A DNA stretch of 63,617 nucleotides, counting the filler, from Hyphochytrium catenoides (lineage: Eukaryota > Protista > Hyphochytriomycota), in the NCBI GenBank assembly GCA_900088475.1. It is 7 parts of 7 records of this genome, joined end to end, with 100 filler letters (N's around TTAATTAATTAA, not from the genome) between each part and the next. Parts side by side here need not be neighbours in the genome. Positions count along the whole stretch, not along the records: positions 1 to 18,941 come from FLMG01004617.1; 6 more parts are not named here. One strand, given 5' to 3'. The position numbers and the translations under genes were made by a program. Below are positions 1-63,617 of the stretch, in pieces. The number at the start of each line of letters is the position of its first letter. Within the stretch, counting starts at the first letter, position 1. The notes under the pieces are model-generated. The model was not told the DNA's origin and made no database searches. It saw only the letters and a list, made by a program, of their open reading frames with translations.

Positions 1-340
1 GAGAGAGAGCTGGACAAACACAAAGGATGCTCAAAGAGAAACAACCACGGAAACCTTCCACCATTTTGCGGAAAGAAACATTCCCTCACCGTCTCTGACG
101 TTTACTAACACTTTTGAAATGTTTCGCTAAAGGAAACTCTCGAAAAAAGTTAAGAGAGGGAAGAAACAGAGAGAGAGACAAAGAGAGACAGAGAGCCATC
201 AAGCTGGGAGGAAGAGAGAGGGACAGACTGGCTAAAAGACAGGAAGCAGTGAGGAAGAGAGATAGAGGAAGAGACATAGATATGTAGAATGTAAATGTGT
301 GAGAGAGAGAGAGAGAGACAGAGTGAGAGGGAGGAACAGT

Positions 341-390
<50 letters not shown>

Positions 391-905
391 TAGCGCTGGA
401 TCTGCAGGGTTAAAATCCCCTGCCAGCCGAAGGCCAATACACTGCGGCTGCGGGAAGGCGATAACAGTCTTCGCCGCTGACTGACAGACTCACCTCCCCG
501 TCTGCTGGTCAATAAAGGACGCGAAGGGAAGAGGCGAGAAATAATGTGAGACGAAGCCTCTTTCTCCTCCTCTCGTTTCTCTCTCTCTCTCTCTCTTTCT
601 CCTCTCTCTCTCTCTCTCTCCCCGACGTGGCGCATCAAAGATTATCGGAATCTACGCTTGCTTTATATTCAAATCCCTTGCGCCTCCTTCTCTGCTCCTC
701 TGACTTTCTTTTCAACCATTAGGCACACTTCCTCTCTCTCTCTCTCTCTCTCTCTNNNNNNNNNNNNNNNNNNTTGACTGTTAAGTTCTCTCTCTTCCGC
801 CAACAGAAGGCGACACCACGACTCGCCAACAATGTTTTGAGAAGAGAGACACACTGACGATAAGAGGGAGAGAGAAAGAGAGAGAGAAAGAGACAGAAGA
901 GAACG

Positions 906-2957
906 ATGGCGTACTCTCTCTCTGTCAAGGACATTGTCTATAGCTCAGGAGAGGACGACGATGATCTGGATCCTACGGATTTCATCGCTGCGACAGGGCT
1001 GAAGACGGTTGAGGACGAGGAGAGAGACGGAGAAGAGTGGGAGAGAGACCAAGAGAGAGACCAAGAGAGAGAAGAGGAGAGAGAGAGAGAGAATCTGGAG
1101 CTTGAGGAAGAAGAAAAACGGCTCCCGCAGACCGTCGAACAAGAGAGAGAAGAACCATCACCAGACTCTTCAGTGAGACCAGGATCCGCACTAGCGGCGG
1201 AGGCTGGGAAATTTGACAGTGGAAAGAGAGAGAGAAGAGAAACTGAGGAGAGAGATGATTCAGAGAGAGAAGAGGGCGAGCTAGAAGAAGGAGAAGTGCA
1301 GGAGCTAGCCTCCTCTCGCCCTCTTCTCTCTTCTCTTTCTCTCGAGCCAACAGACAAACACCGGTCTTTCAAGCGACAAAGGCTAGAGAGCCCTTATCTC
1401 TCTCTTGGGAACGGAAGAGGGAGAAGCTCTTATCCTCCTGGCCTCAACCCTCTCGCACGTCCTTTCTCTCCTCTTCTCTCCTCTCCCCTACCGCTTCCTC
1501 ACATTAATAGGGGCATGCCACCGCTTCTCTCTCACTTACCGGGGAGAGGGATGCCGAGGCCTATCCTTCCGACTCCTCCTGCTTCATCCTTTCTCTCTTC
1601 TTCTCTCTCTCTCTCTCGGACACCAGGACTTTTGGCTGATCCGGTGCCACCTCCACTTCTCTCTTCAGGACAGCGAAGCACACACGCTCCTCTGCTACCA
1701 GTGCAGTCGGGTAGTCAGAGTAGAAGTAGGAAACGGGAAAGAGACGAAAGAGAGAGACACGACAGGGAGAGAGGAGATAAGAGGGAGAGAGAGGGAAGAG
1801 AGAGAGAAAGGATGGAGAGAGAGGCAGAAGGAGATGAAAGAGAGCGAAAAAGGACGGAGAGAGCGGGAAGGGAGAGAGAAGACAGTGAGAGAGGAGGAAG
1901 GAGAGAGAGAGGAGAGACAGAGAGGAAGGACAACGAGAGAGGAGAAAGGAGAGACAGAGTTGACAGAGACGGAAAAGATAGAAGAGAAAGAGAAAGAGGA
2001 GACAAGGAGAGAAGAAGTCCTTCCGACAAGAGCAGAGATGAAAGAGGACGGACTGCTTATCGAACCGCTCGGCAATCGCGAGAACGAGAGGACGAAGAGA
2101 GAAGAGAGGGAAGGCTTCCTTCAGCGGAGAAGCTTCTCTCTCTCTCTCGCAGCATCAACCTCGCCAATAGAGAGAGAACGAGGGCAATTCTAGTAGAAAA
2201 TCTGCCCAACAAGATTGATGAATCCACAATATTCAGCTTGTTATCGAAAGCAGGGAAGATAGAGGTAAGTGGGGCCAATGGGGAGACAGACGCAGAGGCG
2301 GAAGAGAGAAGATTGTGTGCCACAGACGCTTAGTCAGACAGAGGGACTCCTGTTGCCCCACCTTTCTATGGTTTATACGGGAGAGAGAGAGAAAGAGGGA
2401 GGGAGACAGAGAGAGAGTGAGTTTTAGCGAGACTCTGACGGCTCCTCTCTTTCAATCTGATGCAGACCTTAAAGATCAACTGGCCCAAGGCTGGGTTGGC
2501 CTATGTTCGCTTCGTCACTGCCAGTGCCGCCGCGGACGCTAGACGTCAGTTCAACAGGTAGCCATCTCTTTCTCTTTCTTCTTCTCTTTTCAGAGATAGA
2601 TCTCTTTCTCTCGCCTTCTCTCTCTTGCTAGCTCTCTCTTTCGCGCTCCGATCGGCCCTCTCTCTGGATATAGGTGTTTGAGACGTCAGGCACATCAAAA
2701 GAGCTTTATTTTTGTCCTTCCTCGTACTATTAACTCTCCTTCCATTCTCTCGATGCCTTTCCCTCCCATCTCTCTTTCTTTGTCTGTCTCTCTCTTTCTC
2801 TCTCTGCCTCTCGTTGCTTGTATTGTTCCACGCAGTTATCCTCTAGAGAACTCAATACGTGCCCTTTTTGCGTCTCCTTCCTTCTCTGTTGTCATCGCTT
2901 TCTAGGCATAAAGTGGAAGAGAACATCGTCTCTGTCACGTTTGTGCCTGACAGCTAG
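906..2957 (+). CDS. Acidic, Pro-rich and RE-rich protein with a C-terminal RRM; 3 exons (906-2264, 2466-2557, 2906-2957)
   Basis: The long ORF ends in RNP2-like AILVENLPNKIDESTIFSLLSKAGKIE. Phase-consistent GT-AG introns join it to TLKINWPKAGLAYVRFVTASAAADARRQFNR (RNP1-like GLAYVRF) and HKVEENIVSVTFVPDS*. Confidence 0.8.
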
Positions 2958-3054
2958 CTGGAGACTATAAGGCATCAGCTGAAAAGGCCACAAAGTAGAC
3001 TGGAAATTTATGAGACAAGATGAGAGACCAGACGGGCTGCCTGCTCATAGAAAG

Positions 3055-4895
3055 TTAGGCTTGAAGGACTGCCGCACCGCTGCCATCCTCTGGCTGGGCG
3101 AGAGAACTAAGCTCAATCGCTGGGTGGTCATTGTGCCACTGTCCTTCATATATAACCGCGTTAGACCTACTGAGCACGCCATAACCCTCTCTTTTCCCCA
3201 TTCTCCATGATCCTGGAAACAAACGAGCATTAGTCGTGGAGTAGACGGGAGAGAAAAGAAGAGAGGCTGAGGAGAGAAGTAAGCGGAATAAAGAGGATCA
3301 ATTACTGAGAGAGAAAAATAAGGAGAGCAAGTGTGGTCCGCACAAGGCAGGGAACGACCTTTGTACTCCTCTCCATTGCTGTACACACAGAGTCCCTCGC
3401 CATGGCGCTGGTCATCTAGCCAGTTCCCCTCGTATCGACTCCCAGAGGGAAGAATGGAGCGTCCTATAAAGACGAAATACAGTGAGAGAGAGAGAGGGAG
3501 GACGGGCAGAGAGGCTCTTTCTCTCCGTGTCCCTACCTTTGCCACAGCGCTTTCCTCCTACCCATTTCCCTTCATAGACCTCCTTCGTGACAGCATCACG
3601 GTACTTGCCAAACCCATTGCGGACATTAGAGCGCCAGGCCCCGTTGTACTCTGAGCCGTCCGGATAGTAACACAGTCCCAAGCTAGATAGACAGATGAGT
3701 TAGCATCATGGACAGAGCGGGCCATACAGATACAGCAGGTAATGCCGGGAGAGAGAGAAAAAAAGAGGGACAGAAAGGAACAGGATACTCCGAGTAAGCC
3801 CTATTCGGTTTAGCACCAAGCTGAGCGAAGAGCAAAAGAGAGAGAAAGAGAGATAAAGGGTGATAGAGAGAGCCACGAGAAGACATCGCGTTGCTCTCGC
3901 CCTCCTCTAGCTGCTTGTTTACTCCGCTATCGCGGATAAGCGTACCCTTCTCTTTGATTGTTGGCGAACCATCCTTCATACTTAGTGCCCAAGCGGGGAT
4001 AGCTGACGGAGGTGGCCACTCCCTGTCCGTGGCGCTTTCCATCAGTCCACTCTCCTTCATAGTTCTCCTTCTGCCCTAGGGAGGTCTCCCAGGTCAGCTT
4101 ACCCCAGCCGTGATGCTGGTCACATTTCCAGCTCCCTAGGTACGGGGAAGTGATGCAGAGTGAGCTGAGAGTGCAGCGAGAGAGAAAAGAGAGAGAGAGA
4201 GAGTCTAGGTCCGACTCCTCGAGAGTCAGTGCTAGCACTTTGCAAGGGAATGAAGGATAAGGAAGTGAGACACTCCTAGGGCCATGGCCTGCCAGAATGG
4301 ATGTGGAACAAGTGTCCAGAGGATAGCGAAACAGTCGCAGTCGATTAGATGACGGGACGAGACGCGCGTTTACCTTCATAAATGGATCCATCTCTGTACA
4401 GGCACTTTCCTGAGCCACTCTTCTTGTCAGCCTCCCAGTGTCCCTCATACCGGGTCTGAGCATGGAAGGAAGGGCATTGGCAAGGGGAACAAAGATCAAA
4501 AGTTTGCAAGAGTGAGCTGCTCAAGGGAAAGGAGAAGGGTGTTAAGGGGATGCATGGGGCGCTTACATAGTCTCTCGTCATGATCATGACTCCTCTGCCT
4601 TGCCTCTGGCCGGCCTTCCAGGCTCCCTCATAGAGTCCTCCGTCTTTATAGCTCATCCTTCCCTCTCCATATATTTCGTCAGCGTTCCACTCGCCGCTGT
4701 ATTGGTCACCATTGGCAAAGGTCATGACTCCCTGTCCATGCCGCTTGTCATGCCGCCAGTCTCCCTCGTACTTTGAGCCGTCTAGGTAGGTGCAGAGTCC
4801 CACACCATGGCGCTTGCCTTCAAGGACTTCCCCGCTGTAGCTGTCGCCAGACGCCGTGACTAGAGTCTTTATTGGGCTTTCCACCACGGCTGGAC

Positions 4896-4938
<43 letters not shown>

Positions 4939-7034
4939 AGAGAAAGAGAAAGAGAAAGAAACGAAGAAGCAGAGACAGAAAAGTCAGAAAGAAGGAGGAT
5001 GAGGAATGACATGGAAAGAAGAGAGGAAAATGGAAGATGCTAAGGCAAAAGGTAGAAAGAAACAAACGGAGATTCAAAGTTACCTGGAGGTGGCTTGGCG
5101 GCCCACACGTCCAAATGCCAGAGATCTGGCTGGAGCTGGTTGGTCGGCCCCATCCCGCCATAGAGGAAGATATGCTTCATATCTGCAGACGCCACCATCC
5201 CGTGGAGCTGACAACTAAGAGAAGAAGAGTAACAATGGCAGACGAGAAGGCAGAAGGGAGGTCGATAGTGAAAGTTGAAGATTAGCCGTGAAGGAGCAAG
5301 TCGTGGGCTGACGTTTCCGCCTCACATTGGTGGGCCTTCGTTGTGGACATCCATCTTTCTTGTTTGCTTGCTCTCTGGGCAGAAGACTAGGGGCTCATGC
5401 CCCACTCCACCTCTTCCAATCCCACCATAGATTAACACACTAGGATCGTCGTGGCTGGCAGTACCCGCAGGATGCCCATCCTAAGAGACAACAGCATTTA
5501 GCAGTGACGAAACCTGGTATGCGGCTCCCACTTACTGAAGCAGGGCCAGGCCTTTGCATGTGAGGGTCTTGGACAAGTGTTGCGCGGTGCCAGCTGAGCG
5601 CTGTCATGGGGCTGTCAATGCTTGCCAACTCCATGGTGCGGAGATTGATGCTTTGGATCTTGTCACTGTGCCGAGTTCCATCGTATCCACCGATGAAGTA
5701 TGCGTAGTCCTTAATAATAACTGAGGCGTGGTAGGCGAGCGGCAGAAGATGATGCTGACCGTGAGGCTGTTAGGGGAAGAACAAAAGCACGTAGAGGTCA
5801 GAGAGGACTGGTGGCAGAGGATGGAGGGAGATAGAGGGTAAAAGCCACCGACCTGGAGCTTCTTCCATTTTCCCGCTTTCCAGTCGAACTGATTGGTCTT
5901 CTGCTCTGCACCTTGCCCCGCTCTAGGCCCTGCAGAGTATAGCCAGACGTCATCTAGATGCTTCCCTTCGTCGCTGATCCCTCCGTACACGAGAAGACTC
6001 GGCCCGGATTCTTCCGAGTGATATAGAGAACAGCTGTGCCAGCTACGAGCTGGAGGCCACTCTCCCGATGGTTCAACCTACAATGCAGAAACCGAGTGAG
6101 GAGCTGTCTCTCGAGCCGTCTCATCTAACTGAAGGACATCTTTTAGATTGGCATCCTGATTCTCTAAACTGCGAGATCACAAGTAGAACGTAGGCAGTCT
6201 CTTCGTTTTTCCCTTAACTCTCTCTCTCGCAAGCGTTCCCCTCTCTTCTGTCTCTGTCTCTCTCTGTATGTCTTTGTGTGTGTCTCTCTGTCTCTCTTTC
6301 TGTTTCTCTCTCTCTCTCTCTTATTTCTCCCATGTCGCCGTGACCCACTTAAAGTTAGACTTGTTCGATGTTAATGAGACTCTTTACCGTTAATTGCTTT
6401 GCCTGCCTCTCTGCCCCCTTTCCCACTCTTCTCCACTTACCGCGATCCAACGCAGAGCTTGTCCATCAAACTCTCCGATGTACAGATCTGCCGAGTTGCG
6501 AGCCAGTGCGTGGAGACTGCGGCTACCGATCGATTGACCGCCAAACATCAGAAGTTGGCTGTGTGTCCCAATCACCGTGTGGCCTAGCGAGATAGAGAAC
6601 CCACTGGTCAGTACCGGAGAACGAGGCAATCTGACTGTATAGTCTCTGACAGCCGTAAGGTACAATAGGGAAAACAAGTGGGCTGACCCGTTCGGTTGAT
6701 TGGCTTCTGGCCGTAGACGTCAATCTTCTTGTGGATCCACGCAGATTTCGAGAGATCATATATGAGCACAATCAGCGTCTCCTCCCCAGCATCCCGCGGC
6801 TGTGGAGTGCTGCCCCCGATTACGAGGACCCTAGGGAAAGAGAAGAGTCATCCTTCGCATATGAAAGGAGCTGTAGCCCTTTAACAGCGTTAGTTCTCAC
6901 CTTTCGTCCATGCAACAGAGCTGGGAGCCTAGTAGTGAGGATGATGGAACCTCTTCAGAGCTGATCCTCCGCCATTGTGGCCAGGCCTCAGAGCGAGACC
7001 CTGCCGATGCCGAAAGTACGTTATTAATGCTCAT
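3055..7034 (-). CDS. Kelch beta-propeller (6 blades) fused to about 12-13 MORN repeats; multi-exon
   Basis: Kelch GG motifs in successive exons: VLVIGG, LLMFGG, LLVYGG, AYFIGG, VLIYGG, IFLYGG. MORN motifs include GSKYEGDWRHDKRHGQG and GSRYEGNWLDDQRHGEG. Intron 4890-5083 joins KPPP to AVVESPIK in frame. ATG at 7034 has an upstream in-frame stop; TAA at 3055. Confidence 0.8.
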
Positions 7035-7263
7035 TATGACCTTGCGGATGGCTTATCGTCAGCGGGAGCGGGATCCCATCTCCGGCCGCTGTAGTGAGGA
7101 TGCTGTCGTCGTTCTTCGTCGTCTGGCGTCCTCGATAGAGATCTTGCCTAGGGAGAGCGCTCACTTTTTTACATCCTGTGTCCTCGTCTGTTCATTCTTA
7201 GAGAAGCTCCAGAAGGTCCTGATAGATGGAGAAGGTCGGGCGGACAGGGCAGCAGCAGAGCCG

Positions 7264-8358
7264 ATGATGGCAGCAGGCGCACAGCGCGGGGCGGGGCGGC
7301 CAGGGCGGTCCAAAGCGAAGCAGCAAGCCACCCAACTTCAAGGGTTAATAAAACCGTTTCTGGCTCTCCTTTGATTACTGAATGAATGCCAAGCCCAAGA
7401 TCGGAAAGTAGGGATTTGGTACTACGACTACTGTAATCATCAGAGATTTATCATGCCCTGGCAGGAACAAGTGCTTTCTACAGCCTTTATTATTGAGGAT
7501 CCGAATGCATACATTTGAGAACAGGCTAGCCGCTAACGTCGGTGTCATTGTTTGAGAGCATGCGACCCTCCAATGGTCATTTTTATAAATACAAACCATC
7601 GCAATTTATTGTTGCTCTGGTTCAGGACGGAAGACAATAAGGATGTATCAAAATACATTGGACCGCTGCTCCGGCCCCTCACAATGGTTTGAATACCTTT
7701 ATGACTGCACGGCTGGACGTGGCGGCTGCTTGCCGAGCTTACCACTATCGAAATTGTGCCCATGCCAAGCTGGAGTAGGATAATATCACAGCCTCGCAAG
7801 AGGCCCATCAGCCTGATGAATCAATATAATCTCCGCGGCCTGTGGCTGTGTACGTTCATCAAGGAACGAACCACTAGCCAGGGCGGGCTCTATAGCCTCT
7901 ACAGTGAGAACTTTGTTGTAGGACGAGGACACTGTCCACCACCCGCTTGAGGTCGGTGAGGAGAGACGCGAATCCTACTGTTGCCAGGCACCCTGAAGTA
8001 ATACGGCGAGGTATGGGAACAAGCTTAGGGCAGGGATGCGGTTTACTCGCCTGATGCTAAATATTGCGCGGCGAAACATCTTGGCGGCGTTGAGACTGTC
8101 CTGTGCAAGCTGATGTCTGAGGCTGGCGTGCAGCCGAGTGAGATCACCTGCGCTGAATTGATTGTCATGTGGAAGTTGACACGGATAGATGTCAATATTA
8201 TGACACAACCGACAGATAATCCAGAGCAGGCAACGATACTACTGTCACAGGTCTTCGTTCGAATGTGTGCTCTGAGAGATAAGCCGCAACTGGAATACGC
8301 TGTGTACCTCTATCCCTGCCAAGAGTTAGCTAAGAGGCTTTACCTCTCATCGCATTAG
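7264..8358 (+). pseudogene. Possible decayed PPR-like helical-repeat gene
   Basis: The fragment VLCKLMSEAGVQPSEITCAELI resembles the PPR junction MxxxGVxPDxxTYxxLI. Flanking frames are broken by stops and no clean splice path was found. Confidence 0.25.
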
Positions 8359-8824
8359 CTTGTATGTCGTACAGCGAGGCAGCTGACGCACCCGCTGCTA
8401 AGAATACTGAAGTTTCTGTCTGGAGGTGGTCAGAGGTTACAATCTATCGCAGCAGCCGAGCTCGACAGTCATCGAGAGCGGTAACCCAGGGAACACAGCA
8501 GTAGATAGTAGGGAAGGGGAATGCTCCGACGAATCTATGATCTACTATCTTCCTGGAGTACCTAAAGAACCGGCGTCACCTACAATCACAGGAACCACTC
8601 TCCCGTACACAAAGGAGAAAAGAGAGTAAGTGCCAAGCAGAAGCCAACAACGGCACGCTGCATCGCTCATCACTGAGGAGTATGTCTCGTGGGAAGTCAC
8701 ATACATTATAGTTCGGTGCCTTGATTGGCTTGGGGAATAGCACCACCCTTGTTGAAGTAAGAGCCGTAGAAAAGATAAGGGAGGAGGATAGAGGCGGTAG
8801 GGGCACGAGAGCAATGGCGAAAGC

Positions 8825-11800
8825 TCAGAAAGAAGAAGCGAAGAGGGAGGTGAGCCTTGAGATGCTGCTCTCTTTGTACGACTTCTCCAGTGTGGTCAAG
8901 TCCACCTGGTACTGAGCTACCCGTTTGTCCAGCACCTTTTCAATCTTCTTGATCAACGCAGGAAGCCCTTCATTAGCATCCTTGGCGCACTCCACCAGGC
9001 GGCCTTGAAGCTCCTTTATTCTCGAGATGCAAGACGCCGAAGCAGCTCCCAAGTCATGAAGCCTTTTGCGACGGCCGGCAATGGACTGATTCACTCTCTG
9101 TAGCTCTTCCGCCATCTGCGTCTCAATGTCCTTGACCTTCAGCTTGAAGGTGGAAATGTCGGCCTTTCGCCTGGTACCAAGGGCTCGTTTGGTGGCCTGA
9201 AGCTCCTCCTCTATGGCCTTGTCAAAGCTCTGCACCAGTTGTATACGTCGTGTTTCTTTCCAGTCGACGTCCAGCTCCTTGGCTTTAAGGGCGACAGCCT
9301 CGATATCAGACTTCACACGCTTATACCTCTTGCACAGATGAGGGTGAGACAAGAGATTGGCTTCTGCACTCTCCATTCCCCTCTTCTTCCTTGCTGTATC
9401 CAGATGGTCTCTTCGGCCGCCAGATCCATGCGGAGGATGGTAGGTCACGGTCTTCTCAGTCACCGGAAAATTCTTCTCCTTCTTTTCAGTTATTACATCC
9501 TCTGATAAAGCAGATAAAGAACTTCAGATGATTGACAAGGAGGTTGTGGTGTGAGAACGTTTGCAGAGACTCTTACCGACAACCGAGCTCCAATTACGCT
9601 TGATCCAGGGCAGTTCCTCTTCCCGTTTCTCTTTTAACTGGCTTGTCCCAGTCGCGTTGTATGCCATGGTAGCACAACTTGATGGAGTAAATGGCCTTTC
9701 TTTGTTGGCTGACCCTTCAATAGCTCTTCTGAGAGATGGAGTGTTCCCTGGAAAAGTGGAAGGCGAGGTTAGTTTATCCTGAACCTTCTTCCTCTATCAC
9801 ACATTTTCTTCCTCTATCACACAGAGGCGGCCATCAAAAGACTTTCTAGAGACCTGTGAGACCGTGAGAGGATATAGACTTTCTGCGAGTAAGGTTTTCT
9901 ACTGGACTTTGAATCTGATGATGACTCTCAGCTATCGTCCGTTTGAGGCTTGGAGTCCCTGTTTCCAGGCAAAAAGATGAGGAGGCAGGATCTCGTTATG
10001 GCCTCAACCCAGGTCCTTGTCGGCCTTCTTCATGCTTTTCTCTACCAAAGCTCTACTTACCTTCAAAGCTAATGCGTGACAACCCAATTCTAGAAGGGTC
10101 CTCGTTATTGCCTGCCACGTCATTGTCGTAAGGCCTGCTTTCAGAAGAGTGTGACCGCTTCGCGATTCGCCGCATGGCGGTACCGCACCGGTTGACCGCG
10201 TCGTCTTCTCTGTCCTTGTTGGTTCTACCTTCTGTCGCATGTCTTTCAAGATGAGTTGAAGGTGACCCGGTTCCGTTACATATAGAGTCTCCTGAAGTAT
10301 TACGCCCTTGTTGGTAGAGATCATTGCCCGTTCGTTGCGCGGCACGAGTCCTCCTGATATCGTGTCCAAGAGCTTGAGGAGTTTCGGACAGAGAGGAGGA
10401 CGCTCGCTCAACTGCTGCCGTCTTCTGGCTAGAAAATGAGCGATCACCCCCTGCGATGGATGATGGGTTCAATCAGCCGCCGTCGTGATGAGAAAACAAA
10501 GATAAAGTTGCTCTTGTTGGATCGGTCACACGTACCTGAGCAGCAGGCTCGGTCGGCCTTGTTGTCAAGTTTGCTTTGAGCATGGGAAGAGGGAGAAAGA
10601 GACTGCTGACCACTGCCAGGATGCAAATGTGCTTTTTGGTCTTCTTTGCATCTACTACTTCTCAGGGAAAGCTTGCTCGCCCTGCCTTGCGCTGCAGTTC
10701 TCGCTCCTGCAATTACAACCTACTTCCCCCAGTTAGGGTGAGACAAAGGCACCACAACTCACATCGCTACCACCAACCTTTCTCTCCTGTGGCACAGATT
10801 GAGCAGCCCCGTCGTTTCCTTTCTCCTTCAAGGGCTCTTCGTTGTTCTTTGCAGGCGCGAGAGCGTTTTGGGAGGACCGCAGTTCATCTGCTTTTTCGCT
10901 TGCGGCACTCTTCTCCTCAATCTTGTTGGCACTAGATGGTTCAGGAAGAGTTGTGGAGATCCAAATGTCCTTTGTAGACGCACTAACTTCGCGAAGGCCG
11001 GCGATATTTAAGATGCGGCCTTTGAACTGATCCTGAGTAGAGGATACGGCAGTTATCATGGTGTGACTCTGAAAGCGGTGTTCTGTTCCCTTGCTTTTTG
11101 TCGCCCTTAGAGGACCTACCGATACAGGCGTCTCGATGTGAAGAACGAGCCTCACGGCCCTTCCACTAATTGGCGTCGCTGTCGCTTTGGAGCCACAAAG
11201 CGGGTGAATACTTTCATTTCCTTGGCGGAAGTTCACTTCAAGGTTGACTACAGGGTCAGCCAACCTGGCCGACTCTCCAAACTCAGCCCAGGTGAGCTCA
11301 CGCCTCCAAATTCTTATAGGAAAAGAGGCCCCCATGTGGTAGATCGAAAAGCAAATACTGTTGCTGCCGACATCTAACCAGTTCTCCGCTCCTCCAGGAA
11401 CCAAAGGGATGCCAGTCTGTTCCCCAAGATTTTAGTAACCGAAAAGCAGCAGTAGCGGAGGTTAAACCGAGACCGGTGAGCCGTCACGAAGGTAGTGTCA
11501 TTCTTTTAGACTACTACTTACAACCGTTTCTGTCGTGCTTTCGCCTCCAGGGATGACTTTCAGTAGCTGGACCTTCTTGATTCGTTGGGAAAGTACGGCG
11601 CCATGATTTGCACGGTTGAGATTGTTGATGACAGTTCTGGCTGCCGTTTTAAATGGCTAAGAATACAAAGATAGAGAATGGAGGGTAAAGAGCAAGCCGT
11701 GATGCATCATCGTTATATAGATACCATAATGGGCGACGACAGATGGGAAGCCTACCTTCCCCACCATTCCATTTAGCATGGCCAAGAGCTTTCCATCAAG

Positions 11801-12861
11801 TCGTTTGGATAGAGAAGAAGAAGTCGAATTGCCTCCAGACGACTCAAGCTTCAGCAAGCGAAATATTATCTCAATGCCATTCGCCTGTAAAGAGTATTCA
11901 CTCATCATCGGAACAGCGTTGCTAAGCGCCACCACGCTGTCAAGGGTCTCGTTATCCTGGACAATCTTCAACTTGGTGGCCTTCCTTGCCCATTGCAGAA
12001 CACTTAGCGCGAGCTCCGACGCAGTGTCAGCTACCATTCCATCACTGTCAGCTTCTTCAAGATAGACTCGTAGTGCTTTTCGAAAAAGGAGCGACCCTAT
12101 GCCATTGATGCTAGACAGAGTTTCAACCTCAACCTAAATACAATACATGGAGTAAACGAAAGGGTCATCAGCAGGTCAATGAGAGCGAGGAAGCACCCGA
12201 TATTCTCGTCTACTCTCGTCCTACCAGAACGGCAAGCCCTTGCAGGAACTCGCAGAACGCCGGCTGACAGTGGCACGAGTGGGAAGATTGTTGCTGAAAT
12301 GCTTCCAACGCCATTTCTACGTGTGAGCCAATGTTATGCTGCAGCATCAACATGCAGTGCTTCTTCTGCTCAGAAAGTTGTTCCAGTATCTTTAAGGCGC
12401 TGATTGTCTTGATTTGTCGAGATGGTTCCGGTCATTGATATAGAGATAGTCCGTCAGTTAATTAGACTTCGCCTTTTCCTTGTTGCTCTAAGTACTTCCA
12501 GCAATGCTTGTCGTCCATCGACATAGGCCTTTACTTACCGTGTCGTAGTTCCCAGCTTCTGCCTCTGCGCTGAGATCCTGGCATACTCTTTTGACTAGAT
12601 CGGACCCTAAGACTGGAGGAAGTTCTTTCTCCAATTTTGTCTGCTGAAGCGCCTGATACCTGTCTTTTGCAGAAACCGCAGCCTGCCAAATGGTAGGGAG
12701 ATTGGTTTACGTGGGCAAGCAGGTAGTAGCCAAAGGAGACTTTAGTCATAAGTACACCCGTCATCGAATCATCAATGGAGGACACAGTGGGCAGAGCAAT
12801 CAACGCTCCACCACCAAGAATTACGAACCTTGAGTAAGGCTCGCAACTTGAATAACTCCAT
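8825..12861 (-). CDS. Putative meiotic chromosome-axis core protein (SYCP2/Red1/Rec10-like): ARM-like + PH-like domains, closure-like motif, disordered linker, C-terminal coiled coil
   Basis: Spliced path: MELFKLRALLK | AAVSAKDRYQAL...GNYDT | TISALKILEQL... | GRSFFEKALRVY...EYSLQANGIEIIFRLL...GMVGK | PFKTAARTVINNLN... | ...ENWLDVGSNSICFSIY...LREVSASTKDIWI..., then S/T-rich exons and a heptad-rich terminal ORF (8825-9463). Some central exon borders are uncertain. Confidence 0.6.
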
Positions 12862-14601
12862 GGCAGCTTTCACCACTATTTTTGGCCGGGGTTTGCGTGT
12901 CGTGTTGTCGTCTGGAGATAGTTTATACCCACGTTTGCGAAGAATGAGCTAGACAAAGACTTCCCCTCGCCTAACTGGTTACGCTTCGTCGTTCTTCGCT
13001 GGGCCTAATAATGCTAACATTCTTACAAATGCCACGCCTGGTGGGTGCAAATGCGACTCGAAAAAAAGCGCGTTTTTGATATTCTAGGTTGATTGTGAGA
13101 CGCAAAAAGCCGGTTGGACTGAAGAGTTAGCTGCTGCTACCCATTTGCGGCGGCGGCGGTGGTAGAGATTATCGCAACACTACTGCTGATTGGATTGTCT
13201 TCTGCAGGTGGTATCGAGTTATCGGTAAAATGAAGTCTAGATGCTCCAACCATCGGCGCCAGATAGAAAGCGCGACAGGAGAGGGCCGTCATTCTCTCTT
13301 CTTCTTTCCTCTTCTTCCTCATCTCTCTTCCTCCCATCTTTCTCCTCTCTTCTTTTTGCTGGTCTCCGTCCTGAACTGATACAATCAGAAACGTGATGAA
13401 GAACCACAACCGAAGAAGAATGAAGAATTGAAAGACTGTATTATAAACAGAACTGATTGTAATGCGCTGCCACTGCGTGCGGAATTGCTCTCCGTAATTC
13501 TTCAAACCTAAAACGGAAATGGCCTCGAAGGAAAACGAAAATGAGGGTGCGGAAGGAGCGAGGGCAACAAGAAGAAGGAAGATAGGTCAGCGAACTCCAT
13601 TATCTACTTCTTGTGTTCCACTGTTACATACGGGAGCTCCAGCTATTTGTACAGTAATGTAAAAGCCTTCTCCATCTTCAAGGACCCCAACACAGATATT
13701 CCACTTTCGAGAGGTAATATTTCGAAAACGACAGTCCTCCAGAGAGAAGGGAGGGGGAAAGGGGGGGGGGGGCCCTCGGAAAAACGGTACGACTGTACTT
13801 GTACTAGGGTAGTGGCGACATTGCTAATTCCCACAGCTGGCAGCATAGATGGTGCTGGTGGTCCATGATGAAGATAATAGCGCCGATACAGCGCCGATAG
13901 CGCCGACGGCGGCGATAGCAGTCGAAGATTTATTGAAGGAATGCCCGCGCCGTGCTTGGTTGATAATGCCAGGAGAATAGGTAAGTGCCGTGAGCATAAG
14001 GAGGCAAGGCCCGTCTTCTGGCAACAAGAATAGCCCACCATGTCTTAGCAGTAGCTACAGAAGAAGAAAGGGCTTATTTATTTAGTTTGTAGAAGGCGCA
14101 GACCAGCTCACCATCCGCCAGTGCCGCTAACTTTGGCTTCAAAGGTCAGTGGTAACACTGGAGGAGAGTCCACGCCAGCTGAGCTCCGCAGCATCAATAT
14201 CCCGCAGCCTCGTATAGAGGAGTAACCCTCCTCCTTATACACTGAGAGAGAAGAACAAGAGGGTTAAGTCAAGAGAGTCATCGGCGATCTGGCTTTAACT
14301 TATCCGGACCTCCTGTGAAGAAGGCATCGGCGCACATCGTAGCTTGATTATCCTTTTTTGCTGCGCTCTACAGTATAGGAACACCGACGCTCGCTTGCCC
14401 GACTCGAGGAGACATCATAACAGAGAGATCGCAGCCCAATAGAGGAAGAAGAAAGAGCTGCGACTGTACTTCCTTCATATCAACGTCTTGTCTTTTTTTT
14501 GAGATTGCGATATCATCGTCTCTGCCTCATTTTCTCAAACCCTGTTCGGAGAAAAGTTCCCTCAGAGCAACTATGTAGCGCGGCTTGGACTCCCTTCCTA
14601 G

Positions 14602-16383
14602 CTACTTGTGTGACTCCTCCCCAAGTGAGATATTGGCACTAATGTGCGGCTGCCCTTCTTCTTCCATCGCGTTCTGTTGTCCAGAAGAAGCTATAATTAG
14701 AAAATGCATTGCCCCTTCTGCCCAGTGTCTGAGGCAGTACGGTCCTTGATGATCCTCTCCTGCAAGCCGCCTATCACAGCCTGCTTTAGAGCACCATCGG
14801 AGCTTAGTAATATCCGCTGCCAGTGCCGCTATATGGTCTCTGCAGAGCCCTCGTCCACCCTTTGCCGGAATCGTGCAGCCAGTGGCAGTGCAGAACTTCA
14901 ATATCGTTGACGCATTGTGATCTATGCAGAGACCTTTGGAAGTGCTAGGCTTCATACAACCAGATGCAGAGCAACGCATTGTCTCTGTGTAATGAGCGTC
15001 GCAAAGGCCCTGGGCCGTCGCTTTCTTCCGACAGCTTTGCATGAGACATACCAAAAGCCCATCTGCAGATTCTGAGATAGTTGATGACATGCTTGTGCGG
15101 TGGCTACTATTGGCGGATGGAGGAGCACGGCTAGACTCACGGCATGGACTGCCCTCTTCTTCGTTGTCCTTGATGCTGGTGGCAGAGGGAAGGGCATTTT
15201 TTGCACCAGCAGATGCTTCCTTACGCGGAATCTCATTTGCTTCAACATAATGAAGCCAGCACATCTGCCCTGTGTGGGCCTTTTTGGGGCATCCTATGAT
15301 TACGCACAGACGCGGTGGGGCACCATGACCCTTGCAGAGCCCCATCCCTTGATTTCGCTTGCCACAGCCCCAGACAGAGCAATAGCTTCTACTCGTCGAC
15401 TGGTGCCGTCGACAAAGGCCCTGTGCTCCAGCAGTCCTTGACACTTCTGCGCAGCCTTTCACGGGACACTGACCAGCTATATTGCTGGGCCGGACCTCCT
15501 TCTTGGTGCTGTTTGCTCTTGCTTGTGTTTCTTGTTCCTTCTGGTGTGCCATACACAGACTTCCACCTACCTTTGCCTCTTTATTGCACTCTAGAATAGC
15601 ACAGCAGCCGTGAATCTTCCTCTTCTTAGGGCTTCTGATTTTGCTGCGGTTGACTTGTTGCTCAAGGACGATGGAGATCTCGGTAAGAGGAGAGGCAAAA
15701 AGGTGACGAGAAGTAGCCTTTGTCTGTTCTGGGAACCTCTTACTTTGACGGTGAGTCATTCTGTTCTGTTCCTTGTGAGGAGGCAGGGCCGGTGATTTCT
15801 CTTTCCCAGTCTTCATGGTAGCGCTGCTGGCTGGGCACTTCTTCGTCGCTCCATTAGAAGCTAAAGCAGTGGTTACAGAAGACTCGTTGGAAGATGTGGG
15901 GTACGATGAAGACAAAGAACAGAGAAAGGATGAGTCCAGCGTCCCAATCATCTCGCATGACGGCTCAGTCATGGACGCTCCTCGCCTTTCCGCTGGACTC
16001 TTTGTCTCCTCCTTGATCCAGATGTCTTCTTCTTGCTCAAAGAGGTCCTCCTCTAGTTCCATCTCTGGCTCGTGCTCTTGTTCTTCAATAATTTTTGAGC
16101 TATCTGTTCCGTTGTCCGTGGTCGCCTGTCCCCTAACCTTGATGCTGTGGGGCTCTGCTTCTTCATCTCCCTCCTGTTCGGTCATCCATGTGAGCAAGAC
16201 TTTCTGATCCAGCTCTTCTTTCGCCTCTTCGTCTCCCAACGCAGCCGCCAGCAGCACCCTAGCAATCTGACGACTCAATACCTCGACTGAGCGGGGTTCT
16301 TGGAGGAGCTCATCATAGGGTCCCATTCTCCGCGATACGGCTCCAGAAGGTAGCCATCCATCACAAGCTCTAACCTTTGCCAT
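14602..16383 (-). CDS. Intronless protein with 8 C-x4-C-xn-C-x2-H (WRKY19-like) zinc-finger repeats
   Basis: Repeats include CSVWGCGKRNQGMGLCKGH, CSASGCMKPSTSKGLCIDH and CTATGCTIPAKGGRGLCRDH; NLS-like PKKRK. First ATG is at 16383 (the track start at 16572 is GTG). Confidence 0.8.
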   Translation of the reverse strand: MAKVRACDGWLPSGAVSRRMGPYDELLQEPRSVEVLSRQIARVLLAAALGDEEAKEELDQKVLLTWMTEQEGDEEAEPHSIKVRGQATTDNGTDSSKIIEEQEHEPEMELEEDLFEQEEDIWIKEETKSPAERRGASMTEPSCEMIGTLDSSFLCSLSSSYPTSSNESSVTTALASNGATKKCPASSATMKTGKEKSPALPPHKEQNRMTHRQSKRFPEQTKATSRHLFASPLTEISIVLEQQVNRSKIRSPKKRKIHGCCAILECNKEAKVGGSLCMAHQKEQETQARANSTKKEVRPSNIAGQCPVKGCAEVSRTAGAQGLCRRHQSTSRSYCSVWGCGKRNQGMGLCKGHGAPPRLCVIIGCPKKAHTGQMCWLHYVEANEIPRKEASAGAKNALPSATSIKDNEEEGSPCRESSRAPPSANSSHRTSMSSTISESADGLLVCLMQSCRKKATAQGLCDAHYTETMRCSASGCMKPSTSKGLCIDHNASTILKFCTATGCTIPAKGGRGLCRDHIAALAADITKLRWCSKAGCDRRLAGEDHQGPYCLRHWAEGAMHFLIIASSGQQNAMEEEGQPHISANISLGEESHK

Positions 16384-17747
16384 GTTCTCTGTCCTTGATG
16401 GTCGGCCTAGCCCGGTAACTACTAGGCTAAGAAGTACGAGGCCTAAAGAGTCTGCATCATCCGGTGATTTGAGCTCTAAAGGAAGAGATCCGTAACTGGT
16501 TGGGTTGTGCTCTCTCTCTCTCTCTCTCTCGACGTATGAGGAGATTGGATTGTGACGGAGCGGAGAGAGCACTACCTTTCCTCTTCCTGTGCTGCTCTCT
16601 TTTCTCCACTCTGTTCTCTAACCGACGGTGATCGGCAGGAGTAAGGTAGGAGAAGCGGGAGGAGAAGTAAACGTCCTCGATTCGCTAGGAGAAGCCAACC
16701 GAGCAGGGAAACAGAGGTGAGAGGGTGTTCATTGAAATATCCTCCCTTCCCCGGAATCAGTGTTACTATTGTACGGCAACAGCCACTTGTCATCTTACCT
16801 CTCTCTCTCTCTCTCCTCTATGCTCTTTCTCTCACTCTTTTCTCTCTCCTCTAATTCTTACTGGGAGAGGAAGGACAGCAGGCATCATAGACTCACCTCA
16901 GGAGATTGGGACGTGTATCAAGGACTTCACCTCTGGTATTAAGCGTGTACCAGGAGGCTAGAGAGACAGTACAGATATAGCAGGCAGAAGGATGGATAAA
17001 TGACAAGGACCCCAAGCAGTCGGAGGCAAGCGGGGAAGGAGAGGGGAAGAGAGAGACAAGACGACGTGACAGAACGAGAGAAAGGAAAAGAAGAGGAGAA
17101 GTGAGACCGTCCGAAAGGTAGCAAGAGAAAAAGCAAGAGAAAGCCAGACTCGAAGGAAAAGGTCTTTGTACCCTTTCCAGTTACCCATGGCAAGATCTGC
17201 AATTTTTATGAGCGCGCTCTCTCTCTTTTTTTTTTTCCTCTTTCTCTCGCGTTTACCCCTCTAGCAGATCTCTCTCCTGCCCATCCCTCTCTTCCATCTT
17301 CTCTCACATCAATCCATGTTTCAAAAGCCTACTCTTCTTCGCTTGGTTCTTCTTATCTCTCAATCTCTTTCTTTACTCCCGTTTTCTCGTTTCCGCACCT
17401 CTCTCTCCCTCTCGCTATCTCTCTCTTTTAACCGGAACCCCTCTATATCTTTTTTTTTTCTTTTCCTCTCTTCTTTTCTTTGTCGTGCTCTCTCTTCTTT
17501 CCCATCCCTCATTCTTTCCTTTCTTTCTTGTTCTGTCTGTCTCACTTTCTTCTCTCTCTCTCTATCGTTCTCTCTCTCTCTATCTTTCTCTCTCTCCTCT
17601 CTCTTGTCTCGTCTATGATCTCCACGCTGCGGCCGAAACCTTCCATATTTCTAGCAGGCTCGATGCTTTCGTTTTCCCTTTCTGTGTTCCCTGTCTCCTT
17701 TCAAAGGACCGAGCGGGCAAGGGCAAAAGGCGGGAGAAAGAAAGGAA

Positions 17748-17785
<38 letters not shown>

Positions 17786-18941
17786 AACGCGGACGTCATA
17801 ACGGTAGTGACTGCCCACTACCGTTTTATTACTACTGCCCTGTATCCTATGAAGTAAACAGCGTTAGGGACTCACCCCGCCAGGGATACTATTGACGACC
17901 CTCTAGATTTTCACGAAAAGGGCCATCTTGATCCCCTCCTCTCTCTCTCTCTCNNNNNNNNNNNNNNNNNNNNNNNNNNNNNNNNNNNNNNNNNNNNNNN
18001 NNNNNNNNNNNNNNNNNNNNNNNNNNNNNNNNNNNNNNNNNNNNNNNNNNNNNNNNNNNNNNNNNNNNNNNCTCTCTTTTTATTTTAACTTTGCTCTCTC
18101 TCTTTCCTTCTCTCCTCCCTCTCTCCCTGTGCTCGCTGTCTTTGTCTCTCTTCTATACTTGTCCCTGCGGGTTTTTTGTTCCTTTCTCCCTCTTTCTCTT
18201 CCTCACTTCTTTGCTAGACTTTTCCTGGCGTGCCCTCTCTCTCTTCTCTCGCTCTCTGTTTGTGTCTCTGCCTTTTACCCCTCCTTTCATCACTGTTGTC
18301 CATCCCACATCTTCTTTCTTTCTCTTCTTCTCCGTCATCATCACGTTCTCCTTCTTTCGTGTCCGTTTCTTTAGAAGAAGAGCAGCGGGACGTCAGTTCT
18401 TCTGCTCTTCCCAGCTGCAAGAGAGGAATGGCGGTCAGATGAGAGACAGAGAGAAATGAAAGAGAGAGAATTGCGAGAACAGAGGACGAAGGACGGGTGA
18501 AAGACGGAGGAGCAGGAGAGCACACCCTCCACGAGGAAGAGGAAGGGAACAAGGGTCCTGGGTAGTGGTGCTGATGAGCGCCAGCCGCAACAGGCCGTCA
18601 GTCTCACATTCTCTTCCTTTCGACCAGAAAGGCCAGGAACCTTGATCTAATGCTTCATGGACCTACAGCTCTCTCTGGAAAGAGGTCGCTAGAAGATGAC
18701 TCTGGGGAGCGCAGTAGGAGACGGAAGATCGGCCCCTCAATAATTAGGCTCTGCTAGCAGTATCTTTGCTCAGGAAGCGTGCTGGGTTAGGTTTCTTCTC
18801 TCGTGCTAGCTCGCCAGCAGAATCCTGCTGCAGAAGATTAGAGTCATTCTCTCCTCCTCTTGATCGTCCTGCGACGGGTACCAAAGGCATAACTGTTATA
18901 TGTGTGTTACCTCCTAGTAGTTCTCCACCCTTACTTCTGAC

Positions 18942-19041
18942 NNNNNNNNNNNNNNNNNNNNNNNNNNNNNNNNNNNNNNNNNNNNTTAATTAATTAANNN
19001 NNNNNNNNNNNNNNNNNNNNNNNNNNNNNNNNNNNNNNNNN
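18942..19041. other. Artificial contig-join linker (44 N + TTAATTAATTAA + 44 N)
   Basis: Six-frame-stop 12-mer at 18986-18997 inside an N run. The same 12-mer occurs at 29200, 44852, 46056, 58881 and 61668. Confidence 0.97.
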
Positions 19042-21992
19042 GAGAGAGAGAGAGAGAGAGAGAGAGAATTGAAAGCAACAGGTGTGTTAGAGAGCCAGAA
19101 GAGGAACCATCAAGAGAAACGAACCAGAGAACCACTCCAAGAACCACCGTCAGCGATGATGGAGAGAGACGTAAGGAAAGAGACAGCGACGAGAGAGGAG
19201 CTGAGAGGGAGAGAGACAGAGACAGAAAGGGAAGAGAGACGCACCAATATAATGCTCCCAGCACAACTGCTCAGGGAGAGAGACAGGAGAATTGAGACAG
19301 ATCGAGACAGAGAGACACAAGAAAAGTGGAAAAGGCGTTGAGACGTGTGAGAGGTATGGAGAGATGTGTGCTCCCTTATCTGCAATGGACAGCCCAAAAG
19401 AAGGCGCCCCAACCCTCGCTCTATTCCGTACCTTTGCTTATTCTCTCTTCTGTGACCAAAATAGAACACCTAAAATAATTTACCACAACCGCCTCACTGC
19501 TATTCTAGTATTTTCTAGGAGGAGGTGCGCCAATTTAGGCGGCCTTGTCAGAGGAATTCTCAAATTACAGCTTACAGAGACAGCAAAGATCCAGCAAGAC
19601 CAATCCTTTTTTAGGGCTACTGGAGCATTTATTTAGAACAAACAGCTTCAACAGTAGTTGGGTCGCGTACTTTTGCACTCGGTAAGACTGTCCTACCCTA
19701 ACTTTGCTAACCTACAAAGGCCAGTCAAAAAAAGGAACTCCTTATTTTCTGGTACTAACAGTTCTCTGACAATAATATTCGGCAAGACAAGATTTAGGAC
19801 AATTTGAGGTCTCCCTTTATAGGCCATAAGATTCTAGCGATAGTGGAAATGTCACCTGAGAGCCTTTACGCATGTGTGGTGCCACTACAAAGTTAAGGAA
19901 AAAGCTCTAGCACTGTTTGATTATATACATGTTGTATGGTTATTCTAGGCCCAAGTCCTAAATCTGTACAAAATAGACAGGCAGGTGTCTAGACAGAGGG
20001 GAGCAGTTCTATTTGGATGTCTGCATCTTCACACTTCAATCTGTAATCGACTATTACTACGGTGAACAGGCCTGCCATCGTTATCTCATACATCCGTCTC
20101 TCTCCTCTCGAATGCCGTCTCTCTTCACTCTGTCTTCTATTGAAAATAGCTACTCTGTCTCATTTAACATCAGGGACGCAAATCTTCTGTCTTCATTCTC
20201 CTTCTTCTTATCTTCATTCTCCTTCTTCATCTTCCTCATCGCACTTCGTCCAGAACCCTTCTTCCCTTCCTGCTATTCTTGGTTGTCCGCCGTTCTCCAA
20301 CACCTTCCTTCTACCTATGGCTCTCTTCGAGCGCTGTCTCTCTTCGGCTCTCGCTCTTTTCTCAGTAACTACTCTCCACGCTGCTCCATTCTCTCTGCTT
20401 CTTCTTCCGCTGTTCCTACCTGAATGCACTTCTTCACCAATTATACGTAACCTTTCTTCACCCCCATTCGCCGAATCGTTACTATGGGGAACGACAGGAG
20501 TCTTCGAATCCACTGTCACGAGTGCATAATAGTTCTATGTTCTATGTGACCACCACCATCAACCAAGGATAGAAAGGGAAGAGCTACGGAATGTCAGGCT
20601 CCCAGTTGAATCAATACACGCCCCCCAACCAGCACCCAACCAGCACTTGTTAGGTTTAGATTGCTGAGAACATCACCTTCTATAACTTTATCCGTAGTGG
20701 ACCGAACTGCACAACTGACCAGTTACTCTTTCGGTCCATTTAATGAACAGTTGACCAGAGAAGACGTGTAGGTTGCTGAACAGGCACACGACAAGAGATG
20801 TAAAAGTGAGGCCAGTGCAGGCTCTCTTTGGTGACACCCAATCTCTCTTCCACATTCTTACTTGCTTGTACCACGCCCTCTGAAGTTTGGTGTGTCTGTG
20901 CTAGATATATATCGTTGATGAGGAGCACGGTCTCTTGATAACTTTGTACTAGTTCTGTAGGAGGGAGAAGTATGCTTGACTTGCTTAATTAGCAAGGACA
21001 TCAAGAAGGTGAGTCCTACTAGGACCATCGTCTTCTTCGGGTTCAATGACGGGAGCAGAAAATGAAGTCTATTTTTCTAGAGATTACGAGTAGAAGGAAA
21101 GAAGGGTAATGAGAAAACATAGCAGTAGACAAGTACTACTACCACTGTACAATAATGAGCGCTCGTCTACTTACGAAAGTTCATTGCCAGTGGCCACGGT
21201 AATGACTACGGTCGGCGCCGTCGTCTGACATAGGATCCTGAGACCATCACATGATGGTTATGTAACATGTCCACACCCGTGTCAATACTCCTCCTCCTGC
21301 ATCCATCCCTGTTCCCACAACAAGGTCTCCATGCTCAGCCACTTTAAAAAACCGCGCCTCATATTTCATCATATTGCCGTCGATGTTGAAGTGCAGACTT
21401 TCCTCATCAACATGATGACAGAGCCAGCAAAACTTTGGAAGAAGTAAGATTTGTCGTCCCGAAGAAGAACTAAAGAAAGCCAAAGAAGATAGAAGAACTA
21501 GGATTGCAAGGAGCACAACAGACGGGAAGAAGATCAAGGCCTATGCCTTTCGAAGTACAAGTACTGTAATTGTACAAGTAGGGTAATCAGCTTTTTAATT
21601 CCGCTTTTTATAAACGTCAGTAGAGATTTACAATAAACATCTGCCAGTCCATACAATCGCTACCAATGATCTATCGTGGAAGAAGGGTGAGATTTGGAAA
21701 CTTATTACTTAGTCCTCAAATCCAAGTAGTACTTAGTTGCAATCCAAATATCACTACTTACTTGATTACATGGCGCGATGAACCATCACCATAAATAGAG
21801 ATCTGGAAAAGCTCTACAACTGCTGGGTTTTATTAGAGGCTCAGATCACCGATAACATAGATATTGCTCTCAAGAGGAAAGCCTCTGAGAGACAACCTCT
21901 GAGCTTCAGATCTTTGTGCTGGGGCCATACACGGGTTGCATCGCAGTTTGATTTGGATCAAAGATTAACGCCATTGGTGGAACGGAGGAGGC

Positions 21993-24900
21993 ATGAATAT
22001 CCCTCTAGCTCCGCAGTACAAGCAGGAAGGGTGGACCCCGCCCAATTTTCCCTACTTTGCTCTGGTGATTGGCTTTATATGGGTTGTCTATATCTTTGAG
22101 ACCTATCTCGACATCAGACAGGTAAAACACTTGCCCTTCAGTAGCGACACCGCTTTGTTGCTCATTCCATTGTTTGTATCTCAGCATACGAAGCTGAAGG
22201 AGACTAGGCTGCCGCCTCTCCTGGTCTCAACTATTGAAAGAGTCGATAGAGACCGAGAGAAGGAAGGCAAGGACAAGCCGAAAGGTAAGCTTGCCAGCAA
22301 GGAAATATGACAGGACGAGGGCTCTCATCTGACGTTATGTCGTTCTGTTAGAAGAGAACCAGTCCGAGACTGTGGCAGAAAAGAAAAACGAGGCATCTCC
22401 TAAGTCTCTCCTAGAGGAGACGAGAACAAAGTTCGAGAAGGCTCAAGCGTAAGTCTACTATGGCACCAATACCCCTGCTAGGCAAGGCTTTGATATTTGC
22501 TATATACCGCTGGCATTCTCACTCCTTAGTTCCTCTTGTTCTTGGTCATAAGAGCCTCTCCCTCTTATGAGCAACACGGTCCCATTGTTACGTCTCAGTT
22601 ATAACTCCTTACTTACACTTACCATGATCTGGTGCAGGTATGGCAGGTAATGGCATGATAAACCTCATGATGCCGGACAGACTGGGCTATAAAGTTACTA
22701 CTTTTGTCGTGGGCAACTATTTGGAAAGAGAAAAACTCGTCATGCCTCTCTCTCTCCCCCCCTAAGGAGTCACGATCTTGCTTCCTTCCCCTCTCTCGCC
22801 CATTACCTCTCCCTTTCTTCCGTTCCTTCAGTCTCTTGATTCTCCTCCGTCGTCGTGAGACTCTCGTCCCGCGCTTCGTTCTGTTTCTCTTGCCATCCTG
22901 TTGGTTTGATTCCGCCAGTGGTCTCCTCTCATCTTTATGCCATGTGTCCCCGTAGTACGACACACATCTTGCTTCTCTTCTCTACTGGGTCAGTGTAAGA
23001 CTTGCCTGACAAACGTCAACCTCTAGGTGCCATATAACATTTGGTCCTGTACTGATTGGTCCATCGTTCTCTTATCCCTGTCTCTAAATGTGCTATTTTT
23101 CAGGGATAAAAGCACCTTCTCCCTCGTGGCTGGAGTTTTTGATCAGCTGGAGTCTACGCTGGGACTTTTCTTCGGGCTGTTGCCTTTCCTCTGGGTGACT
23201 AGTAAGCAGCTAGTCGAGCGCCTTGGTTTGGATGCTGAGAATGACGTGAGTAGAAGGACTTGAGCGGGAATAAGGAGGAGATCCGGGAGAAGGGAGCGCC
23301 AAAGGAAAGACTATCATTTCAGAGTAGAAAGGAGAACTAGGGACTAAGAGCCGTTCAGTGACGATCCTTTTCAGGCAAGGGGTGAAGCTAGTTCTTAAAT
23401 ATGCAGGAGGAGGTAGAGTATCCCAGTTCTCTGACTTTCACTCCCCCACGCCTTTCTCCTCTTTCGCTGGCGGTGGTCTTTCTCAATCCATCGGCGGCCG
23501 TCTTTCTCAATCCATCACGACCATATCGTGCTCTTAGGTGTGGTGCGCTTGCATGCTGATGACCCTGAGTACACTCTACTCTAGCGTCCTCCATCTGCCC
23601 TTTGAGCTCTACTCTGTCTTTGTCATTGAAGAGCGCCATGGCTTCAACAAGCAGACTCTACTTCTGTTCTTCACAGACAAGGTTAAAGGGCTTTTAATAT
23701 CCGCGGTGAGGAGAAGTACACAAGGCCTAGCGATGTATCTCTCAATGGGCCGCCTCATTTGTCTGTTCCGTGCCGCTTCATTGGGCTTCGCACTCCATCT
23801 ATCAGCCTCTACTGCCATTCCGTAACTCTACTGCCCTTTGAAATTCCATTAAGGTTTACCTCGCCCTAGCATGCTTTCTTCGGGCCAACTCCATGACACT
23901 GAGCCCTGCTACTATAGGTTGTGGGCTTTCCTGTCCTGTCGCTGATCCTCTACATCATTGACGTAAGATGTTCTGTCAAATGCTAAACCTGTATTGCCCG
24001 TACTTCTGCTTAAGGTTGCTCTCCATCTGAACTGAGTATTGCCGGCTTTTCTGGGCGGTAGAGCCTTCGCTATAGAGTCTGGTGCATTTGGCCTCTCTCT
24101 GCTGCCTTTCTCTCCTGTTTAGGTCTTATGATGAGTTTAGATCAGTGGAGATGCGTGACTCTATCTTCCGTTCGTTTGATTCCTTTCATTGACCTGATTC
24201 CTTTTTTCAACTGCACTGATTGCTAACTTTGTATATCCACAGTGGGGAGGACCGTACTTCTACTTCTATGTCTGGGCGGTAGGCCGCTGCTGCTTGAGCT
24301 GCTTCCATTTAACTCGTTTATCAATCCTTCCCAAGCGTGTCTTTATGCTTTACATCTTCGCCTGGGCACATGAACATGTTATGTCGTTGTCTTATTCTCT
24401 CAGGAGCAAGCTCCAGTCGTGAAGATATTTCCGTGAAATCTTCGCTGTTGGTGCCTCGGCACCGCTATTATTAGCCTTGTTTCGCCGCGCTAATGCTCTT
24501 TCTCCGTTCAGTTCATGCTTGTTTTCACGGTGTTTATGATGGCGATATACCCCACCCTCATTGCTCCCCTGTTCAACAAATTCACGCCGTTGGAAGGTGA
24601 GAGGAAGGGGAGCTCAAAATAGACAAAGAGCGCGCATCTTCCAGCTTGTCACTTCTCTGACCTTCGCGGCATGCCCTTTACCCGACTATATAGAGGGCTC
24701 TTTAAAGGCAAAGATTGAAGCGCTAGCTAGCAGGCTAAAGTTCCCCCTGACCAAGCTCTTCGTTATCGATGGTTCTAAGAGATCGGCCCATAGTAACGCC
24801 TACATGTGTAAGGATGCCGTCTCTTTGTCTTGGAGCACTTCCTGCGCATCATCTGTCTCTCTTCTCGTCGATCGTTTAAGCATCACTAAGTCTTTCCATA

Positions 24901-26443
24901 ACTTACTGATAACGTTCTTCTAAGCCTTGAAGGGTAATTAGAGTCAACTAAGGTTGTCCCTGTATCTATTGCTTGCGCTTGCCTTCATCTGCAGACGGCT
25001 TTTTCAACAATAAGCGCATCGTCCTCTTCGACACGCTGCTTGATCAGCAAGAGGAGGAGGAGGTGGTGGCAGTGCTAGCCCACGAGCTAGGGCACTGGAA
25101 GATGTGGCACACCATACAGGGCTTCCTGGTGCAGCAGGTGACTCTGACTCCACTCTCAGACCATCATAAATGCTCCTTGAGTGCCAACCTCTTTAACTCC
25201 TCCCAGCTTTCCCGGTTTGTGCACTTCTAGCAATGCATTGAGAAGGCATGCACTGCGTTCTTTCTACTTTTATGGTGCATAGAGAATAGTCTGTCTTTCT
25301 ATCTACAGATCTTTCATGTTGCTAATAGCTCCTCGCTCTCTTCTTCTGGTAGGTCTATCTCTTCTTCCTGTTCTTCCTGTTTGGACATTGCCAGTTCGAT
25401 CGTGATATGTTTGCGAGGTAATAGAGGATAGTCTCCCGTTTGATGGATGGGGATAGCTTTGCCTATATTTGTACAAGTCAAGGAGAGCTAAGAAGAGAGC
25501 AGCTCGCGTGGGGACGACGTGCAGTATATTTTAGCCAGATGAATCACCGACTAGGAAGAGCAACTCGCGTGGAATAGAGAAAGAGATTGGGGTTCGAAAG
25601 GGAGAGTGGTGCCATAGAAAGCCGGAAGTCTAGCTGCGAATGCTTTGGGAGACTAATGTTTATGATGGCACCAGCTTTGGATTCTCCAAGAACCGCATGC
25701 CGACATTCATCGGTCTCCTGCTCTTCTTTGAGGTGTGAGGCTGCTTCTGTCATAGTCTTTGATCTTCTGCTTTGTGGTTCTTGGTTGCATGACAAGCTTT
25801 GTATGGACCCGTGCTTAAGCCACGCCGCTTGCTTGCTTCTTACACAGTTGAACCTGCACCCCGTCTTCTATATCTCTTATGACGCTCATTTTACTTTGCT
25901 GTAGGTGTTCTGGGCTCCCATCGCCAAGGCTCTTAGCTTTCTGATGACTCTCAACTCCAGAAGGAACGAGTTCCAGGTTTCCTAGCGCAGCTTGACTAGA
26001 GACAACATATCTGTCTGGCAATCCGCTGAGCCTTCAATGCGTCCCTTCTTGTCGACTTCCTTACCTCCCGATCTCTTACGCTCGTCGTGTACGGCTTTTA
26101 ACATGTTCTCTGCTGTAATCTCTTCACCGGCCGCACTTCTAATTCTCTCGTTATCCTTTTCCTCCCCTTCTGTTCACTATTCCTCCCGCTTTGTTGCTCT
26201 CCTCTGTCTTTCTCTCCCCCGTCGTTCCTCCCTCTCTCTGTTCGCTAGGCCGACGCTTTTGGCGCCTCTCTTGGTTATGCAAAGAAGCTGCAGTCAGCAC
26301 TCGTCAAGCTGCAGCTTGCAAACCTTAGCAACCTGAACCCTGACCCTTGGTATAGTGCCTACCACTACTCCCATCCGGCGCTGGTCGAAAGATTGCAGGC
26401 TCTGCAAGCGGAAGATGAGAAGAGGGAAAAGAAAGGACTATAG
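21993..26443 (+). CDS. STE24: CAAX prenyl protease 1 (peptidase M48A); multi-exon
   Basis: Exons encode [72 protein letters not shown], the zinc motif HELGH, EFQAD and [15 protein letters not shown]. The C-terminus KKGL* is a KKxx ER-retrieval signal. Confidence 0.97.
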
Positions 26444-26698
26444 ACAGAAACCAAGGCGGAAGAGAAACTACTAGAGCTAAGATGTGGGAAGGCGACCGAG
26501 AGAGAGCTCGGGTGGACCTCGACCTTCAAAATGTTTACAGAGAGCTCCACCGCGTCATTAACATTATAAAGACTCAGTAGGAGGGATGAGCAATTCCACT
26601 AACGGACCGCTATACCGCGATGGCTAGGAGAAGACTCTTGAGAAACGCGGATGAAGAGGAGGTAGAGGCAGACCAAACCCTATAGACTTCATAGAGAG

Positions 26699-27157
26699 CT
26701 CACGTCTGCCAGTGGCAATCGTAGGTTACGGGCCGCGATGCTGTCCCCTATCTGCCTTGCTCTATCAAGCTCAGGAACGAGGCAGGCCGACTCACGTCTG
26801 CAAGTGCCACTCATAGCTCACACGCCGTAACCCTGCCCCTTATCTGCCTTGCTCTATCAAGCTCAGGAACGAGGCAGGCCGACTCACGTCTGCAAGTGCC
26901 ATTCATAGCTCACACGCCGTGATGCTGCCCCTTGTCTGACTTGCCGACGAAGCTCAGGAACAAGGCAGGCCGACTCACCCCTGCAATTGGCACTCACAGC
27001 TCACACGCCGTGATGCTGCACCCTGTCTGCCTTGCTCTATCAAGCTCAGGAACAAGGCAGGCCGACTCACCCCTGCAATTGGCACTCATAGCTCACACGC
27101 CGTGATGCTGGCCCCTACCTGCCTTGTTTGACCAAGCTCAGGAAAGACGCAGGCCGA
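26699..27157. repeat. Tandem array of five ~92-bp units, each with an internal inverted repeat
   Basis: Units start at 26699, 26791, 26883, 26974 and 27066. Shared core: CTGCCTTGCTCTATCAAGCTCAGGAAC(A/G)AGGCAGGCCGACTCAC. Confidence 0.95.
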
Positions 27158-28139
27158 GTTCAGGAACGACCGCGGACCGATGAGGAAGCTTGACAGACTT
27201 CCCTTGCTGTCCAGACTCTGGTGGAGAGACACCGATTGCCGATCACAACCTTTTGACAGCTGCAAGCGATGAAACAGAGATTAAGAGATTGATTATCAAA
27301 TCTCTCTGATCATCCATTGGCACCAGCAGTAATCGAATACATAAACCAGCAGATAACCTCTACTGAATATTCTCGTAAACCTCAAGCAAGTTCTTTATTA
27401 GAAAACTACCAGCCTCGTATAGGAAGGTAAAGTGTTACTAATGTTTCCAGGAACATTCGTGAAAGCTTCATATTGTAAAATATGGCAGGAAGCACAAAAG
27501 AAAAAGTGGGAGGCGCCGACCGTCCAAGAAAGTGCCGCGCCCGAGCTGCATACAGCGGAAACCTATAGTTAATATTAGGCCATTGCACTCAACGAAATCA
27601 CCTTTTCTTTTGGCAGACACATGTTCTCCATAGCTTCACACAGCGCATGAGTTTCAAACATCATCATCTTCTGTTCTTCCCTTTCCCTTCTCTCTCTTCC
27701 CTTCTCCCTCTGTTCTGTCTCTTCGGCCAATTGACGTTTCAATCATCTGAGGCTCTGATTCTGATCCTGGTGTTGAAGCTGTAAGTGCGGCATCTACTCA
27801 CGGATCCTCCAGTGACGCAATCTGATGCACTCTTTTGCTTGTTCGCCGCCCCTTAAGCTCTAGTCTCGTCTATACGGCGTCATCTGGCTTCTGCCACCTC
27901 TAATAATAGGCCAGAGAAGGAAAGAAGGACTTTGGGTTTGGCCCATATCTCTCAGCCTTTAGCTCCAGCTGTAGGCATTCATTAGCTTCTAGGTTGTAAG
28001 GCGTCTCTCGGAAAGCAGAAACCAGTAGCCATTCAGTACCAAGATCGGACTCCTCTTCGTTTTCTTCGCAGCCTTGTGTCCTCTCGCCTCCCGTCAAGCG
28101 TCTCTCAGCTTGTTGGTCTTTCCTCCTCTTGCGCTGATC

Positions 28140-28676
28140 ATGGATAACTTTGATCGGTCTGATGGAACTATAGACCTGGAGCGGGCAACGCACATGCTCA
28201 ATGAACGTGTGCTGATGTTTGGCGTCCCTCCTGACCCTGACTCCAGTAGACAGTCTGCCGCAGTTCTAGATGGCTCCACTGTAAGCGGTACGGAGAGAGA
28301 TAGGGAAAGAGAACGAGGTACGACTGACTCCTCCACTTCAAAGAGGAAGAAGAGAAGGAAGCTTTGTTCAGTGGAGCATTGTCCAAATCAGGCAGTAAGG
28401 AATGGCATCTGCATCTCTCACGGCGCTAGAAAGTATAAGACGTGCAAGGTCGAGAATTGTGACGGGAACGCCATCCAAGGCGGTGTCTGCAGAGAGCACG
28501 GCGCTCGCTTGACTGTCAAAAAGTGCTCTATGCTGGGCTGCGACAAGAAGGCGATCCAAGGTGGTGTCTGCATGAAGCACGGGGCGCAGATACGGCGGTG
28601 TAAGACAGAAGGATGTACCAAATATGCGGTGCAAGGAGGGCTTTGTTTGGGTCATGGCGCAAACATCAGACGGTAA
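28140..28676 (+). CDS. WRKY19-like zinc-finger repeat protein (4 repeats visible), probably 3'-incomplete
   Basis: NLS-like KRKKRRK, then CSVEHCPNQAVRNGICISHG, CKVENCDGNAIQGGVCREHG, CSMLGCDKKAIQGGVCMKHG and CKTEGCTKYAVQGGLCLGHG. The apparent stop lies inside a GTAAG donor, and the contig ends at 29155. Confidence 0.85.
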   Translation: MDNFDRSDGTIDLERATHMLNERVLMFGVPPDPDSSRQSAAVLDGSTVSGTERDRERERGTTDSSTSKRKKRRKLCSVEHCPNQAVRNGICISHGARKYKTCKVENCDGNAIQGGVCREHGARLTVKKCSMLGCDKKAIQGGVCMKHGAQIRRCKTEGCTKYAVQGGLCLGHGANIRR

Positions 28677-29495
28677 GAGGAGAAACTAGAAGTGTCGCCG
28701 GGAAGGGAGAAGGGCCGATGTAAATCGTGAAGGGGAGAGAGAGAGAGGGAGAGAGAGAGAGAGAGAGACACAGAGAGAGAGAGAGAGAGAGCTGGGAAAG
28801 AGAGAGAAGGGGTTAAAGAAGAAGGAGAGCCCCATCGGGTTTTGAGTGAAGTATAAAACGACATGGAGTTATTGATGGGACAAGCTAGAAGTTCTGGGAA
28901 GAGATGGAGTAGAGATGGAGAGAGGAGAGAGAAGACATCCTCCATGAGGAAAAAGAGAAAGGAACCAGAGAGAGAAAGAAAGAGCACACCTTGCTGAGAC
29001 AAATAAGAAGACAAAGCCCAGAGAAAAAGCGGGGCAAAGAGATAAGGACTAGACAATTCGGAGGCTTTGAAGAGTTAGTGCGTGCCAGACTACCGATTAT
29101 ATGGGCTTTTGTCCTCCTCGTTCCACTCATCGCTAATCGCTATCATATATTTGGCNNNNNNNNNNNNNNNNNNNNNNNNNNNNNNNNNNNNNNNNNNNNT
29201 TAATTAATTAANNNNNNNNNNNNNNNNNNNNNNNNNNNNNNNNNNNNNNNNNNNNGAGAGAGAGAGAGAGAGTGTGGCTACATAGCTTCAACCCTCCCGT
29301 TCATGTTACCTATTGGTCCATTGCCCTATCTTCGCTCTCCCGCTGGGGACCTGCGGCGCTGTCTCTGAATCTCAAGAAAGCATAAGGGAGAAGGCGTCTG
29401 CTGCTCTTGCCCTCTCTCTCTCCCTGAGAGGCATCAGCAGGAACAAACAGAGAACCTAGAGCTTGGTGAGCAAGAGGAGAGAGAGAGAGAGAGTC

Positions 29496-36380
<6,885 letters not shown>

Positions 36381-36706
36381 GCGCAGAGAAGAAAAGGGAA
36401 GCTGTTGAGGGACGTTGTGGGCCCGACAAGCACATCAGACTCTTTCTATTCTCTTTCCGCATCTAGTCTATTCTGCTGCCGCCCCTCCCCTCGTCCAGGA
36501 CGTCAGCGATCTGTCTCTCAATAGGTGGTCATCTTTCACTGCTCTTCCCTTCATAAGCTCTGGCTATAACGATTACCGACGTCCTCTGTCTCTTAACTTA
36601 ATCTAGTACGTCCCTGTGTATCTTTCTGTCTTTGTCTCTGTCTCCTATCTTCTCAAAACCCCATACACTCTCTCTTCCTCTCTCTCCTCTCTCTTCCTCG
36701 CTCTTC

Positions 36707-36748
<42 letters not shown>

Positions 36749-37005
36749 GAGCTCACATATGACTATTCTCTCTCTCCTATCTCTCTCTTTTGTTCTCTCT
36801 CTCCCTCTCCCTCTTACATACACGTACAGTTACTCAATCTCTAATCCTCTCCTTTCTTCTACGTTGATGCATTAAGTTCGCTTACCTTCCGTGGGAAAGG
36901 TTGGACGGCTTGAGTCAATCATTAAGATACTGGGAAGGGAACATAAATGAGATTAGCTTACTAGGGAAGGAAGTATATATGAGATTAGCTTGCGAGCCTG
37001 TATGT

Positions 37006-37909
37006 TCAGCCCTTAGGAGCGTGACGGCGAGTCTTTTGTCGTGCGGGATCCCGACTCAGACCTTGAAACCATCTGCACGGGAGAGATAGAGCCGGGAAGC
37101 CAGGAATAGAGATTGTCTGAGAGCAGAGTAAAAGATAGAGGAGAGAGCCATGAAGTATGAGAGACAAGAGGAACTTCTACAGTTGCACACATAGGGGGCA
37201 TTGGTACCCTACGAGGGAAAGCCAAAGAAGGACACAAAGGCCTAGGCTCGAGGGAACTGACAAGTGATGGCTATGGACAAAAATAGGGAGAATGCGGAGA
37301 TCGCCGAGGGGTTGGTCCTACCCTATTTCCTCAGCTGTAGTGCCGGGGAAGGCCTCTGGGTTTCGAGGTTGACTAGCCTTTGCGGAAGCTTTCTCCAGCT
37401 TTTTCAGAAGGTCGTCGACTCCGGCTCGCTCTTCTTCTTTCCACTCTTTTGCAGCCTTTGCAGGGTCATAATGCTCTGGCTTGACTGCGACTGGTGTCAC
37501 TGAACGGAGCGAAAGAAAGCAAGTGTGAGCATTAGACTAGACGCAAAGGGAAGAGCGAGGCGGAGTGGAGCGGAGCAAAGGCAGTATCGGAAGATAGCGC
37601 GGTGACTGGTAGAGAAGGAGCAAGGGAGGGGATCACAGCAGATTCAAAGAGAGGACAGGGCAGCAACAGAAGCAAGCTTACTTCTAAGGACGTTTGGTTG
37701 GAAGTTTGACTGAAGGCGAGAGAGAGTCTCCTCTGTCCGTATCTGCTCTCTCCATATCGCATTCGCTGCCACCTAACAAGCAGCAATAGAGTATGAAAGG
37801 CAATGATGAGGAAGATTGGCTGCTTTGCCTTCTTCGCTCCCGTCTTTGTCCTTACCTCATTCTCGACCTTTCCCTTTGCTTTATTTTGTGACGAAGCTGC
37901 GTGCTCCAT
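37006..37909 (-). CDS. FAM183/CFAP144-like small ciliary microtubule inner protein; 4 exons
   Basis: Phase-consistent splice: MEHAASSQNKAKGKVENE | VAANAIWREQIRTEETLSRLQSNFQPNVLR | MTPVAVKP...PEAFPGTTAEEIG | WFQGLSRDPARQKTRRHAPKG*. It fits the recalled FAM183 motifs NxIxxExxxxE, xxKP and PxTxxxEIGW. Confidence 0.7.
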
Positions 37910-39066
37910 ATGTAGCTCTCCCTTATAACGGAGACAAAACCAACGCCAGAGCGATGGACGTATTGCTTGTGCCACTCGTAGAGAGGAAAGATGAGAGAAG
38001 AAGGTGCTGATGCCGGCAACGAGAGGTGTAGAACCCAACGGAGCTCGGGCAGCTGGGAGGAGGATGCTTGTACGTCTGATGAGAGATAGGACTATGGTAC
38101 GGGATCTTCCCGCCTAGACTTCCTTCGTTCTCTCTGTCGTTTCTTCTCTATGGCGGCTTAACTCATCGCTTCTACTTTTGGTAAGCAGAAGGAGAAGAGA
38201 ACACGGCAAGCGGATTCCATGGTGAAGCGTTTGAATAGTAACAAGTGGCAGGGCCGGCCAAGAAAGAGGAGAAGACTCGAAAGGTAAGAGAACAGGCGAG
38301 GGACAGTCAGGTAAGGAGAAGACAGCCGGCACGAAGAGGAAGAACAGCGTCTATCGCAGGCCTCAGCATCTCTCTCTTGCTCCAAAGCTAAGAATAGTCC
38401 CGGTGCTAAGAGTTCGTTGACATCAGAGGCTTGGACAGCGCTGACGGTGGTTACTACGTAGTAGAATCAGTAGTGCACTATCGTGACACTACAGTAGGAC
38501 GAAACGGTTCTGCCAAGCGTCCTCATGAGGAATCAGACCATGAGGGTTGTTGAACAGAAGCATTCTTTTACTGAATAGGACTGGGCCGGAGAGTGGCTAC
38601 ATCCGCAGGACGGACAAGGAGAAGGGCAATCACGGTCAAAGGAAGAAGACATAGAACTCCTTGACTTGTTGCTGGGATGACATGCCTGGAGAGGCAAGGG
38701 CTTGGTAGCCCTGCTGCCAGTACCATGATTCCGCCAAAGCTGCAGTGGCTCCTCCTCCTTAATGCTTCGCGTTACCATGCTGAAGACTTGTGTTCGGGAC
38801 ATGGCAGTTCTTAGGGCTCTTATGATGATATCACATTCTCACAACCGATGTCCCCTACGCTTAGGGGAGGGAGCCAGCAAAACTAGTGGCGACGTCCGGA
38901 GAATGCTAGTTGACAAGCACTCGTAAGCGGACGAGGAGAAGAGCAAGAAAGGATGTATTTAGACGAGGCATCTGCTGCCATTCTCTAACATCTGTCCAGC
39001 GCTTTGCTATTATTGGCGACGCCGGTGTTGTCGCGGGCTGTAATAGCTTCACGAGCTCCGTGCTGA

Positions 39067-39765
39067 TTAGTTGGAGTTGGACGCTTCATCGATGTCCGTC
39101 TCAGCAGATGTGAGCTGCTCATCGGTCGCCCCGGGCTCCAGAAGAACATACTTGTAGATGAGATACTCTGCCACGGTGTAGCCCATTATCCACCACAACG
39201 TAACCATGATGTCAAGAAGGCTGGGTCGACGTAGATTTGGCACGTAGAGCAGCACTAGATAGCCCGGAAAAATGACGGAAAGTGTGTACACGGCACGTTT
39301 TGGTTCGGAAAAAGGTGAAGCAGAAGACCCGAACCCAGACATAGGCGTGAAGCATGATAACTGTTCCTGCCAGCAACTCCCTGCCCTCGGGCTTCACCCA
39401 CAGGTTTGGGGCGTAGTAGCAGTGGAGAACGGTGAAAGCAATATAGCTGGGCCGCATCAATCGTCTTGCCTCATACAGGGGTGGCGTAAGATACAGCGGC
39501 GTGGGACCAGGCACAAACAAAGCGCCACTAGTAATCACTGTCCATACAGCTACCTTGCTCATGGTGAAGAAAGCGACAAATCCAGCACTGATCTCCGTCG
39601 TTCCATATATTATTAGAAGGAGGCTTAGCATGACTCAGTTGATGAGCTTTAGTTCTGCACTTTGTCCGGACCAGATGGCTGTTCGGATACTTCTTGCTTG
39701 CTGCCGTGAACATCCTCATTATCCAAACAGCGTAATCTGCAATATACCAGAGCAGCAGGAACCTG
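39067..39765 (-). pseudogene. Frameshifted multi-pass membrane protein gene
   Basis: Hydrophobic segments continue across three overlapping frames (FLLLWYIADYAVWIMRMF; MLSLLLIIYG...LHAYVWVRVFCFTFF; VYTLSVIFPGYLVLLY...IMVTLWWIMGYTVAEYLIYKYV), with an in-frame TGA and no room for introns at the frame switches. Confidence 0.4.
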
Positions 39766-41162
39766 TGAGGGGCCAAGTCACTTTGGAGACCAGGGTCGAA
39801 TGATAAATGGCAAGGGCGAAGGTTACTTGGCAGCAGCTCTTGCAGGCTGGTTGTTATAGGGCCTCAGAGAAGCAGTAAATGATCAGAGTTGCCACGGACT
39901 CTGACTGCAGTGCAAATTCAACATCTAAGGTGAGAATGAGGCTGCAGTCGGCCTCTACCATTGGATTGTGCCGATGAAGAAGGAGTCTACATAGTGGAAC
40001 TAGTACGGCCCACACTGGCTGTAAGGTGTAAGTGGAGAAGCTTCTAAACGTAACATGTAGGACGAATCTACTCTGTCATCAGGAAAAATCGGGAGACAGA
40101 GAAGGGAATGCTAAGGTTTCTTTGCCATTACTAGGGTGTCAGCGATAATGCTAGGCAGGAAGTAGACTAGAGAGCCAGCTCCGTGCTAGGCACTCCAGAG
40201 ACCAACCACGTCACCGAATATACAATTAAGCAACGTCACTGGGGCTGTTTATGCTCGATTCTGAGCAGTCGATAACAAAGAAAGGTCACTAATCGTCGAG
40301 ACTCCAAAGGTAAGGACTGCTATACTCTGACAACAGCAACTTGTTCCTCGCTGCAACAACAATTGAGAGACCACAATGGGCACAGAAGCTCAGAGGTTAG
40401 ACCCCTCTGCAACCAACACTTCCAACTACGCTTCTCCTGTCGTCACCCTCGTCCACGAGTGATTCGAGTGTGCGAGAACTCTGTGTATGGCGCAAGGACA
40501 GGAAGATGACCGACAAAATCTCAAACAGCTACTACGGTGGCTGGCTCAGTCCATCTTACTACGAGCGCTGTCTAGCTTCTTAGAAGTTCTATGTCATTAG
40601 TCTGGGAAGCTATGGGACACACAGCCGGAGGGGCTTTGGTCCTCATGAAGGAACATACCAGCCTGTGAGGTTCGCCGCCCTTGCCGGTGCCTTTGATGCT
40701 TCGATGGCGGATCGATGAAGGATGAAGAGTAGTGCACTTGATGGTCCATCCCTGTCTTCCAATCGCTGTACTGTAACGGTTTCTGTGAGTAATAATAAGT
40801 AATCAGAGATGCTTGTTCTCAGCGCTAGTCCAGGGGGAGCTCAGAAATACCAACACCCACCTCTGGGGGAGGACTGAAGGAGATGGGACAGATCGACTTT
40901 TGGGTTTTTGATTTTTTGTTCCCCTTCCGTCTGTCTGTTGATGAAGCTCTATGAAGCTCTTTGGAGCTCTGTGGAGCTCTGAGGGATGATGAAGCCCGAG
41001 CGCCGTCTGGGATGTTTGAGGACAGACGTCGTGTACTCGCTGAGCTGATCAGAACCACCTTCTATTAGCTAGGACTCGTGAAGTGCGGCCGCTGCGTTAA
41101 TCTTTCTTCTTCTTTATCTCATCGGCGCTGTGCGGAAGTAGCTATCTCTGCTCAGGTGGATC

Positions 41163-42629
41163 ATGGCAGAGCCTAAGCAGTTCGAAAATCTTAACGCGAA
41201 GATCTCCATGGCCGAAGTCTATTGCTTGAAGTGAGTTGAGCACAGAAATCAACCACCTGCTACGGTCTACCCTGGTGTACCGCTTGGATGCTTTGTTCAT
41301 TTCTTGTCCTTGTATGCCATATCATTCTCCAGACTTCGACTCCATGACCGACTGACTCTCCTCTTATCAGTGAAGACTCCAAGCATACGCATAAAAACTT
41401 GTTCATGGGAGATGAGACACTATGTTTGAAGTCCGACGCTGATGGTAAGCGAACAACTATGTTAGATTATGAATGAAGAGGTGGGGTGGATGGGAGGTTT
41501 AGAGCGGAGTGAAGTCGTGAGTCTGCAATCGAGAGAGACTTTAGCGAGCAAGGAGAAGAAGGCAGAACCGGTTAGACAGAGAAAGAAGAGAATTAGAAGG
41601 GACACCACATAAAAGCGAGAAGGAGGCAAAGCAAGAGAGGAGAGAGAATAGAAGCTAAACAGAATAGGTGGAGGGAGAGAGATTAGCGAATAAGGACTGA
41701 AATTATAAAGACAGAGATGACATGCACTAGCTAGACTTACTCGAGCGTTATAGAGCAGTTATTGCTGGATATTCCCTTCCAAGAGAAGATCAAGCTTCAC
41801 TCTTTTAGCATCGTAGCTCCCAATGACGGTACGAAAATATAGTGTGCCCAGATCCTAACCTTACTATGTATCGCCTTCCGCACTCCGTGTTGGACTTGGA
41901 CCTCTTGGTTAAAGTGTCTCTGTGTGCCTTGCTTCTGTCCTTCTCACGCCTCTCGCACGTCTTCTCAGAGACCGCACCTAAGACAGTGAAGATCTTTGTA
42001 AATAACAATAGTATGGGATTCTCGGATGTCGAGAGCACCACTCCTACCCAGGTCTTCACCTTTGAGAAGGGTGAGCTCAAGAAAGACAAGAAGTTCCCTG
42101 TCAAATTCGTCAAGTTCCAGAACGTTGATAACCTCACGGTACGTGACAATATGTCAAGCGTAAAGGCGAGCCCTGGAGTTCGAAAAGGGCGGCGGACAGA
42201 CACAACAGAGCGAAATGAACACGTCAAAACGTAGCGGCTGAAAGATAACAATGAACTCCCCGAGGAGAGCGGAAGGAGATCGTACATCTAACCATAGTGA
42301 CCTAACTTCAAAGCGTTTGCTCTTCTAGATATTTATTGAGGAGAATCATGGGGGCGATGTGACAGTTCTTTCTGGCCTTTACTTCTATGGATCGTCAATC
42401 GCAGGGACCAACGTAGCTGACATTAAGAAGGTGCCGGATGGTAAGTGGAACGTGTGAGAAATATTCTGTAGCGAATAAGAAAGTAAAGAGAAAGATGAGA
42501 GAAAGGGCACGGACAAGTGATCAAGATTTCAAGTCCGAGTGGAGCTAGAACTCTGTTAGATTACGAAGGCAGCAAAAAGAAAATCAGCAGTTGTTCTGAC
42601 AGTCACCATGATTATCTCCGGCAGAGTAA
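41163..42629 (+). CDS. Stand-alone PITH-domain protein (TXNL1 C-terminal-like); 6 exons
   Basis: EVYCLN | EDSKHTHKNLF...CLKSDAD | EQLLLDIPFQEKIKLHSF | APKTVKIFVNN..MGFSDVE...VKFVKFQNVDNLT | IFIEENHGGDVT...GTNVADIKKVPD | E*. The last mini-exon is less certain. Confidence 0.9.
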
Positions 42630-43151
42630 CAAGAAGACAGTCCATTGAGCGATAGGACAACAAGACTGAGGGACAGCGCAACTCCAGTTGCTCTCCAGAA
42701 CATCAGAAGATCGACTTTAACAGACTCAACATTGACAATAATAAATATTTGGGAATGTCAGAAGGGCGTTCACTCTTCCACGTCGACAGATGATCGCGCT
42801 CGATCGCTCCTGTGCAACGTGAGAGAAAAGGAAGGTTATTGGAGATCAAAGGACTATCTGGCCTTCTCTCCCTGCGGCTCTCTCCTTCTTCTCTCCAGGC
42901 CAATTGCTCTGGCCGTACTCTATATATATACATTTTTCAACGTCATGAGATCTACGATCAACCATCCTTACAGCTCTCTGTCTCTCTGGACGCTCACATC
43001 CTTTGTTCCAATTAAGCTCTCTCTAGCTCTCTTCAGTCGCTTATCTCTCCTACCTGTTCAGCGGTACTGTCTCTTCCAGGACCTCCTTGTCTGAGTATGC
43101 ACGGACCCTGCATGGCAAGATACGCAAACCCCGTCAGCACCTGTTCACCTT

Positions 43152-44323
43152 TTAGATGACCCCCTGGCTGGTATCTATATACCTTTTCTTTTCCGATAAC
43201 GTGCCTCCTCGAGGCTGGCCGTCTCCCGCGACCATCATGAGGTCAGAATGTCTCTTTGGAAGTATCTCAGGCCGGGAAGTGTAGGGATATTTCACATAGA
43301 TGTAGATAGAGAGACAAACAAGCCCGATAGCGACAAACGAAGAGGGTGATAGAGAGATCCCAAGCGTAAAGTACTCTGCAACGGCGGAGATAATGATCCC
43401 TGCCACCACGGCAAAGCCTTTCCTTACACTTCCGCAGTGTTTAGTGACCTGCGCCACTAAGATCCCTCCCAACGCCTGTAGTAAGACAGGGATGAACGTC
43501 ACCCAAACGTCCAAGAGAGAGAAAGGCAAGAAGGAAGAAGAGGATTCTGCTTCTAGGCCGCGTTCCTTTGCCCTTGAGAGCTGGTTCATTACTATCCCAC
43601 CTGTGATGAAAGGCAAGCCATAGATTCCTAGCTCAATTGTAAGAAGATAGGGGTCACGCTTGGCTGCCTGCATTCCTCTCTGTACTACCGCAGCCGCTAG
43701 ACCGCTCAGACCGGCGGCGGCAATAGCTGCGATGGTCCCAACCGTCATGTCAAAGCCCTGATCCTTGTTTTCCGAAGACTTCTTGCCATCGCTGCTCTTA
43801 GAATATGACAGAAGTACGGCACCCACGAGGAGGATGACCAGCGAGACACACTGCATAACAGACTGTTTTTGGCCTAAGACGAGGTAGACGGCCAGCGTTG
43901 TGGCAAGAATCTTTGTCTGATTGAGGACGATGTAGGTGGTTGAGTCTATTTTGGAAACTGCTAACTGATTCGCATAGTTCTGCACTATGTAGATAAGTGC
44001 CGGTAGTAGGGCAAACTTAACACTGTCCGACAGTCTCCAGTTGGTAATGATGCTGCGGACGTGTCCGTTGGACCATATCGCGACTACACAGATGACGATT
44101 TTTGCCAGTTCCACAAGCAGCACCCGAAGCGGGATATTTGCGCTGGTTGGACCCCCATAGACACGCCACAGAAGAGGCGAAAGACCTGTCTGGACACTTA
44201 GTCCAAGAAGAAGGAGAAGCCCTAGGCCGTGAAGAGAAAGCGTCAATAAGAAGAAGCACTATTTGGGCGCGGACAATGCTCTCAAAAGCAGAGTTCGTGT
44301 ACCTGTGACGGTGAGATCCACAT
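43152..44323 (-). CDS. Nucleotide-sugar transporter, SLC35A-like (CMP-sialic acid / UDP-sugar family)
   Basis: Multi-TM ORF with VELAKIVIC, LPALIYIVQN, YIVLNQTKIL, SGLAAAVVQ and ALGGILVAQVTKHCGSVRKGFA. A short first exon (MWISPSQ, 44303-44323) is tentative. Confidence 0.9.
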
Positions 44324-45949
44324 CTTTCGTCATCTTCTGCCGCTCATGTAGGAAAGCCACAGCCTCGCCACGTTACTGATCTTGGCCACTTGGACTGGAC
44401 TAAGCAGAGTTCATAGTCCAGCTTTACAAAGATAAAGTCCTGCTGATGGATCCCATACGGCAGAGTGCCCCGGACAAGGTCAAGAGATTGTCTGGAAAAA
44501 GCTCAAGCTGCAGATGCGAGACAGAAACAGAGATGAAAAGACCTGCCGATGACGGACCAAAAAAAATCTCAAAAAACTATTTGGGGACTGTTGAAGCCTT
44601 TCAATCCAGGGGGAGCTCAGGAAACTGTAAAAAGCCACGCAACTCCAACTCCAAGAGCTTCTGCCGCATTTACCTCGTAAATTAGCAATTCAAGATCGTA
44701 CTTTTACAACTCAGGCGATTGAAACGGTCTTCCTAGCAGACAGGTTGACGCTTCGCTTCAGCCATCGTCCCAGTCTTCCGCTCTCTCTCTCACTCTCTCT
44801 CTCTCTCNNNNNNNNNNNNNNNNNNNNNNNNNNNNNNNNNNNNNNNNNNNNTTAATTAATTAANNNNNNNNNNNNNNNNNNNNNNNNNNNNNNNNNNNNN
44901 NNNNNNNCCCCCCCATTTTTCTTCTAAGTATTAGCCGTGGTCAATGATTATTCATTACCATAAGTAAGAAGTGAACGGTATGTTTTGCTCAAGTCTCTTC
45001 TAGTGTAGGTAGGGAAGAAAGGCCGTGACAAACGGATCTTCAGAAGAGTTCGACGGATACGCGGGATGTCGAATCATCAGAAAATTTCGTCGCACTCAAA
45101 CATTGCAAGCAAGTCATCAATCTCGCCACGGTGATGGCAGCGCAAAGTAGATGTATGAGGAGGGAGACAGGCTTTAAGAAGCTCCACCACAGACGACGTA
45201 GCACAAGTGTCGGAGAAGAAAAAGAAGGAGAAAGGAGGAGGAGGAGGAGGAGAAGAAGGAGAAGAAGAAGAAGATGAAGAGGAGGAAAAAGAAGAGACAA
45301 GGGCTAGAGGAGCAGTGGAAAAACATTTTGAGGAGGAATGGGCCTTTATTATTCATCGACCAATAACCACAAGAGATTGCTCTCCACCTTGTGCGGAACG
45401 TTTTCTAGGGTTTTACAGTGTTATTGGTCTTCTCTGAAAATTATCACGATAGCGCTCTCGAGATGTGCGATCTGTGGGTAACTAATGGATAGTTAAAACG
45501 CTATGGGCCAAAGCGTACGTACCTCTAGTAGTATGTATCTCAGCTATCTTAAGGGCGCTTAACAGAGCAAAAGTACTCAATGAGGCATTTCATATGGTCC
45601 CTTCGTGTGGACGGATGCGCACTGTTGCAGGGGATTGTGGGGAAGACTTCTGTAGTTCCTGTTCTAAACTATGGCATTTCCGGAAATGCGCACTAAAAGT
45701 TTGCAGAAAGGCATGGGAATTTTGAATTCCATACCACACACATACTCATTCCTGAGTTGAGACCCTTGTCCTGTCGGCCAAGGGCATATATAGGGAATTA
45801 TTACGAATCTTACCTTGTCCCCAGCTTTCTGCATAGAATAATACGACAATAAGCTTGAGGACGCCTTTTATAAAAATGTTTGATTTGAGCTGCTGCTCCG
45901 TTGCCTAAGATAATGTATAGGCGTCCTCAGCGCGGAGAGAGAGAAAGAA

Positions 45950-46000
<51 letters not shown>

Positions 46001-46623
46001 GAGTGAGAGAGNNNNNNNNNNNNNNNNNNNNNNNNNNNNNNNNNNNNNNNNNNNNTTAATTAATTAANNNNNNNNNNNNNNNNNNNNNNNNNNNNNNNNN
46101 NNNNNNNNNNNAGGAGACCAAGGTCAAGCGGCGCCCGGGCCCGGGCAAGGAGCGGTGGCGAGCCAGATCAAAGAAGAGAGAAAGTAAAAGCGCCGGGAGA
46201 GAGGAGAGAGAGTGCGAGGAAAACTATGAGAGTAGGGAAAAGGAGAGAGTGCAACTTTTCTCAATCAGGAGGCGAAGACTATGCCAAGAAAGCGGACTCA
46301 CAAGCCTGGAGCACACCTAGGAAAGAAGGATTCTCTCTCTTCTCCAGTCTTCTTTTTAGTTGCACTTCCCAGCATCTTAGTGCTCTTCGCTCTTTCTCTC
46401 TCTCTCTCTCTCTCTCCGGCCTCTTCCCATGGGGGTTGCGAAGGGAACACGCCGGCAAACAATGGGACGCTTGGAGACCTGGGATCTGGATGAGCTGTGC
46501 GCGTCAAGAGGCAGCCGGGAGGACTGGAGGCAAGACGCACGACAAGCTGCAAGACACGGCAGGGGTAGGGACGAAGGACAGAAGGAGAAGGGAGAAGATA
46601 GGACAAGCATGAGGAGGAGAGCA

Positions 46624-46657
<34 letters not shown>

Positions 46658-63617: not shown

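Follow-up and report, generated by a model that had tools for sequence, protein, structure and literature searches.

A minus-strand locus of about 4 kb in the genome of Hyphochytrium catenoides, lying within the window analysed here (the whole stretch of 63,617 nucleotides, filler included), is probably a single 11-exon gene with a predicted protein of about 1000 residues. In the modelled frames the locus is protein-coding and under purifying selection, and its predicted protein is missing from the protein databases that we searched, where it has no detectable relatives. With roughly even confidence, we read it as a genuine protein-coding gene, likely of 11 exons, whose basic product of ~112 kDa, without detectable relatives, would serve as a scaffold, a role suggested by its architecture.

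Gene model of the locus

Read from the sequence, a chain of 11 exons bounded by GT-AG introns of matching phase runs along the minus strand from 12861 to 8825. The modelled CDS of 3054 nt (1017 aa) extends without interruption from the ATG at 12861 to a TGA at 8827-8825, in agreement with the preliminary description, which had proposed an exon chain from this ATG. Exon 1 (12829..12861; aa 1-11) starts at the first ATG of its open frame and has a GT donor at 12828; it is below the length usable for a codon-bias test. Exon 2 (12539..12682; aa 12-59) has an AG acceptor, a GTAAGT donor and phase 0, with the model frame at the top of its codon scores, and GT-AG borders in phase 0 also delimit exon 3 (12225..12407; aa 60-120) and exon 5 (11522..11656; aa 247-291). 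Between these two lies exon 4 (11756..12133; aa 121-246), set in a 158-codon open frame and encoding an ARM/HEAT-like helical segment that contains EYSLQANGIEIIFRL (11855-11899; aa 199-213), whilst FKTAARTVINNLN (11615-11653; aa 248-260) falls in exon 5. Exon 6 (10763..11416; aa 292-509), in a 232-codon open frame, encodes a beta-rich block (11015-11416; about aa 292-425) that includes ENWLDVGSNSICFSI (11342-11386; aa 302-316), after which the disordered region begins. All three of these peptides had been quoted in the preliminary description, and each was recovered in place.

Exons 7-10 form the link between the N-terminal part and the coiled coil in the model. Exon 7 (10536..10719; aa 510-571) has phase-consistent GT-AG borders and a weakly positive codon score. 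Exon 8 (10061..10450; aa 571-701) is S/T/R-rich and is covered by overlapping open frames of 139 and 154 codons; the 154-codon frame, more hydrophobic in appearance, has no Pfam match and was rejected on codon score (0.20 for the model frame versus 0.05 for the alternative) and on the codon positions of SNPs, as both exon 8 differences from the second DNA data set described below occupy third positions in codons of the model frame. Exon 9 (9854..9958; aa 701-736) has GT-AG borders in phase 1 with a weak donor, GTCTCT, and encodes the peptide TPSLKRTI, a motif found again as TPSLRRAI in exon 10 (9577..9747; aa 736-793), itself with GT-AG borders in phase 1 and a positive codon score. Exon 11 (8825..9501; aa 793-1017 plus the stop), in a further 232-codon open frame, ends in a coiled-coil-like tail (8828-9343; ~aa 846-1017). 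The exon junctions are modelled throughout, above all the 43-nt intron 5' of exon 7 and exons 7-10; the predicted exon 7 junction, with this 43-nt intron before it, is the least certain of the model, and a 58-nt intron from a donor at 10777 is equally possible.

Coding potential and purifying selection

We consider the locus to be real coding sequence because it combines open frames as long as 232 codons with codon bias and with an excess of synonymous differences relative to a second DNA data set. The same-strand open frames reach 232, 232, 158 and 139-154 codons. Using a codon log-likelihood trained solely on neighbouring ORFs, the modelled frame scored highest in 10 of the 11 exons, and the modelled introns scored mostly negative. 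The second data set, run X1, was compared with the window across the modelled exons and revealed 19 exonic differences, 11 of them synonymous in the modelled frame as compared to 5 and 2 when the frame is shifted; the synonymous share expected is 24%, and the excess in the modelled frame is significant (P=0.0014). All three differences in exon 4 are synonymous, and the one difference in exon 3 is non-synonymous. Within exon 11, seven differences at 8999-9089 are polymorphic within run X1 and five of these are synonymous, whilst the three in its 5' part (9352, 9387 and 9430) are all non-synonymous. The sole indel (1 nt, at 11694) maps to the modelled intron that precedes exon 5, a SNP at 10050 also falls in a modelled intron, and the comparison turned up neither a frameshift nor a stop codon in the two haplotypes or strains. 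A search for RNA runs yielded only DNA runs, plus three tiny runs in which nothing of the locus was found.

Domain layout of the predicted protein

From N- to C-terminus, the predicted protein consists of a helical part, a beta-rich block, an S/T-rich basic region of ~420 aa and a heptad-rich, coiled-coil-like tail of ~170 aa, the secondary-structure classes being based on weak predictions. The order that had been claimed for it (helical N-terminus, beta-rich, S/T/R-rich, C-terminal coiled coil) is therefore present, as judged by these predictions and a heptad heuristic. Protein language-model features liken the sequence of the exon 4 product to ARM/HEAT-type alpha-solenoids: nine of its ten best family-bearing matches by ESM-atlas features are alpha-solenoid families of one clan, the first match scoring 0.92 with 172 shared features (ARM/HEAT/TPR-type neighbours). 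These features resemble solenoids of the SYO1, HEATR5A, Ric8, CIP2A, V-ATPase H and PRD1 type; the protein matches none of these generic scaffold families in Pfam, and its full domain order occurs in none of them.

A beta-rich domain in exon 6 is predicted with weak support. A low-confidence AlphaFold2 model places six strands at residues 20-93 of the exon piece, and single-sequence predictions of the whole and trimmed piece reached pLDDT values of 36.9 and 32.5, at which the fold is unreliable. Foldseek searches with this poor model returned non-significant lists (best E=0.04-0.07, TM ~0.1) headed by the names Fe65/X11 PTB, RanBD and REC114, and SYCP2 was not among the top 30 Swiss-Prot fold matches. 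The middle 420 aa are 27% hydrophobic and 20% S+T, with a pI of 9.4. The last ~170 residues are heptad-rich and helical in character, as shown by heuristics and ESM-atlas neighbours: the heptad heuristic reaches its maximum at aa 841-1017, the tail is low in P+G and 35% charged, and the neighbours of the exon 11 piece are generic coiled-coil families, with resemblance to coiled coils of the ninein, DRC10 and SF-assemblin type.

Searches for relatives

Homology searches were run exon by exon from a single sequence, with no homologues from which to build a profile. An exhaustive phmmer search of exon 6 against 1.84 billion representative proteins revealed no homologue; its sole match, a fish NLR repeat (P0001; E=4.7e-4), was judged spurious. 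Word-indexed searches and metagenome scans with exons 6 and 4 found no relatives, and the ESM atlas returned nothing for exon 6. Searching every exon piece separately against Pfam gave nothing relevant at E<=10: SYCP2_SLD (PF18584), which is present in the library, matched no exon piece, and neither did the Red1/Rec10 family. A phmmer search of the PDB with exons 4, 6 and 11 likewise gave nothing relevant at E<=10. The homologue search for a neighbouring 656-aa ORF was also empty, and synteny via relatives was therefore not usable.

Comparison with SYCP2-type proteins

The preliminary description had identified the gene as a diverged member of the SYCP2/Red1/Rec10 group of meiotic axis proteins, a claim that holds for the order of domains, whilst all tests of sequence homology were negative or non-significant. 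SYCP2-type proteins (SYCP2, Red1, Rec10, ASY3 and KKT17-18) are defined by ARM, PH and C-terminal coiled-coil domains, membership being decided by significant profile similarity across the last ARM repeats and the PH/Spt16M-like domain (Tromer et al. 2021, PMC8131943); the same authors regard the helix-to-beta junction as the most diagnostic region (PMC8131943). The coiled coil is found here at the C-terminus, by heptad heuristic and ESM-atlas neighbours, whilst exon-by-exon Pfam, PDB phmmer and pairwise comparisons gave no significant similarity to the last ARM repeats and PH/Spt16M-like domain.

In its layout the predicted protein is like SYCP2 (5IWZ, PF18584), which runs in the same order from a helical ARM-like part through a beta domain and long disorder to a coiled coil at its very C-terminus. 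It differs in length (1017 aa versus about 1500), in the position of the helix-beta junction (~aa 290 versus ~280 in mouse, where the ARM-like domain proper is shorter) and in that sequence similarity between the two is not statistically significant. In overall size it is similar to Red1 and to S. pombe Rec10: S. cerevisiae Red1 has 827 aa, divided into an NTD (1-345), a closure motif (346-362), a disordered region (363-732) and a coiled coil (733-827), as compared to structured (~aa 1-430), disordered (~430-845) and coiled-coil (846-1017) regions here; the exons of the present gene have no Pfam Red1/Rec10 match. Compared by topology, KKT17 and KKT18, kinetoplastid kinetochore paralogues of SYCP2, share the ARM-PH-coiled-coil arrangement at ~1000 aa (PMC8131943), and they show that this architecture can have a non-meiotic chromosomal role (PMC8131943).

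Pairwise comparisons used residues 215-348 of mouse SYCP2, with the sequence recovered from PDB entry 5IWZ, as reference. Two of the three SYCP2 motifs given in the preliminary description occur literally in the mouse protein (DYELQVGIVEALCR and FETDCRIFLNLVN), and the third requires a two-residue shift (WIDFNLGSHTLSFYI). Short collinear resemblances between the gene and mouse SYCP2 were observed at the helix-to-beta junction (EYSLQ../DYELQ.., FKTAAR../FETDCR.., IPGGESTTE/IPSDEKLEE, DVGSNSICFSI/NLGSHTLSFYI and NLEV/NIEV). With BLASTP against SYCP2, one exon aligned at E=0.12 and another yielded no alignment. Smith-Waterman scores against 215-348 were 30-31, equalled by 35-38% of shuffles (p ~0.35), and fitting alignment gave z ~1. 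The best Smith-Waterman placement of SYCP2 277-348 in all 1017 aa is at aa 302-316, within shuffle noise, and the best BLOSUM45 fitting alignment of 215-348 begins exactly at aa 199, again with z ~1. The collinear motif chain originally proposed scored 87, as compared to 95 for another register (aa 56-209), and a score of 87 is also reached by 8.5% of windows taken from unrelated real proteins. On these alignments, the pairwise similarity to mouse SYCP2 is within chance. As the gene was singled out for its motifs, their apparent weight is inflated. The tie to SYCP2 is one of architecture and chance-level motif matches, nothing more.

Alternative explanations

The single likeliest specific identity, yet a minority hypothesis to which we give a fairly low probability, is that of a meiotic axis-core protein of SYCP2 type (SYCP2/Red1/Rec10/KKT17-18), extremely diverged and from a lineage that is, together with its relatives, absent from the protein databases searched. 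The ARM-PH part would then bind chromosomal partners, with a HORMA-domain protein recruited by a closure motif that follows it; motifs for cohesin binding or regulation would lie in the disordered linker, and the C-terminal coiled coil would form axis filaments. HORMAD-binding closure motifs follow no general consensus. Domain order and sizes fit the family definition (PMC8131943), and the ARM-like features of exon 4, the collinear resemblances at the junction, the alignment placements at aa 302-316 and aa 199 and the PH-superfold names heading the non-significant Foldseek lists point the same way, as does the tendency of axis proteins to be fast-evolving and orphan-like. Weighing against this identity are the lack of significant similarity by any method (Pfam including SYCP2_SLD, PDB phmmer, BLASTP, Smith-Waterman, fitting), the better chain in another register, the unrelated windows that score as well, the missing SYCP2 among the top fold matches and the inflated weight of motifs that were themselves the basis for selecting the finding. 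The negative pairwise tests do not refute an SYCP2 identity, because SYCP2-type proteins are too diverged for pairwise methods. The gene cannot so far be taken as evidence for sex in the organism, since a relation to SYCP2/Red1 is undemonstrated by the tests run, and the meiosis, possibly cryptic sex, deduced from it in the preliminary description is unsupported.

The locus could also comprise two or more separate same-strand genes, which we consider unlikely. An ARM-like and beta-domain protein would end after exon 6, exon 11 would be an independent small coiled-coil protein, starting for example from the Met of GMESAEAN (aa 834), and exons 7-10 would be spurious in part or in full. The union of N- and C-terminal parts is indeed a model: the other nine introns measure 75-146 nt, well above the one before exon 7, exon 9 combines its weak donor with a near-zero codon score, the non-synonymous differences in the 5' part of exon 11 are such as occur in weakly constrained or non-coding DNA, and free choice of GT and AG often yields short linking exons by chance. 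Such a split would, however, leave same-strand open frames of 91, 139/154 and 89 codons in the linking interval, improbable for non-coding DNA, and has to contend with the positive codon scores of exons 7, 8 and 10 in the model frame, the two third-position differences of exon 8, the phase kept at all five linking junctions and an exon 11 open frame that extends well upstream of the candidate internal Met. That the locus is non-functional, consisting of chance open frames or a decaying pseudogene, is very improbable: the lack of homologue and annotation would fit, but two 232-codon frames and several of at least about 90 codons on one strand of ~50% GC DNA would not, nor would a surplus of synonymous differences confined to the modelled frame, a frame-specific codon bias and intact frames in both haplotypes or strains.

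A candidate modular scaffold and its significance

If the product of the 11-exon gene is a modular scaffold, as we favour, a partner would dock onto a module made of the N-terminal solenoid and the beta-rich domain next to it, the basic S/T-rich ~420 residues would be a flexible linker bearing short motifs, among them the repeated TPSL[KR]R.I, and the C-terminal coiled coil would drive self-association. The lack of a family assignment may reflect the limits of the tools, given that the architecture is the one that defines SYCP2-type proteins.

The comparison with SYCP2 carries a lesson, in that at least three motifs can match a known family in collinear order and still be entirely chance-level. 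The solid result is a real gene of ~4 kb, absent from the protein collections searched and modelled from DNA alone. Were the protein of SYCP2 type, the gene would encode a meiotic axis component in a poorly sampled eukaryote that lacks annotation, and would offer a first handle on the meiotic chromosome-axis machinery, and hence the sexual capacity, of its lineage. An additional member would be useful and unsurprising, because SYCP2-type genes are already on record from every eukaryotic supergroup, and their history reaches back to the last eukaryotic common ancestor (PMC8131943). In that case, so far-flung a sequence could help to bridge SYCP2-type profiles across supergroups, and sex in the organism would become testable via expression timing, HORMAD partners and localisation.

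Gene model and coding evidence

On the minus strand of the 18.9-kb piece, the exon chain that the preliminary description had traced from the ATG at 12861 could be assembled in full: eleven exons joined at predicted splice junctions, with phases that agree along the chain, give a coding sequence of 3054 nt whose stop-free translation is 1017 residues long. The chain runs through exon 1 (12861-12829, opening with the ATG), exon 2 (12682-12539), exon 3 (12407-12225), exon 4 (12133-11756; aa 121-246), exon 5 (11656-11522), exon 6 (11416-10763), exon 7 (10719-10536), exon 8 (10450-10061), exon 9 (9958-9854), exon 10 (9747-9577) and the coiled-coil exon 11 (9501-8825). All modelled introns start with GT and end with AG, and they measure 75-146 nt except for the 43-nt intron ahead of exon 7, whose junction is the least secure in the model; a 58-nt intron with its donor at 10777 is equally possible there. 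The three peptides singled out earlier were found where they had been placed (EYSLQANGIEIIFRL, 11899-11855; FKTAARTVINNLN, 11653-11615; ENWLDVGSNSICFSI, 11386-11342). Modelled intron 9 contains an exact 18-nt tandem duplication, TTCTTCCTCTATCACACA, with a spacing of 20 (9786-9823).

Three independent lines of evidence, namely open frames, codon bias and polymorphism, say that the large exons are coding. Frames of 232, 232, 158 and 139/154 codons all lie on one strand in DNA of ~50% GC, and by our own calculation, (61/64)^232, a 232-codon frame has a chance of ~1.5e-5 per stop-to-stop interval. When codon log-likelihoods derived from neighbouring ORFs alone, with this gene left out, were applied, the modelled frame scored highest in 10 of the 11 exons, and introns were mostly negative. 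Comparison with X1, a DNA sequencing run that carries the same species label as the window yet differs from it in sequence, revealed 19 exonic substitutions, 11 of which are synonymous in the modelled frame (24% expected; P = 0.0014); read in the shifted frames, the numbers are 5 and 2. The sole X1 indel (1 nt, 11694) and one substitution (10050) sit in modelled introns. Both forms are present among X1 contigs at 8969-9119, and the sample is therefore either heterozygous (diploid) or a mixture of strains; the seven differing positions there, at 8999-9089 in exon 11, comprise five synonymous and two non-synonymous changes. Outside 8969-9119, X1 differs from the window at ~1 site per 300.

The weakest point of the model is the joining of its N-terminal part (exons 1-6) to the coiled-coil exon 11, where two separate genes might have been merged. 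The region linking exon 6 to exon 11 holds long open frames with positive codon scores, and both X1 differences in exon 8 (2/2) affect the third base of a codon in the model frame; a single gene is therefore favoured, and we consider it probable that exons 1-11 belong together and unlikely that the locus comprises two genes. That such a locus, open frames and synonymous differences included, should be non-functional strikes us as highly improbable. Over exon 8, two long open frames of 139 and 154 codons overlap (10007-10472, minus strand); codon score and SNP positions prefer the S/T/R-rich frame, and the alternative reads more hydrophobic.

Neighbouring features

The same piece carries a 656-aa open frame (14602-16572, minus strand) with many Cys-rich repeats of the form C..GC....A...GLC..H (Pfam Zf_WRKY19, E = 1.4e-6), and a multi-exon MORN-repeat gene (3045-4887, minus strand; Pfam MORN 1.1e-29 in 4345-4887, further repeats at 3045-3545 and 3927-4499). 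A 475-aa plus-strand frame (906-2333) is mostly E/R/D/S low-complexity sequence (RE/RD repeats) but has a tail resembling an RRM, ILVENLPNKIDESTIFSLL; the frame was unmatched in Pfam, perhaps because an intron cuts the RRM-like domain. Runs of N mark assembly gaps at 756-773 and 17954-18071, and the right-hand end of the piece (~17000-18900) shows higher AT and strong CT/GA low complexity.

Protein architecture

The order proposed in the preliminary description, from a helical N-terminus through beta-rich and S/T/R-rich regions to a C-terminal coiled coil, is present, each class being assigned by weak predictors. The first 291 residues have a hydrophobic, helical character; within them, the exon 4 piece bears language-model features of ARM/HEAT/TPR solenoids (top match 0.92, 172 shared features), and 9/10 of its best family-bearing matches in this feature search fall in one clan. 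Residues ~292-425 are enriched in P, G and beta-formers, with six strands in a low-confidence AlphaFold model. The stretch at aa 426-845 is basic (pI 9.4), with few hydrophobic residues (27%) and abundant S/T (20%), and aa 846-1017 have the top heptad scores of the whole protein, their atlas neighbours being generic coiled-coil families. A peptide recurring at aa 702 and aa 738 (TPSLKRTI and TPSLRRAI) may be a short linear motif of the disordered region. Exons 9 and 10 both start with it (G-TPSLKRTIAES and GN-TPSLRRAIEGS); we looked for a DNA-level repeat behind this shared peptide and found none.

Searches for SYCP2/Red1/Rec10 homology

Pfam searches with each exon piece (E<=10) left the SYCP2, Red1 and Rec10 families all unmatched; as a control, mouse SYCP2 277-348 matched PF18584 (SYCP2_SLD) at 2.9e-31, so the family is in the library. 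Against the PDB, phmmer with exons 4, 6 and 11 (E<=10) returned neither 5IWZ, the mouse SYCP2 N-terminal domain, nor any axis protein. When exon 6 was compared exhaustively by phmmer with 1.84 billion representative proteins, the sole match was a spurious fish NLR repeat, and word-indexed searches and two metagenome scans gave no matches. The neighbouring 656-aa ORF likewise has no database relatives (none at E<=1e-5 in a 5.8-billion protein collection); hence the database lacks both this genome and its kin, leaving no alignment to build. Two AlphaFold2 models made without an alignment had pLDDT values of 36.9 and 32.5, too low for use. Foldseek on the low-pLDDT model gave non-significant matches (Fe65 and X11 PTB, RanBD, REC114 and PHS1 top the lists; E 0.04-0.6, TM ~0.1), among which the PH-superfold names may serve as a lead, and only a lead; SYCP2 was not in the top 30 Swiss-Prot matches. 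BLAST-type searches fail across SYCP2-type proteins, and iterative profile hopping was required to link Red1, Rec10, ASY3, KKT17/18 and SYCP2 (Tromer et al., PMC8131943).

Two short PDB-search probes modelled on human SYCP2 matched only 5IWZ chain A (residues 215-276, E=2.5e-32; 277-348, E=1e-40), and the mouse letters were then taken from the search output. Two of the SYCP2 motifs given in the preliminary description, DYxLQxxxxExLxR and FxxxxRxxLNxxN, occur there literally (DYELQVGIVEALCR, FETDCRIFLNLVN), and the third, WxDxxxxSxxFxI, fits only after a two-residue shift (WIDFNLGSHTLSFYI). As far as the letters go, the short resemblance of the locus peptides to mouse SYCP2 is real. BLASTP of exon 6 versus mouse 277-348 gave E=0.12 in a single comparison, and exon 4 versus 215-276 gave no alignment. 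Smith-Waterman scores of these segments against all 1017 residues peaked at 30 and 31, equalled or exceeded by 35% and 38% of shuffles, the second segment landing on aa 302-316; a fitting alignment of 215-348 reached z ~1.0-1.2, placed at aa 199-352 with BLOSUM45 and on the C-terminal coiled coil with BLOSUM62. In the register originally proposed, a collinear ungapped chain of five blocks, including IPGGESTTE versus IPSDEKLEE and NLEV versus NIEV, scored 87 (z=3.3 versus shuffles when the search is limited to aa 190-370); an unrelated register at aa 56-209 chains at 95, and when three unrelated real proteins are divided into 181-aa windows, 8.5% of these score 87 or more. The shuffle, rival-register and unrelated-protein scores thus place the motif matches within chance range, which leaves homology unrefuted but strips the motifs of value as positive evidence.

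Identity and significance

The best-supported reading is of a real gene that encodes a modular scaffold protein and is missing from the searched protein databases, none of which contains a detectable relative. The protein's ARM-like solenoid and beta domain would form a docking module, the basic region at aa 426-845 a disordered linker, and the C-terminal coiled coil could mediate self-association. Because ARM, beta domain, disorder and terminal coiled coil, in the same order as in the locus protein, characterise the SYCP2-type family, an axis-core protein of this type is the likeliest single specific identity, albeit a doubtful one. The suggestion that the locus attests to meiosis or cryptic sex in this lineage is unsupported, SYCP2 homology being unproven. 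Should the SYCP2-type assignment be wrong, the protein would be one further lineage-restricted ARM and coiled-coil protein; if true, it would add another member to a known, already pan-eukaryotic family (PMC8131943), not surprising in general but helpful in understanding this organism's biology.
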